Positions 1-64,000 of a DNA stretch of 64,000 nucleotides are shown one piece after another (the first letter of the stretch is position 1; each line of letters opens with the position of its first letter). Source of the stretch: Trueperaceae bacterium. Its GTDB lineage: Bacteria > Deinococcota > Deinococci > Deinococcales > Trueperaceae. The position numbers and the translations under genes were made by a program. Location: assembly GCA_036381595.1 (NCBI GenBank), contig DASVCN010000024.1, positions 50,324-114,323 on the forward strand. The letters are read 5' to 3'. The notes beneath the pieces are model-generated. The model was not told where the DNA came from. It saw only the letters and a program-made list of their open reading frames with translations, and did not search any database.

Positions 1-67
1 ATGAGTCCAGTCTAGCGCACGGTTCCGTCGCGCATCGGGCGCTGGCGCCGCTTCCTCGGGCGCCCCG

Positions 68-1882
68 CTACTGCTGTCTCCTGGATCGGCTCAGCCATCC
101 GGCCTCGGCCGAGGCTTCCTCCTCCAGGAGCCGCCGGCGGGCCACGAGCAGGCCGCTTCGGCCCAGGTAGCCGACCAGCTTGCGGGGGTTGCCCCGCTCC
201 ACCACCGGCAGGCGGCCGACGTCGTAGTGCAGCATCTTCACGCTCGCCTCGTGCAGGCTCTCGTCAGGGTAGGCGACGATGAGGTCTTCGTTCCCGGCAT
301 CGAGTACGGTCTCGTGCGGCTCGGGTCGTTCCGCCGAACGGAGCAGGTCGCTGCGGGTGATCATCCCTACGAGGTCGCCCCGCTCGTCAAGGATGGGCAG
401 ACCGTGGTGGCGTATGAGCACCGGATCGTTCTCGCGGAGGCGCCTCACGAACTCCTCCATCGGCATGTCGGCCGGGATGGTCGCGGGATCGGGGTCCATC
501 ACCTGGGCGACGGTGAGGCGCTGGAGCACGTCGGCCTCGTAGTCGCCCTGCACCTTGAGGCCGCGGCGCTTGAGCTTCTCGGTCATGATCGTGGTGCCCA
601 AGAAACGCACGGCTATCAGGTCGGCGATGACGCCAACCACCATCAGCGGCAGGATCGCGTTGTAGTCACGGGTGATCTCGAACGCGAAGAGGATGAAGGT
701 GAAGGCGGCCCGAGAGGCGGCGCCGAAGACGGCGCCCATGGCTGCGAGCGCGAAGGCGCCAGGCGAGAGGTCGGCGGTCGGTACGAGGGCGTTGCCGAGG
801 TGGGCGAAAAGGGCGCCCATCGCGGCGCTGGCCATGAACATGGGCGCCAGCAGGCCGCCGGAGGTACCGGAACCGAGCGACACCAGGAGCGCCAGCGACT
901 TGAGGACCATTATCCCGAGCAGGCCAGCAAGCACCAGTTGATCGTTGAGGATCGCGGTGATGGTCTCGTACCCCACGCCCAGTACCCGCGGGTCGAGCAG
1001 GCCGATGAGACCGAGCCCGAGGCCGCCGATGGCCGGCAGCAGGATGCGGTTGACGGGCAGCCTTTCGAAGGCGTCCTCTACCAGGTAGAGGAGTCTGGTG
1101 AAAGCGATGGCGGCGCCGCCGCAGAGGAGGCCCAGCAACAGGTACCAGGGCAGGGCGCCGGGCACCCCGAACTCGGTTGGCGCCATGACGAACAACGGTC
1201 CCCGGCCCAGCAGCACGAAGTGAACGCTGGTGGCCAACGTCGAGGCGATGACCAGGGGGATGAACGAGCGCGACTTGAACTCGAAGAGCAGCAGTTCGAT
1301 CGCCAGGATCACTCCTGCGATCGGGGTGCTGAAGGTAGCAGCCATGCCGGCCGCGGCGCCGCAGGCGAGCAGCACCTTGCGTTCGACCGGCGTGGTCCTG
1401 ATGACCTGACCGATGAGAGAACCGAGGGCGCCGCCGGTCTGGATGATCGGCCCCTCGGCCCCGAACGGTCCACCGGTGCCGATCGCGATCGCTGTAGCGA
1501 CAGGCTTGTAGACGGCGACCTTCGGATCTATACGGCTACGGTTGGTGAGGACGGCCTCCATCGCCTCCGGGATGCCGTGGCCGGCGATCTTCGGGGTGCC
1601 GTAGCGGGCCATGAGGCCTATGGCCAGACCACCGAGCGCCGGGATGAGGATCACCCAGGCGCCCACCTCCTCGAGGGTTATCGGGCTCAGAACGAACGAG
1701 AACTCCTGGAAGAAGACCAGGTTGGTTATCAACGCGATCAGCTGCAGGAGCAGGTAGGCGACGAAACCGGCGGCGATGCCCACGACGGCGGCTAGGATGG
1801 AGATGTAGATGAGTCGGAAGTTGGCGCTGTCCCCCGACTGGGAGATCGGTGTGTGGGTGTGGTTGCCGGTCGGGTAGAGCAT
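68..1882 (-). CDS. ClC-family chloride channel/antiporter with C-terminal CBS-domain pair
   Basis: Track ORF 68..1948. ClC motifs GHGIPE and GPFGAEGP, many hydrophobic helices, and C-terminal CBS-like repeats (GLPILDERGDLVGMITRSDLL; VGRLPVVERG). Start trimmed to ATG 1882 (MLYPTG...) because GGAGG lies 6 nt upstream on the minus strand. Confidence 0.85.
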   Translation of the reverse strand: MLYPTGNHTHTPISQSGDSANFRLIYISILAAVVGIAAGFVAYLLLQLIALITNLVFFQEFSFVLSPITLEEVGAWVILIPALGGLAIGLMARYGTPKIAGHGIPEAMEAVLTNRSRIDPKVAVYKPVATAIAIGTGGPFGAEGPIIQTGGALGSLIGQVIRTTPVERKVLLACGAAAGMAATFSTPIAGVILAIELLLFEFKSRSFIPLVIASTLATSVHFVLLGRGPLFVMAPTEFGVPGALPWYLLLGLLCGGAAIAFTRLLYLVEDAFERLPVNRILLPAIGGLGLGLIGLLDPRVLGVGYETITAILNDQLVLAGLLGIMVLKSLALLVSLGSGTSGGLLAPMFMASAAMGALFAHLGNALVPTADLSPGAFALAAMGAVFGAASRAAFTFILFAFEITRDYNAILPLMVVGVIADLIAVRFLGTTIMTEKLKRRGLKVQGDYEADVLQRLTVAQVMDPDPATIPADMPMEEFVRRLRENDPVLIRHHGLPILDERGDLVGMITRSDLLRSAERPEPHETVLDAGNEDLIVAYPDESLHEASVKMLHYDVGRLPVVERGNPRKLVGYLGRSGLLVARRRLLEEEASAEAGWLSRSRRQQ

Positions 1883-1904
1883 CGGTGCCTCCACGGAAAC
1901 GCAT

Positions 1905-1930
1905 GACGGCCCTGCCCGAGTAGGGCCGTC
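1905..1930 (-). other. 9-bp GC hairpin between the esterase stop and the ClC RBS
   Basis: GACGGCCCT-8 nt-AGGGCCGTC, followed on the minus strand by ATGCGTTTCC. It could be the esterase terminator or a 5'-UTR structure of the ClC gene. Confidence 0.4.
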
Positions 1931-2044
1931 GCGACGAACGATTTTCACGGGTCAGCGTCGGGCGTTCCGGATAGTCGGTCACACCCTACGCCGCGGTCCG
2001 CGACAGTATAGCCGAGCCGGAGGCCGACCGATCCCCGGACGGCG

Positions 2045-3019
2045 CTACGGCCGCAGGAGGAACTCCAGCGCGTTGCCGAGGCCGTTGCGCCAGTTCGTCC
2101 AGTTGTGGCCGGCATGCCTCTCGCGATACTCGTGATCGGCTGCCTTTCCGGCGAGCTCCCGGTGCACCTCGCGATTCACGTCGGTAAGCCACTCGATCGT
2201 GCCCACCTCGCTGTACCAGCGCAGTGGCAACGACTTCCGGCCTTTCAACTGCCCGAGCACCCACGACTCATCCGAACCGTAGAAATCGCGATCCCCGGGA
2301 GTGCCCAGGAAGGCGCCCGAGAAGGTAGCCAGCCCGGAGAACCGTTCGGGGTGGAGCAGGGCCATCGTGGCGCTGACGAGGCCCCCGAGCGAGGCTCCCA
2401 TCAGCAGCGGCTCGCCTCGCATCGGGTACCTCGCCTCGAGGAAGGGGAGGAGTTCCTCCAGAGTGAAGGCTCTATACTCCTCGTTGAACCCGTACTCCGC
2501 GCTCCGGTCTGCCGGCTCCACGAAGGCGAGTCGGCCCGGCCGCGCCTTCCCTTGGGCCAGGAGCGCCTCGAGCACCCTCGGCAGACCAGCCAAACGCAGG
2601 AAAGCAGTGCCGTCGTGGACGATCACGAGGGGCATGCCGGCATCCTCGTGGCCGTGCGGGGTGTAGACGGTCATGCGCCGCACGCCGCCGAGGCGAACGC
2701 TTTCGAGCCGGTGCCGGTCCAACCGGCCCGAAGCGATCTCTTCCGGCAGGTCCGCATATTCGCTGGACCGGTACTCAGGACCTACGATGGCGCTGACCTC
2801 CGGGTACCAGGGGTTCGCGGCCCGCAGGTCGTTGCCGGGGTCGGCCCGCATCCGTCCTTCACCGTCGATGAAGGCGTACTCGAAGTAGACGTCATCGGGT
2901 AGCCGGATACGGAAGCTCTTCACCCTGCTGGAGTCGACCGGGTGCGGGGAGCGATCCATGTCCGTGTTGTCCGAAACGACGTGGGTCGCCCAGTTGGGGA
3001 TGTTTATCTCGGCCTGCAC
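2045..3019 (-). CDS. putative esterase (esterase D / enterochelin-esterase-like alpha/beta hydrolase)
   Basis: 324 aa. Nucleophile elbow GASLGG, VIVHDG strand, C-terminal HAGHNW, and an N-terminal beta-rich module as in Fes-type esterases. GTG start. Confidence 0.6.
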   Translation of the reverse strand: MQAEINIPNWATHVVSDNTDMDRSPHPVDSSRVKSFRIRLPDDVYFEYAFIDGEGRMRADPGNDLRAANPWYPEVSAIVGPEYRSSEYADLPEEIASGRLDRHRLESVRLGGVRRMTVYTPHGHEDAGMPLVIVHDGTAFLRLAGLPRVLEALLAQGKARPGRLAFVEPADRSAEYGFNEEYRAFTLEELLPFLEARYPMRGEPLLMGASLGGLVSATMALLHPERFSGLATFSGAFLGTPGDRDFYGSDESWVLGQLKGRKSLPLRWYSEVGTIEWLTDVNREVHRELAGKAADHEYRERHAGHNWTNWRNGLGNALEFLLRP

Positions 3020-3080
3020 GGGCAGAGTTTACCTTCGCTCCTCCCGTCGCCGGGCAGTGGGAGGCGCCTTAGACCCCTGG

Positions 3081-3086
3081 TAGACT
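3081..3086 (+). promoter_or_regulatory. -10 box TAGACT, 5 nt before ATG 3092 (leaderless geometry)
   Basis: Read directly: ggTAGACTccggcATG. Confidence 0.45.
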
Positions 3087-3091
3087 CCGGC

Positions 3092-4267
3092 ATGGTTCAT
3101 CCCTTCGATGCCCTCAGCGAGGAGATGCTTCGCTCACGCCCCTCGGTGAAGTGGCGTCACTACCCGGAAGACGTGCTCCCCTGCTGGGTAGCGGACATGG
3201 ACTTCCAACCGGCGGAGCCGATCCGTCGCGCCATCGCGGAATACGCTCGCGCGGGGGACCTCGGCTACCCGCCCAAGGCGGGCCTCGCGGGACTCTTCGA
3301 CGCCGTCCGCGGCAGGCTCTCGAACCGGTTCGGAATCGAGGTGGGGCCGGACGACCTGATGATGATGCCTGGCATAATCCCGGGGCTCTACCTCGCGGTT
3401 CGCACTCTCGCCGGCCGCGGCGAGGGGGTCGTCATCCAGCCGCCGGTCTACCCGCCCTTCATGGCGGCGGTCACGAACAGCGGACGGAAGGCCGTCTACA
3501 ACCCTATGCGGTTGGGCGGCAACGGCTGGGAGTTCGACTTCGACGGCCTCGAACGTTCGATCACGCCCTCCACCAGGCTGCTCATGCTGTGCAACCCCCA
3601 GAACCCGACCGGCCGGGTGTTCAGCCGAGCCGAGCTGGAGCGCCTCGGCGACATCGTGCTGCGCAACCGGCTCTGGGTGGTTACCGATGAACTGCACGCC
3701 GACCTCACCCTCGATGGGCGGTTCACACCGTTCGCGTCGCTGGGCGAGCAGGTCGCCCGGAGGACGTTGACCCTCTACGGTCCCACCAAGGCGTTCAACA
3801 TCGCCGGCCTGAAGATCGGCTTCGCCTTCAGCACCAACCAGGAGCTGATGGAGACGGTAAGGATGGCGGCTACCGGCCTGGTGGTACCGGGGAACGCAGT
3901 CGCCCAGGCTGCGACAATCGCCGCCTACGGCGAGGGGGACGAGTGGCTCGGGCAGACCCTCGACTACCTGCGCAGCAACCGGCAGTTCCTGATCGAGTTC
4001 GTGGAGCGCGAGCTTCCGGGCGTGTCGCTGCACGCTCCGCAAGGAACCTACCTGGGCTGGCTCGACTTCAGGGAAGCGGATCTCGGTGAGCCCGCGGCCC
4101 GGTTCCTGCTGGAGAAGGCGAAGGTAGGGCTCAACTCGGGCAGCGATTTCGGGCCCGGCGATGGCACTCCCGACCTCGAAGGGTTCGCCCGGCTGAACTT
4201 CGCCACCTCGCGAGCGATCCTGACCAGGGTGCTGGAGCGGATCGGAACGGCCCTGACCGCCAGATGA
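3092..4267 (+). CDS. PLP-dependent aminotransferase class I/II, MalY/PatB-type C-S lyase family
   Basis: SVKWRHYPEDVLPCWVADMDF, CNPQNPTGRVF, TDELHADL and PTKAFNIAGLK (PLP-lysine context). Start set to ATG 3092 (MVHPFD...), preceded by TAGACT and a 5 nt spacer. The longer track ORF from 2942 overlaps the divergent esterase. Confidence 0.8.
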   Translation: MVHPFDALSEEMLRSRPSVKWRHYPEDVLPCWVADMDFQPAEPIRRAIAEYARAGDLGYPPKAGLAGLFDAVRGRLSNRFGIEVGPDDLMMMPGIIPGLYLAVRTLAGRGEGVVIQPPVYPPFMAAVTNSGRKAVYNPMRLGGNGWEFDFDGLERSITPSTRLLMLCNPQNPTGRVFSRAELERLGDIVLRNRLWVVTDELHADLTLDGRFTPFASLGEQVARRTLTLYGPTKAFNIAGLKIGFAFSTNQELMETVRMAATGLVVPGNAVAQAATIAAYGEGDEWLGQTLDYLRSNRQFLIEFVERELPGVSLHAPQGTYLGWLDFREADLGEPAARFLLEKAKVGLNSGSDFGPGDGTPDLEGFARLNFATSRAILTRVLERIGTALTAR

Positions 4268-4959
4268 GCTTCGAACCCCTCCCGCCCGCCCTGGCCCAAT
4301 GCCGCTCCTGCGCACGACTGGTCGAGCACCGCGAGCAGGTCGCCCGCGAGAAACGACGCTCCTACCGCGACCAGGAGTATTGGGGGCGACCCGTCCCCGG
4401 CTTCGGCGACCCCTCAGCGCGGATCGTGCTGCTGGGCCTCGCTCCCGGCGCTCACGGCTCGAACCGGACGGGGAGGATGTTCACCGGAGACGCCTCGGGC
4501 GACTTCCTCTACCCGGCCCTCCACCGTGCCGGCTTGGCCAACAGGCCAACAGCCGTCTCGTCCCAGGATGGACTCGCCCTCTCGGACGTCTGGATCACCT
4601 CGGCCGCCCGCTGCGTACCGCCGGGCAACAAGCCGCTGCGGGAGGAGCTCGTCAACTGCCGCCGCTGGCTCGCGCACGACCTCGCGGGACTCCGTAACGC
4701 CCGCCTCGTGGTCGCGCTGGGCAGCATCGGTCACGACAGTTACCTGGAGTACCTCAAGGGGAACGGCGCGCGGTTGGTCAAGCGCGACTACCCGTTCGGC
4801 CACGGCCGCCTGCACCGGCTCGAGGAGGTCGGCGGCCTGCCGCTCCTCGACAGCTTCCACCCGAGCTTCCAGAACACCAACACCGGCCGGCTCACCGCAC
4901 AGATGTTCGACGAGCTACTTGCGCAAGCGCGACGGTTGGTGGAGGCGGAGCCGGGATGA
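4264..4959 (+). CDS. uracil-DNA glycosylase, family 5 (UdgB-like, Fe-S type)
   Basis: GLAPGAHGSNRTGRMFTGDASGDFLY motif, N-terminal Cys pair (CRSCARL) and C-terminal HPS motif. ATGA overlap with the upstream stop. Confidence 0.8.
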   Translation: MSFEPLPPALAQCRSCARLVEHREQVAREKRRSYRDQEYWGRPVPGFGDPSARIVLLGLAPGAHGSNRTGRMFTGDASGDFLYPALHRAGLANRPTAVSSQDGLALSDVWITSAARCVPPGNKPLREELVNCRRWLAHDLAGLRNARLVVALGSIGHDSYLEYLKGNGARLVKRDYPFGHGRLHRLEEVGGLPLLDSFHPSFQNTNTGRLTAQMFDELLAQARRLVEAEPG

Positions 4960-4995
4960 GCCTGACCCGGCGACCGACGTCGCTCGTCCGGTCGG

Positions 4996-6138
4996 ATGCT
5001 TAGGACACTCAATCTGGGCAAAGACCTGGAGAAGGCGGTTTCCTCGGGCCATCCCTGGGTCTACCGCGACTCGCTTCCCCGCCACTCCGCAACGACGGGC
5101 GAGTGGTTGAGGGTGGAAGCCGGCAAGGCGTCGGCCTACGGCCTCTACGACGAGGAGGGCGCCATAGCCGTGCGCATCTTCAGCAGCGAGGGCCTGCCCG
5201 ACAAGCGGTGGTTCGCCGAGCGCGTCGAGGAGGCGCTCGAGCTGCGGTCGGATCTGATCGGATCGGGCACCGACGCCTACCGGCTCGTCTACGGCGAAGG
5301 TGACGGCCTGCCAGGAGTCGTGGTCGACCGCTACGGCCGCTACGCCGTCGCCAAGGCCTACTCGCCAGGGGTCAGGAGCATCCTCTCCCCCATCGTGAAG
5401 GCGCTGGCCTCGGCGATCGACCTGCGCGGTGTGAGCGAGCGGAGCGCGGCCGGCCTGGAACCCCTCTACGGTCAGCTGCCTCCGCCCGAGCTGACGGTCG
5501 AGGAGAACGGTCTTCGCCTACTGGCGAACCTGTACGAGGGGCAGAAAACGGGACTCTTCCTCGACCAGCGCGACAACAGGGCTACTGTCCGAGGTTTCGC
5601 GGGAGGACGAAGCGTCCTGAACCTCTTCTCCTACAACGGTGGCTTCAGCGTCTCGGCCCTCGCCGGAGGCGCCACCTCCGTCGTCTCGGTCGACATGTCC
5701 GAACCGGCGCTCGAGGACGCCAGACGGACGGTGCGACTGAACGGCTTCGACCAAGCCCGCCACGAGACGGTCACGGCCGACGTCTTCGAGTACCTGGCGA
5801 GCGGCTCGACCGACCGGTACGGGTTGGTTGTGTGCGACCCTCCTTCTCTGGCGCACGCGAAGCGAAGCCGGCATGCCGCCTTGCGCGCCTACCGCAAGCT
5901 GAATCGGGGTGCGTTCTCCAGGGTCGAGCCGGGAGGACTCCTGGCGACCTCGTCGTGCACCGCTCAGGTTTCCCCCGAGGAGTTCCGACGGGTAGTCGCC
6001 GAGGCTGCTGCCGAAGCGGGTCTGAGGGCTCAGATCGTCCACGAGGCGGGACAACCTCTCGACCATCCGGTGCCAGCACACTTCCCCGAGGGTCGCTACC
6101 TCAAGTTCCTGGTGTTGCGCGTGCTCGAACCTGCCTGA
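4996..6138 (+). CDS. class I SAM-dependent 23S rRNA (cytosine-C5) methyltransferase, RlmI-like
   Basis: N-terminal PUA-like region (GHPWVYRDSL), GQKTGLFLDQRDNR and VVCDPPSLA methyltransferase motifs. Confidence 0.75.
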   Translation: MLRTLNLGKDLEKAVSSGHPWVYRDSLPRHSATTGEWLRVEAGKASAYGLYDEEGAIAVRIFSSEGLPDKRWFAERVEEALELRSDLIGSGTDAYRLVYGEGDGLPGVVVDRYGRYAVAKAYSPGVRSILSPIVKALASAIDLRGVSERSAAGLEPLYGQLPPPELTVEENGLRLLANLYEGQKTGLFLDQRDNRATVRGFAGGRSVLNLFSYNGGFSVSALAGGATSVVSVDMSEPALEDARRTVRLNGFDQARHETVTADVFEYLASGSTDRYGLVVCDPPSLAHAKRSRHAALRAYRKLNRGAFSRVEPGGLLATSSCTAQVSPEEFRRVVAEAAAEAGLRAQIVHEAGQPLDHPVPAHFPEGRYLKFLVLRVLEPA

Positions 6139-6186
6139 GCCCGGCTACTTCCGGGCGGGCCTCCCGCGATCGGCGCGTCCGCCGGT

Positions 6187-7029
6187 TCAATCCTCGAGCA
6201 GCCGCGCTTCCAACCAGTCCCCGATCCGCTCGCGGATGCGCTCCTGCTCCAGGTCGTTGAGGAGTTCGTGCATGCCGCCGGCGACGAGTTCGAAGGTCAC
6301 GTCGGTGGAGCCTGCCCGCCTCGCCAGTTCACCGCTCGCCGCAGGGTCCGCGATCCGGTCCTCGCTGCCGTGGAGCAGCAGCAACGGCACCTCCAGCCGG
6401 GCAGCATGTTCGATGGCGGCGGAGCCCCGGAAGAGCTCGAGCACGGTGCCTGCCGACGCCTTGCCGTGGAAGACCAGCGGATCGTTGCGGTAAGCCTCGA
6501 TCTCGGTGGGCAGCCGCGATAGCTTGCTGGCATCTACCCTGTCAACTCCCAGGCGGGGGAAGTACCGCGCGAGCGCACGGACGATCCTCAACCGACCCGG
6601 CGAAACGGGTTCGCCGTGACGGAGGTAGGGCGCGCTCAACACGAGTGCGTCTGTCAGCCGTGGTCGACGCTCCAGCAACAGGGCCGACACCGCTCCCCCA
6701 ACGCTGTGTCCCACCAGCCCACAACGCAACTCCGGCAGCTCCTTCCGAACGCTCTCGACGTACGAGCCCAGATCATCGACCAGCAGGCCCAGATCGCCGA
6801 CTTCCCCTTTCCTTCCACCGCTCTTGCCGTGGCCGGCGAAATCGAGCGCTCGTACCGCCATCCCGCGGCCGCTCAGCTCGATGGCCAGCTCATCGTAGCG
6901 ACCCGCGTGCTCGCCGTAGCCGTGAGCTACGACGACGAGCGCTCGAGGCGCGCCTTCCGGGTTCCAGCTGAGGGTATGGAGGGTGGTGCCGCCCGTCCCC
7001 TTGAACGAGCCGCTCCTGCGCCGGTTCAC
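6187..7029 (-). CDS. alpha/beta hydrolase (lysophospholipase / monoacylglycerol-lipase-like)
   Basis: HGYGEHAGRY, GHSVGG nucleophile elbow and a C-terminal H in GGMHELLND. The GTG start overlaps the purS stop (GTGA). Confidence 0.7.
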   Translation of the reverse strand: MNRRRSGSFKGTGGTTLHTLSWNPEGAPRALVVVAHGYGEHAGRYDELAIELSGRGMAVRALDFAGHGKSGGRKGEVGDLGLLVDDLGSYVESVRKELPELRCGLVGHSVGGAVSALLLERRPRLTDALVLSAPYLRHGEPVSPGRLRIVRALARYFPRLGVDRVDASKLSRLPTEIEAYRNDPLVFHGKASAGTVLELFRGSAAIEHAARLEVPLLLLHGSEDRIADPAASGELARRAGSTDVTFELVAGGMHELLNDLEQERIRERIGDWLEARLLED

Positions 7030-7286
7030 TGGCTGTCGAGCTCGATCAGTTCGAAGGTTACGTCCTCGAGCACCGGATTGGCCAGCGTCTTGCGCGCCAC
7101 CTCGTCGAGCTGCTTCTCGAGTGCCTCACGTTCGCCGCTCAGCTTCATCTCGATGCGCTTCCCCACTCGCAGGTCGCTGATGTTGTCGTGGCCCAGCCGC
7201 TTGAGGGTCGTCTCGACGGTACGTCCTTGGGGGTCGAGGATCGACCGCTTGAGCATCACTTCGACGACGGCACGGTACTCAGGCAT
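7026..7286 (-). CDS. purS: phosphoribosylformylglycinamidine synthase subunit PurS
   Basis: [33 protein letters not shown]... is typical PurS. Start trimmed to ATG 7286, with an 8-nt overlap with the purC stop. Confidence 0.85.
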
Positions 7287-8025
7287 CGATCTCCTCGTGC
7301 GCCCCGCCCCCTTCGACCCGGCGCAGCACTTCCTCGTAGGCTTCTTCGACACGCCCGAGGTCACGTCGGAAGCGGTCCTTGTCCAACTTCTCGCCCGTCC
7401 GAGCGTCCCAGAGACGACAGGTGTCGGGGCTTATCTCGTCGGCCAACACCAGCTCTCCGTCGGGTGTGCGGCCGAACTCCATCTTGAAATCGACCAGGTC
7501 GAGGTCCCGGTCCATCAAGAAGTGGCCGAGCGCCTCGTTCACTTCGATCGCCAGTTCGAACATGCGCGTAAGGTCGTCCTCACTGGCGAAACCTAGGGCG
7601 ACGGCGGTTGCGTCGTTCATCGGTGGGTCGCCCAGTTCGTCCGATTTGTAGCACCACTCGATAACCGTCGGATCGAGTTCTAGCCCCTCGTCGACCCCGT
7701 AGCGCTTCGCGAACGAGCCGGCGGTGCGGTTCCTGACGATCACTTCGACCGGGACTATCTCGACCGCCCGCACCAGCTGCTCCCGTTCGCTCAGCTTGCC
7801 GACGAGGTGAGTCGGCACGCCGTGCTGGGCCAACATCGCGAACAAGCGGCACGAGATGGCGTTGTTGATGATCCCTTTGCGTGCGATCGTGCCACGTTTC
7901 TGAGCATTGAAGGCGGTGGCGTCATCCTTGTACTCGACGATGAAGAGTTCCGGGTCGGCCGTCTCCCAGACCTTCTTCGCCTTGCCCTCGTACTTGAGGC
8001 GCGTCCGATCGGGTGGCTTCTCCAC
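7279..8025 (-). CDS. purC: phosphoribosylaminoimidazole-succinocarboxamide synthase (SAICAR synthetase)
   Basis: [13 protein letters not shown]..., [13 protein letters not shown] and [12 protein letters not shown]. The N-terminal 155 aa of the track ORF are Arg/Pro-rich junk. Start set to in-frame GTG 8025 ([15 protein letters not shown]). Confidence 0.85.
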
Positions 8026-8096
8026 GAGCGGACTATAGCAAGGCGGGCAGAGGACCTGTCGCGGGCCTCCGGGCGGCGCCGGTCCCGGCTTCTCGG

Positions 8097-9401
8097 CTAG
8101 AGGCCGAACCGACCGTAGATATCGTCTACGTGCCGTAGATACCAGGCCGGATCGAAGGCGGCGGCGAGCTCCTGGGCGCTGAGCGGGTTGTCGGGGTCTC
8201 GGGCCAACAGCTCGCGGAGGTGGGTCCCCTCCTCCCAGCTGCGCAGGCTGTTCCTCTGGACGATCTCGTACGCCTGCTCGCGCATCATCCCGTGTTCCAC
8301 CAGCATGTGAAGCACCCGTTGGGAGTAGACGAGTCCGTTGAGCGCCTCGAGGTTGCGCCGCATCGCCTCGGGGTAGACGACCAGGTCCGTCACGACCCGA
8401 GTCGTCCGGCGAGCAGCGTAGCTGGCCAGGGTGGTCGAATCCGGAAGGATCACCCGTTCTACCGAGGAGTGGGAGATGTCCCGCTCGTGCCACAGGACGA
8501 CGTTCTCGAGGGCCGCCTGCAGGTTGGAGCGCAGAAGTCGGGCGATCCCGCTGATGTTCTCCGTTGCGATCGGGTTCTTCTTGTGCGGCATGCTCGACGA
8601 GCCGGTCTGGCCCCGCGCGAACCCCTCCTGAGCCTCACGCACTTCGGTTCGCTGCAGGTGGCGGATCTCCACGGCGATGCGTTCCAGCGTGGTGCCCAGG
8701 ATGGCGAGTGATGACATCAGCTGCGCGTGCCGGTCCCGGGCCACGGTCTGGTTGGTGATGGCGTCGGATTGTAGGCCGAGGCCCTTCGACACATGCGCTT
8801 CGATGCTGGGGGGTACGTGCGCGTAGGTGCCCACCGACCCCGATACCATCGCCACCGAGACCCCGTCGCGTGCCGCTTCCAGCCGTAGCAGGTCGCGACC
8901 GAGGGCGGCGTAGAAGTTGAGGAATTTGAGACCGAACGTCATCGGTTCGGCGTGGATGCCGTGGGTCCGGCCGATGACGGGGGTGTGCCTGTGTTCGACG
9001 GCTCGCTCGCGCACGACCTCGCGGAGTGCTTCGACATCGGCGATTACCAGGCTCATGGCATCGCGCAGCAGCAAGTTCTGGGCGGTGTCCACGACGTCGG
9101 TAGAGGTGAGGCCCAGGTGGATGAAGCGCGCCTCTTCCCCAGCCCTCTCGGTGAGTGCGCGGGTGAAGGCGACGATGTCGTGCCGGGTAGTCTTCTCGAT
9201 CTCGGCGACGCGCCTGGCGAACTCCTCGTCCAGGGGGTGGTCCTCCAGCCTCTGCCTGATCCGCTCGGCGGTTCCGGCGGGCACCTCCCCCAACTCCTCC
9301 CACGCCTCGGTGGCCGCCAGTTCGACCGCCAACCAGGTTCGGTAACGATTCGCCTCGCTCCAGAGGCTGGTCATCTCGGGGGTGGCGTAGCGTTCGATCA
9401 C
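8097..9401 (-). CDS. purB: adenylosuccinate lyase
   Basis: [10 protein letters not shown]..., the fumarate-lyase signature [11 protein letters not shown], 434 aa. GTG start. Confidence 0.92.
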
Positions 9402-9407
9402 GCGTGG

Positions 9408-9413
9408 ACGCTA
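9408..9413 (-). promoter_or_regulatory. -10 box TAGCGT, 6 nt before purB GTG 9401 (leaderless geometry)
   Basis: Minus strand reads TAGCGTccacgcGTG. Confidence 0.4.
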
Positions 9414-9429
9414 TCACGGCTCGCGGCAC

Positions 9430-9435
9430 TAGAAT
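9430..9435 (+). promoter_or_regulatory. -10 box TAGAAT upstream of gene 9481 (45-nt leader with SD)
   Basis: cacTAGAATcgagg...GGGAGAcgaccATG. Confidence 0.4.
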
Positions 9436-9480
9436 CGAGGAACGACAGCCGATCGCGCATCCGTTCACCGGGAGACGACC

Positions 9481-10659
9481 ATGGCGCCTGACCGCCTACT
9501 GACTTCCCTACTGGCCTTCGCAGCTCTCCTGGCCGCGCTGGCCGTCTATGCCCTCGATCGACCCGAGACGGTGCTGATCGGCGCCTTGACGATGATCGTG
9601 CCGACGCTGCCGACGCTGGAGCTGCCTCTATCAGGTGTCCTTCCCTCTGCCCTCCATGCCTTCGGATTGGCGCTCCTGGCCCGGCTGCTACGTCCCGGAC
9701 TCGCGCCCTATGCCGCGGCACTCTCCGCAACAGTGGTCGCACTCTTGCTGGAGTCGGCTCAGCTGCTCGGCCCTCCAGGACTCGCACCCGGCCGAACTCC
9801 GCTCAGCGGCACTTTCGATCCCGCCGACCTGCTGATGTGCCTCGTGGGCGGAAGCGCCGCCTTCGTGGCCCTCTACCTCACGAGCTGGCGATCGCCTTCC
9901 GAGCGGCACCGGCGAACGGCGATGGAACCAGTCCGGTGGTTGCCTCTCATCGTCGCAGCGACCGCCAGCAGTGTCGCCACCACTCCGACGGGACTTCCGC
10001 CCGGCTGGCTGTCGGCCGATCTCACCCGACTCTGCCCGGGAAGTCCGACCCTCCTCTCCTGGAGCACCTCGGCCCAGCACGAGCTCTTCCTCGTAGCCTC
10101 GGACCCGGCGGCGATCACACCTGGTTTCGAACGTCTCCCCGTGGAACCGAGCGGAGAGCTGCAGGTCGCGATCCATGGCGATGTCGAATTCCAGCTCCAG
10201 GGGCCGCACGGACTGCCTCCCGGGGGCGAGTCGGAGCATTCGTACGCGTTCACCGCTAGCGTCCGGTCGATACCGACAGGAGGTGAAGACCTTGTTCTCT
10301 ACGCAGAAGCAGGGTGTGCCGGCGGACGTATCACGTGGGATCCGGTTCTGGTTTCGGCCCTGGAACATGACGACCACACGGTGGTCTCCGGTGTCAGCAG
10401 CATGGATCCCGGGTTCGGCGAGCCCGTCCCTGGGGATCTGGTCGTCGGGCACGCACTCATCGAACAGCGACTGGCGCCTTCCTCCTCCACGGCTGTATTC
10501 GACGGGACTCCACTGGTCGGGGCATGGAGCATAGTTCCCTCCCAACCGCTGGGCGACGGCTACTGCCCTCTGGAAAGCGCCTCGCAGATGCCGGTCGCAG
10601 CGATCCGAGTCCATTACGTTTGCCCTGGTGGCACAGGCGCTCAACAGTTGCGGCAGTAA
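9481..10659 (+). CDS. membrane protein with N-terminal VanZ-like domain and C-terminal domain of unknown function
   Basis: 4 hydrophobic helices ending in GTFDPADLLMCLVGG (VanZ-like), then about 250 aa with no motif I recognise. SD GGGAGA lies upstream of ATG 9481. The competing antisense ORF 9688..10680 is Arg/Gly-rich and judged a shadow. Confidence 0.5.
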   Translation: MAPDRLLTSLLAFAALLAALAVYALDRPETVLIGALTMIVPTLPTLELPLSGVLPSALHAFGLALLARLLRPGLAPYAAALSATVVALLLESAQLLGPPGLAPGRTPLSGTFDPADLLMCLVGGSAAFVALYLTSWRSPSERHRRTAMEPVRWLPLIVAATASSVATTPTGLPPGWLSADLTRLCPGSPTLLSWSTSAQHELFLVASDPAAITPGFERLPVEPSGELQVAIHGDVEFQLQGPHGLPPGGESEHSYAFTASVRSIPTGGEDLVLYAEAGCAGGRITWDPVLVSALEHDDHTVVSGVSSMDPGFGEPVPGDLVVGHALIEQRLAPSSSTAVFDGTPLVGAWSIVPSQPLGDGYCPLESASQMPVAAIRVHYVCPGGTGAQQLRQ

Positions 10660-10735
10660 TCCTCTTCCCAACGAGTGCATCCCGACGAGGACGAACCCGT
10701 ATACCTTCGAGCGCTGTCTACCACCAGTGGAGCCC

Positions 10736-11212
10736 CTACCTCACGTCGATCACCTGGGCACGGGTCACGCGCAGCAGCTCCTGAGGCGCGACCGCGAATA
10801 CGGCGTCGGGTCTTCCGGCGGCAGCCCAGATCAGTTCGAATCCGAGCAGGTCGCGGTCGAGGTAGATCTTCAGCGAGTCGTCGTGCCCCAGTGGTGGCAC
10901 TCCGCCCACGGCGAAGCCGGTCCGTTCGCGTACCGACTTCGCATCAGCCATCTCGAGTCGCTCACCCAGTTGCTCGCCAACCTTTCCGAGGTCGACTCTG
11001 TTGGCGCCGCTGACCACGATCAACAGCTGTTCTAGGCTGCCAGCAGAGCGGAACACGAGCGACTTGGCGATCTGCGCCACTTCGCAACCCACCGCTCTGG
11101 CGGCGTCCTCGGCCGTCCGCGTGGAGTCGGGGAAGCTCTGCAGCTCGACTTCCAGGCCGTGTTCTTCGAGCGCGTTCTGCACTCGATCCAGGCTCCGGCT
11201 CGGCTTGGCCAT
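10736..11212 (-). CDS. YbaK/EbsC-type aminoacyl-tRNA deacylase (trans-editing domain protein)
   Basis: AKSLVF..., GFAVGGVPPLGH. Start trimmed to ATG 11212 (MAKPSRSL), preceded by GGAGG. Confidence 0.75.
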   Translation of the reverse strand: MAKPSRSLDRVQNALEEHGLEVELQSFPDSTRTAEDAARAVGCEVAQIAKSLVFRSAGSLEQLLIVVSGANRVDLGKVGEQLGERLEMADAKSVRERTGFAVGGVPPLGHDDSLKIYLDRDLLGFELIWAAAGRPDAVFAVAPQELLRVTRAQVIDVR

Positions 11213-11531
11213 CCGCACCTCCGAATGGCACACGGTAACACTCGACGCTACAGCTCCGGCAGCAACCACCGCTCTCCCGTACGAGGAGGGTTTCTCTCGT
11301 CCTGGACAAGCAAAGTTAGTTCACCATGCGTTGCGGCGGGTGGGCCGCGGATGGTACACTTCCACGTTGGTCGACGGGACGCTGGTGCGGCCCGCCCGCG
11401 GCAACACCGGCAGTTGGTGACGGCGTGAACCTCACCCTCACTCTGCCGCCAGGTTGTCTGACGACGACAGCTCGGAGGCCCCCAGAGGCAGACCCGGGTG
11501 CGTCGCCGCCAGCCTCCGGGGAGGAACGCTT

Positions 11532-14012
<2,481 letters not shown>

Positions 14013-14033
14013 ACATCAGACATACCGAGTTCC

Positions 14034-14064
14034 GAGGGCCGCCCTCCCAGCGGGGGCGGCCCTC
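14034..14064 (+). terminator. hairpin downstream of gyrA
   Basis: GAGGGCCGCC...GGCGGCCCTC (10-bp GC stem), starting 22 nt after the gyrA stop. Weak T tail (TCGATTCC). Confidence 0.55.
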
Positions 14065-14119
14065 TCGATTCCGGATCGAGTCGGCCCCTGGAACCGGCGA
14101 CCGGCGAGGGGGTCCGTGC

Positions 14120-14125
14120 GATAGT
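14120..14125 (+). promoter_or_regulatory. -10-like GATAGT, 6 nt before GTG 14132 (leaderless geometry)
   Basis: gcGATAGTtacgtcGTG. Confidence 0.35.
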
Positions 14126-14131
14126 TACGTC

Positions 14132-15052
14132 GTGAGTCGCCCAGCGGTTATCCTCGACTGCGACCCGGGACACGACGACGCCATCGCCATCATGGCCGCA
14201 GCCCGCTACTGCGAACTGCTCGGCATTACGACGGTCAACGGCAACGTCGACCTGGAGCGCACCACCCGCAACGCCCTCATCACCTGCCAGGTTGCCGGGA
14301 TCGACGTACCGGTGCACGCCGGAGCCGCCAGACCCCTGGTTGCCGAACCGCACCACGCCCAGTTCATACATGGCGACAGCGGGCTCGACGGACCGGTGCT
14401 CCCGCAACTGGAGCGCTCGAGCGCCAGCGGCGACGCAGTTCGCTTCATCATCGATACCGTTCGAGCGCGCGACGACGTCTGGCTGGTGGCCGTCGGTCCG
14501 CTCACCAACGTCGCGCTGGCGCTGCGGCAGGCACCGGACATCGCCGAACGGCTGGCGGGCATTTCGATCATGGGCGGGGGGATAAGCTTCGGGAACGTCA
14601 CGCCGACAGCTGAATTCAACATCTTCGCCGATCCGGAAGCCGCGGCCGCACTCTTCGGCGCGCCGCTGCGGCGGATCATGGCGCCACTGGACCTCACCCA
14701 CCAGCTGCTGGTCGACGAGGCGATCATCGATCGATTCCGCCGGACCGCCACCCCCGCTGGGACCTTCGCCGCCGACATGCTCGACTTCTACACGCACGCC
14801 TACGCGAGAGCGTTCACCGGGAGCAAGGAGGGGGCGCTTCACGATCCCTGCGCGCTCCTGGCGGTCAGCCACCCGGAGCTGTTCGAACGCCAGGAGATGT
14901 ACGTGACCGTCGAGACGCGGGGCGAGCATACCCGGGGGATGACCGTCGCCGACAGGCGCGGAGTGCGAAGCGACCTGCAACCGAATACGGAAGTCCTGAC
15001 CCGTATCGACCCCGCGGTTGCGCTCGACCTGCTCGTCGAGAGCGTGAGCTGA
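14132..15052 (+). CDS. nucleoside hydrolase (inosine/uridine-preferring family)
   Basis: N-terminal DCDPGHDDAIAI aspartate cluster, GPLTNVALAL, EFNIFADPEAA. Confidence 0.88.
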   Translation: MSRPAVILDCDPGHDDAIAIMAAARYCELLGITTVNGNVDLERTTRNALITCQVAGIDVPVHAGAARPLVAEPHHAQFIHGDSGLDGPVLPQLERSSASGDAVRFIIDTVRARDDVWLVAVGPLTNVALALRQAPDIAERLAGISIMGGGISFGNVTPTAEFNIFADPEAAAALFGAPLRRIMAPLDLTHQLLVDEAIIDRFRRTATPAGTFAADMLDFYTHAYARAFTGSKEGALHDPCALLAVSHPELFERQEMYVTVETRGEHTRGMTVADRRGVRSDLQPNTEVLTRIDPAVALDLLVESVS

Positions 15053-15092
15053 ACGGCCGGGGGCCAAGAGAACTCACGTCGCCGCCTCGCGG

Positions 15093-15098
15093 TAGAGT
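15093..15098 (+). promoter_or_regulatory. -10 box TAGAGT, 6 nt before ftsE GTG 15105 (leaderless geometry)
   Basis: cggTAGAGTctagagGTG. Confidence 0.45.
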
Positions 15099-15104
15099 CT
15101 AGAG

Positions 15105-15785
15105 GTGGTTCAGTTCCACCATGTAACCAAGACCTATCCGCGGACGCACACCCACGCCCTGCGGGATCTGGACTTCCGCATCAGGAAGGGCGAGTTCGTC
15201 TACATCACCGGCCACTCCGGTGCAGGCAAGTCGACGCTCCTGTCGCTGATCCTCAGGCGCATTCTGCCCACCGAGGGCAGCGTCTACCTGCTGGGTCAGG
15301 ACCTCGCCAAGCTGCGTGAATCGAAGCTTCCGTTCCTCCGCCGCAGGATGGGCATGGTCTTCCAGGACCACCGGCTTTTATCGAACCTGAGCGCCCTCGA
15401 CAACCTCGTCTTCACGCTCAGGGCGACCGGCGAGCGGGGCAATCTCGAGCAGCGGGCTCTGCTCGCCCTTCGTCAGGTGTCGCTGGCTCACAAACGCAAG
15501 GCGTTCCCGATCGAGCTGTCGCTGGGCGAGCAACAGCGCGTGGCCATCGCTCGCGCCCTGGTCACGAATCCGCCCCTGCTCCTGTGCGACGAGCCTACGG
15601 GAAACCTCGACCCGGACACCTCCTGGGAGATCCTCGAGCTCTTGAACGACGTCAACATCAAGGGCACCACCGTCGTCGTCGCCACGCACTCACGCGACCT
15701 GGTCGAGAGGCTCCGCCGACGCACCATCGTCCTGCGCAACGGCGAGCTGGTTCGTGACGATGAAACCGGCGGTTACTCGCTCTAG
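15105..15785 (+). CDS. ftsE: cell-division ABC ATPase FtsE
   Basis: Walker [12 protein letters not shown], signature [15 protein letters not shown], Walker [13 protein letters not shown], 226 aa. GTG start. Confidence 0.8.
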
Positions 15786-15812
15786 ACCGAACTACGTCGT
15801 CTGCCCCGAGTG

Positions 15813-15832
15813 GTTCCACCTGCAGGTGGAAC
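15813..15832. terminator. perfect 20-nt palindrome GTTCCACCTGCAGGTGGAAC after ftsE
   Basis: 8-bp stem with a 4-nt loop, 28 nt after the ftsE stop. No T tract. Confidence 0.35.
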
Positions 15833-16009
15833 GCCGCATCACCCACTCCTACCTCTCGAACGGCGGCGGCTCCGGTGGTGCGGCCTGAATCGCGGCTGGT
15901 CGCATGCGATTTCTCATCGAACCGGCGACGCCTCTCCGCTAACATCGACCGACTCCACAGCTTCACGCCCCCCGGCGCCAACGCGCCACCTTCAAGCAGA
16001 GGAATCCCG

Positions 16010-16789
16010 ATGATCGAACTCCCCGACTCCGACGTAAAGACCAGCCGGGCAGCCGCACCACCGGCGTTGCGCCTCGAATCTCTGGCGAAGTCGTTCGGCA
16101 GTAACCGGGCGGTCCGCGGCCTCGACCTCGAGGTTCGCCAGGGCGAGTTCTACGCCCTGCTCGGACCCAATGGAGCAGGCAAGACGACTACCCTGCGGAT
16201 GGTGGCGGGCCTGGTCGAGCCCGACGGCGGCGAAGCTTTCGTCCTCGGTCACAGCGTGCAGCGTGAGCCGGCGCGGGCCAAGTCGCTGTTGGCGTTCCTG
16301 CCCGATGAACCGCTGCTCTACGGTAAGTTGCGGCCGTTGGAGTATCTGGAGTTCGTTGCTGGCCTCTGGCGTGTGCCTGCCGAGGAGGCGGCTCCCCGAG
16401 CGAAGGAACTGCTCGAGTGGCTCGACCTGTGGAAGAACCGCTACGACCTGACGGAGACCTTCTCGCGTGGCATGAAGCAGAAGCTCGGCCTCGCAGGGGG
16501 ACTGATCCACCGGCCCAGGCTGATGATTCTGGACGAACCGCTCACCGGGCTCGATGCGGCCGCGGCGAGGGACGTGAAAAACCTCCTGAGCGAATACGTT
16601 GCCGACGGGAACACTGTCATCCTGACCACTCACATCATGGAGATCGCAGAACGCCTGGCCCAGCGGATAGGGATCATCAGCCGCGGGCAACTGGTCGCAG
16701 AGGGTAGCCTCGATGACCTCCGCCGGGCGAGTGGCGACGACGACGGAACGCTGGAGAACGTCTTCCTGGAGCTCGTGGAGAGCAGGTGA
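16010..16789 (+). CDS. ABC transporter ATP-binding protein (ABC-2 / DrrA-like)
   Basis: LGPNGAGKTTTLRM, FSRGMKQKLGLAGGL, LMILDEPLTGLD. Start trimmed to ATG 16010, after GAGGA. Confidence 0.85.
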   Translation: MIELPDSDVKTSRAAAPPALRLESLAKSFGSNRAVRGLDLEVRQGEFYALLGPNGAGKTTTLRMVAGLVEPDGGEAFVLGHSVQREPARAKSLLAFLPDEPLLYGKLRPLEYLEFVAGLWRVPAEEAAPRAKELLEWLDLWKNRYDLTETFSRGMKQKLGLAGGLIHRPRLMILDEPLTGLDAAAARDVKNLLSEYVADGNTVILTTHIMEIAERLAQRIGIISRGQLVAEGSLDDLRRASGDDDGTLENVFLELVESR

Positions 16790-18336
16790 AGCCGGGAAGC
16801 CTGCCCTGGCTGCTGCGCCATGAACTGAGGCTCACCTGGAGGGAGCTCACCTCCCGCGCCGAACCAGGTCTCCTCGTCTTCCTCTGTCTGGGCCTACTGG
16901 CACTCGTTCACGCCGGAATCTGGTACGTGCTCGGTGGATTCCTTGCATCCTTGGGAGGACCGGTGCGAGATGGAGCGGTCCAGGTAGGCGGACTGCTGTT
17001 GCTGGCTGCCATTCCCATAGCGCTCGCGGTCGCGATCAACAGGAGCGTAAGCGGGGTCTTCGAACGCGCAGACCTCGATCTGCTCGCCGCTTCCCCACTC
17101 TCGTCACGGGTGATCTTCTCGTCACGTGTTCTCGCTGTCGCCCTCCAGGTCTTCCTGCTGTTCGGGGTCGTGCTCATCCCGGTCGCCAACATCGCGGCGC
17201 TCGTCGGTGCTCCCAGACTCCTGGGACTCTACCCCACGCTGCTGGGCCTGTCGCTCGCCGGAGCGAGCCTGGGGATGCTCATCACTCTCGCCCTCGTCAG
17301 GAGCATCGGCGCCAGGCGCGCCCGAACCGTTTCACAACTGGTGGGAAGCTTCCTGGCGGCCGGTCTGTTCCTGCTCACCCAGGTACCCACGCTATTCGGC
17401 AACGACTTCGACTCCGCTCTGGCCGGTTCGGTCCAGAGGTTCGCGGGCCTCATGTCCGAGGGCGGCGCTCTAGGGCCGAACAGTCTGATCTGGTTGCCGG
17501 CCCGCGCGATCTTCTTCGACCCGCTGGCGGTGATCGTCGTGGTTTCGACCGGCATCCTCCTCATCGTCGCCAGCAGCTTCCTCCTGCACAGATCGTTCGC
17601 ACACGGAGCCAGTGAGCCTACGACTTCGAGCCGACGCGTGAGGAATGGGGCCGCGTCGGTCCGTTTCAGTAACCGCACGTTCACCACGCTGCTGTTCAAG
17701 GAGTGGCGTCTCATCCTCCGTGATCCCTACCTCATCTCGCAGACCCTCGTGCAGCTCCTCTACCTCGTACCGCTGGTCTTCCTGATGTTCTCTCCCGAGG
17801 AGGCCCCTTCGATCTTCGCGAACCTGTGGCCGGCGCTGGCGGCGGGGCTTGTGGTCCTCACCGGCACCCTCGCCAGCAACCTGGTGCGCATCTGCGTTTA
17901 CGGGGAGGAGGCCGACGACCTCATCGCCGCTTCTCCTACAGGCCGAGCACGGGTCGAGAGGATGAAGGTGCTCGCGGGCCTCCTGCCGGTCTGGTTCCTG
18001 GCGCTTCCCGGTGTGCTGGCTATCGCGTTCGAATCGGTGCCGCTGGCCCTGCTCACGGCACCCGTAGTCGGCGTGATGACGCTATCGGTGGCAGTGACCC
18101 GGTTGTGGAACCGGGTGGAGATCAAGCGGGCCGATCTGTTCCGGCGGAACCGGAACCAGGGCGATAAGATCGTGGCCTTCCTGGAAGGACTCATGCCGGT
18201 CGCTTGGGCGGCCGCGGTTCTCGGTCTGGGCAGCGCACAACTGTGGGGTCTCATCCCTCTCGCCATCGCCGTAGGCCTACTCGGGATCGCCTATCTGAGG
18301 GTGCGGCCACGCGCCGGTCGCTCGGCCGTCAGCTAG
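16786..18336 (+). CDS. polytopic membrane protein, putative ABC exporter permease partner
   Basis: 516 aa, about 12 hydrophobic segments. The GTGA overlap with the upstream ATPase implies translational coupling. The family call is by context only. Confidence 0.6.
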   Translation: MKPGSLPWLLRHELRLTWRELTSRAEPGLLVFLCLGLLALVHAGIWYVLGGFLASLGGPVRDGAVQVGGLLLLAAIPIALAVAINRSVSGVFERADLDLLAASPLSSRVIFSSRVLAVALQVFLLFGVVLIPVANIAALVGAPRLLGLYPTLLGLSLAGASLGMLITLALVRSIGARRARTVSQLVGSFLAAGLFLLTQVPTLFGNDFDSALAGSVQRFAGLMSEGGALGPNSLIWLPARAIFFDPLAVIVVVSTGILLIVASSFLLHRSFAHGASEPTTSSRRVRNGAASVRFSNRTFTTLLFKEWRLILRDPYLISQTLVQLLYLVPLVFLMFSPEEAPSIFANLWPALAAGLVVLTGTLASNLVRICVYGEEADDLIAASPTGRARVERMKVLAGLLPVWFLALPGVLAIAFESVPLALLTAPVVGVMTLSVAVTRLWNRVEIKRADLFRRNRNQGDKIVAFLEGLMPVAWAAAVLGLGSAQLWGLIPLAIAVGLLGIAYLRVRPRAGRSAVS

Positions 18337-18408
18337 GCTCCTTCGCTACCGGCGCCCAGGCTGAAGAGGACATCGGTGGTCGCCAGGTAGCCTCTGTCCC
18401 GGCGCGGT

Positions 18409-19158
18409 CTAGAGTTGGAGCAGCGTGTAGTCCAGCCGATCCTCGGAGACGATCATCTCCAGGAACTGCAGGTTCGACAGGGCATCGATCATCGCGAAAC
18501 CGTTCTCCTTGTCGATGTGGATGCCATCCTTCATCACGGTGTGGCCGTATACGCCGAAGCGGTGGCCCGCCTGACGCACGAGTTCCGGCTTGGCGTACCA
18601 CCACTGCTTGGTGTCGCTGTCGTGATAGAAGAAGTCGTCGAACTGCTGCATGCCTGGAAGCGGACCCGCGTGAGCGAAGTGAACGCCATGGAAGGTCTTC
18701 TCCCGGGCGAAGCCGCGGAACCACTCCTTGAGGTCCTCGGGCAGTTCGACTCCACCCTTGGCCGGGTTGAACTCGTCATGCCGCAGCCCTCCCCTCGTCG
18801 AAAGGTCGTAACCGTGATCGAGCGCCACCTCGTCGTGGTTTCCCAGGATCACAGTCACGTTGCCGCACGAGTGGTCGACGTAGTTCTTGAACCGGTACAG
18901 CTCGCGGATCTGCGCCTTGGCCGCCCGCCTCAGATGATCTGGGTTGTCGGCGTCGAAAGGCTCCTCGCCCACCGCCTGCGCGTAGGCGCGGTCATCCTTG
19001 TAGTGCACCAGGTCGCCGATGCAGACCACCTGATACCGGCCCTCCTTGACCATCGCGGTGGGCTCGAACTGGTTGTCGCAAGCCGACGCCGCCTTCAATA
19101 CTCGCCAGAGTTCGGGCCACTGCCCATGCACGTCGCCAACGGCGATGATCTTGATCAC
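18409..19158 (-). CDS. calcineurin-like metallophosphoesterase (PPP/ApaH-like)
   Basis: GDVHGQ, GDLVHYKD, GNHDE and VYGHT motifs in canonical order. GTG start 28 nt downstream of the DdrA-like stop, with AGGAG in the gap. Confidence 0.75.
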   Translation of the reverse strand: MIKIIAVGDVHGQWPELWRVLKAASACDNQFEPTAMVKEGRYQVVCIGDLVHYKDDRAYAQAVGEEPFDADNPDHLRRAAKAQIRELYRFKNYVDHSCGNVTVILGNHDEVALDHGYDLSTRGGLRHDEFNPAKGGVELPEDLKEWFRGFAREKTFHGVHFAHAGPLPGMQQFDDFFYHDSDTKQWWYAKPELVRQAGHRFGVYGHTVMKDGIHIDKENGFAMIDALSNLQFLEMIVSEDRLDYTLLQL

Positions 19159-19186
19159 TTGGTGCTCCTGAACGCCGAAAACGCGC

Positions 19187-19837
19187 TCATGTGGGGGTCT
19201 CGGCCCGCCGGGTCAGCAACCCCCGGAGCCGGCCGTAGAGTTCGCGGGCCGCTTGCGGATCGGAGCCGTAGCCACCATACTCCACGAGCAGGCGGGCGGC
19301 CTCCAGGCCCTGTCCTTCGAGCTTGAGACGTTCGACCAGTCGATCGATCGCCTGTTGACCCTCCGGTTTGACCGCTTCGGTCGGGGTCGTGTCGGAGGGC
19401 TGTACTGGCTCGGAAGAGTCGGCCGCGGCGGTCCCTTGCTCCGGCAGCAACGCCAGCCCCTCCTCGGGGTCGTAGTCGGTCCAGTGACTCTCCTCGTCGC
19501 TAACGGGTGGACGGAGTCCGAAGAGTTCGGCCGCACGAGCGAACGCCGCCATGGCGCACTCCTCTGGCCCCTCGCCATCCCGAACCGGCTCGACTATCGC
19601 CGAGCGGGCGACGCCGCCGATCTCCAGCTCACAACCCACTCCTGGACCGAAACTCCGGTAGCGGAACGACCAGCCGGACACACCGACGACCTCGTCGAGT
19701 CGCTCCTTGATCGCCTCCTGCAGCAGAAGCGGTTCGAGGCGGGCGCCGCGACGGTCGGGGGCCAGTTCCTGTACCCGCCAGGTCATCTGTTGGGGGAGGA
19801 AGGGGGCCGAGAGGCGGTCCCAGGCGGTGCCGTCCAT
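19187..19837 (-). CDS. DdrA/Rad52-family single-strand annealing protein-like
   Basis: The N-terminus LSAPFLPQQMTWRVQ..., RLDEVVGVSGWSFRY and AFARAAELFG resemble, from memory, the Rad52/Rad22 core seen in Deinococcus DdrA. Acidic/Pro-rich linker and a helical C-terminus. Confidence 0.45.
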   Translation of the reverse strand: MDGTAWDRLSAPFLPQQMTWRVQELAPDRRGARLEPLLLQEAIKERLDEVVGVSGWSFRYRSFGPGVGCELEIGGVARSAIVEPVRDGEGPEECAMAAFARAAELFGLRPPVSDEESHWTDYDPEEGLALLPEQGTAAADSSEPVQPSDTTPTEAVKPEGQQAIDRLVERLKLEGQGLEAARLLVEYGGYGSDPQAARELYGRLRGLLTRRAETPT

Positions 19838-19859
19838 CGCGCAAGTATATCAGTGCGCG
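19838..19859. promoter_or_regulatory. palindrome CGCGCA-N10-TGCGCG enclosing the -10 (TATACT) of the DdrA-like gene
   Basis: Arms 19838-43 and 19854-59 are reverse complements. TATACT (minus strand, 19844-49) lies 6 nt from ATG 19837. Confidence 0.35.
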
Positions 19860-19945
19860 TAGATCCTCCAACACGTAAAATCCCTCCTCTACGACGTGAA
19901 GCAATCCGCGCAGAGCGCGAGAAGCTATACGGTAAGGTCTTGGGC

Positions 19946-22540
19946 ATGGCGCAGCCCCGATCGGTCAAGCAGCGCGCGGCGGGACTTCTCCTGCTGCCCC
20001 TCCTCCTCTTCACTGCCGCGATCTCGCAACCGTTGCCGAGCCTCGAACTGGACTCGACGAGTTATGAGGTCGGCGACGAGGTGACCCTCGAAGCCAGCTC
20101 GTTGACCCCGGACGAGGAGTTCCAGCTGACCATCGTCGAGCCGGACGGAGAAGCCGTCGAGGAGACGCTCACAGCCGACTCGGAGGGACGCCTGGCCTAC
20201 ACCTTCCAGGTAAGAGAAGCGGGCGAGTGGAGCTTGCGACTCCAGGGCACCGACCTGAACGCCTCGATCAGCGTTGAAGTGGTTGGTGAGGGGACCGCTG
20301 AAGGCGAGGAGCGAGCCGATGCCCAGGAGAACCGGGTGGACGCGCAGGCCGAGGAGCGTCCCGGCGGCGATGAGGCACAGGCCGGAGGGCAGGCCGCCGG
20401 CCGCTCCACGGACGAGGCGTTGCGTTCGGACGCCGAAGCCGAAGCGCAAGCCGCTGGACAGGACGCCGGCGACGATGGGCGGTCCCAGCCGGGTGAACAG
20501 GTCGAACCCGAAGGGGAGGCGCAGGCCCCCGCAAGCGAACTTCAGGAAGAACTGAAGGTCGCGGTCGACGGCGACGCGGTCGTGGCAACGCGAGGAGACG
20601 AGCGAGTCTGGCGCTTCGACTTCCCCGATGGGAGCGGGGGCACCGGAGCCGTTCTCGAGGCGGGCCAAGGCGTCTGGGTCGGCCACGGCAACAGCCTCAT
20701 ACTTCTCGATCGGGAGACGGGAATAGCGCAGCTTCGCTACCCCATGCCCGGTCGCGTGATCCGGATCGAGCCGATCGGAGGCGCGATCTCGGTAGTGAGC
20801 GACGTGGGCGGCAGCCTCCGCCAGCGGATCGAGGTGGACGGCCAGGGACCGCGCTCGACCGTTCGCTTCGGCGTCGACCTCGATACCTTCGACTGGCTGA
20901 GGAACGAAGCGGACGTGCCCGACCCCGAAGCCCGGTTGCAGGTCGACCCCACCAATCCCTGGCTGCTCCTGCAGGTCGGGATCGAGACGGACGACAGGCA
21001 ACTCCTGCGCGAGGCCGTCGAGCGCGGCCGCACCTTCTACGACCTCGCCGGCCTGGCCCGCGAACTGTACGAGACCGGCGAGGTCGAACTGGCCAGTGAA
21101 GCCATGGACCGCGCACTCGAGGACTTCGCCGACCGAGGTTACGATCCTGAGCTGCTCACCGACGCCGACCTCCACTATGCCTACGACTTCCCGCTGGCGC
21201 CCATGGAGGAAGCGCTCGACAGCGGCGATCTCGAGGCCGCCAGGTTCTGGGCGCCCTGGCTCAACCTGGTCAGCAGCGAGAACGCGCCCCGGACGACATC
21301 CGCTCTGCAGGCGTACGCTCGGCAACTCGCCGCCGTGGGCCAACGGGACGCGGCCTCGCTCTGGCGCGAGCGGGCCACGCCCGCCGGGAGCGCCTCGCCG
21401 GCAGCCAGCCTCGACCGTTTCTTCCTGGGGCTCGCCCGCTCCGGTTGGTACGGAGTGGCAGCCCTCCTCGCCGCGATAGTGGCGCTTCACCTCACCCTCA
21501 CCGCGAAGTACTGGGCGCCCCAGTCGCTCGCGATCCGACGGTCGCGTGAAACCGCTGGGCGCAAGCGGCCCTGGACACGGCTGTTCGCCATCCGCTACTA
21601 CTCCTTCACCGAGAAGCTGGTGCTCGTGCTGCTCTTCGCCGCCTGCATCACACTGCTCGGGCTCACCCGCTGGTACGAGTCGGCCGGCGAGCGGCCGGTC
21701 GCCCTCGCTTCCGGCACCCTGGCGAGCCCGCTGGCACGCGAAGTGGTCAGCAGCAGTCCACTCGAGGGGCCGCGCGCCGACTTCATCGAGGGCTACGCTG
21801 CGCACGTCGTAGGCGAGGAAGCGAGCGCTCGCGAGAAGTACTCCTCGGCAGGCGACTACCCGCCCGCGCTGAACAACCTCGCTGCACTGAGCGGAAACGA
21901 CGCGCTCTATCAGCGGGCGCTCGAGTTGGCGCCGGGCATGCCCGAGGCGGCTTTCAACCTGGGCCGGGCGCCCGATCCCTCACCGTTCCATGCGAACTAC
22001 AGAGCCGACGAGCCACTCCTTGCGGTACCCGGTACGGCTGATTTCCGGACCGCGATATCGGGTAGCTGGCAGAGCGCGGTGGCCGCGACCTTCTCGAACC
22101 CCTGGCTCGCTCTGAGCGGGATGGAGTTCTTCTCGGTACCGCAACTCGTCTGGCAGTTGATCCTCGCACTCTTCCTCGTCTGGGTGCTCGTCACACTCGT
22201 GTGGCTCGTCATCCCGCGGCCGTCGCTGGCCCGCAACGCGCCGCGGACCGGCGTCTACCACCTTCTTGCCCTCCTGATCCCCGGCAGCGGACTGGCGGAC
22301 GAGGCCTGGGGCGTGCTGCTCATGGTGCCCTGGGCGCTGCTGGGCGTGGACGCGCTCGCTCAGTGGCTGGGTTGGCAGCGCTCGCTGGGGCTGCCGCTGG
22401 AGACCGAACTGTGGGCGCTCGCAGCCATCTATGTGGTCAACCTGATCGCCTTCGTAGTGGAGTACCTCTCCTACCGACGAAGGATGAGGGAGTTGCGGCG
22501 GCGCCACCCTGAGGCGGTAGAGGCGTACGGCCTCGCCTGA
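19946..22540 (+). CDS. large exported/membrane protein of unknown function (signal peptide, acidic low-complexity linker, TPR-like segment, C-terminal multi-TM domain)
   Basis: Start trimmed to ATG 19946 (MAQPRSVKQRAAGLLLLPLLLFTAAIS). About 100 aa E/D/A/Q-rich linker. YPPALNNLAALSGNDALYQRALELAPGMPEAAFNLG is TPR-like. At least 6 hydrophobic helices in the last 330 aa. Confidence 0.6.
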   Translation: MAQPRSVKQRAAGLLLLPLLLFTAAISQPLPSLELDSTSYEVGDEVTLEASSLTPDEEFQLTIVEPDGEAVEETLTADSEGRLAYTFQVREAGEWSLRLQGTDLNASISVEVVGEGTAEGEERADAQENRVDAQAEERPGGDEAQAGGQAAGRSTDEALRSDAEAEAQAAGQDAGDDGRSQPGEQVEPEGEAQAPASELQEELKVAVDGDAVVATRGDERVWRFDFPDGSGGTGAVLEAGQGVWVGHGNSLILLDRETGIAQLRYPMPGRVIRIEPIGGAISVVSDVGGSLRQRIEVDGQGPRSTVRFGVDLDTFDWLRNEADVPDPEARLQVDPTNPWLLLQVGIETDDRQLLREAVERGRTFYDLAGLARELYETGEVELASEAMDRALEDFADRGYDPELLTDADLHYAYDFPLAPMEEALDSGDLEAARFWAPWLNLVSSENAPRTTSALQAYARQLAAVGQRDAASLWRERATPAGSASPAASLDRFFLGLARSGWYGVAALLAAIVALHLTLTAKYWAPQSLAIRRSRETAGRKRPWTRLFAIRYYSFTEKLVLVLLFAACITLLGLTRWYESAGERPVALASGTLASPLAREVVSSSPLEGPRADFIEGYAAHVVGEEASAREKYSSAGDYPPALNNLAALSGNDALYQRALELAPGMPEAAFNLGRAPDPSPFHANYRADEPLLAVPGTADFRTAISGSWQSAVAATFSNPWLALSGMEFFSVPQLVWQLILALFLVWVLVTLVWLVIPRPSLARNAPRTGVYHLLALLIPGSGLADEAWGVLLMVPWALLGVDALAQWLGWQRSLGLPLETELWALAAIYVVNLIAFVVEYLSYRRRMRELRRRHPEAVEAYGLA

Positions 22541-22550
22541 GGAGAAGAGG

Positions 22551-23501
22551 TTGAGCAGCAACCAGCCGGGCGCAGCAGCGTCCGGCTATCTGTTGGTCAT
22601 CGTCGCCGCAGTTCTCTGGGGACTCATCGGCCTGATCTCGACGGGCATCCTGGCCGAGGGCGTCTCGGCGATCGAGGTGGCCTTCTGGCGGGCCCTCCTC
22701 GGCGGCGCCCTGTTCCTGGTCCATGCGGCCGTTACGGGAGACCTGGCACTGCGGCGGCGGACCGACGCCATGCCGATGGTCGCCTTCGCACTCGTGGGTG
22801 TCTCACTCTTCTACGCTTCGCTGGTCCTCGCCATCGATGAAGGCGGCATCAGCCTCGCCTTCATCCTCCTCTACACGGCGCCGCTCTTCGTCATCTTCGG
22901 CGCCTGGCTCCTGCTTGGTGAAGCCCTGACGGCCCGCAAGCTCGTCCTCGCCCCGCTGGCGGTCCTCGGCATCGCCCTGGTCTCGTGGGGCGGCGGGACG
23001 GGGATAACAATCAGCGCGGCCTCGATCGTATGGGGCCTGGTATCGGGCCTCAGCTACGCCTCCTACTACATCTTCGGCAAGCTCTACCTGAACCGCTACC
23101 GCCCCGCCACGATCTACGCCTGGGTGATGCCGCTCGGCGCGGTCTTCCTCCTCCCGCTGGTGGAGTTCGCCCCCAAGAGCGCGAGCGCCTGGCTGCTCCT
23201 CGGCCTCCTTGCCCTCCTCTCCACCTACGTCGCCTACCTCGTCTACTACACCGGCCTTGCCCGGGTGGAGGCATCGAAGGCGGTCCTCGTGGCAACGATC
23301 GAACCGGTCGTGGCAGTAGTACTGGCCGCGCTGTTCCTCGGCGAACGTTTCGGTCCGTTGGGCTTCGCCGGCGCTTCGATGATCCTCGCGACGGCCGTGC
23401 TGGCCGCCCTCCCTTCGCTACGGCGGTCCCGGACAGAGAGGAGCCGGCCGGCGGACGACGGCTCGGACAGCCACGGCCTTGACCCCTCCGGGCGCCCATG
23501 A
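22551..23501 (+). CDS. EamA/DMT-family transporter
   Basis: 10 predicted TM helices in two EamA-like halves. TTG start after GAGGAG. Confidence 0.75.
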   Translation: MSSNQPGAAASGYLLVIVAAVLWGLIGLISTGILAEGVSAIEVAFWRALLGGALFLVHAAVTGDLALRRRTDAMPMVAFALVGVSLFYASLVLAIDEGGISLAFILLYTAPLFVIFGAWLLLGEALTARKLVLAPLAVLGIALVSWGGGTGITISAASIVWGLVSGLSYASYYIFGKLYLNRYRPATIYAWVMPLGAVFLLPLVEFAPKSASAWLLLGLLALLSTYVAYLVYYTGLARVEASKAVLVATIEPVVAVVLAALFLGERFGPLGFAGASMILATAVLAALPSLRRSRTERSRPADDGSDSHGLDPSGRP

Positions 23502-23527
23502 TAGATTTGCGTCGTTTTCGCGGTCGA

Positions 23528-23541
23528 TGAAAGAAATTTCA
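23528..23541. promoter_or_regulatory. ARG-box-like palindrome TGAAAGAAATTTCA
   Basis: Inverted repeat TGAAA-4 nt-TTTCA, compared with the classical ArgR half-site pair TGAAT-4 nt-ATTCA. It lies in the AT-rich island 150 nt upstream of argG. Confidence 0.3.
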
Positions 23542-23557
23542 GAAGCCGCCTCCCAAT

Positions 23558-23602
23558 ATGCATAATCGGACAGCAACCCAGACCCGCGCCCGACGCCGTT
23601 AA
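23558..23602 (+). CDS. candidate arginine-rich leader peptide [14 protein letters not shown]
   Basis: ATG CAT AAT CGG ACA GCA ACC CAG ACC CGC GCC CGA CGC CGT TAA. 5 of 14 codons are Arg, including the last three. It lies in an AT-rich island upstream of argG and inside the 5' arm of a terminator-like helix. No clear SD. Confidence 0.35.
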
Positions 23603-23668
23603 CCGCTCGCACGAGCGGCAGGTTCCCGTCGTCGCCCTGGCCGGCGAAGTCTGGGTCTTTTTCGTTTC
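23576..23668 (+). terminator. terminator-like long helix plus U-tract in the argG leader (possible attenuator)
   Basis: ACCCAGAC (23576-83) pairs perfectly with GTCTGGGT (23649-56). Inner pairings are CGCC/GGCG and CGACG/CGTCG, plus hairpin CCGCTC-GCAC-GAGCGG. It is followed by CTTTTTCGTTTCC, then GGAGGA and the argG ATG. Confidence 0.45.
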
Positions 23669-23679
23669 CGGAGGACAAG

Positions 23680-24908
<1,229 letters not shown>

Positions 24909-24912
<4 letters not shown>

Positions 24913-25394
24913 ACGGCTCCCCGGCCACCCCCCACGTTGCCGGCGGCAGGGCGAAGGGCGGCGCCAAGCTCCGCTGGGCGACGATGGACGACGGCGCACG
25001 ACTGGGCGCGCTCTTCCGCACTTCTCGACCCGAGGAACCGGAGACCGAGGCCGGGGTTCGCGAGTGGCTCGAGAGCGGCGGTGCCGCGCTGCTCGAGGAA
25101 GAGGGAGGCAGGGTCCTCTGCGCCGTGCGCTGGCGCGAGAACGGCAACGGCTGGCTGCTCGACCGGGTCTGCACCTTGCCCGAGGCGCGCAGCCTTGGCT
25201 TCGGTCGCTGGCTCATGACCAAGGTCGAAGCGCTGGCGATCCGCTACAACATCCCCGAACTGACCGTGGAACTGCCCGATGACCAGATGGCCGGCTACTA
25301 CCGGCGGCTCGGCTACCGGGTTGAGGAGGCGGCCACCGGCAATCTCGCCCGCAAGCGCGTCGGCGGCACCTGGCAGCTGAAGGACCTCGCGTGA
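24909..25394 (+). CDS. GNAT-family N-acetyltransferase
   Basis: Acetyl-CoA motif [14 protein letters not shown]..., RRLGYRV. GTGA overlaps at both ends (argG stop and argH start). An alternative start is ATG 24984. Confidence 0.65.
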
Positions 25395-26809
25395 AAGGGG
25401 CCGGGGATGAGCAGAAACGCATGTGGGGCGGCCGCTTCGAAGAGGCGACCGACGAGCTGGTGCAGCGCTTCAACGCCTCGGTCGATGTCGACCGCGAACT
25501 GGCGCTCGAGGACATCGAGGGCTCGGTAGCTCACGCCACCATGATGGCCGAGCAGGGGATCGTCAGCGAGGCCGAGGCTCGGCAGTTGATCGCCGGCCTG
25601 CGAACAGTGAAGGCAGAGATCGAGGCGGGCGGGTTCGACTGGCGAAGCGAGCTCGAAGACGTTCACATGAACATCGAACGGGCGCTCACCGAGCGGGTAG
25701 GACCGGTCGGAGGCAAGCTCCATACGGCCCGCAGCCGCAACGACCAGGTGGCGACCGACTTCCGGCTCTGGCTCAAGCGCCGCAATCTCGAACTGCAGCG
25801 CCTCCTCACCGATCTGCGTGAGGTCCTGACGGACCTGGCCGAGGAGTACGTGGATGTCATCATGCCTGGCTACACGCACCTCCAGGTAGCTCAACCGATC
25901 CGCTTCTCGCACCACCTTCTCGCCTACTTCGAGATGTTCGGGCGCGACCGTGAACGGCTCGCCGACGGCCTCCGCCGCATCGACGTCTCACCGCTCGGAG
26001 CCGGCGCCCTGGCCGGCACCGGCTTTCCCATCGACCGCCAGCGCACCGCGAGCCTGCTGGGCCTCGCCGGCGTCGCTCCGAACTCGCTCGACGCCGTTTC
26101 GGACCGCGACTTCGCCCTCGAGTTCCTTTCGGCGGCAGCGATCGCCATGATGCATCTCTCGCGCCTGAGCGAGGAGCTGATCATCTGGTCGAGCCAGGAG
26201 TTCGGCTTCGTCACCCTGCCCGACTCGCACACCACCGGCTCGTCGATCATGCCGCAGAAGAAGAACCCCGACGTCAGCGAGCTGATCCGCGGCAAGACCG
26301 GGCGGGTGTACGGCTCGCTGTTGGGGCTGCTCACCACCATGAAAGGGCTGCCGCTCGCCTACAACAAGGACATGCAGGAGGACAAGGAAGGCGTCCTGGA
26401 CGCCGTCCTCACCCTCCGAACCTGCCTCCGGCTCAGCGTGACGATGCTGCCCCGGATGAAGGTGAACGCCCAGCGGATGCGCCAGGCGGCCGGCGCCGGG
26501 TTCTCCAACGCCACCGACCTGGCCGACTACCTGGCCCGAAAGGGCCTGCCGTTCAGGGAGGCGCACGAGGTCGTGGGCCGGCTCGTGGCCCGGGCGCTCG
26601 AGCAGGGCACGACGCTCGAAGAGCTGCCGCTCGAAACGATGAAGGGGGCGAGTCAGGCGATCGATGAGGACGTCTACGAGGCGCTCGAGCTGGAGCGGGT
26701 CGTGGACGCCAGGAACAGCTACGGCGGCACCGCTCGCGAACGCGTTGTGGAGCAGATCGCACGCGCCAGGTCGGAACTGGCGAAGGAACGGGCAGAGGTT
26801 TCGCCATGA
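25391..26809 (+). CDS. argH: argininosuccinate lyase
   Basis: MWGGRFEE..., signature GSSIMPQKKNPDV. A start at GTG 25391 or ATG 25421 is possible. Confidence 0.95.
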   Translation: MKGAGDEQKRMWGGRFEEATDELVQRFNASVDVDRELALEDIEGSVAHATMMAEQGIVSEAEARQLIAGLRTVKAEIEAGGFDWRSELEDVHMNIERALTERVGPVGGKLHTARSRNDQVATDFRLWLKRRNLELQRLLTDLREVLTDLAEEYVDVIMPGYTHLQVAQPIRFSHHLLAYFEMFGRDRERLADGLRRIDVSPLGAGALAGTGFPIDRQRTASLLGLAGVAPNSLDAVSDRDFALEFLSAAAIAMMHLSRLSEELIIWSSQEFGFVTLPDSHTTGSSIMPQKKNPDVSELIRGKTGRVYGSLLGLLTTMKGLPLAYNKDMQEDKEGVLDAVLTLRTCLRLSVTMLPRMKVNAQRMRQAAGAGFSNATDLADYLARKGLPFREAHEVVGRLVARALEQGTTLEELPLETMKGASQAIDEDVYEALELERVVDARNSYGGTARERVVEQIARARSELAKERAEVSP

Positions 26810-27387
26810 TAGACGAACTCGTGAGGAGCGATACGGGTGCCGTTGCCGCGAGCCTGCGGGTACGGCCGGCGAGGGCAGAGGACGTGCCCGACATCTTCGA
26901 CAACATCGGCAACTGGGCGCGGGAGGGGCGGATGCTCGTCCGACCCATGCAGAACATCTTCGAGAACCTCCGCGACTTCTTCGTCTGCGAAGAGGTGACG
27001 GCGGAGGGGCCCAGGTTCGCCGGCAACGCCGCGCTCCATATCCTCTGGGGCGACATCGCCGAAGTCCGAGGGTTGGCGGTGGCCAAGGGCGCCCAGGCGC
27101 GCGGCGTGGGTCGAGCGCTGGTGGCAGCCTGCGAAGAGGAGGCGCGACGGGTGGGTATACCGGTGATGTTCGCCTGGACCTACGAGGTGGCCTTCTTCGA
27201 GAAGTGCGGCTTCAGATTGATAGACAAGACCAGGGAGCTCCATCCGCGGGTCTGGTCGGAGTGCCTCCGCTGCCCCTTCTTCGTAGGTTGCAACGAGAAC
27301 GGCGTGGTCAAGCGGCTCGAGGGAGTGCCGGTGCCACGCAATCTGCCGGAGCCACCCCCGGCCCAGGTGCCGCCGGGGATCCGTTGA
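26806..27387 (+). CDS. GNAT acetyltransferase, short-form N-acetylglutamate synthase-like
   Basis: VRPARAEDVPDI..., RGLAVAKGAQARGVGRALV, FFEKCGF, plus a C-terminal Cys cluster ECLRCPFFVGC. ATGA overlap with the argH stop. Confidence 0.6.
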   Translation: MIDELVRSDTGAVAASLRVRPARAEDVPDIFDNIGNWAREGRMLVRPMQNIFENLRDFFVCEEVTAEGPRFAGNAALHILWGDIAEVRGLAVAKGAQARGVGRALVAACEEEARRVGIPVMFAWTYEVAFFEKCGFRLIDKTRELHPRVWSECLRCPFFVGCNENGVVKRLEGVPVPRNLPEPPPAQVPPGIR

Positions 27388-27438
27388 GCACGACCTCCTG
27401 TCGCCGGTTGCCGCCGTTCGTCCCGAGGAGACGCACGA

Positions 27439-27444
27439 TAGAGT
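27439..27444 (+). promoter_or_regulatory. -10 box TAGAGT, 6 nt before ansA ATG 27451 (leaderless geometry)
   Basis: cgaTAGAGTagcgccATG. Confidence 0.45.
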
Positions 27445-27450
27445 AGCGCC

Positions 27451-28500
27451 ATGCCCTCAGGCAGCTCGGCCAGACCGCTCTCCGACAAGCGCGTCTACAT
27501 CGCCTACACGGGCGGCACGATCGGCATGCGACGGGGCGAGCGCGGTTACGAGCCGGCGCCCGGCTACCTCGCAGCACGTCTGGAGGGGATGCCGGAACTC
27601 TCCCACCCGGACTTGCCGCGCTACGTCCTGCACGAATACTCCCCCCTGCTCGACTCCTCGGATCTGGGTCCAGCGGAATGGGAGGAGATCGCGCGCGACA
27701 TCGCCGCGAACTACGACCAGTTCGACGGCTTCGTCGTGCTGCACGGCACCGACACGATGGCATACAGCGCCTCGGCCCTCTCCTTCATGCTCGAGGGGCT
27801 GGCCAAGCCGGTGCTGCTCACCGGCTCCCAGGTCCCCATCGCCGAGGTTCGCAGCGATGCCCGGGAGAACCTGATCACCTCGATGATGCTGGCGGCCGGG
27901 GGCAGGCTCAGCGAGGTCTGCCTGTTCATGAACGGCCGACTGCTCCGCGGCAACCGCGCCACGAAGATCTCCGTGGGTGGTTTCGACGCCTTCGAATCTC
28001 CCAACCTACCGCTGCTCGGGGAGGTGGGGGTGGGCATCGAGTTGCGCGAGGAGCTGCTGCTGCCGCCCGGCGAGCGTTTGCAGGTCCGGCCTCTGGCCGG
28101 AGCCGAGGTCGCCGCCGTCCGCCTCTTCCCCGGCATCTCTGCCCCCCTTCTCGAGCGGATCCTCGACGGTGAACTGCGCGGCGTGGTGCTGGAGACGTTC
28201 GGCGCGGGCAACGCTCCGTCGCGTGACGCCCGGCTCCTCTCGGCCCTGCGTCGCGCGAGCGACCGTGGAGTGGTGCTGGTCAACTGCACGCAGTGCCTGC
28301 GCGGCTCGGTAAACATGAGCGGTTACGCGACCGGGCGGGCATTGAGTCTGGCCGGAGTCGTGAGCGGCGGCGACATGACGGTCGAGGCGGCCCTGGCCAA
28401 ACTGAGTCACCTGCTGTCACTCGACCTGCCCGTCGAACGGGTCCGGGAGCTGATGCCGTCGAGTCTGCGCGGCGAGGTGTCGGAGGTCCAGCTCGACTGA
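27451..28500 (+). CDS. ansA: L-asparaginase, type I (cytoplasmic)
   Basis: YTGGTIGM threonine motif and HGTDTMAYSASALSF. Confidence 0.88.
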   Translation: MPSGSSARPLSDKRVYIAYTGGTIGMRRGERGYEPAPGYLAARLEGMPELSHPDLPRYVLHEYSPLLDSSDLGPAEWEEIARDIAANYDQFDGFVVLHGTDTMAYSASALSFMLEGLAKPVLLTGSQVPIAEVRSDARENLITSMMLAAGGRLSEVCLFMNGRLLRGNRATKISVGGFDAFESPNLPLLGEVGVGIELREELLLPPGERLQVRPLAGAEVAAVRLFPGISAPLLERILDGELRGVVLETFGAGNAPSRDARLLSALRRASDRGVVLVNCTQCLRGSVNMSGYATGRALSLAGVVSGGDMTVEAALAKLSHLLSLDLPVERVRELMPSSLRGEVSEVQLD

Positions 28501-28619
28501 ACCCTCCCCGCCGAACCGGAAGGGCGATGACAGCAGCACTTTGGCCCGGTCCGAGCGGGGGCTATGCTGGGCGCCATGTCAGACGCCTGCAAGCGCTCAC
28601 GAACGCTCGAGGGGCCCGG

Positions 28620-29042
28620 ATGAACGAACTGCCGGAAGCGGTCCGCGGCCTCCCCCTCGACCATGTGGCCATAGCGGTCGAAGACCTGGATTCCGGAGCG
28701 GCCCCCTATGTGCAGCTGGGTCTCGAAGTCGTCTCCGAGGAGGCTCTGCCGGAGCAGGGGGTGCGGCTGCGGATGCTGCAGGCAGGCAGCAGTCGGCTGG
28801 AGCTTATCGAGCCGCTCGATGCCCATTCGCCTCTGGCCTCCTTCCTCAGCAAGCGCGGTCAGGGTTTGCACCACCTGGCACTGCGGGTCGAAGACATCGA
28901 CGAGAAGGTCTCGAGGCTGAGGAGCAGTGGCGCGCTCTTCACCACGGACGAACCACGGGCCGGGCACGGCGGCAGCCGGGTTATCTTCCTGCACCCGAGC
29001 TGGACCGGCGGTGTACTGCTCGAACTGGTAGAGCATGGATAG
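28620..29042 (+). CDS. mce: methylmalonyl-CoA epimerase (VOC/glyoxalase fold)
   Basis: LDHVAIAV, LELIEPL, GLHHLALRV, IFLHP, LELVE. Start trimmed to ATG 28620, after GAGGGG. Confidence 0.75.
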   Translation: MNELPEAVRGLPLDHVAIAVEDLDSGAAPYVQLGLEVVSEEALPEQGVRLRMLQAGSSRLELIEPLDAHSPLASFLSKRGQGLHHLALRVEDIDEKVSRLRSSGALFTTDEPRAGHGGSRVIFLHPSWTGGVLLELVEHG

Positions 29043-29400
29043 GATCTTCGCCCGCCGCTCGCTCCTCTGGCGCCTGGCGCCGCTCGCCTGGATGGCGCTG
29101 GTGTTCATCCTCTCCAACCAGCCCGACATCGCCGAACCGTTCGAGATTCCCGACTGGCTGCCGGCCGACAAGCTCGTGCATGCGGGCCTGTACGCCGTGC
29201 TCGCCGCCCTGCTCTACCTCGCGGGCCTAGGTCCCGTCGCATCGGTGGTGGTCACCGCCCTCTACGGCGTTACGGACGAGATCCACCAGATGTTCGTACC
29301 CGGTCGGAACCCTGAACTGCTCGACCTGCTCGCCGACCTGGTCGGGGCCGTGGCAGGGGTGTGGTTGGTACAGAGGTGGAGCGGCGAGGGGGAACGCTAG
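29035..29400 (+). CDS. VanZ-family membrane protein
   Basis: 121 aa, 4 TM, DKLVHAGLY and GVTDEIHQMFVPGR motif. Confidence 0.75.
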   Translation: MDRIFARRSLLWRLAPLAWMALVFILSNQPDIAEPFEIPDWLPADKLVHAGLYAVLAALLYLAGLGPVASVVVTALYGVTDEIHQMFVPGRNPELLDLLADLVGAVAGVWLVQRWSGEGER

Positions 29401-29403
29401 GGC

Positions 29404-29409
29404 TAGAAT
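29404..29409 (+). promoter_or_regulatory. -10 box TAGAAT upstream of proC
   Basis: ggcTAGAATgagacg, 50 nt before ATG 29459. Confidence 0.35.
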
Positions 29410-29458
29410 GAGACGTGGCTCACCAGACGGCTCACCGAGTGAACACCGAGGCGGCCAG

Positions 29459-30244
29459 ATGAGGCTTGCCCTGGTCGGCGCGGGCAAGATGGGCTCTGCC
29501 GTTCTCACCGGAGCGTTGCGCGCCGGAGTGTTGAGCGCCGACGAGGTGGGCATCTACCATCCCGACCAGGCTCGCCGAAAGGAACTGAGCGACCGGTACG
29601 GTGTCGACTGCCTCGATGACGACGGCGTGCACCGTGCCGAGCGGGTGTTGATAGCGGTGAAGCCGCAGTCGTTCCCAGAGGTCGCCCCGCTCATCGCCAG
29701 GCGAACCGCCTCCTACATCAGTCTGATGGCGGGCGTTCCCGCTGAAACCGTGGCCCGGCGCGTGGGCAGCCGCCGGGTGGTCCGCACAATGCCCAATCTG
29801 GGCGCCCGGGTGGGTCTCAGCTCCACCGCTCTCGCCTACCTGAGCGAAGCCGATGAAGCCGACGTCGAGTTCGCGGAGAAGCTCTTCTCTGCCGTTGGAA
29901 CGGTCCATCACCTGCCGGAGCGCCTGTTCGACGCGTTCACCGGACTCGCCGGCTCCGGCCCGGCCTTCGCAGCGGTCGTCGCCGAAGCGCTGGCCGACGG
30001 TGGAGTGCGCGTGGGCTTCCCCCGCAGCGTGGCTCGCGTTCTCACCCGCGAGGTACTGCTGGCAACCGCCCACCTACTCGGCGAGCAGGAGCCTTCCCGC
30101 CTCAAGGATGAGGTTTCTTCGGCAGGCGGCACGGCGATCGCCGGCGTTCGTGCCCTCGAACTCCATGGTCTCCGCTTCGCCCTGATGGAGGCCGTGGAAC
30201 AGGCGGCCAAGCGCGCGAGTGAACTACGCGACGAGGAGAAATGA
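29459..30244 (+). CDS. proC: pyrroline-5-carboxylate reductase
   Basis: MRLALVGAGKMGSA Rossmann start, GSGPAF, SSAGGTAIAG. Start trimmed to ATG 29459. Confidence 0.88.
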   Translation: MRLALVGAGKMGSAVLTGALRAGVLSADEVGIYHPDQARRKELSDRYGVDCLDDDGVHRAERVLIAVKPQSFPEVAPLIARRTASYISLMAGVPAETVARRVGSRRVVRTMPNLGARVGLSSTALAYLSEADEADVEFAEKLFSAVGTVHHLPERLFDAFTGLAGSGPAFAAVVAEALADGGVRVGFPRSVARVLTREVLLATAHLLGEQEPSRLKDEVSSAGGTAIAGVRALELHGLRFALMEAVEQAAKRASELRDEEK

Positions 30245-30816
30245 CCTACTATCTGCTGCGGATCCTGTTCCTCACCCTGCTTCTCGCCGCACCGGCAGCC
30301 CTGGCCCAGATCGAGGGCTACTACCCTTCCACGCCGGGAACCAGCTGGACCTACTCGAGCGGCGAGACCCAGACGCTCTCCGGACCGCGTGAGTTCGAAG
30401 GCGTTCAGGTCACGGTTCTGACACACTACTTCGATGGCCTCCCCGTCTCGGAGGACTACCTGGTGTTCGGCGCCGACGGGGTGGTGAGCCTCGGCACCGC
30501 CAGCGGTGGCGACATCGTCTCCTACATCCCGCCGCTCCAGGTCTACGGTCCCGCGCCGCTCGAGGTGGGTGACCGTTGGCAGAGTACAACCCGCGTCTCG
30601 GGTTTCGAGATCCAGCTGTCCGCCGAGGTCCTGGGCCTGAGCGGCGTGAGCACGCCGGCTGGACGCTACAACGCGCTGCAGATCCGGCAGGTCACCACCA
30701 CCAGCTCAGGTGCGAGCACCCAGCTCGATCTCTACTTCGTGCCGAGCGTGGGGGTAGTGCGCTTCGTGACGAACGACGGGACCGCCATCGATCTGATCGA
30801 CACGGCAACGCCTTAG
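30241..30816 (+). CDS. hypothetical exported protein
   Basis: Signal peptide MTYYLLRILFLTLLLAAPAALAQ. ATGA overlap with the proC stop. No motif recognised. Confidence 0.6.
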   Translation: MTYYLLRILFLTLLLAAPAALAQIEGYYPSTPGTSWTYSSGETQTLSGPREFEGVQVTVLTHYFDGLPVSEDYLVFGADGVVSLGTASGGDIVSYIPPLQVYGPAPLEVGDRWQSTTRVSGFEIQLSAEVLGLSGVSTPAGRYNALQIRQVTTTSSGASTQLDLYFVPSVGVVRFVTNDGTAIDLIDTATP

Positions 30817-30838
30817 CTGCGGCGGTGGCCGGGAGGGC

Positions 30839-31057
30839 CTAGAGGATCCCGCCCCCCAGCATGAGGCGGATGATCGCCAGCACCAGGACGACGATGTTGA
30901 TGTTGCGGCCGCTGTTCTCCTTGGCGAGGAGGCCGAACACCAGGCCCACGACCGCTAGGGGGATGACACCCCAGTTGAGCCAGCCCAGGAGCGGGATGAA
31001 GCCAACCAGGGCGCCGAGCAGCGCGAGGATGCCGATGACGATCGAGATGAGGTTCAC
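30839..31057 (-). CDS. small integral membrane protein (72 aa, 2-3 TM)
   Basis: MNLISIVIGILALLGALVGFIPLLGWLNWGVIPLAVVGLVFGLL... The GTG start overlaps the tgt stop (GTGA). Confidence 0.6.
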   Translation of the reverse strand: MNLISIVIGILALLGALVGFIPLLGWLNWGVIPLAVVGLVFGLLAKENSGRNINIVVLVLAIIRLMLGGGIL

Positions 31058-32358
31058 GTATCCTCCCTTTCAGGAGCCAGGCGCTGAGCCAGCCACTGTG
31101 CCTTGAGCTCCGCGAAGCGTCCCTCTTCGAGACTACGACGTATCTCCTCGAAGAGTCTGGACATGAAGCGCAGGTTGTGGATGGTGGCCAGCTGGGGTCC
31201 CAGCGACTCACCAGCCTTGAACAGGTGACGCAGGTAGGCCCGGGAGAAGTTCGTGCAGGCCAGGCAGTCGCATCCCTCTTCGATGGGCCGCAGGTCGTTG
31301 GCGAAGCGGGCGTTGCGCAGGTTGAGGCGGAAGTTGGGAACGGGACGTCCCTCGTCGGAGCGCACGAGCAGGCCCGCATTGCGGGCGTTGCGGGTGGGGC
31401 TCACGCAATCGAAGGTGTCGCAGCCCCGCTCGACCGCCTCGAATACCGCCGGTACGTCACCGATGCCCAGCAGGTGCCGGGGACGCCCGGGCGGCAGGTA
31501 GGGAACGGTCCACTCGATCACCGAGTACATCTCCTGGTGGGTCTTCCCCAGGTTGCCGCCGATGGCGTAGCCGTCGAACCCGTGTTCGCCGATGAACCGG
31601 GCGCTACGCTCGCGGAGGTCGCGGAACGCTCCGCCCTGGACTATCCCGAAGAGCGCCTGGCTGTAATCGTGCACCTGCGGCCCCTCCTGGAACTCATGCA
31701 GGCTGCGCACGGCCCAGCGGTGGGTGCGCTCCATGCTCTCCTCGGTGTAGGTACGGTCGTGCAGGGGGCTGGTGCACTCGTCGAAGGCGAGGATCATGTC
31801 GGCACCGAGGGCACGCTGGATGCGGATCGAGATCTCGGGGGTGAGCAGTTGAGGGCTTCCGTCTATATGGCTGCGGAAGCGCACGCCCTCCTCGGTCACC
31901 TTCACCAGGGACTCGGAAGGGCCGCCGCGGCGACCCTCGGCGCGTTCAGGCTCCTCGCCAGGGAAGATGTTCGCTACCTTGCCCACGCCATGCTCGATGC
32001 CGGCGCCCAGCGAGAACACCTGGAAGCCGCCCGAGTCCGTCATGACCGGCCGCTTCCACCCCATGAAACGGTGGAGGCCGCCATGTTCCCGGACGATCTC
32101 CTCGCCGGGACGAAGGTAGAGGTGATAGGTGTTGCCGAAGAGAAGTTGAGTTCCGGTCTGCGCCACCGCCTGCGGCGTGAGCCCCTTGACCGTGGCTTGG
32201 GTGCCGACCGCTACGAAGGCGGGCGTCTCGACGGTGCCGTGCGGGGTGTGGAGCCGCCCGCGCCTGGCCGCGCCCACCGTCTCGAGCAGTTCGAGGCCGA
32301 AGGTGGCCTGGCGGGGACCCGTCTCCTCCTTGCCCTTCTCGCGCGAGGTCACCGGCAT
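31054..32358 (-). CDS. tgt: queuine tRNA-ribosyltransferase
   Basis: TPAFVAVGTQATVKG, MTDSGGFQV and zinc site CDCLACTNFSRAYLRHL. Start trimmed to ATG 32358 (MPVTSREKG). Confidence 0.92.
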   Translation of the reverse strand: MPVTSREKGKEETGPRQATFGLELLETVGAARRGRLHTPHGTVETPAFVAVGTQATVKGLTPQAVAQTGTQLLFGNTYHLYLRPGEEIVREHGGLHRFMGWKRPVMTDSGGFQVFSLGAGIEHGVGKVANIFPGEEPERAEGRRGGPSESLVKVTEEGVRFRSHIDGSPQLLTPEISIRIQRALGADMILAFDECTSPLHDRTYTEESMERTHRWAVRSLHEFQEGPQVHDYSQALFGIVQGGAFRDLRERSARFIGEHGFDGYAIGGNLGKTHQEMYSVIEWTVPYLPPGRPRHLLGIGDVPAVFEAVERGCDTFDCVSPTRNARNAGLLVRSDEGRPVPNFRLNLRNARFANDLRPIEEGCDCLACTNFSRAYLRHLFKAGESLGPQLATIHNLRFMSRLFEEIRRSLEEGRFAELKAQWLAQRLAPEREDT

Positions 32359-32517
32359 TCCGGCGATTATACCGACGGCAACGTCTCGTCCCGGTACCGC
32401 CACGACCGGAGGAACCCGGTGCGAACGTTCATCTGCACCTAATGAAGGTAGGCAGTTGTTGCGCATTCACCGGCCGTTAATGGCCCTGATGCTAAGATTC
32501 TTCCGCTGGGAGGTTGC

Positions 32518-33132
32518 ATGGCGTTCCACATCAGCGGCAAGCTCTGCGTCTTGGGCGTGGTTCTGGCCGCTCTCATCACTGCCTTCAGCGTGCCAACCCC
32601 CGAAGGCATTCCGTTGCAGGTGACTCCACAGGTGACCCTGCTGGAGACGCCCAGAGAGCTCGTAGGCAAAGTCTCACCGGTCCCCCTGGGGCCGGTGGCC
32701 AACCCGCGCTTCGTCCTGCGGGCGACGGCTTACAACTCGCTCGCGAATCAGACGGACAGCACACCCCATATCACCGCCACCGGCGCACAGACCCGCTTCG
32801 GGATCGTGGCCGTGAGCCGGGACGTGCTGGCCGAAGACATCCCCTACGGCTCGCTGATCCGCATCCGCGACCTGGGCAACTACTACACGGGACGAGGCGC
32901 CGGCAGATACCAGAACCTGCTCGACGAACAGGGTCTCTTCATCGTCGAAGACACCATGCACCCGCGCAAGCGGGACCAGGTCGACGTCTGGTTCCCCGCC
33001 TACAGGGCGGCCAAGGACTGGGGCGTCAGACGGGTCGAGGTGGAGGTTATCCGGTACGGGCGTCACGGCCCGGTCCTCACGAGCAGTTGGAGCGACTTCG
33101 AGGCTACCCCTCGCCTGCTGGCCTCGCGCTGA
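32518..33132 (+). CDS. 3D-domain (MltA/RlpA-like DPBB) cell-wall-binding protein
   Basis: Signal/anchor helix, ATAYNSLANQTDSTPHITATG..., VAVSRDVL, YGSLIRI, DTMHPR. GGAGG lies upstream. Confidence 0.75.
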   Translation: MAFHISGKLCVLGVVLAALITAFSVPTPEGIPLQVTPQVTLLETPRELVGKVSPVPLGPVANPRFVLRATAYNSLANQTDSTPHITATGAQTRFGIVAVSRDVLAEDIPYGSLIRIRDLGNYYTGRGAGRYQNLLDEQGLFIVEDTMHPRKRDQVDVWFPAYRAAKDWGVRRVEVEVIRYGRHGPVLTSSWSDFEATPRLLASR

Positions 33133-33151
33133 GCGAACCGACGGGCTGCGG

Positions 33152-33157
33152 TAGAGT
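33152..33157 (+). promoter_or_regulatory. -10 box TAGAGT, 5 nt before GTG 33163 (leaderless geometry)
   Basis: cggTAGAGTtctgcGTG. Confidence 0.45.
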
Positions 33158-33162
33158 TCTGC

Positions 33163-34344
33163 GTGCGCCGTTTCGTCCTCTTCCTGGCGCTGCGTCACGT
33201 GCGCCGGCGCCCGCTACAGAGCGGGCTCACCGTCGCCGGGGTGGCCGTCGGTGTGATGGTGCTGATCACCGCACTGTCGCTCACCAACGGTTTCATAGAC
33301 GAGCTCATCCGCTCCACTCTGCAAGCGACGCCGCACGTCACCCTGCAGAGCTACGACGGCAGCCCCTTACCCCAAGACCCTTCCGAACTCGCCGCTATCG
33401 CCGGGCACCCCCAGGTAGAAGCCGTTGCGCCCTATCTGGCCGGCCAGGCGCTCATCGCCAGGCGCGCGAACACGAGGCTCGGCATCAGCGGCAGGCACGG
33501 CTACACGCAACTGTTGGGTATCGACGTGGAGCGCGAACGGGAGGTGCTCGACCTGGAAGCGCTGGCTCAGGCGGCACCGGCGATAGAGGCGGGCGAGGGG
33601 ATCGTGCTCGGAGCGTCGCTGGCGGTGCGCCAGTTGGGCGTCTATCCTGGCGACGAGGTATTCGTTCGCGACATCAGCGGCGAGAGCGCCAGCTTCGAGG
33701 TGGCCGAGACCTTCAGGGTCGGCAACGAACTCATCGACAGCGTCGTATCGTTCCTGTCGCTGACCGCGCTCCAGGAGTTCCTGGACGCCGATGAGCAGAT
33801 AAGCGGCTACCATGTGCGGCTCCACGATCCGGAGCGGGCGGGCGTCATCGGTGCCGAGCTCGGCCGCGAGTTCGGGCTCCTGGCCATCTCCTGGGAGCGG
33901 CTGTTCCAGACGCTCCTCGAACAGTTGCGGCTGCAGAAGGCGATAATCAGCGTGGTCGTGTTCCTCATCGTCCTGGTAGCGGCCATGGGGATCGCCAACA
34001 TCCTCATCCTCACCGTGGCCGAGAAGACCGAGGAGATCGCCATCCTCCGCGCCCTCGGAGCCTCGGAGAAGCAGGTGCTCTCGGTATTCACTGTGGAGGG
34101 CCTCATGCTCGGGGGTACGGGCACACTGCTGGGCGCGCTGCTGGGTCTCGGCGTGAGCCTCTACTTCCGCTACCAGCCCTACCCGCTTCCCGGTGACCTC
34201 TACTTCATAACTCGCCTGCCCGTCGAACTTCGGGCGTTCGACGTCGCCTGGGTGTGCGGGCTGTCGCTGCTCACCTCGGTGGTTGCCGCGCTGCTGCCTG
34301 CCAGGCGAGCGGCGAACCTGCGGCCCACGAACATCCTGCGATGA
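33163..34344 (+). CDS. ABC transporter permease, FtsX-like fold (LolC/LolE family)
   Basis: LALRHVRRRPLQS N-terminus, a periplasmic MacB-like insert, and a C-terminal 3-TM FtsX domain with the AILRALGAS motif. No adjacent ATPase. Confidence 0.8.
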   Translation: MRRFVLFLALRHVRRRPLQSGLTVAGVAVGVMVLITALSLTNGFIDELIRSTLQATPHVTLQSYDGSPLPQDPSELAAIAGHPQVEAVAPYLAGQALIARRANTRLGISGRHGYTQLLGIDVEREREVLDLEALAQAAPAIEAGEGIVLGASLAVRQLGVYPGDEVFVRDISGESASFEVAETFRVGNELIDSVVSFLSLTALQEFLDADEQISGYHVRLHDPERAGVIGAELGREFGLLAISWERLFQTLLEQLRLQKAIISVVVFLIVLVAAMGIANILILTVAEKTEEIAILRALGASEKQVLSVFTVEGLMLGGTGTLLGALLGLGVSLYFRYQPYPLPGDLYFITRLPVELRAFDVAWVCGLSLLTSVVAALLPARRAANLRPTNILR

Positions 34345-34964
34345 GTCGCGTGCGGTCCGTGCGGAGCGGCGCCGAGAGCCGGCCGTTGCCGCCCGAGAAG
34401 GCGTGGAACTACGCCCTCACGCTCCTCACTCGTCGCGCCCATACGGAAGCCGAGCTGACCGAGAAACTGACCCGCAGGAGGGCGTCGCCTGAGGTGGTGG
34501 CGGAGGTCCTCGGCAGGTTGCGACGTTACCGGCTGGTCGACGACGAGGCGTTCGCCGAGGCGTTCGTGCGTACGCACGCGCAGCGCAAGGGAACGCTGGC
34601 GCTGCGCCGCGAACTGCTCCGCAAGGGCGTACCCGAGGAGGTTGCCGAAGAGTCGCTCGTCGAGCTCGACGACGCTGCCCAGAGCGCGACGGCGGCGAAG
34701 CTGCTCGAGCGGAACGCCTGGCGTTTCCGGGGATCGGATCCGCGTCGCAACCGCGCGCGCGCCTTCGCCTTCCTCGCCCGCCGAGGCTTCCCGTCCACGG
34801 TCGTGATGGAGGCGCTCGAGGGGTGCGAGTGGCTGACCTCAGGAGGCGACGACGATGCAGAAGGCGATGATGGAGGCGACGATGACGCAGGCGGCGACGA
34901 TCGAGGCGACGACGATTCAAGCGACGACGATGCAGAAGGCGACGATGACGCAGGCGGCGGCTAA
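34341..34964 (+). CDS. recX: recombination regulator RecX with aspartate-rich repetitive C-terminal tail
   Basis: AWNYALTLLTRRAHTEAELTEKL, YRLVDDEAFAEAFV and AFAFLARRGF three-repeat architecture. ATGA overlap with the upstream permease. 40 aa D/G tail. Confidence 0.8.
   Translation: MSRVRSVRSGAESRPLPPEKAWNYALTLLTRRAHTEAELTEKLTRRRASPEVVAEVLGRLRRYRLVDDEAFAEAFVRTHAQRKGTLALRRELLRKGVPEEVAEESLVELDDAAQSATAAKLLERNAWRFRGSDPRRNRARAFAFLARRGFPSTVVMEALEGCEWLTSGGDDDAEGDDGGDDDAGGDDRGDDDSSDDDAEGDDDAGGG
34838..34961 (+). repeat. coding tandem repeats (GGCGACGA[CT]GA-type) giving the D/G-rich RecX tail
   Basis: GGDDDAEGDDGGDDDAGGDDRGDDDSSDDDAEGDDDAGGG. The nucleotide unit ggcgacgacgat recurs about 7 times, and gcgacgacgatgcagaaggcga occurs twice. 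Confidence 0.8.
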
Positions 34965-35014
34965 GCGCTAGCTTGACCGGCCAGGAGCCGCAGCGGTAAA
35001 TTGGTCATTCGCGT

Positions 35015-35091
<77 letters not shown>

Positions 35092-35096
35092 GATCG

Positions 35097-35119
35097 AAGG
35101 CCCCTGAGTCAGGGGCCTT
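35097..35119 (+). terminator. hairpin after tRNA-Pro
   Basis: AAGGCCCC-TGAGTCA-GGGGCCTT followed by CTTCCTT. Confidence 0.6.
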
Positions 35120-35210
35120 CTTCCTTGAGACGAGAGCCGCGTTCCCGCGCCACCCGTGGGGATATATACTGGCGCCGCCGGCGGGAGGTGACATACCGCC
35201 TCTGCACGAC

Positions 35211-36128
35211 ATGGAGGCCTATGTGACCGCACTCCGCACCCCGTCAGCTGGCATCGTCTTCTTCGCCCTCATCGCGTTGCTGACCCAGGCCGGCTGCTCT
35301 CTGCTCCTCTACCTCTCCTCCTTCGGCCAGGACCCGTTCACTCGGCTACCGCTGCCCGTGATCGTGATGTTCGGTGCGCTCGCGGCGGCGCCTCTGCACT
35401 CGTTGGCGAGGCGCTTGCCGCCGCCGGACCTGCTCACGGCTCTGGCGTTGGCGCTGACCCTGAACGCCGCCTTGCTCCTACTACCCGTCCTGCCGGGAGA
35501 GACCCGCTACCTGGCCGCGCCGGCCACCGCCCTGCTGTTGGGCCTCCTGTTCCGGAACCTGCCTCGGCACGCGGGAGCGATGCTGGCCGCCATGAGCGTC
35601 TACGTGGTCGCGACGGTGCTCGCCAACTACACCTTCGACTCGTTCCTGCCTATCGGCGGATTCTTCCTGATCAACGTAGGGACTCTCTTCTTCGGAGTGA
35701 CCTTCACTCAGCGTGACCGGGTCCACCGCTTCGGGCGCCGCTGGGTCTACCTGATGATACTGATGGCCGCGGTCGCCAACGTCCTCATGTCGCTCCACCT
35801 CGGTACTCCCATGAGGTACGTCGTCGTAGGGTTCCTCGCGATTCTCCTCTCGGAGTCGGCTGACACGGAGATCTACGCCCGACTGCTCGACCGCCCCTGG
35901 TTCACCCGCGTTGCCTCCTCCAACGCCGTGAGCGCACCGCTGGACACGACCATCTTCACGGTCCTCGCGTTCGCCGGCGCGGAGTTCGCCACCATCGGCT
36001 GGATGCTCAGGGTTATCGTCACCGACGTGCTGGTGAAGTACGGCAGCGGGCTCCTGGCGGCGCTCCAGCTGGACGCCTGGGCCCCTGCTCTCGTCAAGCC
36101 CGAACTGCCGCCACGTACCCGGACGTAG
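35211..36128 (+). CDS. VUT/YhhQ-family membrane protein (putative queuosine-precursor transporter) with extra N-terminal TM segments
   Basis: [42 protein letters not shown]. The likely start is in-frame GTG 35223, 5 nt after GGAGG. Confidence 0.6.
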
Positions 36129-36141
36129 TAGGGTTCGAACC

Positions 36142-36597
36142 ATGTGGGAGCACCTTTTCCTTACCGGCGAGTTCGTAGGACGTGAGAGGTTACTGTCGGG
36201 CCTGACGCTGGCACAGGTCACGAGCAAACCGGACGGCCTGCCCCACTCGATATACGACGAGTTGTGGCACCTGACCACATGGCAGCGGATAGTCGTGGAG
36301 CGCGACGAGGCCGGCGGCGAGGAGTGGGCTCAGGACGGCCCACTCTTCCCCGAGGAGCCGCCCGCGAGCGAAGCGCAGTGGCACAGTGTGGTGGGTGAGT
36401 TCCTCGAAGGCGCGACTTCGGCACTCGAACTCGCCGGCTCGCCCGAGAGGCTCGCGGTCGAGGTCGAGCCGGGCGTGACGATGGCCCACGCTCTCCACAG
36501 CGTGGCGGTACACAACGCCTACCACTTCGGCAAGATCGTGGCGCTGAGGCAGGCGATAGGGGCGTGGCCGCCGGCCCGACACAGCCGGCCTGACTAA
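36142..36597 (+). CDS. DinB-family (DinB_2-like) four-helix-bundle protein
   Basis: IYDELWHLTTWQ... and HNAYHFGKIVALRQ His-triad-like pattern. Confidence 0.6.
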   Translation: MWEHLFLTGEFVGRERLLSGLTLAQVTSKPDGLPHSIYDELWHLTTWQRIVVERDEAGGEEWAQDGPLFPEEPPASEAQWHSVVGEFLEGATSALELAGSPERLAVEVEPGVTMAHALHSVAVHNAYHFGKIVALRQAIGAWPPARHSRPD

Positions 36598-36683
36598 ACC
36601 GGCGTGACTGGGCTGCCGTGACCCCGCTGGCGGGACTCGACCGGCGTGACACCGCCGGCCTGACTCGAACGGCGTGACTCGGC
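36584..36683. repeat. degenerate about-14-nt periodic repeat cNGGC[GC]TGAC in a convergent intergenic region
   Basis: GGCCTGAC, GGCGTGAC, GCCGTGAC, (GCGGGAC), GGCGTGAC, GGCCTGAC and GGCGTGAC start near 36587, 36601, 36614, 36630, 36643, 36657 and 36671. GCCGGCCTGACT is duplicated 70 nt apart. Confidence 0.6.
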
Positions 36684-38015
36684 CTAGTCTCCGCCTACCG
36701 TCTCGAACAGCCGACCGATGGCCAACAGGAGGCCCTCGTTCGAAGGGGGACCGGAGATCATCAAGCCGACGGGCGACTGGGCCTCCACGGGAACGCTCAG
36801 CGACGCTCCGCCCAGATAATTGAAAATCGTGGTGTTTCGGAGGCAGAGGCGGTTGGCTTCGTAGTAGCTGGCGTCCTCCGCCAGGTCGCTCACTCGCGGC
36901 GGCAGGATCGCTACCGTAGGCGCTACCACGGCGTCGAACTCCTGCATCTGGGCCCAGAATCGTCGCTGCCAGCCGCGCCGGCTTAGCAGGAGCCTGAGGT
37001 AGTCGCTGCTGGGACGCCCTCTGACGGCCAGGATCCGCCGGCTCACCCGGGGGTCCATCAGGTCACCTCGCTCCTCGATCAGCTCCTCATACATGGCGAA
37101 CGCCTCGTGAGAGGCGAGGCTCCCGTAACGGCCGATCGCTTCCTCGATCTCGCCGAGGATGGGCGACTCGAGGCGTACTACCTCATGCCCCAGCCGCTCG
37201 AGGCGCTCGAGTCCTGCTGCGAACCCCGCCTCTACCCGAGGGTCGAGGGAGTCGTGCAGGACGGTCGTGGGCGCAGCGAGGCGCAGTCGCACCGGCGGCT
37301 GCGGCAAAGGCGCCGGCGGGAGCGCGGCCAGCGCCCGGTAGAGCAGCCAGGCGTCGCCGATGTCCCTGGTGATCGGGCCGAGCGTGTCGAGCGTCACCGA
37401 GAGGGGCGTGCAGCCGTCGGTAGGGATGGCCCCCTCGCTGGTCTTGAGTCCGACGAGGCCGTTGAAAGCTGCCGGGATGCGAACCGAACCGCCGGTATCG
37501 GATCCCACAGCGGCGCAGGCGAGACCGTATGCGACCGCGGCCGCTGAACCCGAGGAGGAGCCACCCGGGACCCGCTCCGGATCGAACCGGTTGGCGGGAG
37601 TGCCGTAGTGCGGATTGATGCCTATCCCCGAGAAGGCGAGCTCCGTCATGTTGGTCTTGCCCAGGAACACCGCTCCAGCGGCGTCGAGCCGGGCGAGTGC
37701 GGGGGCGTCCGCGGCAGCCGGTTCACCCAGCGCGAGCGCCGGCGAGCCGGCTACGGTCACCGTCCCTTCCACGTCGATCAGGTCCTTGACGGCGACAGGG
37801 ATGCCTTGCAGCGGGCCGACGTCGACGCCGCTCTCGAACTGCCGTTCGGCACGCTCGGCCTGCGCCAGTGCGCGGTCGCTCAGCAGCTCCCGGTAGATCG
37901 GGCCAGGCGCCGCCTTGTTCAGATAGGCTGCCGTGACGGCGGTCGGGCGGAGCGCGCCCTGCCTGTAGGCCCTCGCCAGTTCGACGGCGCTCAGAGTGGT
38001 GGGATCGGCGGACAT
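36684..38015 (-). CDS. amidase (amidase-signature family, GatA-like)
   Basis: GGSSSGSAAAVA signature and KDLIDVEG. Start set to ATG 38015 (MSADPTT). The track start, TTG 38021, is 2 codons upstream. Confidence 0.85.
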   Translation of the reverse strand: MSADPTTLSAVELARAYRQGALRPTAVTAAYLNKAAPGPIYRELLSDRALAQAERAERQFESGVDVGPLQGIPVAVKDLIDVEGTVTVAGSPALALGEPAAADAPALARLDAAGAVFLGKTNMTELAFSGIGINPHYGTPANRFDPERVPGGSSSGSAAAVAYGLACAAVGSDTGGSVRIPAAFNGLVGLKTSEGAIPTDGCTPLSVTLDTLGPITRDIGDAWLLYRALAALPPAPLPQPPVRLRLAAPTTVLHDSLDPRVEAGFAAGLERLERLGHEVVRLESPILGEIEEAIGRYGSLASHEAFAMYEELIEERGDLMDPRVSRRILAVRGRPSSDYLRLLLSRRGWQRRFWAQMQEFDAVVAPTVAILPPRVSDLAEDASYYEANRLCLRNTTIFNYLGGASLSVPVEAQSPVGLMISGPPSNEGLLLAIGRLFETVGGD

Positions 38016-38020
38016 GGCCA

Positions 38021-38026
38021 AGGATA
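38021..38026 (-). promoter_or_regulatory. -10 box TATCCT, 5 nt before amidase ATG 38015 (leaderless geometry)
   Basis: Minus strand: ggtTATCCTtggccATG. Confidence 0.4.
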
Positions 38027-38062
38027 ACCGCTACGGCCGCGGCGTCGGCTGCGCCTCTGCGG

Positions 38063-38068
38063 TAGAGT
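38063..38068 (+). promoter_or_regulatory. -10 box TAGAGT upstream of ORF 38088 (leadered, SD GGAGGG)
   Basis: cggTAGAGTgagcgtgcaGGAGGGctgaATG. Confidence 0.4.
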
Positions 38069-38087
38069 GAGCGTGCAGGAGGGCTGA

Positions 38088-38366
38088 ATGCAGCGTACCC
38101 GGGCCGAACTCGAAGCGATGAGCCACGACGACCTGGTGAACCGGGTGCTCGAGCTGCAGGACATGCTGCGCGAGGGCCTCGCGGTAAGGGCCTCACTCCA
38201 CGCGGTACTGAACCAGGTTCTCAAGGCGAAGGACGAAGAGGTGACCCGCTTCGCCGAGGTCGACGAGAACTCCCTCTCGGCCGAGGAGGTGGAGTTGAAG
38301 CATGCATGGGAGGCCGCTCGTCACGCCGTCTCGCACCCTCTCGGACTGGCGCGCAAGCTGGAGTAG
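38088..38366 (+). CDS. hypothetical helical protein (92 aa)
   Basis: GGAGGG SD lies 6 nt upstream of the ATG, TAGAGT -10 lies 20 nt upstream, and the codon bias is like neighbouring genes. No recognisable motif. Confidence 0.5.
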   Translation: MQRTRAELEAMSHDDLVNRVLELQDMLREGLAVRASLHAVLNQVLKAKDEEVTRFAEVDENSLSAEEVELKHAWEAARHAVSHPLGLARKLE

Positions 38367-38382
38367 TTGAGGGAAACAGAAG

Positions 38383-38403
38383 AGCCCCGTCGTGGACGGG
38401 GCT
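38383..38403. terminator. bidirectional hairpin between ORF 38088..38366 and tRNA-Asn
   Basis: AGCCCCGTC-GTG-GACGGGGCT. On the minus strand it is followed by CTTCTGTTTCCC. Confidence 0.6.
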
Positions 38404-38406
38404 TCT

Positions 38407-38481
38407 TGGCTCGGCGGGTAGGATTCGAACCTACGACCAATCGGTTAACAGCCGATCGCTCTACCACTGAGCTACCGCCGA
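38407..38481 (-). tRNA. tRNA-Asn (anticodon GTT)
   Basis: Reverse complement folds as acceptor TCGGCGG/CCGCCGA, D arm GCTC..GAGC, anticodon stem ATCGG/CCGAT with loop CTGTTAA, T loop TTCGAAT, CCA encoded. Confidence 0.9.
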
Positions 38482-38567
38482 CCGAGCGCTGCGATCGCCT
38501 GGCGTTCGCGAGCGAAAGGTAGTCTAACAGAGGCCTCCGGCCTTGGCAACACAACGACGACACCCTC

Positions 38568-40898
38568 TCAGGCAGTGCGTCGTACCGCGTCGGCAGACGA
38601 CGGGAGGGTGAAGTAGAAGGTAGCACCCTTCCCCTCCTCCCCTTCGCCCCACAGCTTTCCTCCGAGCCGTTCGAGTATGCGACGGCTGGTGGCTAGTCCT
38701 ATGCCGGTGCCGCCGAAGCTATCGGCGGGGTGCAGCCGCTGGAACGGTACGAACAGCTTGTTCGCGTACCTCATGTCGAATCCGGCGCCGTTGTCCCTCA
38801 CGAAGAAGATGCCATCTTCGTTGCGTCCTACCTCGATGAGGGCCCGCTCCTTCTCCCGGGTGAACTTCCAGGCGTTGCCGATGAGGTTCTCCAGGGCGAT
38901 GAGCAGCAGCCTGGCGTCGGCGCAAGCTGTGAGCCCCTCCTCCACCCGGACCTCCACGTTTCGCTCGGGCTCGGCGAGGCGCTGAGCCTCGATTGCAGTA
39001 TGCGCGAGGGCCGTCAGGTCGACCGTCTCGAGGATGAAGTCGATCCGCGAAATGCGCGAGAGGGCCAGCAGGTCGTCGATCAGCTCACCCATGCGTACTG
39101 CGCCGGCGTGGATGCGCTGGAGGTACTCGCGGGCCGTCCCGTCGAGTTCATCGGCGTAATCTTCGATCAGCGCCTGGCTGAAGCCGTTTATCCCCCTGAG
39201 CGGTGCCCGGAGGTCGTGGCTGGCGCTGTAGGTGAACGACTCCAGTTCGGTGATCGCCGACTGCAGCTCCTCGGTGCGCGCCTCGACTCGCTCCTCCAGT
39301 TCGGCGTTGAGGTCACGGGCTTGGGCGTAGAGGCGGGCGTTGTCGACCGCGATGCCGGCACGTTCGGCTACCTGCATCGCCAGGTCGAGGTCATCCTTGT
39401 CGTAGTGCCGCCCCGACTCGGCCTGAACGAGGGTGAGGACGCCCAGGGTCCGACCGCGGCTCGTCAGGGGAGCGGCGATCGCCGAGCTGAAGCCCATCTC
39501 CCGCAACATCTGCAAGTGCGCCTCGTCGCGAGCGAACGTCGTGAGGAACTCGTCAGGGACGTGTTCCAACAGGATGGGTTCGCCACTTCGCACTACCCGG
39601 TATGGCCCGGAACCGGAATCGGCCTGCGGCGGGTATCGGCGCCGCAGGTTCTCGGCGAACTCGATCTTCTCCCGGTCGCTGTGCACCAGCGCAACCCGCT
39701 CGAGTCGGTCCCCCTCCTCGACCACGTCGATGGCGCACCAGTCGGCCATCCGGGGCACGACCAGGTGGGCGAGACGGTCGAGGGTCTCCTCGTAGCTCAG
39801 GGTCTCCGAGAGGATCCGACCTGCTTCGGCCAGGAACTTCAGTCGATCGGCATACCCCTCCGCGCTGCGCCTGGCGGCCTGTTCGAGGTCGAGGAGCCTC
39901 TGCCGCTCGGCTTCCGCCTCCACCAGGGGCGTCACCTCGTACGCGGCCCCGAGCGCCATCCGCTTGCCGTTCGGAAGCGTCATGCTCTTACCGGAGCCAA
40001 CGAGCCAGCGCAGAGTTCCGTCGGGCAGTATCACGCGATACGGTTGCCCGCTGTAGTTCTCGAGTTCGTCCCAGCCCAGCGACACCCTCTCTCGATCTTC
40101 GGGGTGAACCACTTCCAGGAAGGTATTGGCGGTCATCTCGGCGTCGGGCGGCAGGCCGAAGAGTCTCTTCATCTGCGGCGACCAGTCGACCTCACCGCTA
40201 TCCGGATCCCAACTCCAGAGGCCGATCTTGGCGGCGTCCGTAGCGAGCTGCAGTCTCGACTCGAGCCGCTGCCTCTCGGCAACCTCGTTCCGCAACTCCC
40301 GCTCCCGGGCCGAGCTGCGCTCGAGGGCGTCCTGCAGCGTGATGGCGAAGCGGTCGAGGAAGAGGACGAGGAGCCCCACGATGAGGCCGAAGAGGACTAC
40401 CGCGCCGATGGGCCCTATCTCCTGTAGGCCGGCTGTGGGGACCGGAACCCCCGACCGGTAGAGCGCCACCACCGCAGCCGGCAGGGCGATGCAGATAGCG
40501 GAGACGATGTAGAGCGGGATCCTCCCCAGGATCAAGCCGGTGAGCGCGATCGGCGCGATGAGGATCAGCAGAGCGGCTTCGTTCTCGGCGATCCCGTAGC
40601 GGAGCCGGTTGGCCGCGGTGATTATGAGGATGAGGGAGCAGAGCCACACGACCGAAGCGAGGTGGCCGCGGTTGAGGAGCCAGAGGCCGAGGATCAGCGA
40701 CACGGCGATCACCAGGTCGGGGAGTACGCCGTACAGGGAGAGGGCCGATCGCCCCTCGAGGATGATGCTCGCCACTGTGGCGACGGCGACGATGCCCAGC
40801 AGGCCGATCAGCAGCGACCGCAAGAGGCCGGCCCGACCGATGCGGACCTCGGATACTTCCGTTGGCGCTTCTCGACTCAACGACCGCTCCTCGATCAC
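38568..40898 (-). CDS. sensor histidine kinase (multi-TM sensor, PAS, GAF, HisKA, HATPase_c)
   Basis: About 6 N-terminal TM helices, PAS-like WSWDPDSGEVDWS, a GAF-like region, H-box SASHDLRAPL, N-box NAWKF and G-box DNGAGF..GTGIGLA. No response regulator nearby. Confidence 0.88.
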   Translation of the reverse strand: MIEERSLSREAPTEVSEVRIGRAGLLRSLLIGLLGIVAVATVASIILEGRSALSLYGVLPDLVIAVSLILGLWLLNRGHLASVVWLCSLILIITAANRLRYGIAENEAALLILIAPIALTGLILGRIPLYIVSAICIALPAAVVALYRSGVPVPTAGLQEIGPIGAVVLFGLIVGLLVLFLDRFAITLQDALERSSARERELRNEVAERQRLESRLQLATDAAKIGLWSWDPDSGEVDWSPQMKRLFGLPPDAEMTANTFLEVVHPEDRERVSLGWDELENYSGQPYRVILPDGTLRWLVGSGKSMTLPNGKRMALGAAYEVTPLVEAEAERQRLLDLEQAARRSAEGYADRLKFLAEAGRILSETLSYEETLDRLAHLVVPRMADWCAIDVVEEGDRLERVALVHSDREKIEFAENLRRRYPPQADSGSGPYRVVRSGEPILLEHVPDEFLTTFARDEAHLQMLREMGFSSAIAAPLTSRGRTLGVLTLVQAESGRHYDKDDLDLAMQVAERAGIAVDNARLYAQARDLNAELEERVEARTEELQSAITELESFTYSASHDLRAPLRGINGFSQALIEDYADELDGTAREYLQRIHAGAVRMGELIDDLLALSRISRIDFILETVDLTALAHTAIEAQRLAEPERNVEVRVEEGLTACADARLLLIALENLIGNAWKFTREKERALIEVGRNEDGIFFVRDNGAGFDMRYANKLFVPFQRLHPADSFGGTGIGLATSRRILERLGGKLWGEGEEGKGATFYFTLPSSADAVRRTA

Positions 40899-40905
40899 CC
40901 GCTGG

Positions 40906-40911
40906 AGAATG
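40906..40911 (-). promoter_or_regulatory. -10-like CATTCT, 7 nt before histidine-kinase GTG 40898
   Basis: Minus strand: ttgCATTCTccagcggGTG. Confidence 0.3.
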
Positions 40912-41024
40912 CAACAGCGGCATTGGCAAGAGATGAGAATGCCGACCCTGCCGCCAAGGATAACCCGGCCGCGAGCCGCGCTCCGTTGGCTTCTCGGCCG
41001 ACAGGCTGGACGGTCGCCGGCCGA

Positions 41025-41030
41025 TAGAGT
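41025..41030 (+). promoter_or_regulatory. -10 box TAGAGT upstream of the frnE-like gene
   Basis: cgaTAGAGTcgg, 68 nt before ATG 41099. Confidence 0.35.
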
Positions 41031-41098
41031 CGGTCGTGGCCCCTTCCCGGTAGATAGTCGCTTCGAGGGGTCGAGAGGATCGGAGTCAGAGGTTTTCG

Positions 41099-41767
41099 AT
41101 GAGAGTAGAGATCTGGACCGACATCATCTGTCCGTGGTGTTACCTGGGCAAGCGGCGCATGGAGACGGCCCTGTCGCGCTTCCCCCATGCCGAGCAGGTC
41201 GAGTTGATGGGCCGGAGTTTCGAGCTCGACCCCGGCGCCCCGCGGCGGTACGAAGTGAGCCTCGACGAGATGTTGGCTGGGAAGTACGGCGTGGGCCTCG
41301 AGAGGGCTCGGGCGATGAACGAGCAGGTCACCGAGCTGGCGAAGGGCGAGGGCCTCGAGTACAGGCTCGACGTGGCCCGACCCGGCAACACCTTCGACGC
41401 GCATCGCCTGCTCCATCTTGCCGAAGGGCTGGGACGCCGGTCGGAACTGGAGGAGCGTTTCATGCGCGGTTACTTCAGCGAAGGCAAGGCGATCGGCGAC
41501 CACGAGGTACTGGCCGGCATGGCCAAGGAGGTTGGCCTGGACGAGTCGGCGGTGCGTGAGGTACTCGCAGGCGAGGCCTTCGCGAACGCGGTTCGTGCCG
41601 ACGAGTCCCGGGCGCGGCGGCTGGGTGCGAACGGGGTGCCGTTCTTCGTGGTCGACGGACGGTACGGCGTCTCCGGGGCGCAGCCCAGCGACCTGCTCCT
41701 CGAACTGCTTCAGAAGGCATGGGCCACGCGAGACATGCAGACCGCGCGGTCGGCGGGGGCGGATTAG
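41099..41767 (+). CDS. DsbA-family thiol:disulfide oxidoreductase, FrnE-like
   Basis: IWTDIICPWCYLGKRR (CPWC), GVPFFVVDG. Confidence 0.82.
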   Translation: MRVEIWTDIICPWCYLGKRRMETALSRFPHAEQVELMGRSFELDPGAPRRYEVSLDEMLAGKYGVGLERARAMNEQVTELAKGEGLEYRLDVARPGNTFDAHRLLHLAEGLGRRSELEERFMRGYFSEGKAIGDHEVLAGMAKEVGLDESAVREVLAGEAFANAVRADESRARRLGANGVPFFVVDGRYGVSGAQPSDLLLELLQKAWATRDMQTARSAGAD

Positions 41768-42774
41768 TCGATCGAGTTCCCCTCGAGGGTGGCGGCGATC
41801 CGCCGGAGCAGCTGTCGCAAGGTGGAGAGCTGATCGGCGCCCAGTTCAGCGACGGCGCCCGGCTCGTAGACGCCCACGTTGGTCGTGGCGATCCTGGTGA
41901 CTAGCTCGAGGCACGATCGGGCGCTCCACCGGCGGTAAACGACGTCGCTAGCGGCCTTGTTCATCGCCGCCTCGGAGGTTTCGAAAACGAGGTACTCGTC
42001 CTCTCCGAGGCTCTCCCGCCGGACGTTCTCCACGACAGCGTAGTTGCCCGCCACCGACTCACACCGCTGTTCCGGCAGGTCTAGCCACCTCACAGCCACA
42101 CCGGCGCTGATCAAGTTCGTCTCCCGGTAGTCGTCGCCGGCGTAGTAGACACAGAGGGCGAAACCGTGGGCACAGGGTGGGACGGAGGAGGGCGGCAGTC
42201 CCGAACTGCTTACGGAGACGTCGAAAGCAGCCGGGTAGTGAACAGTCGACCGGTCCGTCGTGACCGCCTTCCACGGTTCGGTGACCCCCTCGGTCGTGTC
42301 GCCGCCTGTGGCAGCCCGGAACTCCGTGATCTGCCACGGTCCCTGCTCGCGTTCGACCCGGATGAGCACCGGCAGGGTAGTCGCGGCCTTGCCTTCACCG
42401 GCCGTCAGCTCAACGCTGGTGACGAACTCGATCTGGCCGTGGACGAGGAACTCCTCCTCATCCTCCAGAGTCACCTCGAGCACTTCGATACCTACGGGCC
42501 AGGGGCTGGAGGTAATGCGTCCCGGCGCCTCCCTGGGATCGGCGGTCCAGGCCGCGAGGAGCCGGTCGCTTACGTAGGGTCCGTAAAACTCCATCAGCTG
42601 ACGCTCCACGACATCCGTGGGGGCCAGCAGTGATACGTGCTCGAGTTGATCTCCGAAAACCGTTATCAGTTCTGTCGCCTGCCGGATCTGCAGCCGCAGG
42701 GTCGCCGGATCGACCTGCCCCGGGTTCTGCAAGCGAGTGGACAGGATGAGTGCGAGCAGGAGTATCGTCTTCAT
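41764..42774 (-). CDS. hypothetical exported protein (336 aa)
   Basis: Signal peptide MKTILLLALILS. TACTCT -10 lies 6 nt upstream of the ATG. No recognisable motif. Its 3' end overlaps the frnE-like 3' end by 4 nt. Confidence 0.6.
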   Translation of the reverse strand: MKTILLLALILSTRLQNPGQVDPATLRLQIRQATELITVFGDQLEHVSLLAPTDVVERQLMEFYGPYVSDRLLAAWTADPREAPGRITSSPWPVGIEVLEVTLEDEEEFLVHGQIEFVTSVELTAGEGKAATTLPVLIRVEREQGPWQITEFRAATGGDTTEGVTEPWKAVTTDRSTVHYPAAFDVSVSSSGLPPSSVPPCAHGFALCVYYAGDDYRETNLISAGVAVRWLDLPEQRCESVAGNYAVVENVRRESLGEDEYLVFETSEAAMNKAASDVVYRRWSARSCLELVTRIATTNVGVYEPGAVAELGADQLSTLRQLLRRIAATLEGNSID

Positions 42775-42780
42775 GTCCGC

Positions 42781-42786
42781 AGAGTA
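42781..42786 (-). promoter_or_regulatory. -10 box TACTCT, 6 nt before ATG 42774 (leaderless geometry)
   Basis: Minus strand: cacTACTCTgcggacATG. Confidence 0.4.
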
Positions 42787-42956
42787 GTGCTGACGCCGGG
42801 ACGTCCGATGGGAGGACGCTTAACCGGAAGTTGACGACTCGCCGCGCGTCACCGTCCGGGCCCGGTCGCTCATCGAAGGCCCCCGCAGCTTCCCGTAGCG
42901 GTGCCGTCACTCCGCTCCCGTTCTGACCGGGGACTCTACCGGTCCGGCTCGGTCCG

Positions 42957-43307
42957 CTACTGCCGCAGGATCTTCTCCATCTTCTTGCCCTTGGCCAGCT
43001 CGTCGATGAGCTTGTCGAGGTAACGGATCTCCCGCATCGTAGGCTCTTCGATCTCTTCGACCCGCACGCCGCAGACTACGCCCTTGATCAGTTCCCGCGC
43101 CGGGTTCATGCGGGGAGCCTGGGCGTAGAACGTCTCGAAATCCGTCCCCTTCTCCAGCTGCCCTTCGAACTCGTCTCGACTGTAGCCGGTGAGCCAGCAG
43201 ATGATCTCGTCGACCTCCTCCTTGGAGCGGCCCTTCCTCTCGGCCTTGGCGACGTAATGGGGGTAGACGCTCGCGACGCTCGTCGTGTAGATCCTATGTT
43301 TGGTCAT
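42957..43307 (-). CDS. DUF2200-family protein
   Basis: [42 protein letters not shown]... is recognised from memory as the conserved DUF2200 pattern. GGAAGGAG SD. Confidence 0.7.
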
Positions 43308-43410
43308 GGCACTCCTTCCGCCCAGGCTCGGGAGCCTCCGGCCGCATCATCGAGATTAGCGCGACTGCGAGGTGACGACCACTTCGACGCGGCAGGGAGC
43401 GCATGGATGG

Positions 43411-43439
43411 AGCATCCCGGGCGAGGGGCCCGGGATGCT
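43411..43439 (-). terminator. hairpin downstream of nrdJ
   Basis: AGCATCCCGGGC-GAGG-GCCCGGGATGCT (12-bp stem), 49 nt after the nrdJ stop. No clear T tract. Confidence 0.45.
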
Positions 43440-43487
43440 TGGTCATGGGAAGTCGTTTCGGTGCGGCTCGTGATCGTCAGCGGTCGC

Positions 43488-46400
43488 TCAACCGCATTTG
43501 CTGTAGCCGCAGCTCTCGCACTTGGCGCAGCCCTCTTCGAAGCGTAGCGGCGCGCCGCAGTCGGGGCAACCCTTGCCCTTCTGGAGCGTGTTCTCGACGC
43601 CGGCGGTCTCGAGGGCGACGGCGATGAGGTCGGCCTTGGAGGCAACCATCCGGCCCTGGTAGGAGCCGTACATCCCGCCGTTTATGCCGCGCAGAGTGTG
43701 GACGATCGCCTCGGCCGGGACCCCGTACTGCAGGGCGATGGAGACCATACGGCCGAGCGCCTCGGAGTCGGCGTTCGATTCGTCACCCGCCTTGCCGCTC
43801 ACGATGAACACCTCGGTGGGCAGGTCGTCCTGCTTGTTCACGGTGACGTAGAAGCCCCGCTTGTCGCCGTTGGGAAGAGTGAGCTTGACCTTGTCGGTGA
43901 AGCCGCTGACGCGCACCGGCCGGTCGAACAGCGGCTCACCGGGGAGTCTCGGTGCGGGATCCGGCACGGCGTTCGAAGGGACCTGCGCTCGAGGGGTCGG
44001 GGCCGGCTCGGCGACCGCCTGCATACTCTTCTCCACGTCTGCCTCCGCCTTCTTCTCGTCCTTCTTGGCGCTCGTCGAAAGCACCTGGAACTCGCGTGAT
44101 CCGTCGCGGTAGACGGTGATCCCCTTGCAACCGGTGTCGAATGCCAGCGTGTAGGCATCGTAGACGTCCTGCACCGTCGCCTGTTGCGGCAGGTTGATGG
44201 TCTTGGAGATGCTGTTCGCCACCCGCTGCTCGCCGCCGTCGAAGCTCCTCTGCACGACCCCCTGCATCCTCACGTGGTCGGCGGGGGCGATGTCGTGGGC
44301 GCACACCAGAACGGTACGAACGTCGTCGGGGATGAAGCCGAGACCCTGGACGCTGCCGTGGTTCGCCTGCACCGCCTCGACCACCTTCTCCCAGTCCCAG
44401 CCGTCGTCCTTGCGGTAGTCGGGGTGCGGTTCGTGGCGCTCGAGCAGTTCCTTGAAGAGTGGGGCGATGAGCGCGGCGTAAGAGTCACCGATCTTGCGGT
44501 AGATGAACGGCGCGAAGATCGGCTCGACGCCGGAGGAAACGCCCATGAGCATGGAGGTGGTTCCGGTTGGGGCAACCGTCAGGAGGGCAACGTTGCGGCG
44601 CGCCTTGCCAAGGTCGCTCTGCGGGAAGGCCGGAAAGACTCCGCGTTCTTCGGCCAGCTCTTCGCTGGCTCTGGTCGCGGCCTCCCGCAGTTCCTCGATC
44701 ATCCGAGTAACAGCGTCACGGCCTTCATCGTCGTCGTAGCGGTAACCCATCAGGATCAGGGCATCGGCGAGGCCCATGATCCCCAATCCGAGGCGCCGCA
44801 GGTAGTGACTCATCTCGCGGTTGTCCTGGAGGGCGAAGCGGTTCACCTCGAGGACGTTGTCGAGGAAGCGGATGCAGGTCTTCACGTCGTTGCGGAAAGT
44901 GCCGATGTCGAAGCCATCCATGCCCATCCCGCCACGTTTCACGTAGGCGGCGAGGTTGATGGCGCCCAGATCGCACGGTTCGCCGGGAAACAGGGGGATC
45001 TCGCCGCATTGATGTACTACCAGACCGTTGGCGACAATCGAGTGCGCAACGGGCTCGGTGGTGTCGTACACCGCTTCCAGGCCGTCGACGACGATCTCTT
45101 CGACCTTCGTTACGAAATGCTCGCTGTTGCTCGTTCGGCTCTTGGAGGCGATGAAGTCGAGAACCTTCTGCTGCTTCTTTTCGGTCAGGAAGCCGATCTT
45201 CTGCACGAACGTATCGCGATTCGCCTTGTCGATGATCAATTCGTATTGATCAGTAAAGGGGTAGTCGCGGCTGCCACCCTTGCCGTCCGGCATCGCCTTC
45301 ACACCTCCGGAACGACGGAGGTGGATGCTGCTAACGATCCCGAAATTGGAGAGCAGCAGCTGAACGTCGCCTAGCAGGCCACGGGAGGCGCTGGCGAGCC
45401 TGATGCTGCAGCTCTTCTTGTTCGCAGTGTGGTTCACCGTACCGTCGGCTGTGAAAAGGGCCTGAAGGAACCCGATGACGGCCTCCCGTGGCGCTCGGAA
45501 GATCGCTTGCGGAACGCGCTTCGAGGCGGCCTTGGCCGAATCAAGGCCGAGAGACGCGAGGTAACCGATGAGGACCCGGCCGAACTTCAGCTGCACGGAG
45601 CTCTCGTGGTGCTGCTCGCTACCGTTGAACCACTCATGGTACTGAGTAATGAAGTCGGTCAGCTCAACGTAATCCTCGTTCGCGAAGCTGATCCCGCACT
45701 TGTCGGCACTGACGAAGCCATCTCCTACCATGAAGCCCAGGAAGGTGCCGAGTTCCCTGCTCCACCTCGTCGGCATCCCGGCGAAGCGCTCTCTTATGTC
45801 CCTACGACCGGTCCTCGACTCGGCACCACCTCGGTTGTTACTGCCTGCCGTGGCGACCAGTTCGGCGTGCGCCTCGACCACCTCGAGGTCGAACTCGTAC
45901 TGATCGCTCCACATCCCTTCGCCGCTCTGAACGTAGAGGGTGTCGCCCGACTTCAAATGACGCAACTCGGTCCAGCCAGAGGGAGTGAGGAACTGATGGT
46001 TCGCGGTGGCTCGCACCTCGTACCCATGCTTGGTAACTAGCCGGTAGACCGGTTCCGAGTCCGAGGTCTTGAACACCGGCACGGCACCTCGCGGCGAGAC
46101 CCCCAGCTCGTCATGCAGTACTCGCCGGTCCGACGCCACGATCAGCTCGGCTTGCGACTCGTAAAGCTCGCCCAGAGTGAGAAGACCGCGGTGAGTAGCG
46201 ATACGCACGTCGGCCGGGAAGCAGGGATTCGTCGCCCTTATCTCCCCCAGCGCCTCGCGCATCGGGTTGTACTGGTTGATCCTGTCAATGTATATGAGGC
46301 CAGGCTCGCCGGTTTGCCAGGCGTGCTCGGCGATCTCCTTGAGCACACCCTGATGGCCCTCTGCGCGGGAGCGCTCCATGAACTCGTCGCTCACGAGAAC

Positions 46401-48704
46401 CGAGATGTTGAAGGTGCTGATGTCACCCTCGAGCCGCTCACGCTCGAGATCCTTGGCTGTGATGAAGTCGTGGATGTCGGGGTGTGTAATCGACATCGTC
46501 GCCATCCCAGCCCCACGACGGGTGTTGTGACTCACGAACCCGTTCGCCAGGTACGTCTTGTTTTCGTCTACCGACAGGTCGAGGGTGAGGCTGCGACCCG
46601 CTTCGGAGACGTCGACTACAGGCACGTAATACTCGTCGTAGGCGAACTCGGGCAAGCGCTCGGCGATCTGAGGGTCTGTTCGCAGACGGGTATAGGCGGT
46701 TGCCGTCAGGTTACGCTCGCCACGGATGTAACGGGACAGGGTCTTGCGCGCCTTAGTGTATTCCGACGGCCTACCCTTCACGCCCGCAGGCATGCTGGTG
46801 AGGATCTCGCCCAGCAGGGCCTCCGGATGAGGAAAGATCCACGACTTCTCGCGTGCTTCGTCGGGGATGTGCTCGCCGGCCGCTTCCAGTCTCGAACCGG
46901 GCAGAGCACCGATTCTCTCCATGAAGCGTTCGAGTCCCTTGGCGCTTACGACTCTGACCATATGGATGGAGTGCTTCGAGTACCGGTGCCGGTGAGGCGA
47001 GCCGCTCGTGGTTCGCCGCTTGCTGGGGATGCCGAGGCCGGCGAGCATGGTGGCCACATCCTCGGCCAATCCAGCCGATGCAGTCGAAAGGCTAGGCATT
47101 CCGTGGGCAAGCGTGCCGTCGGCTTCGAACAGGCCACGCAGGAAAGCTCCCACGACGGGACGAGGAGCCATCCTGATCGCCTTCGGCATCTGTAGCGTCC
47201 GGGCCTTACCCTTGTTCAGTCCGTTGGCTTCGAGCCAGGCGATGAGGTGGGCCGCCTTGGTCACGAATACCAGGCTCGCGTCGTTTTCCTTCTGCTCCAG
47301 CGACACGGTGAGGCCGAAGAGTTCCTCGAAGAGGCGCGGCGTCGCCTCCACCATCGGTGAGCCGTGCGAGACCGCGAAGCCAACGCGACCGTCACTCACG
47401 AAGCCGTCGCCCCAGAGGTAGCCGAGGAAGAAGGCCAGCCGCTCTCCCAGGATCTCGGGCATCCTGATGGGCGTGGCGTTGTGATGAGGGACGTCAACGG
47501 GTCTCAGCAAGACAGGAGCTCCGGTGTGCTGGTCGAGCACCTGGACTACGTGGTCGCCCGTCTGCAGATCCTCGAGCCGTACCCACTCCCTAGTCCCGTC
47601 CTCACGCACTACCTTGAGACGGTGGCGAGCGGTTCCGCGGATCGTCTGGCCATTCGCGAGCGTCACTCGGAGCGTAGGAGCGTTCCCGTTGTTGAACCCC
47701 TTCGGGCTTTCCTTCCACCCCTCGTCTGTCGCCACCTTCAGGTGGTGGTCCTGCCAGCCGTACTGGTGACCGTCGACCAGCTCGGATAGCCGAAGGGTGC
47801 CACGGCTCGTATTGACCAAGGTATCTGGATGAAGGCATCCCCCCTGCCTGATCGCCCTGAGCGTGGGAGCGAAGACATAACGCAGCGTCGCGATCGGTCC
47901 GGCGTAGTCCGCCCCGCCCAGGCTCGCCCAGTAGCCGAAGTTGTCGAAGACCTCGACGGCGAACGACGACGGTCCGCTCGAGGTACCGCCCGAACCGTTG
48001 ACCGGCGTGCCTTCAGGTCGTAACGCGCTCAGGTCGACGAGAACGTCTTCACCGGCGAGGAGGCTCTGGGCCGTCTCGCCCGCCTGGCCCCAGATGCTCT
48101 CCACCGAGTCACCCACCTGGGCGACCTTCACCCCGGCCGGCACCGCGTCGTAGTCGACGAAGGCGAGGTAACGGTAGCCGCGGGTCACGTACTTGCCGTG
48201 CACCAGGTCCATGAAGGTGCCGTCACGGACCTTCTCGTAGTCCGGGTGCTTGCCGGAGATGGTCAGGTAGAGCCGGCCCACCTTGCCGTCGAACGGCCTC
48301 TTGGGCGCGATCGGATCGAGACAGAGCCCGTTCCCCCCGCCCACCTTGGTCACGAGGGCGAGCTTGGTGGCGAGGCGCAGCACCCAGGGAGTCGAACCCT
48401 CCTCCTCCGGGCGGCCGTCCTGCACGAAGCAGTTGAGGACGTTACCGTGCTGGGTGGCGGCGCCGGCGAGGACGCGACCTCCGGGGCAGAAGCGCTTCGA
48501 AGCCATCAGATCGAAGAAGGCCAGCCGGTACGCTTCCCTGTCCGGCTCGCTCTCCGGCTGGGCGACCCAGCTGGCCACCCTGTCGAACATCCCCGCCAGA
48601 TCTTCGTCGCCCGGCTGAAAGTATTGCCGCTTGGCGATCGCGACCGCGTGGTCGTCGAACTTCGCAAGCAACTCGAGGTCGGTAGACGGCGATGACTTCC
48701 CCAC
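43488..48704 (-). CDS. nrdJ: adenosylcobalamin-dependent (class II) ribonucleoside-diphosphate/triphosphate reductase precursor containing two inteins
   Basis: Extein motifs: NVLNCFV, GG/TRRGAG, ATNP/CGEIPL (radical-Cys loop), APTGTTS and a C-terminal [16 protein letters not shown] tail. Start set to GTG 48704, 6 nt after GGGAGGG. The track ORF starts at TTG 48737. 1738 aa precursor and about 895 aa after removal of both inteins. Confidence 0.9.
45009..46223 (-). mobile_element. intein 2 (405 aa) with LAGLIDADG homing-endonuclease domain, ending His-Gln
   Basis: N-extein ...IRATNP | [13 protein letters not shown] (block A), TANH (block B), [14 protein letters not shown] and [15 protein letters not shown] (LAGLIDADG x2), ...[11 protein letters not shown] | CGEIPL. 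Boundaries were read codon by codon from the DNA. Confidence 0.85.
46524..47837 (-). mobile_element. intein 1 (438 aa) with LAGLIDADG homing-endonuclease domain
   Basis: ...AIRQGG | [13 protein letters not shown] (block A), TARH (block B), [14 protein letters not shown] and [15 protein letters not shown], ...[10 protein letters not shown] | TRRGAGMA. Length 1314 nt, in frame. Confidence 0.88.
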
Positions 48705-48783
48705 GATGTTCCCTCCCGAACCGTCAGGAGCACGCAAAGGGCCGCTGGGGCCGGAACGTGCGTCTTGACCAATTGGTTAGTGA

Positions 48784-48789
48784 AGAGTA
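48784..48789 (-). promoter_or_regulatory. putative -10 (TACTCT) of nrdJ
   Basis: Same hexamer as the -10 of gene 41764..42774. Lies about 80 nt upstream of GTG 48704 in a low-GC island. Confidence 0.35.
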
Positions 48790-48806
48790 CCAGGAAGCTC
48801 ACGGGG

Positions 48807-48822
48807 ATACAAGATGTTGTGC
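48807..48822 (-). promoter_or_regulatory. NrdR-box-like palindrome 1 (ATACAAGATGTTGTGC)
   Basis: ACAA-4 nt-TTGT core. Matches 12 of 16 positions of the remembered NrdR consensus acaCwAtATaTwGtgt. Lies just upstream of the putative nrdJ -10. Confidence 0.5.
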
Positions 48823-48838
48823 CCTATCCGCGCAACCG

Positions 48839-48854
48839 CTACAACCGCTTGTAT
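48839..48854 (-). promoter_or_regulatory. NrdR-box-like palindrome 2 (CTACAACCGCTTGTAT)
   Basis: TACAA-4 nt-TTGTA. Its centre is 32 bp from the centre of box 1, about three helical turns, as is typical for tandem NrdR boxes. Confidence 0.45.
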
Positions 48855-49002
48855 CTTGGGATGAATACTCGCATGATACGTGCAGGACGCGCAGCGTGCC
48901 GCTCCCGGCCAGACAGCGGGGACAGGGAGTCAAGAAGGTCACTCGAAGCTCGCGTGGATTCGTTCGTCGTTCTCTAGTTCACCCGCCGCCGAGCAAGGCG
49001 GT

Positions 49003-50523
49003 TCAGTGCCTGAAGTGGCGCCTGCCGGTCATCACCATGGCTATCCCGTGTTCGTTCGCGGCGGCTATCACCTCGTCGTCACGAACCGAGCCGCCAGGCT
49101 GGATCACGGCAGCCACGCCGGCCTCCACAGCGGCGTCGAGACCATCCCTGAAGGGGTAGAAGGCGTCGCTGGCGCAAGCTCCGCCCACAGCCCGGCCGGC
49201 CGCCTTAGCGGCAGCGATCTGGGCGGCGTCGACGCGGCTCTGCTGTCCCGCGCCAATGCCCACGGCCACCTCGTCCCGGACCAGCACGATGGCGTTGGAG
49301 GTGGTGCGGGCGCAGACGATCCAGGCGAACTCCAGGTCGCGCCACTGCTCCTCGCTGGGCTGAGCTTCGGTGACCACCCTCCAGGCTGCGCGGTCGATCT
49401 CCACTACGTCAGGCTCTTGAACCAGGAAGCCTCCCCCCACCCGGCGCAACTCCCGCTCCCTCTCCCCGGGAGCGGGTGCGGAGAGTACCCTCATCGCCTT
49501 CCGTTTCGACTTGAGCAGCGCCATAGCGCTCTCGTCGTACCCCGGCGCGATCAGCACGTCGGCCTTCGGATTGGCCATCACCTGCGCCGCGGTGGTCTCG
49601 TCGACCGGCCTGTTCACGGCTACGACTCCTCCGAAGGCGCTCTTGGGATCGGCAGCGAACGCCCTGGAGTAGGCTTCGCCCACCTCCCCCGCCACCGCCG
49701 CTCCGCAAGGATTGGCGTGTTTGACGATCACGCAGGCCGGTCGACGGAACTCGAACACCAGGCGCCACGCCGCCTCGGCATCGAAGACGTTCAGATAGCT
49801 GAGCCCGGCGCCCTTGTGCTGCACGACGCCGTCCCACCAGCCGAGCTTACCGGCCTCGCGGTAGCGAGCCCCCTGTTGGTGCGGATTCTCGCCGTAGCGG
49901 AGCAGTTCGGCGCGCTCGAGCCGCACCGTGAGCCGCTCGGGAAGCGCCTCCCCCGTCCCCTCCAGATAACCGGCTATCGCGCCGTCGTAAGAGGCCGTAT
50001 GCGCGAACGCCTTGCGAGCGAAGGCGCGCCTGGCCTCCGCGCCACCCCCGGGACGGTCCAGCTCCTCGAGCAGTCGCGGATAGTCGGCAGGATCGACGAC
50101 CACCCAGACCCGCTCATGGTTCTTGGCGGCCGCCCTGAGCATCGCCGGGCCCCCGATGTCTATCTGCTCGACCGCTTCGGCGAAGTCGACGCCGGGTCGC
50201 GAGATCGTATCGACGAACGGGTAGAGGTTGACGACGACGACGTCTATCGGCTCGATCCCCCTTTCCTCGAGCTGACTGCGGTGCTCGGGAAGCTCGCGTG
50301 CCAGGAGCCCGGCGTGGATGGCCGGATGGAGGGTCTTGACCCGGCCGTCCAAGATCTCCGGGAAGCCGGTAACGTCGGAGACAGCCTTCACGTCGAGTCC
50401 CGCCTCGCGCAGCGTCCGGTAGGTGCCACCGGTCGAGATCAACGTGAAGCCGGCCTCGCGCAAGCCCTTGGCCAGGGGCACGAGGCCGGTCTTGTCCGAC
50501 ACGCTCAGCAGTGCTACGGGCAT
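49003..50523 (-). CDS. purH: bifunctional AICAR formyltransferase / IMP cyclohydrolase
   Basis: [21 protein letters not shown] (MGS domain), ...KHANPCG..., C-terminal GRRHFRH. Start trimmed to ATG 50523. Confidence 0.93.
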
Positions 50524-50531
50524 CGCGACCG

Positions 50532-50537
50532 ATAGTA
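50532..50537 (-). promoter_or_regulatory. -10 box TACTAT, 8 nt before purH ATG 50523
   Basis: Minus strand: tgcTACTATcggtcgcgATG. Confidence 0.4.
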
Positions 50538-50588
50538 GCAAAGGCTGGAGCCGTCCAGTGCAGCGCGGAGCGGGCGGTGGTCAGGGAG

Positions 50589-52589
50589 CTACTGTCCCTC
50601 GGTCGCCTCGGTTGCCTCGCCCTCCTGTGCCGGCTCCGTGTCGGCTTCGGCCGGAGCCTCCTCGGCAGCATCCTGCTCGCTGCTCTCGTTGGCTGCGGCC
50701 GCCTCCTCACGCGCCTGGGCCAGCAGGTTCTCCACCTCGATCTCCTCGCGGAGGCCGTCCAGCCACTCGCTCTCGATCTGAGCCCGCTCCTGGGCCAGCA
50801 CCGCCTGCTCGACCTGTTCACGGACCTCGGCCAGCGGACGCACCCGTTCGGGCGTGCGTTCGGCAACCAGCACTACGAACGTCTCCTCGGTCTGCGGCTC
50901 TTCGGCAGCCGCTTCCTCACCCTCCTCGCCGGCGGCGTCGCCCGGCTCCTCTGCTGTCTCCTCCGTTGTCTCCTCTGCGGTCTCCTCCGTGGACTCCTTT
51001 GCAGGTACCTCGGTCTCGAGAACGAGGACGTCGGACACCTCGAGTTCGCTCCCGGGCAGCGGTTCGAAGGCATCGGTGGCGAATAGGGCCCGGTCGAGCG
51101 CCTCCTCCAGCTGACCCTCGCGTACCGTACCCAGGTCAGTGATACTACCGCCCTGCTCCTCGGCCGCGGCCTCGACTTCCGTTCCTTCCAGTACCGACGC
51201 GCGGAACGACTCGGCCGTTTCCTGCGACTCGAACTCCACACGGGTGACGTCGGCCTGAGCCGGAACGACGTAGCGACCGGTGTTCGCCTCGTAGAACTCC
51301 TGAACACGCTCCTCTTCGACGGTTGCGTCGCGGCTCACGTAGTCGCGGGCCTGTTGCGCGACCAGGGCCTCGCTGCCCACGAAGTCGGCATCCAACTGCT
51401 GGGCGCCCAGATAGGCGAGCTTCTGCTCGATGAGGTTCTCCAAGATCGTCGGCTTGAAGAACTCGACGATGAGCGGCGCAAGCTGAGGGTTGAGATTCTG
51501 CTGGATCTGCTGACTGCTGTAGGTTGCGAGGGCTAGCTCCGAGGCCATGATCTCCTCGTCCCCCACTCGAGCCACAGGATAATCCTCGTACTCGAGCTCG
51601 CTGCCCTCTGGGATGGTGATCTGCGCTTCCTGCCGAAGCTCCTCGATGTGCTGCTGCACGACTCCCGCCTGCTTGGCGGCAAGAGCGTCCTCACGAACCT
51701 GATCGGCGACCTCTTCGAACGGACGCGGGCTCTCGGGGACGAACTCCTCCACCTGCACGAGGTAGAAACGACCGCCGCTCTCGATGACGTCGGTGAGCCC
51801 TGGTCCTCGCAGGGAGAACGCTGCGGAGGAGACGGCCTGCGGCAAGGCTGCCCGGCCGACCGGCTCGGGCTCGCTCGAGCCCTGCGGCGCGCCGAGGGCG
51901 CCACCCCTGTCGGCCCACTCCTCGGAGTATTCGCCGGCGAGTTCGGCGAAGCTCTCCCCTGCCCGGACGCGTTGGCGCAGCTCCTCCGCGAGCTCGGCGT
52001 CGTCCACTACGATCGCTCGCGCGACGATACGCTCCTCGCTCTGGTAGAGATCCCGGTTCGCCAGGTAGAAGGTCTCCACCTCGGCGTCCGTGACCTCGAC
52101 GTCTTCGATCAGGTTCTCTTCGTACTTCTGCCTGCGGAGCTGCTCCTCGATGTAGTCGCGGAACTGCTGATCGGTGAAGCCGGCCTGGCCGATGAGCTGC
52201 TTGTACGCCTGATCGTTGCGGCGCCCGGCGACACCTTGAGACTCGCGGAACTCATCGACCCGCTGGCGTACCTCGCGGCCCGACACTCGGGTCCGAGCGG
52301 CCGCCTGGTCTAACAGTTCCTGACGGATCAGCTGGTTGACGAGGAGCAGTTCGAGGTCCTCCCCCACCTGCCCCTCCGTGACCGAGCTGAACAGCGGGTT
52401 CTGCCGCACCCGAGCCACCTCGATGTCGGATATCGTCTCGCCGTTGACGATCAGGGCGGGCTGGCCACCATCTGCGAGGCCGCTGCCCAGGTTGCCGAGG
52501 CTGGGGGTGAAGGTGATGACCATGCCGACCAGCAACCCGATCGAGATGACCCAGAGAATGATGGTGTTGGTCCGCCTGCTGAGCTTCAT
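50589..52589 (-). CDS. periplasmic chaperone / peptidyl-prolyl isomerase, PpiD/SurA-like, with acidic repetitive C-terminus
   Basis: N-terminal membrane anchor, a SurA_N-like region (ALIVNGETISDIEVARV), a parvulin-like segment (GALGAPQGS...GRFYLVQVEEF), and the tail EETAEETTEETAEE. GGAGGA SD. Confidence 0.65.
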   Translation of the reverse strand: MKLSRRTNTIILWVISIGLLVGMVITFTPSLGNLGSGLADGGQPALIVNGETISDIEVARVRQNPLFSSVTEGQVGEDLELLLVNQLIRQELLDQAAARTRVSGREVRQRVDEFRESQGVAGRRNDQAYKQLIGQAGFTDQQFRDYIEEQLRRQKYEENLIEDVEVTDAEVETFYLANRDLYQSEERIVARAIVVDDAELAEELRQRVRAGESFAELAGEYSEEWADRGGALGAPQGSSEPEPVGRAALPQAVSSAAFSLRGPGLTDVIESGGRFYLVQVEEFVPESPRPFEEVADQVREDALAAKQAGVVQQHIEELRQEAQITIPEGSELEYEDYPVARVGDEEIMASELALATYSSQQIQQNLNPQLAPLIVEFFKPTILENLIEQKLAYLGAQQLDADFVGSEALVAQQARDYVSRDATVEEERVQEFYEANTGRYVVPAQADVTRVEFESQETAESFRASVLEGTEVEAAAEEQGGSITDLGTVREGQLEEALDRALFATDAFEPLPGSELEVSDVLVLETEVPAKESTEETAEETTEETAEEPGDAAGEEGEEAAAEEPQTEETFVVLVAERTPERVRPLAEVREQVEQAVLAQERAQIESEWLDGLREEIEVENLLAQAREEAAAANESSEQDAAEEAPAEADTEPAQEGEATEATEGQ
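50956..50991 (-). repeat. 3 x 12-nt coding tandem repeat in the PpiD-like tail
   Basis: + strand: gtctcctccgtt / gtctcctctgcg / gtctcctccgtg, encoding the EETAEETTEETAEE segment of the protein tail. Confidence 0.75.
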
Positions 52590-52884
52590 GCCTTACTCTT
52601 CCTCCTCGGCGCCGCAGGCACCCTTCCGTTTGGGGGCTTCGCGACGGTCGGTGCAGATAACTGGTCGTGACCGGGTCCAGCCAACATGCGAGCGCGCACA
52701 GCGACCCGAGAGTTGCCGAGTGGTACCGGCTTTCTGCCGCTGGCTGGGGTTACGACTGCCGGTCTTCGCCGGCTCGATTCACGCGCAGCAATGTATCACA
52801 GGGCGCCGGTGAGAACGCTTAGGCGGGGCGATCGGGGCGGACCCCGGCGGTCGCTCCAGATGCGACTCCACTGCTCACCCGTGT

Positions 52885-52890
52885 TATACT
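52885..52890 (+). promoter_or_regulatory. -10 box TATACT upstream of tRNA-Arg
   Basis: gtgtTATACTtgcgg, 46 nt before the mature tRNA 5' end. Confidence 0.4.
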
Positions 52891-52936
52891 TGCGGCCGCC
52901 TTCCGGACGGCCCGGCAGCACCGCCGGCCACTTCGC

Positions 52937-53013
52937 GCGCCCGTAGCTCAGTCGGATAGAGCGTTCGCCTCCGGAGCGAAAGGCCGCAGGTTCGAATCCT
53001 GCCGGGCGCACCA
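52937..53013 (+). tRNA. tRNA-Arg (anticodon CCG)
   Basis: Acceptor GCGCCCG/CGGGCGC, D arm GCTC..GAGC, anticodon stem TTCGC/GCGAA with loop CTCCGGA, T loop TTCGAAT, CCA encoded. Confidence 0.92.
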
Positions 53014-53057
53014 CCCGAAATCAGTGAACGATCGAGCCCGCGGTTCGTTCGGGCTCT

Positions 53058-54197
53058 TCACCAGCCCCGGAAGCGAGGCCAGTATCCGAGTTCGCCCGAA
53101 CGGTGGGCCGGCAGGACCTGGTAGCCGTCGAACTGGGCGGCGGTCGCGCAGGCATGGTTCGGGAGGATGCGCAGGAGCGTCCCCACGGGCAGCTCCGGCA
53201 AGCGAGATTCGATGCCCTCCCGTGCTGCGACGATGCCGTGCTCCTGGCTGGTGCTCACGACGATGAGGTCTCCCAGCACCGCACCCTCCAGGTCGCAGAC
53301 GACGCCGTACCCCTGGTCGACCAGCTGGTCGGCAGTTCCTCGATCACGAGAGAGAGCCATCCAGCCCGCGTCCACGACCGTCCAGCCGCGCTCGCGCTGA
53401 TGGCCGATGACGGTCGTGAGCACGGAGATGGCGATGTCATCGAGGGCGCAGACGCCGATGCCGGCCATCACCAGATCGAAGAAGGCGTAGACACCGGCGC
53501 GGACCTCGGTAACGCCGGTGAGGTCACGGGCGAAATGGGCGGTAGGAGTGGAGCCCACGCTCACGACGGGAGCCTGGTGGCCCGCCGCCCTTAGTCGCTC
53601 GGCGGCGGTGACGGCGGCCCGGCGTTCGCGTTCGGCGAACGCTGCCAGGGCTTCGGCACCGACTGCATGGTAGCTCTCCCCGGCATGGGTGACGACCCCG
53701 CGCAGTTCCGCACCCCCGTCCGAGACGACGTTAGCCAGCTCGACGACTTCGGGATCGGCCGGCCGCAAGCCCGATCGGTGACCGTCGCTGTCGATCTCGA
53801 TGAACACGGGGATAGGGTCATCGGACTCACGCGCGGCGCGCGCAACAGCTTGGGCCTGCTCGCGAGAATCCAGCACCACGCTCAGATCGCAGCCTTCCCG
53901 GCGCAGCTTGAGCACCCGAGTCAGTTTCGAGGGTGCTATGCCCACCGCGTAGAGGATGTCGCGCACCCCGGCCCTGGCGAAGACCTCGGCTTCCTTCAGG
54001 GTCGAGACCGTCGCTTTCCCGTCGGTAACGATGCGTTGGGCTGCGTCCACAGACTTCACGGTCTTGAGATGGGGCCGCGAGACGACGCCCAGGCCGGCGA
54101 GGCGTTGGCGAAGCCGCTCGACGTTCCGCAGCATCCGCCCCTCATCGAGGATCAGAGAGGGTGTCGGCAGCGACCGGAGGCTCTCGCTAGGTTCCAC
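53058..54197 (-). CDS. PLP enzyme of the alanine-racemase-N fold, D-threonine aldolase / D-serine dehydratase (DSD1)-like
   Basis: TPSLILDE..., SRPHLKTVKS (PLP-Lys), C-terminal ILPNHACATAAQF. GTG start. Confidence 0.7.
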   Translation of the reverse strand: MEPSESLRSLPTPSLILDEGRMLRNVERLRQRLAGLGVVSRPHLKTVKSVDAAQRIVTDGKATVSTLKEAEVFARAGVRDILYAVGIAPSKLTRVLKLRREGCDLSVVLDSREQAQAVARAARESDDPIPVFIEIDSDGHRSGLRPADPEVVELANVVSDGGAELRGVVTHAGESYHAVGAEALAAFAERERRAAVTAAERLRAAGHQAPVVSVGSTPTAHFARDLTGVTEVRAGVYAFFDLVMAGIGVCALDDIAISVLTTVIGHQRERGWTVVDAGWMALSRDRGTADQLVDQGYGVVCDLEGAVLGDLIVVSTSQEHGIVAAREGIESRLPELPVGTLLRILPNHACATAAQFDGYQVLPAHRSGELGYWPRFRGW

Positions 54198-54275
54198 GCT
54201 GGCGCGAAGGATAACCCGCGTGGCGCGTCGAGCTGGCGTCGGGCGGTTCCACTCACTCGAATCTGGAAGGCGGGC

Positions 54276-55598
54276 TCATCTCGCCGCCACTCCACCGAAG
54301 TAGCGGTTCGGGGTGAACGGCAGGCCCCGCAACAGGCGGACGGCCTGCGCCAGCGGCGCGTCGTAGCCGCGCGCCAGTTCCTCGAGGTCGTTCTTGGCCT
54401 GCACGTCCGGGGTGACGCCCTCCGAGAAGTCGACGCCGCTCGCGCTCACCAGGTTCGCCACGGCCACCATCACGATGCTGCCATCGGGAAGATCGAAGCT
54501 CTGCACCGCCTCGACGTTCCCTCCCGTGGGCTCGCCCACCACGCGCGCGACACCCTGCTCCTGGAGGACCAGGGCGGCCAGCTCGCCGGCGCTGCTGTTG
54601 CTGCTGTCCACCAGGACCGCGACCGGCCCGTCGAAGTGCGCCGGCTCACGCACGAAGCGCCTGAGCAGGACCCGGCCGTGCGGGTCTTCGAGCCACACAG
54701 CGCCGATGCCGTCCTGTACCGCGTAACGCCCTTCCCAGACGATCTCGCCTCGACTCGTCGCCCGCGCCCAGTTGCCCTCGACGAAGGCGCCCACGGTGAG
54801 ACCCAACTCACCTATGCGCCCCCCGGGATTGCCACGCAGGTCGAGGATGAGGCTCGTCATCCCCTCTTCCTTCAGCTGGGCGACCAGCTCGTGTACCCTC
54901 TCGCCCACGTCCATCCGATTGAAACTGGGCAGGTAGATGTAGCCGAGATGCTCGGCCAGCATCTCGCCCTGCGGCATGTCGCGGGCCAGTTCGACGGGGA
55001 ACGGCATCGGAGTCAGCTCCAGTCGCAGGCGCACACCGCCCCGCAGCAGTTCGAACTCGGCGGTCTGCCGCTGGCTGGCCGACGCGAGAAGTCGCCAGAC
55101 GAGCGGCGTGGGCAACGAGCCACTAAGGTCCCTCCCGTCCAGCGCCACGATCAGGTCGCCCCGGCGGAGGCCCGCCTCGTCGGCGGCGCTGCCCGGGAAC
55201 ACCCTCTCGACCACCAGACCGCTGCCCCTCAGCAACCGCGCCTGGAAGCCGAAGCGCGACTCATCGCCGGCGCCCAGCTCGGCACCCTCCGCGAACGACA
55301 GCCTGCCCAGCCATACCGAGTGCTCGTCACCGAGCGAGCGGACCATCTGTGAAAGGACCAGGTCGAACGCCTCACGGCTGCCGGCCGAGAGCGCGCGCTC
55401 GCGGTAACGGTCGGCCCACTCGTCCCAGTCCCGATAACCAGGATCCCAGTAGTAGCGACTGAAGACCTCCACCAGCGCCTCGAAGGTCCGGCTCCGTTCG
55501 GCCCGCGCGCTCGCCTGCCCCACCTGGGCGGCGGCGAACGGCAGGGCGAGCGCCACGAATGTGGCCAGGAGCGGCAGTAACCGCGACCGAGGTGTCAC
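54276..55598 (-). CDS. S41-family C-terminal processing peptidase with PDZ domain
   Basis: LILDLRGNPGGR, SSNSSAGELAA (Ser nucleophile) and PDZ-like GLRRGDLIVALDG. Start set to GTG 55598, preceded by TACACT and 6 nt. The signal peptide follows. Confidence 0.82.
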   Translation of the reverse strand: MTPRSRLLPLLATFVALALPFAAAQVGQASARAERSRTFEALVEVFSRYYWDPGYRDWDEWADRYRERALSAGSREAFDLVLSQMVRSLGDEHSVWLGRLSFAEGAELGAGDESRFGFQARLLRGSGLVVERVFPGSAADEAGLRRGDLIVALDGRDLSGSLPTPLVWRLLASASQRQTAEFELLRGGVRLRLELTPMPFPVELARDMPQGEMLAEHLGYIYLPSFNRMDVGERVHELVAQLKEEGMTSLILDLRGNPGGRIGELGLTVGAFVEGNWARATSRGEIVWEGRYAVQDGIGAVWLEDPHGRVLLRRFVREPAHFDGPVAVLVDSSNSSAGELAALVLQEQGVARVVGEPTGGNVEAVQSFDLPDGSIVMVAVANLVSASGVDFSEGVTPDVQAKNDLEELARGYDAPLAQAVRLLRGLPFTPNRYFGGVAAR

Positions 55599-55604
55599 GA
55601 AGCC

Positions 55605-55610
55605 AGTGTA
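55605..55610 (-). promoter_or_regulatory. -10 box TACACT, 6 nt before S41 peptidase GTG 55598 (leaderless geometry)
   Basis: Minus strand: gacTACACTggcttcGTG. Confidence 0.4.
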
Positions 55611-55659
55611 GTCGCGCCCAGGAGGGCCGAAGGTGACGTGAGGCGAGGTAGCGGCGCCG

Positions 55660-56187
55660 CTACCACACAGGCAGCGTCTCGTGTTCGGAACGAAGCCAGG
55701 GCGATTCAACGATCAACCCCTCGCCGCCGAAGAGTTCCACCTCTTCCCCCTCGATCAGGAGGACCACGCCATCCACGTCGGCGGGCTGAGTGAGCGTGTA
55801 GAAGAGCTGGAACAAGCGGCCCTGCATCGCGGCGCTGCCACCCCCCATCTCGAACTCCCGGGAGAGGTCGACGCTCACGATCCCGTCGTCGAACCGTACG
55901 TCGTTGACGACGGTAGCCGCGGGCACGACGCTGCTGAGCCCCCGCGCCCGCTCGGCCTCGCTGGGCCCCTGGGCCAGCATCCGCACTGCATCCCGCGCTC
56001 TCTCCTCGGGCGCGTCGGACCTGCTCATCCGGCCCACGGGTTCCAGGTGGAAGGAGTTCGGATCGACGGCGACGAAGTAGACAAGGGTGTCGGGCAGTCG
56101 GCGCATGGTCTGGATGGTCAGCACCGCAGCCAGGACCAGCAGAAGCAGGACCGCCAGAGCAACGACCCGCAGGACGACGGTCCTCAC
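55660..56187 (-). CDS. GerMN-domain protein with N-terminal membrane anchor
   Basis: AVRMLAQGPSEAERARGLSSVVP..., IVSVDLSREF, QLFYTLTQ..., VVLLIEGEEV. Start proposed at GTG 56187, after a GGAG-containing gap. The track start TTG 56223 would overlap the TPR gene. Confidence 0.7.
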   Translation of the reverse strand: MRTVVLRVVALAVLLLLVLAAVLTIQTMRRLPDTLVYFVAVDPNSFHLEPVGRMSRSDAPEERARDAVRMLAQGPSEAERARGLSSVVPAATVVNDVRFDDGIVSVDLSREFEMGGGSAAMQGRLFQLFYTLTQPADVDGVVLLIEGEEVELFGGEGLIVESPWLRSEHETLPVW

Positions 56188-56206
56188 GATCCCACTCCGC
56201 GGCTCT

Positions 56207-57619
56207 TCAACCGTCGCCGCCAACGGCGCCCTGCTCCTGCGCCAACCGGGCCGCTTCTTCGGCGAAGAAGGCGTAGTCGCCGTTCCCGGGCTCGAGCTCC
56301 GAGGCTCGGCCGTACGCCTCGGCCGCCTGCCGGTACTCGCCTCGGGTGAAGTAGAGGCGGCCCAACCAGCCCCAGGCCGTGGCGAACTGAGGGTTCGCCT
56401 CCACGGCCCGGCGGAAACCCGACTCGGCCTCCTCGAACTGGGCCATCTGGTAGTGCCTCACAGCGTCGGCGAAGGCGATGCCCGCCTCGCTGCCGAACTC
56501 GATCTGCTGCCTTGCCACCTCGAGGAAGTAACTCGCCTCCTCGTCGGCCGGCCTCCGCTCGAGCACCTCTTGCCAGTAGCGAACGGCAGCCTCAGGATCC
56601 CCCGACGCCTGGCTGGCGCGCGCCGCCCAGACCCACGCCTCGGTCATCTGCGGGTTGGCCTCGATAGCGCGCTCGAACGCTTGGGCGGCGGCCGCTGCGT
56701 CTCCTCGGGCGTAAGCGGTCTGCCCCTCCATGAACGCCCGGCCCGCCTCGACACCCCAGAGGGCCTGCATGTGGGCGACGTCGAGGAAGTATTTCGCTGC
56801 CGCGTCACCCGGTCGAAGTTCGAGGACCCGCTCCCAGTAGTCGGCGGCGGTTGCCGGGCGACCGAGTTCGAGGGCGGTGCGGCCGGCCCATGAGGCGGCG
56901 TCGACGAAAGTGTCGTTCAGCCGGACAGCCCGGGCGAACGATTCGAAGGCGTCGAGGACGCGCTCCTCCTCGTAGGCCGAGAGGCCCTCACGGTAGGCGC
57001 GGCTTGCCGCCTCTCCCACCCGCTCCCGCTCCGAGATCAGGGTCAGGTAGTAGCTGGCCGTGTCGTGCCCGGGATCTATCGCCAACAGCCGCTCGAAGTA
57101 GCTGCGCGCCGCCTCCGGCTGATCCAGCTCGAGATTGATGCGCCCCAGCCAGTAAAGCGCTTCGGCGTTCTCCGGTACCTCTCTGATGACCGCCTGGTAG
57201 TAACCCAGGGCCGCGGCCAGGTTCCCCGAGCGGTAGCGCGAGTAGCCGAGCTGATTGCCTGCCTCGGCGAACGCCTGGGCCGGCGGCGGACCCTCGTCAT
57301 CGGGTTGCGGTTCGAGCGTGCCGCCCGCCTGAAGGTACCGGTTCCAGGCTTCGAAGGCGCGCACGTACCAGTTCACTTCGCTGTAGGTCGTCGCCAGCAG
57401 CCGCTGTGCTTCGAGGTTGTTCGGCTCGAGCACCAGCGCGCGCCGGGTCAGATCCAGAGCGCGGGCCCAGAAGCGCCGGTCGGGGGTATGGATGTCGTAG
57501 GTCGCCCTGGCCTCGCGGGCCGAAGCCCTCGCTTCGGTGAGCAGCTCCTGCACGCTCGACTGCGACCAGGCGATGCCGGCGACGCCGAATAACAGCAGTG
57601 CCAGCCACACTCTAGGCAT
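56207..57619 (-). CDS. exported tetratricopeptide-repeat protein
   Basis: Signal peptide MPRVWLALLLFGVAGIAWSQ and at least 9 TPR-like 34-aa units (A..Y...L...P....A...LG). Confidence 0.75.
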   Translation of the reverse strand: MPRVWLALLLFGVAGIAWSQSSVQELLTEARASAREARATYDIHTPDRRFWARALDLTRRALVLEPNNLEAQRLLATTYSEVNWYVRAFEAWNRYLQAGGTLEPQPDDEGPPPAQAFAEAGNQLGYSRYRSGNLAAALGYYQAVIREVPENAEALYWLGRINLELDQPEAARSYFERLLAIDPGHDTASYYLTLISERERVGEAASRAYREGLSAYEEERVLDAFESFARAVRLNDTFVDAASWAGRTALELGRPATAADYWERVLELRPGDAAAKYFLDVAHMQALWGVEAGRAFMEGQTAYARGDAAAAAQAFERAIEANPQMTEAWVWAARASQASGDPEAAVRYWQEVLERRPADEEASYFLEVARQQIEFGSEAGIAFADAVRHYQMAQFEEAESGFRRAVEANPQFATAWGWLGRLYFTRGEYRQAAEAYGRASELEPGNGDYAFFAEEAARLAQEQGAVGGDG

Positions 57620-57625
57620 GGTTCG

Positions 57626-57631
57626 AGTCTA
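57626..57631 (-). promoter_or_regulatory. -10 box TAGACT, 6 nt before TPR-protein ATG 57619 (leaderless geometry)
   Basis: Minus strand: tgcTAGACTcgaaccATG. Confidence 0.45.
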
Positions 57632-57713
57632 GCACCGGCCCACCAGTGGTCACGGGGCATGCCTGCCGAGCCCTCAGGCGCCGGGTCGGCACCGCGTCGC
57701 CATGCCAGCTGGA

Positions 57714-58373
57714 CTACTCGCGGGCGATGCCGAACCTCTCGATCGATCGCCTGAGCACAGGCAGGTCGATGAACTCGTCCAGGCGGAGTGCATCCTCCGA
57801 GTCGAAGGCGGTACTGTTACGCGAGCCGAACTTCACCTGCATGGTGAAGTGACTGTCGAGCGCCACAGCCGAATCGACTGCTCCCGGTGCGTTCGATCCT
57901 TCTCTCACGAGCCAGGCGTGGAAGAGCAGAGGCATCCACTCATCCAGTTCGGGGGCGCTCCCTTCGATCACTTCCCGCAGGACGCCAGTGATCCTGGTCT
58001 TCTCGGGATGAGGCACGCAGACGCGCTGGAGATGCCGACCGCCTCTACCTGCGGCGCTGATTGGGGTAGCTATGACCGTGGCTTGCGCTTCACCGGCGGC
58101 ACAAGGGTCGACCTCGCCGGGATCGGGCAGGAACGCTACTACCCGCAGGACATTGGGCGGGCCCTGCATCGGATGCTGGTCGAGGAAAGCGCTGATGCCT
58201 CCGCGTCCATAGATGAGGTGGAATGTCGTCGCGTCGTCGGGGATCTCGATCTCGACGGCTACGGCCTGATCGAACAGGTCGAGGACGTCCCTGGTCGTTA
58301 CAGCACTGCGCACTACACCTTCTGCTAACGAGTGCGCCGTCAACAGCAGAGCGAACACCATAATGAGTCGCAT
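57714..58373 (-). CDS. hypothetical exported protein (219 aa)
   Basis: Start trimmed to ATG 58373 ([19 protein letters not shown]), with GGAGG 6 nt upstream. No motif recognised. The + strand ORF 57702..58328 is judged a shadow. Confidence 0.55.
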
Positions 58374-58549
58374 CGGTACCTCCGTTTCGGTGCCGGATGC
58401 TACCATCCCATCCGGTTCGTAGGCGCGGTATGTTCCGAGTCGAGGACCGACTCGAGCCTCACGAGGACTTGCTCGTCGTCCAACCTGACCTTGCGCCTCC
58501 CGGGTCCACTCGGTACGGTAGTGGGCGGCTTCCGAGGGGGCTCAGAGTT

Positions 58550-59866
58550 ATGTTCGAGAGTCTAGGCAACAGACTTCAATCCGTGTTCGACAGCCTCAAG
58601 GGTCGGGGCAGACTCACCGAGGCAGAGGTGAAGACGGCGCTCCGCGAGGTGCGGGTGGCGCTGCTCGAGGCCGACGTCAACCTGGAGGTCGCCCGCGACT
58701 TCACCAAACGGGTACAGGAGAAGGCGGTGGGCTCCGAGACGCTGATGTCGCTGCGTCCGGACCAGCGGGTCATATCCATCGTCCATGAGGAACTGATCGG
58801 GGTGCTGGGCGGCAAGTCGGTGCAGCCCGACGTGCGCAGCGAGGGGAACGTCTGGCTGCTGATGGGCCTCCAGGGCGCCGGCAAGACCACGACGGCCGGC
58901 AAGATCGCCTACCGCTACAAGAGCCAGGGCCGCCGGCCGCTGCTCGTGGCCGCCGACACCCAGCGCCCGGCCGCGCGCGACCAGCTGAAGGTGTTGGGCA
59001 AGCAGATCGGCGTCCCGGTACTAGAGGTGGAGGACGACGAGCCCGCGGGTCGGACCCGCGAGCGGCTCGACGACTACCTCAAGCGGGACTTCCGCGACCT
59101 GGTGATCGTGGACACCGCCGGCCGCCTGCAGATCGACGAGGGGCTGATGGATCAGCTCGCCGAGCTGCGCGAGGCGCTCGAACCGCGCGAGGCGATGCTG
59201 GTGGTCGACGCCATGACAGGTCAGCAGTCGCTGCCGGTGGCCAGGAGCTTCGACGAGCGGGTCGGCGTCACCGGCCTCATCCTCACCAAGCTCGATGGCG
59301 ACGCCCGCGGTGGGGCGGCCCTTTCCGCACGGCACGTGACCGGCAAGCCCATCTACTTCGCGGGGATGAGCGAGAAGATAGACGGTCTCGAGCCGTTCCA
59401 CCCAGACCGGATCGCTTCACGGATCCTCGGCATGGGCGACGTTCTCACGCTCGTGGAGAAAGCGCGGGCGCTGGAGGCCGATGACGAGGCCGAGGAGGTT
59501 CGCAGCCTCACCGACTTCACCCTTCAGGACATGCTCACCCAGATGCGCAAGATCAAGCGTATGGGCTCGTTCACCGACATCCTGAAGATGATCCCCGGTG
59601 CCAACAAGATGCTGCCGGCGGGGGCCAACATCGATGAGAAGGAGATCGCCCGGGTCGAAGCGATCATCTCGAGCATGACCGAGAAGGAACGCACGAACCC
59701 TCGACTCCTCAACGCCAGTCGCCGCAAGCGGATCGCCGCCGGCTCGGGCACCACCGTTCAGGACGTCAATCGCCTGATGAAGAACTTCGAGCAGATGAAG
59801 AAGATGATGAAGCAGATGGGCAGGCGTCCTCCCGGCCGCGGGATGCCGCCTGGCCTGGGTCGCTGA
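58550..59866 (+). CDS. ffh: signal recognition particle protein Ffh (SRP54)
   Basis: [47 protein letters not shown] and a Met-rich M domain. Start trimmed to ATG 58550. Confidence 0.93.
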
Positions 59867-59950
59867 CGATCCGAGGTACGGGCCCGGGGGGCGGCGCGGG
59901 GATGCCGCCGGGACTAGTTCGCCGACGGCGGGAATGCCCTTGGGCCTGGG
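59838..59950 (+). repeat. three degenerate copies of the Ffh C-terminal GMPPGLG coding unit, two of them beyond the stop codon
   Basis: gcgggatgccgcctggcctggg (59838-59), gcggggatgccgccgggac (59895-913) and gcgggaatgcccttgggcctggg (59928-50). Confidence 0.6.
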
Positions 59951-60086
59951 CGCCGAGGCCCGATTCGAGGCCGGCGGAGCGGCCGGCCGACGCCACTGGC
60001 GGCTGGCACCGGTTAAGGTGTAGCATGCGTAGTTTGAGCCGCCGCCCCCAGTGGACGGCAAGCCCTGTTCGGAGGAAGTGGAAGTT

Positions 60087-60389
60087 ATGGTGAAGATCCG
60101 TCTCATGCGCATGGGCGCCAAGAAGAACCCGCACTACCGCGTAGTAGTGGTCGATTCGCGCAAGAAGCGCTCCAGCGACTACATCGAATCGCTGGGTCAC
60201 TACGATCCCCGCGAGACCACCCCGGAGCCGCTCAAGATCGATACCGAGCGCGCCAACTACTGGCTGGCGCAGGGAGCGCAGCCTACCGAGACGACCGTCC
60301 GGCTCCTCGAGAAGGTCGGCGTAGAAGTGCCCTCGGTCCGAGCGAAGCGCACGGAAGGCTACCGCCGGCGCAGCGCCGACCAGGCCTAG
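60087..60389 (+). CDS. rpsP: 30S ribosomal protein S16
   Basis: [35 protein letters not shown]. Start trimmed to ATG 60087. Confidence 0.93.
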
Positions 60390-60398
60390 CATCCCACC

Positions 60399-60632
60399 AT
60401 GGCGCCCCTCGAGCTCGTCACCTACATCGTCCAGAATTTGGTCGCCGAGCCGGAGAGGCTCGCCCTTCACGCCGAGCGCGACGGCCGCGGCATCCGCATC
60501 GAGATCCGCTGCGCCCCCGACGATGCCGGAAGGGTCATCGGGCGTGGCGGCCGCATCATCAACAGCCTCCGGACTCTCGCCCGGGCCGCGGCCGACGGCA
60601 GCCAGCGGGTAGAAGTCCAACTGATCGACTGA
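60399..60632 (+). CDS. KH-domain RNA-binding protein (YlqC/UPF0109 family)
   Basis: GRVIGRGGRIINSLRTL GXXG motif. Conserved position between rpsP and rimM. Confidence 0.85.
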   Translation: MAPLELVTYIVQNLVAEPERLALHAERDGRGIRIEIRCAPDDAGRVIGRGGRIINSLRTLARAAADGSQRVEVQLID

Positions 60633-60654
60633 GCCGCAAGATCGACGAGCGACA

Positions 60655-61197
60655 GTGACCAGCCGTTCCGGTGCAGCAGAGGGCCCGCCGGAAGGCTACG
60701 TGCTCCTGGGCCGGCTGGGCAAGACGTTCGGGCTGAAGGGCGCCCTCCACTTCCGCTCACTCGGGTTGCCCGAGAGCGAAGCGCTCTTCGAGCTCGAAGA
60801 GGTGTTCGTGACCGGGCTCGGCGTCCTGGCCATCGCTGAGGTGAAACCACACGGTGCCAGCCTGCTCGTGTCGTTCGAAGGGATTCGACGGGTGGAGGAG
60901 GCCCGGCCACTGGTGAACGCGCAAGTCTACGCCGAGCCGGCGTCTTTGCCGCCGCCAGCCGAGGGCGGCCAGTACGCCGATGCCCTCAGAGGTCTTCCCG
61001 TGCTCGTCGACGGCAGACCGTTCGGAACGGTCGCCGACCTTGCCGGAGTGGCCGGCGCCGAACTGCTCACGGTAGAACGGCCCGAGGGCGGCGAAGCTCT
61101 CATCCCGCTGCGCGCGCCCTACGTGCAGGTCGCCCGTCACGAGGTGCTGGTCGAGGACCCTCCGCCCGGGCTGATCGATCCGAACGAGCAGCTGTGA
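60655..61197 (+). CDS. rimM: 16S rRNA processing protein RimM
   Basis: [17 protein letters not shown] and a PRC-barrel C-terminus. Conserved operon position. GTG start. Confidence 0.85.
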
Positions 61198-61931
61198 AGT
61201 ACACCGTCTACACCCTCTTCCCGCAGCTGATCGAGCCGTGGCGGGAGGAGGCCCTGCTGGGCAAGGCGGTGCGCTCGAGCCTGCTCGAACTGGACGTGCG
61301 TGATCTGCGCGCATTCGCATTAGACAAGCACAACAAGGTCGACGACACCCCGTACGGCGGCGGAGCCGGCATGGTCATCAGGGTCGACGTCGCCGCCCGG
61401 GCTATCGAAGAGGCGAGGTCTCAGGACCCGCCACCCGACGAGGTGATCCTCCTCTCGCCCGCTGGCGAGCCGCTCACCCAAGCCGTCGTTTCGGAACTCG
61501 CCGGGAAGGCCCACCTTTGCCTGCTGTGTGGGCGCTACGAGGGCTTCGACGCCCGCGTCGAGACGCTGGTCGACCGCGAGGTCTCGATCGGCGACTTCGT
61601 GCTGATGGGCGGAGAACTGGCGGCCCTGGCTCTGGTCGAGGCGACCGCCCGGTTGGTCCCGGGTGTGCTCGGGGACGAGGAGAGCCACCGTCAGGACTCC
61701 TTCGCCACCGGGCTGCTCGACTACCCGGAGTTCACGCGTCCGGCGGAGTTCGACGGGATGGCGGTCCCCGAGATCCTCCTCTCCGGGCACCACGGGCTGG
61801 TGGCGAAGTGGCGCCGCCGGGAGGCGCTCAGGCGCACCCTCGAACGGCGCCCGGACCTGTTGGAGGCGCTCGTACTCAGCGACGCCGACAGGTCGATCCT
61901 GCAGGAGCTGCGGGCCGAGAGGGAATCGTGA
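61194..61931 (+). CDS. trmD: tRNA (guanine37-N1)-methyltransferase
   Basis: [39 protein letters not shown] overlap with rimM. Confidence 0.93.
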
Positions 61932-61980
61932 GAGAACGGGCGGCCCTCGTGGGACCGCCCGCCGTGTCCAGCTGGTGTGC

Positions 61981-62490
61981 CTACTGCTGTTGTCCCTGCA
62001 CCCTCTCGATCACCAGCGGGGTGATATCGAGTCCTTCCTGGGCGTAGACGACCAGATTCGTGCCCTGCGGTCCCGCTACGCCAGCATCGAGCACGATCGA
62101 GTAGCCGTTCTCCTGGGCGATAGCCTTGATCGCCTGATCGACGGCCTCGACGGCCGGCTGCGCGGCCTCGGCGATGTCGGCTTCCCAACGCTGCTGAACT
62201 GACTGGAGCGTGGTCACCAGCGTCTGGTAGCGCTCCTGCTCTTCGGGGGTGAGCTGCTGGCCCTGCCGGGCCTTGTTGGCGATCTCCTGGATGCTCTGCT
62301 GGAGTCCGGCGATCTCCTCCCGGGCCTGGGCTTCGAGGTCGGCGATCTGCTGGCCGGCCGGGTGAGCGGCTATGGCCGCCTGCGAGTTCACGAAGACGAT
62401 CTTCGTGTCGGTTTCCTGTGCGGTCAGGTTGGTCGACGCCACCCCGAGAATGGCGACAACAGCGAGGATCAGCAGGGTGAGTCGTTTCAT
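61981..62490 (-). CDS. OmpH/Skp-family periplasmic chaperone
   Basis: Signal peptide, IVFVNSQAAIAAHPAG, a Q/E-rich coiled coil, and AIKAIAQENGYSIVLD. Confidence 0.8.
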   Translation of the reverse strand: MKRLTLLILAVVAILGVASTNLTAQETDTKIVFVNSQAAIAAHPAGQQIADLEAQAREEIAGLQQSIQEIANKARQGQQLTPEEQERYQTLVTTLQSVQQRWEADIAEAAQPAVEAVDQAIKAIAQENGYSIVLDAGVAGPQGTNLVVYAQEGLDITPLVIERVQGQQQ

Positions 62491-62571
62491 AGCGGGCTAA
62501 GTGTAACACCGGCATCATGAGAAGCTGCGCCGCATCCCGAAGGGTCAGCGGGCAGGCGAAGAGGTGTATCA

Positions 62572-63774
62572 ATGGCTCCCGCTCCAATCGACCTCGGCCC
62601 CCTGGGCCTGATCTTCGCCGGCGTCCTGGGCGCCCTGATAGGCTCGTTCTCGAACGTCGTCATCTACCGGCTCCCGCGCCGTGAATCGATCGCCTTCCCG
62701 GGCTCCCACTGCCCCCGTTGCAACCACGAGCTCTCTCCTCTCGAGCTCATCCCGATCCTCTCCTGGCTCGTGCAACGCGGCCGCTGCCGCAGCTGCCGTT
62801 CGCCGATCTCCATCCGCTACCCGATCGTCGAGGGGCTCATGGCACTCGGTTTCGTCCTCATCTGGTGGAACTGGCCGCCTCACGAGGCAGGGCTCGCCTT
62901 CGTGCCGCTGGCGGCTCTCTTCGCGGTCCTGCTGATACTGGCCGCGATCGACCTCGATACCTTCACCCTTCCCGACGTTCTCACGCTGCCGGCCCTCGCG
63001 GTGGCGCTCCTCGCACCACTGCTCTTCCCCGCCGGCACCGGATTGCCGACGGTGGCCAACGCGGTCGCGGGAGCGGGTATCGGGGCCGGAGTACTCGTAA
63101 TCATCAACCGCGTGGGCGCGCTCATCCTTCGCCGCTTCCGGGACACCGGAGAGCGTCTCTGGCCGATCGGCTTCGACCAGGTCAACGTCGCCGCCCTCGC
63201 GGGAGCGCTCGCCGGTTGGCAGACAGGCGCCCTCTGCGCGCTGCTGTCGCTGGTCGTGAACCTGCTCGCCCGCAGGCCCGTGCGGTTGCCGGAGCCGCTC
63301 GTTCTGCCCCTCTGGTTCGGCGCGCTGCTGCTCGCCGCGGCCGGCCTCACCGTTTCGCCGCTGGTTGCGGTGGGCGGCAGCCTCGCCGCTGCCGGCACCG
63401 CTGCCATCGCTGGCGCGATCTACTGGTGGTTCGCCGAACTGACCGGCCGGGTCGGACCGGAGGCTTCGCCATCCGACGCCACTGGCAAGGTGGAGGCTCC
63501 TGCATTGGCCGGCGACGAAGACGACGAACCGGTTGCGATGGGGTTCGGGGACGTGAAGCTGGCCGCGGTCATGGGCGCGATGCTGGGCTGGGAGAAGCTT
63601 CTGCTGGCGGTATTCCTCTCCTTCATCGTGGGTGCGATCGGCGGAGTGACCGGTCGCCTGCTCGGCGGCGACAGGGTGGTGCCGTTCGGCCCTTACCTCG
63701 TGGTAGGCGCGTTCGTGGCGCTCTTCCAGGGCGACGCCATCATCGGCTGGTACTTGGGCCTGCTCGCGATCTGA
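62572..63774 (+). CDS. pilD: prepilin peptidase (A24 family, PilD-like) with an extended internal insert
   Basis: N-terminal CPRCNHEL...CRSCRSPISIRYPIVE zinc module. Catalytic Asp motifs AIDLDTFTLPD and GFGDVKL. Confidence 0.85.
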   Translation: MAPAPIDLGPLGLIFAGVLGALIGSFSNVVIYRLPRRESIAFPGSHCPRCNHELSPLELIPILSWLVQRGRCRSCRSPISIRYPIVEGLMALGFVLIWWNWPPHEAGLAFVPLAALFAVLLILAAIDLDTFTLPDVLTLPALAVALLAPLLFPAGTGLPTVANAVAGAGIGAGVLVIINRVGALILRRFRDTGERLWPIGFDQVNVAALAGALAGWQTGALCALLSLVVNLLARRPVRLPEPLVLPLWFGALLLAAAGLTVSPLVAVGGSLAAAGTAAIAGAIYWWFAELTGRVGPEASPSDATGKVEAPALAGDEDDEPVAMGFGDVKLAAVMGAMLGWEKLLLAVFLSFIVGAIGGVTGRLLGGDRVVPFGPYLVVGAFVALFQGDAIIGWYLGLLAI

Positions 63775-63872
63775 AGCTGGAGCCCGGCAGACGGGTCGGG
63801 CGGCGTCGCCGCGACCCCGGATCGCTCGCACGGCTGGCCCCTACCCGCGCCCTGAACGAGTTTTCAGCGTGG

Positions 63873-63878
63873 TAGAGT
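63873..63878 (+). promoter_or_regulatory. -10 box TAGAGT upstream of the Cys-rich mini-ORF
   Basis: gtggTAGAGTctcgc, 42 nt before ATG 63921. Confidence 0.35.
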
Positions 63879-63920
63879 CTCGCTCGACGGTCGCCCAAGC
63901 GCGGCCAAGAGGGAGCCACA

Positions 63921-63956
63921 ATGTCGTCCAACGATTGCATCTCGCAGTGCTGCTAG
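63921..63956 (+). CDS. candidate Cys-rich mini-ORF MSSNDCISQCC
   Basis: ATG TCG TCC AAC GAT TGC ATC TCG CAG TGC TGC TAG. AGAGGGAG SD ends 5 nt before the ATG, and TAGAGT -10 lies 42 nt upstream. The downstream context is cut by the window end. Confidence 0.25.
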   Translation: MSSNDCISQCC

Positions 63957-64000
63957 CCAACGTCGAAACCCTCCGGGGTCGGGACCTGCTGTCGCTCGAG

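Follow-up and report, generated by a model that had tools for sequence, protein, structure and literature searches.

Arginine synthesis is the standard example of an amino-acid pathway under the control of a repressor, ArgR, with no attenuation. The locus described here raises the question of whether a ribosome translating a short Arg-rich ORF upstream of argG could sense arginine and control transcription of the operon. The locus lies in a Trueperaceae (Deinococcota) MAG, of which the window is a 64-kb stretch of DNA. By Pfam, the operon argG-GNAT-argH occupies positions 23680 to 26809 on the plus strand (as do all features below, except the operator-like sites, to which no strand is assigned, and two ORFs noted as such) and comprises argG (23680-24912), a GNAT acetyltransferase gene (24909-25394) and argH (25391-26809); the stop and start codons of these genes overlap, and the gene order is kept in relatives. 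The gap of 178 nt between the EamA stop at 23501 and the argG ATG at 23680 contains the AT-rich island noticed in the preliminary description; nowhere else in the 21.5-26 kb region does GC fall as low as here, with 0.48-0.52 at 23480-23569 and 0.48 at 23660-23719. Two minus-strand ORFs that reach into this gap (23418-23699 and 23246-23563) have no Pfam match.

Briefly, 15 distinct Trueperaceae argG loci were compared, 13 of which carry a mini-ORF and helices (the 13 leaders below). The ArgG proteins of the relatives are ~80% identical, and the leaders average 53% column identity. ArgG scans of genome and metagenome contigs returned mostly distant phyla among the matches listed, with L081 and L082 as the only close loci; the other close relatives were taken from contigs encoding homologues. 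One close lineage (L171/L172) is entirely without the leader element. About 120 distant argG loci among the matches listed had a scorable upstream region, and the Arg-rich-tail criterion picked three of them (L100, L091 and L132), in all of which the Arg-rich mini-ORF lies inside the upstream argF coding sequence and is a chance occurrence; no such ORF precedes argG in the Thermus and Meiothermus loci among the matches listed. The case for more than chance is made by the same ORF and helices recurring in 13 of the 15 distinct Trueperaceae loci.

The position of the promoter, which the preliminary description had held to be uncertain, is now largely settled by TTGACC-17-TG-n-TAGATT at 23479-23507, found in 15/15 relatives, and transcription would then be expected to start near 23514, upstream of the mini-ORF. 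A promoter scan placed the -35 hexamer TTGACC at 23479-23484, of which TTGAC is invariant in all 15 relatives, and the extended -10 TG-A-TAGATT at 23499-23507, which shares bases with the EamA stop codon; relatives all have TG-n-TA in the -10 and retain the 17-nt spacer. This promoter lies ~44 nt upstream of the mini-ORF. A second promoter-like site, TTCAGA-17-CATAAT at 23538-23566, would start transcription inside the ORF, but relatives do not share it. The predicted transcript opens with a 5' hairpin, P0 (GCGGU/GCCGC plus UGAAA/UUUCA, 23520-23549), followed by nine unpaired bases and then by the leader AUG. A hairpin at the P0 position is found in 15/15 relatives (mean z -2.35), with outer arm sequences and register that vary between lineages.

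The promoter also overlaps two sites that resemble ArgR operators. ARG boxes are tandem 18-bp imperfect palindromes, wnTGAATwwwwATTCAnw, 2-3 bp apart and overlapping the promoter. Site 1, TTTGCGTCGTTTTCGCGG at 23506-23523, reads TTGCATCGTTAT in relatives and has a conserved TTGC block directly after the -10. Site 2, GATGAAAGAAATTTCAGA at 23526-23543, has the core palindrome TGAAAGAAATTTCA, which matches 11 of the 14 positions of the core in the E. coli consensus. The TG.A block of site 2 (TGMATAA in most relatives) is invariant in 15/15, even in the lineage without a leader ORF, and the blocks TTGCrT and TGmATAA follow the -10 directly with their TG dinucleotides 20 bp apart, again in 15/15. 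By the published consensus, these ARG-box-like sites would be assigned to ArgR, and ArgR-type control is probably also present alongside the putative attenuator, not replaced by it.

The leader mini-ORF itself has 14 codons (23558-23602), from the ATG at 23558 to the TAA at 23600-23602, and sits between the conserved promoter, with its predicted start site, and the start of argG at 23680. Arg occupies five of the 14 codons and the final sense codons are CGA CGC CGT (23591-23599), both as first described; of the last five codons, four are Arg. We refer to CGC GCC CGA CGC CGT (23585-23599) as the regulatory Arg run; since the operon encodes argG and argH, the regulatory codons match the product of the pathway. 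The comparison with relatives that the preliminary description had proposed finds an ATG mini-ORF of 11-14 codons ending in R-[A/T]-R-R(-R)-stop at 13 of the 15 distinct loci, i.e., the terminal Arg run is kept together with the in-frame ATG and the stop codon. Start, frame and stop are retained throughout the 13 leaders: every indel is a multiple of three (length differences of 0, 3 or 9 nt), an in-frame ATG lies 24-33 nt 5' of an invariant CGA in 13/13, and a stop (TAA, TGA or TAG) follows 6-9 nt 3' of it. Within 60 nt upstream of this CGA, 15 ATGs are in frame and three are out of frame in the 13 leaders. The first half of the ORF behaves differently; codons 3-6 carry non-synonymous changes even between close relatives, and residues 2-9 vary. 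Such free drift of the N-terminal codons in an ORF that is otherwise kept is the pattern of a translated sensor and not of a functional peptide.

Codon choice in the tails is strict. The conserved tails contain 49 Arg codons, each of them CGC, CGA or CGT, with no CGG, AGA or AGG at all; in the genes of the window, the latter three make up 44% of Arg codons, and CGA only 9%. The rare synonymous Arg changes (L169 and L175) remain within CGH (CGC, CGA or CGT), and the divergent leader of L081, with eight Arg in 21 codons, again has CGA-CGT. The strand CCCGACG is invariant in 13/13 leaders though its pairing partner varies. Conservation of CGCGCCCGACG is absolute at the nucleotide level, with no synonymous change in most lineages, which exceeds what codon identity requires.

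The preliminary description had warned that the mini-ORF has no obvious Shine-Dalgarno (SD) sequence, and this caveat stands: 12 of the 13 leaders have no SD-like sequence before the leader AUG, and the one exception, GAGG in L162, is part of the 3' arm of P0. Accessibility of the leader AUG is slightly raised (0.60 vs 0.51). Leaderless translation as in D. deserti was considered and rejected, as inspection by eye found no TANNNT box 6-12 nt 5' of the leader ATG in any lineage; an overlapping upstream ORF from an ATG at 23527 was also rejected because its frame is not kept in relatives.

The RNA from within the mini-ORF to the U-tract is predicted to fold into a single rod. The outer helix, P1, is formed by ACCCAGAC (23576-23583), which lies inside leader codons 7-9, and its perfect complement GTCTGGGT (23649-23656), 8 bp in all, with compensatory changes across lineages. 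P2, an interrupted middle helix spanning 23586-23645 (RNAalifold, close relatives), uses the Arg codons as its 5' strand, in the segments 23586-87/23644-45, 23588-90/23639-41 and 23591-95/23630-34; the 5' strand is invariant and the 3' strand variable. Pairing of CGACG (23591-95) with a downstream CGTCG had been proposed and is found, but in another register, as the MFE picks 23630-23634 and not 23627-23631; both are possible because the local sequence is CGTCGTCG. Apart from this choice of register, the earlier claims about the argG leader agree with our coordinates. P3, the apical hairpin CCGCUC-GCAC-GAGCGG (23603-23618), begins directly after the stop codon, and 0-4 nt after it in relatives; its core CCGC/GCGG is invariant, and the pairs beside it differ (GACCGC/GCGGUC, GCCGC/GCGGC), as does the loop. 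We regard P3 as a candidate pause and nucleation hairpin.

Directly 3' of P1 follows CTTTTTCGTTTCC (23657-23669), which includes the U-rich tract CUUUUUCGUUUC (23657-23668), then the SD GGAGGA (23670-23675) and the argG ATG (23680-23682), in the order first described; only 23 nt separate P1 from that ATG. An SD-like sequence precedes argG in 13/13 leaders. Taking at least 5 U in 10 nt as a U-rich tail, 10 of the 13 leaders have one after P1, and the tail is weak in L082, L176 and L174. The form of this terminator is atypical, i.e., an 8-bp helix around a structured insert of 65 nt and then a U-tract, and a scan for generic or consensus terminators did not call the P1 helix because its "loop" is 65 nt.

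Folding of the region, as had been suggested, gives the rod with P1 (23576-83/23649-56), P2 and apical P3 (23603-18). Please note that the single window sequence alone is weak evidence (z -1.33 for 23545-23682 and -2.08 when the ORF-to-SD span is folded). The relatives carry the argument: the P1/P2/P3 rod is the MFE in 13/13 leaders, and the alignment-free folding z-scores of the 13 are all negative, with a mean of -3.0. Of the cells in the alignment made with the covariance model, 89% are paired, compared with 25-51% in slid controls, and nine pairs show double (compensatory) changes, a number equalled by 0/500 shuffles. The arms change together, from ACCCAGACC/GGUCUGGGU to AACCAGACC/GGUCUGGUU, ACCGGAC/GUCCGG and ACCCGGACCC/GGGUCCGGGU, so that the covariation looked for in the helix is there. 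ORF, Arg run, helices and promoter exist as conserved elements, with covariation. A MAFFT alignment of the 13 leaders gave only three pairs with RNAalifold and was replaced, because it is not structure-aware, by a close-relative alignment and two covariance models, R1 and R2. R2 mis-registers the shifted P1 arms of L163, L165, L082, L176 and L173 and misses L175; the pair counts are therefore conservative, and the alignment-free z-scores were also relied on. P1 arms were read by hand from the MFEs, as automated extraction was confounded by extra outer pairs. A weak R2 match elsewhere in the window (60980-61075, E 0.13) lies inside an ORF and is due to chance.

If the rod is a terminator, then what prevents it? 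Constrained folding of all 13 leaders turned up no conserved antiterminator in which the P1 3' arm pairs elsewhere, so direct occlusion by a stalled ribosome would have to block the terminator, and the design, as modelled, is not that of a classical four-segment attenuator. With a ribosome placed on the Arg run, the constrained folds lose P2 altogether and P1 mostly or wholly. In L163, L082, L176 and L175, a ribosome halted on the last Arg codons would have its footprint downstream of the outer part of P1; to cover P1 completely in these lineages, either the halt would have to come at the first Arg codon or ribosomes would have to queue.

We consider it likely, with good though not strong confidence, that this leader is a ribosome-mediated transcription attenuator that senses arginine for argG-GNAT-argH and is layered on an ArgR-type operator. 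The earlier reading, in which a ribosome on the Arg codons blocks the terminator helix, gains support from the relatives at the level of sequence, and with mini-ORF and helix both conserved the ribosome most likely senses arginine shortage. The model that we infer, from ORF translation and transcription start to pausing, U-tract termination, arginine response and ArgR binding, would run as follows. Transcription would begin near 23514 from the TTGACC/TGnTAGATT promoter, P0 would form, a ribosome would initiate at the AUG at 23558, and RNA polymerase would make P3 just 3' of the stop codon, where it may pause. When charged Arg-tRNA(ICG) is plentiful, the ribosome would read CGC-GCC-CGA-CGC-CGU, reach the UAA and leave; on the RNA of the ORF so freed, P3, P2 and P1 would zip into one rod, the last 8 bp of which (23576-83/23649-56) abut the U-rich tract, and transcription would terminate 5' of argG. 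If charged tRNA-Arg runs short, the ribosome would stall on the Arg run, and its footprint, reaching ~15 nt upstream of the P site, would cover the 5' strands of P2 and P1; no terminator helix could then form and the polymerase would proceed into argG. The stalled ribosome itself would be the antiterminator, with no separate antiterminator RNA.

It is unlikely, yet worth weighing, that the same Arg-codon sensor has another output, i.e., that the free, C-rich leader recruits Rho, or that the rod alters mRNA stability or initiation of argG translation. The ORF region is indeed C-rich and G-poor (GC skew -0.24 to -0.32 at 23540-23629), but the C-rich tract is only ~45 nt long and is base-paired whenever it is not translated. 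Likewise, three leaders are without a good U-tail, but in 10 of 13 a U-run comes straight after a GC-rich helix, the pattern that marks intrinsic terminators. For an effect on translation, the helix reaches within a few bases of the SD in L176 and L082, and the U-tract of L170 pairs with the SD region; against it, the MFE of the window leaves the SD free except for a CCUCC/GGAGG pairing with 23550-54, a candidate for SD sequestration that was set aside because it is not conserved. A precedent for such outputs is Salmonella orf34, where two Arg codons act through Rho and RNase G (PMC6386406).

Quite improbable, in our judgement, is a riboswitch or protein-binding leader in which the invariant CGCGCCCGACGCCG strand contacts the ligand or protein and the ORF is incidental. 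Nucleotide invariance of the core beyond the needs of codon identity, the strong conservation of structure and the lack of an SD before the leader ORF would all fit. But the core is flanked by an in-frame ATG and stop in 13/13 with only frame-preserving indels, its conserved bases are exactly Arg codons 5' of arginine genes, and one strand alone is conserved, with the opposite P2 strand and the junctions varying, unlike aptamer cores. Rfam 15 has no match overlapping the leader even at E<=10 over 23300-23900; at gathering thresholds, it finds three tRNAs only in the whole window.

Very improbable is that the mini-ORF encodes an arrest peptide sensing free arginine or another ligand (of the TnaC, SpeFL or fungal AAP type), or a small functional Arg-rich peptide. 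The conserved C-terminal R-A-R-R-R-stop, with the stop codon immediately after the Arg run, could be read in this way, and it contains the +X+ motif, which is reported to predispose ribosomes to arrest (PMC12583479). Tunnel sensors, however, need a conserved peptide, and here the residues before the tail are not conserved; a stall at high arginine would moreover cover P1 and turn a biosynthetic operon on, which would be the wrong polarity, and a function of its own is unlikely for a peptide of 14 residues with a drifting N-terminal half. A chance ORF and a chance helix in a GC-rich intergenic region, with ArgR as sole regulator, would agree with the non-significant single-sequence fold, with the Arg-rich short ORFs that do arise in GC-rich DNA (the three inside argF) and with the operator-like sites standing alone in L171/L172, but this is refuted for practical purposes by the comparative data, since the ORF, the Arg run and three helices have been kept, with covariation, at the protein and leader divergence given above.

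The attenuator that we favor resembles the classical ones (trpL, hisL, leuL, thrL, pheL, ilvL) in having a short ORF downstream of the promoter and ahead of the first biosynthetic gene, repeated codons in that ORF for the amino acid that the pathway makes, and a GC-rich helix with a U-tract 5' of the structural gene; as proposed here, terminator formation is also set by the position of the ribosome, and the combination with operator-like sites resembles TrpR plus attenuation at trp. It differs in that the amino acid is arginine, there is neither a four-segment design (1:2/2:3/3:4) nor a conserved antiterminator, the ORF contains the 5' arm of the terminator, with the 65-nt structured insert as "loop", the regulatory codons stand at the very end of the ORF, right before the stop, and the leader has no SD. 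In E. coli pyrBI, the translating ribosome occupies the RNA of the terminator hairpin and blocks its formation, and no antiterminator is needed; the signal is UTP, sensed via polymerase pausing and ribosome-polymerase coupling and not via tRNA charging, and the leader ORF spans the whole terminator. Occlusion by a ribosome without an antiterminator would thus be shared with pyrBI, whereas the signal and the reach of the ORF differ. The fungal AAP (arg-2/CPA1 uORF) is a conserved peptide of ~24 residues that stalls the ribosome at the stop codon at high arginine and blocks scanning. Like the leader proposed here, it is a uORF before an arginine-pathway gene that responds to arginine via ribosome stalling, but it is eukaryotic, depends on peptide sequence and not on codons, and is not transcriptional.

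Within the same phylum, Tsubouchi et al. reportedly described in 2005 a leader peptide attenuator for lysine (AAA pathway) in Thermus thermophilus. For Deinococcus deserti, the main text of PMC4007540 proposes 14 putative leader peptides for amino-acid biosynthesis and tRNA-synthetase genes, with ORFs that start at the 5' end of leaderless mRNAs, unlike the ~44-nt 5' UTR with a hairpin before the AUG predicted here. As far as these accounts go, both resemble the present case in that a short ORF with many residues of the cognate amino acid, upstream of a biosynthesis or tRNA-synthetase gene, is proposed, or has been shown, to act as an attenuator of transcription. That main text has no mention of "arginine"; outside its Table S9, which lists the leader peptides, no leader-peptide attenuator of arginine biosynthesis was found in the literature searched, in line with the preliminary remark that none is known to have been described in bacteria. 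In the speF leader of Salmonella and E. coli (orf34/speFL), a ribosome that pauses on consecutive Arg codons signals how much arginine is available and alters how the downstream leader RNA folds; the gene controlled is that of ornithine decarboxylase (polyamine synthesis), the leader acts through Rho termination, RNase G decay and RBS unmasking, and the peptide also senses ornithine in the tunnel (PMC6386406). It has two Arg codons in mid-ORF and serves polyamine synthesis, whereas the argG leader has a terminal run and serves arginine synthesis. The E. coli argL-argF case, as far as presented in the part consulted of Weaver et al. 2019 (bioRxiv 10.1101/511675), is a translated small ORF upstream of argF whose translation lowers argF expression; argL runs across the argF start in a different frame, and its effect is on translation, with no Arg-codon sensing or terminator described there, unlike the argG leader.

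More tentatively, as a proposal that may well hold but is slightly more apt to fail than to stand, we suggest that this would be the first bacterial arginine-biosynthesis operon under leader-peptide attenuation, of a minimal two-state design (terminator 5' arm and Arg codons inside the ORF, the ribosome as antiterminator) that reads charging of tRNA-Arg(ICG) through an invariant slow CGA-CGY pair, acts in series with an ArgR operator, and is confined to, and widespread in, the Trueperaceae. If true, arginine would join the amino acids sensed through tRNA charging, filling a textbook gap, and a trp-like layering of repressor and attenuator would be added in the little-studied Deinococcota. Direct competition between a ribosome and a long-range terminator helix, with no antiterminator, would be a clean test bed for transcription-translation coupling, and the strict CGH use with the invariant CGA-CGY pair suggests that codon choice could tune sensitivity. 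The covariance model could annotate the element across Deinococcota genomes and would correct gene calls that over-extend the N terminus of argG, such as the lengths of 417-480 aa given for several homologues.

The argG gene (23680-24912) lies downstream of an EamA transporter gene (22551-23501), with the leader between them, and is followed by a GNAT gene (24909-25394) and argH (25391-26809). A preliminary description had proposed a ribosome-mediated arginine attenuator in this leader, and its coordinates were re-checked by hand on 23300-23800. The AT-rich island upstream of argG is real; the mini-ORF is opened by ATG 23558 and ends at 23602 (ATG CAT AAT CGG ACA GCA ACC CAG ACC CGC GCC CGA CGC CGT TAA), its last sense codons being CGA CGC CGT as claimed; the 8-bp helix is perfect, i.e., ACCCAGAC (23576-83) is exactly complementary to GTCTGGGT (23649-56); and the helix is indeed followed by CTTTTTCGTTTCC, GGAGGA and the argG ATG at 23680. 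Pairing of CGACG (23591-95) with CGTCG is possible in the register first suggested (23627-31) and in a second one: two CGTCG copies overlap within CGTCGTCG (23627-34), either can pair, and the MFE fold takes 23630-34. The single window sequence is by itself not convincing as evidence. Its fold z-score over the span originally considered is -1.33, Rfam gave no relevant match at the leader (23300-23900) or elsewhere in the window, and a consensus terminator scan did not call the outer helix (P1) because its loop is 65 nt long.

The window ArgG has many homologues at 78-91% identity. Contigs were taken for twelve ArgG relatives, nearest first and then picked for maximal mutual difference; scans of genome and metagenome collections with ArgG gave mostly distant sequences, the only close ones among the matches listed being the loci L081 and L082. 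The comparison set comprises 15 distinct Trueperaceae lineages, window included, most of which have the order EamA-argG-GNAT-argH. Toxin-antitoxin-like genes occur within or beside the operon in two relatives, i.e., L170 (3832-4520), with a PIN-domain gene (weak match) between GNAT and argH, and L174 (4060-4825), with HTH_26 and PemK genes 3' of argG and argH not adjacent. Compared with the 410 aa of the window protein, many ArgG homologues carry 10-70 extra residues in their database annotation (480 aa in P0005, 430 aa in P0010 and P0013, for instance), probably through gene calls stretched upstream into the stop-poor, GC-rich leader.

A short ORF with a terminal Arg run is kept in 13 of the 15 lineages, as an ATG mini-ORF of 11-14 codons with the C-terminal pattern R-[A/T]-R-R(-R)(-F)-stop (MTLNPRRTRRF is one example). 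We scored the reading frame relative to the invariant CGA codon: an in-frame ATG lies 24-33 nt 5' of it in all 13 leaders, 15 of the 18 ATGs within 60 nt upstream are in frame, the stop (TAA, TGA or TAG) falls 6 or 9 nt 3' of it, and the length differences among the mini-ORFs are multiples of three with no exception. The leader peptide as such is not conserved, because codons 3-6 change amino acid already between the closest relatives; conservation extends to the frame and to the Arg run. L081 (329-535) has a variant 21-codon leader ORF, MARTSRPHHLRTRNHRRDRRS, with 8 Arg, 4 His and the CGA-CGT pair of the other leaders, followed by a long rod of ~140 nt without a U-tract (207 nt from ORF start to argG start). 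No such mini-ORF was found at the Thermus and Meiothermus argG loci among the matches listed. Chance was gauged by applying the Arg-rich-tail criterion to the distant listed loci: of ~120 with a scorable upstream region, it selected three, each with the ORF inside argF coding sequence.

The conserved tails contain 49 Arg codons, every one of them CGC (24), CGA (14) or CGT (11), and the rare synonymous changes in the run (L169, L175) are always to other codons of this CGH set. The window's own genes (17,669 codons) use CGC (37%), CGG (29%), AGG (11%), CGT (11%), CGA (9%) and AGA (3%) for Arg. Under the established rules of decoding, CGC, CGA and CGT are read by a single tRNA, Arg(ICG), the decoding of CGA being an inefficient I:A wobble. 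CCCGACG is invariant in 13/13 leaders, whereas its pairing strand varies. We infer that the invariant CGA-CGY pair may be maintained as a site of slow decoding that is sensitive to starvation. Among the common Arg codons, only CGG is never found in the conserved leader run; its reader, a tRNA-Arg(CCG) gene, is located at 52937-53013.

The compensating helix asked for in the preliminary description is present in the relatives, in that each of the 13 leaders, folded individually, forms a common rod and the P1 arms change yet stay complementary. In P1, the mid-ORF is paired with the bases immediately 5' of the U-run; in the middle helix (P2), the Arg codons are paired with sequence further downstream; the apical hairpin (P3) has its first base 0-4 nt after the stop codon. 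Compared with dinucleotide shuffles, the stretch bounded by the ORF and the Shine-Dalgarno sequence (SD) has a negative z in 13/13 (mean -3.0, range -0.3 to -6.6). P1 arm pairs of different sequence include ACCCAGACC/GGUCUGGGU, AACCAGACC/GGUCUGGUU and ACCGGAC/GUCCGG, and further ACGACCCGGACCC/GGGUCCGGGUCGU and CCCUUAGCC/GGCUAGGG. RNAalifold gave 25 pairs for six close relatives, and a first covariance model built from their alignment recovers ten leaders. Paired cells on the covariance-model alignment of these leaders amount to 89%, versus 25-51% with partners slid by 1-3 columns, and two-sided changes occur in nine pairs, a number reached in 0 of 500 shuffles; these pair counts are conservative because P1 arms that have shifted are placed out of register by the model. 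A second model, R2, picks up L169 (E 2e-4) and L173 (E 0.56) as well, its matches outside leaders being at chance level only (E 0.013 or weaker: Thermus locus L006, minus strand; a coding ORF of the window; the L165 leader, reverse strand). The weak R2 match at window 60980-61075 (16.3 bits, E 0.13) is inside the coding ORF 60655-61197 and was judged to be chance. A U-rich tail follows P1 in 10/13 leaders and is weak in L082, L176 and L174.

The best promoter-like site in a promoter scan, TTGACC-17-TG-A-TAGATT (23479-23507), is conserved in 15/15 lineages at a nearly constant distance from the leader ATG (73-87 nt, mostly 79 nt); transcription is therefore predicted to start near 23514, 5' of the mini-ORF. 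The promoter position, earlier called uncertain, can thus largely be assigned, with the start itself deduced from it. Directly 3' of the -10 are conserved blocks, TTGCrT and TGmATAA, with TG dinucleotides 20 bp apart, which resemble tandem ARG boxes by the published consensus. These blocks persist even in the lineage without the leader (L171, 1914-2003, and L172; ArgG P0073), where the EamA-argG gap of only 81 nt holds no mini-ORF and no rod and the promoter-proximal TTGTAT / TGCATAA blocks and hairpin are kept; therefore, a lineage can lack the attenuator module and still retain the operator-like one. Around the second block a 5' hairpin, P0 (23520-23549), is possible in every lineage (mean z -2.35), centred on the ARG-box-like TGAAAGAAATTTCA at the extreme 5' end of the predicted transcript; a hairpin occupies this place in 15/15, with outer arms differing in sequence and register shifts of up to 3 nt. 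P0 may act at the RNA level, in stability or ribosome standby, or may be just an extended DNA palindrome. The leader AUG lies 9-14 largely unpaired bases 3' of P0. The remark that the mini-ORF has no obvious SD extends to 12 of the 13 leaders, the sole GAGG (L162) being inside the P0 3' arm; argG is preceded by an SD in 13/13. Two tiny ORFs over the promoter/operator region, 23499-23531 (ATG 23499, MIDLRRFRGR-stop) and 23527-23565 (ATG 23527), look incidental, their frames not being conserved in relatives.

Each leader was refolded under the constraint that the bases beneath a ribosome, placed either on the Arg run or on the stop codon, stay unpaired. With the footprint on the Arg run, P2 is lost and P1 is mostly or fully lost. 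No conserved alternative partner of the P1 3' arm emerged from the constrained folds, i.e., the alternative anti-terminator considered at first is not borne out. The leader observation is confirmed as real, and a two-state attenuator is its best-supported model: a ribosome that completes the mini-ORF and leaves would allow P3, P2 and P1 to zip up 5' of the U-run, ending transcription, and one halted on the Arg run would enclose the 5' strands, so that the polymerase would continue into argG. The comparative evidence supports this attenuator interpretation, including the original idea that a ribosome stalled on the Arg codons would block the terminator helix. Its weak points are the missing SD at the mini-ORF, the unusual terminator geometry and a P1 that, in some lineages, would be completely covered only by a ribosome stalled at the first Arg codon. 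A common Arg-codon sensor with a Rho-dependent, stability or translational output is consistent with the C-rich, G-poor mini-ORF and with the three leaders lacking a U-tail, and we consider it unlikely.

In the signal that it reads, the attenuator proposed for argG would resemble the his, trp and leu leaders, and in how the terminator is blocked it would be nearer to pyrBI. The nearest known items include the lysine leader peptide of Thermus and the arginine attenuator peptide of fungi. Our full-text literature search, with subscription journals thinly covered and an earlier description therefore possible, met no leader-peptide attenuator for arginine biosynthesis, in agreement with the preliminary description, whose author was aware of none in bacteria. 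Further cases near to it are these: Salmonella speF orf34 contains two Arg codons (PMC6386406), the E. coli argL-argF small ORF is described as acting on translation (10.1101/511675), and fourteen putative leader peptides are reported for Deinococcus deserti, on leaderless mRNAs, in a paper whose main text does not contain the word arginine (PMC4007540). What would be new for bacterial gene regulation is the amino acid to which the leader responds and a simpler design that does without an antiterminator, not the principle. Two small GNAT acetyltransferase genes are conserved in the operon, one in the argG/argH interval (24909-25394) and one 3' of argH (26806-27387); the former may encode an N-acetylglutamate synthase of short form, a possibility discussed for GNATs linked to argH (PMC1382215).
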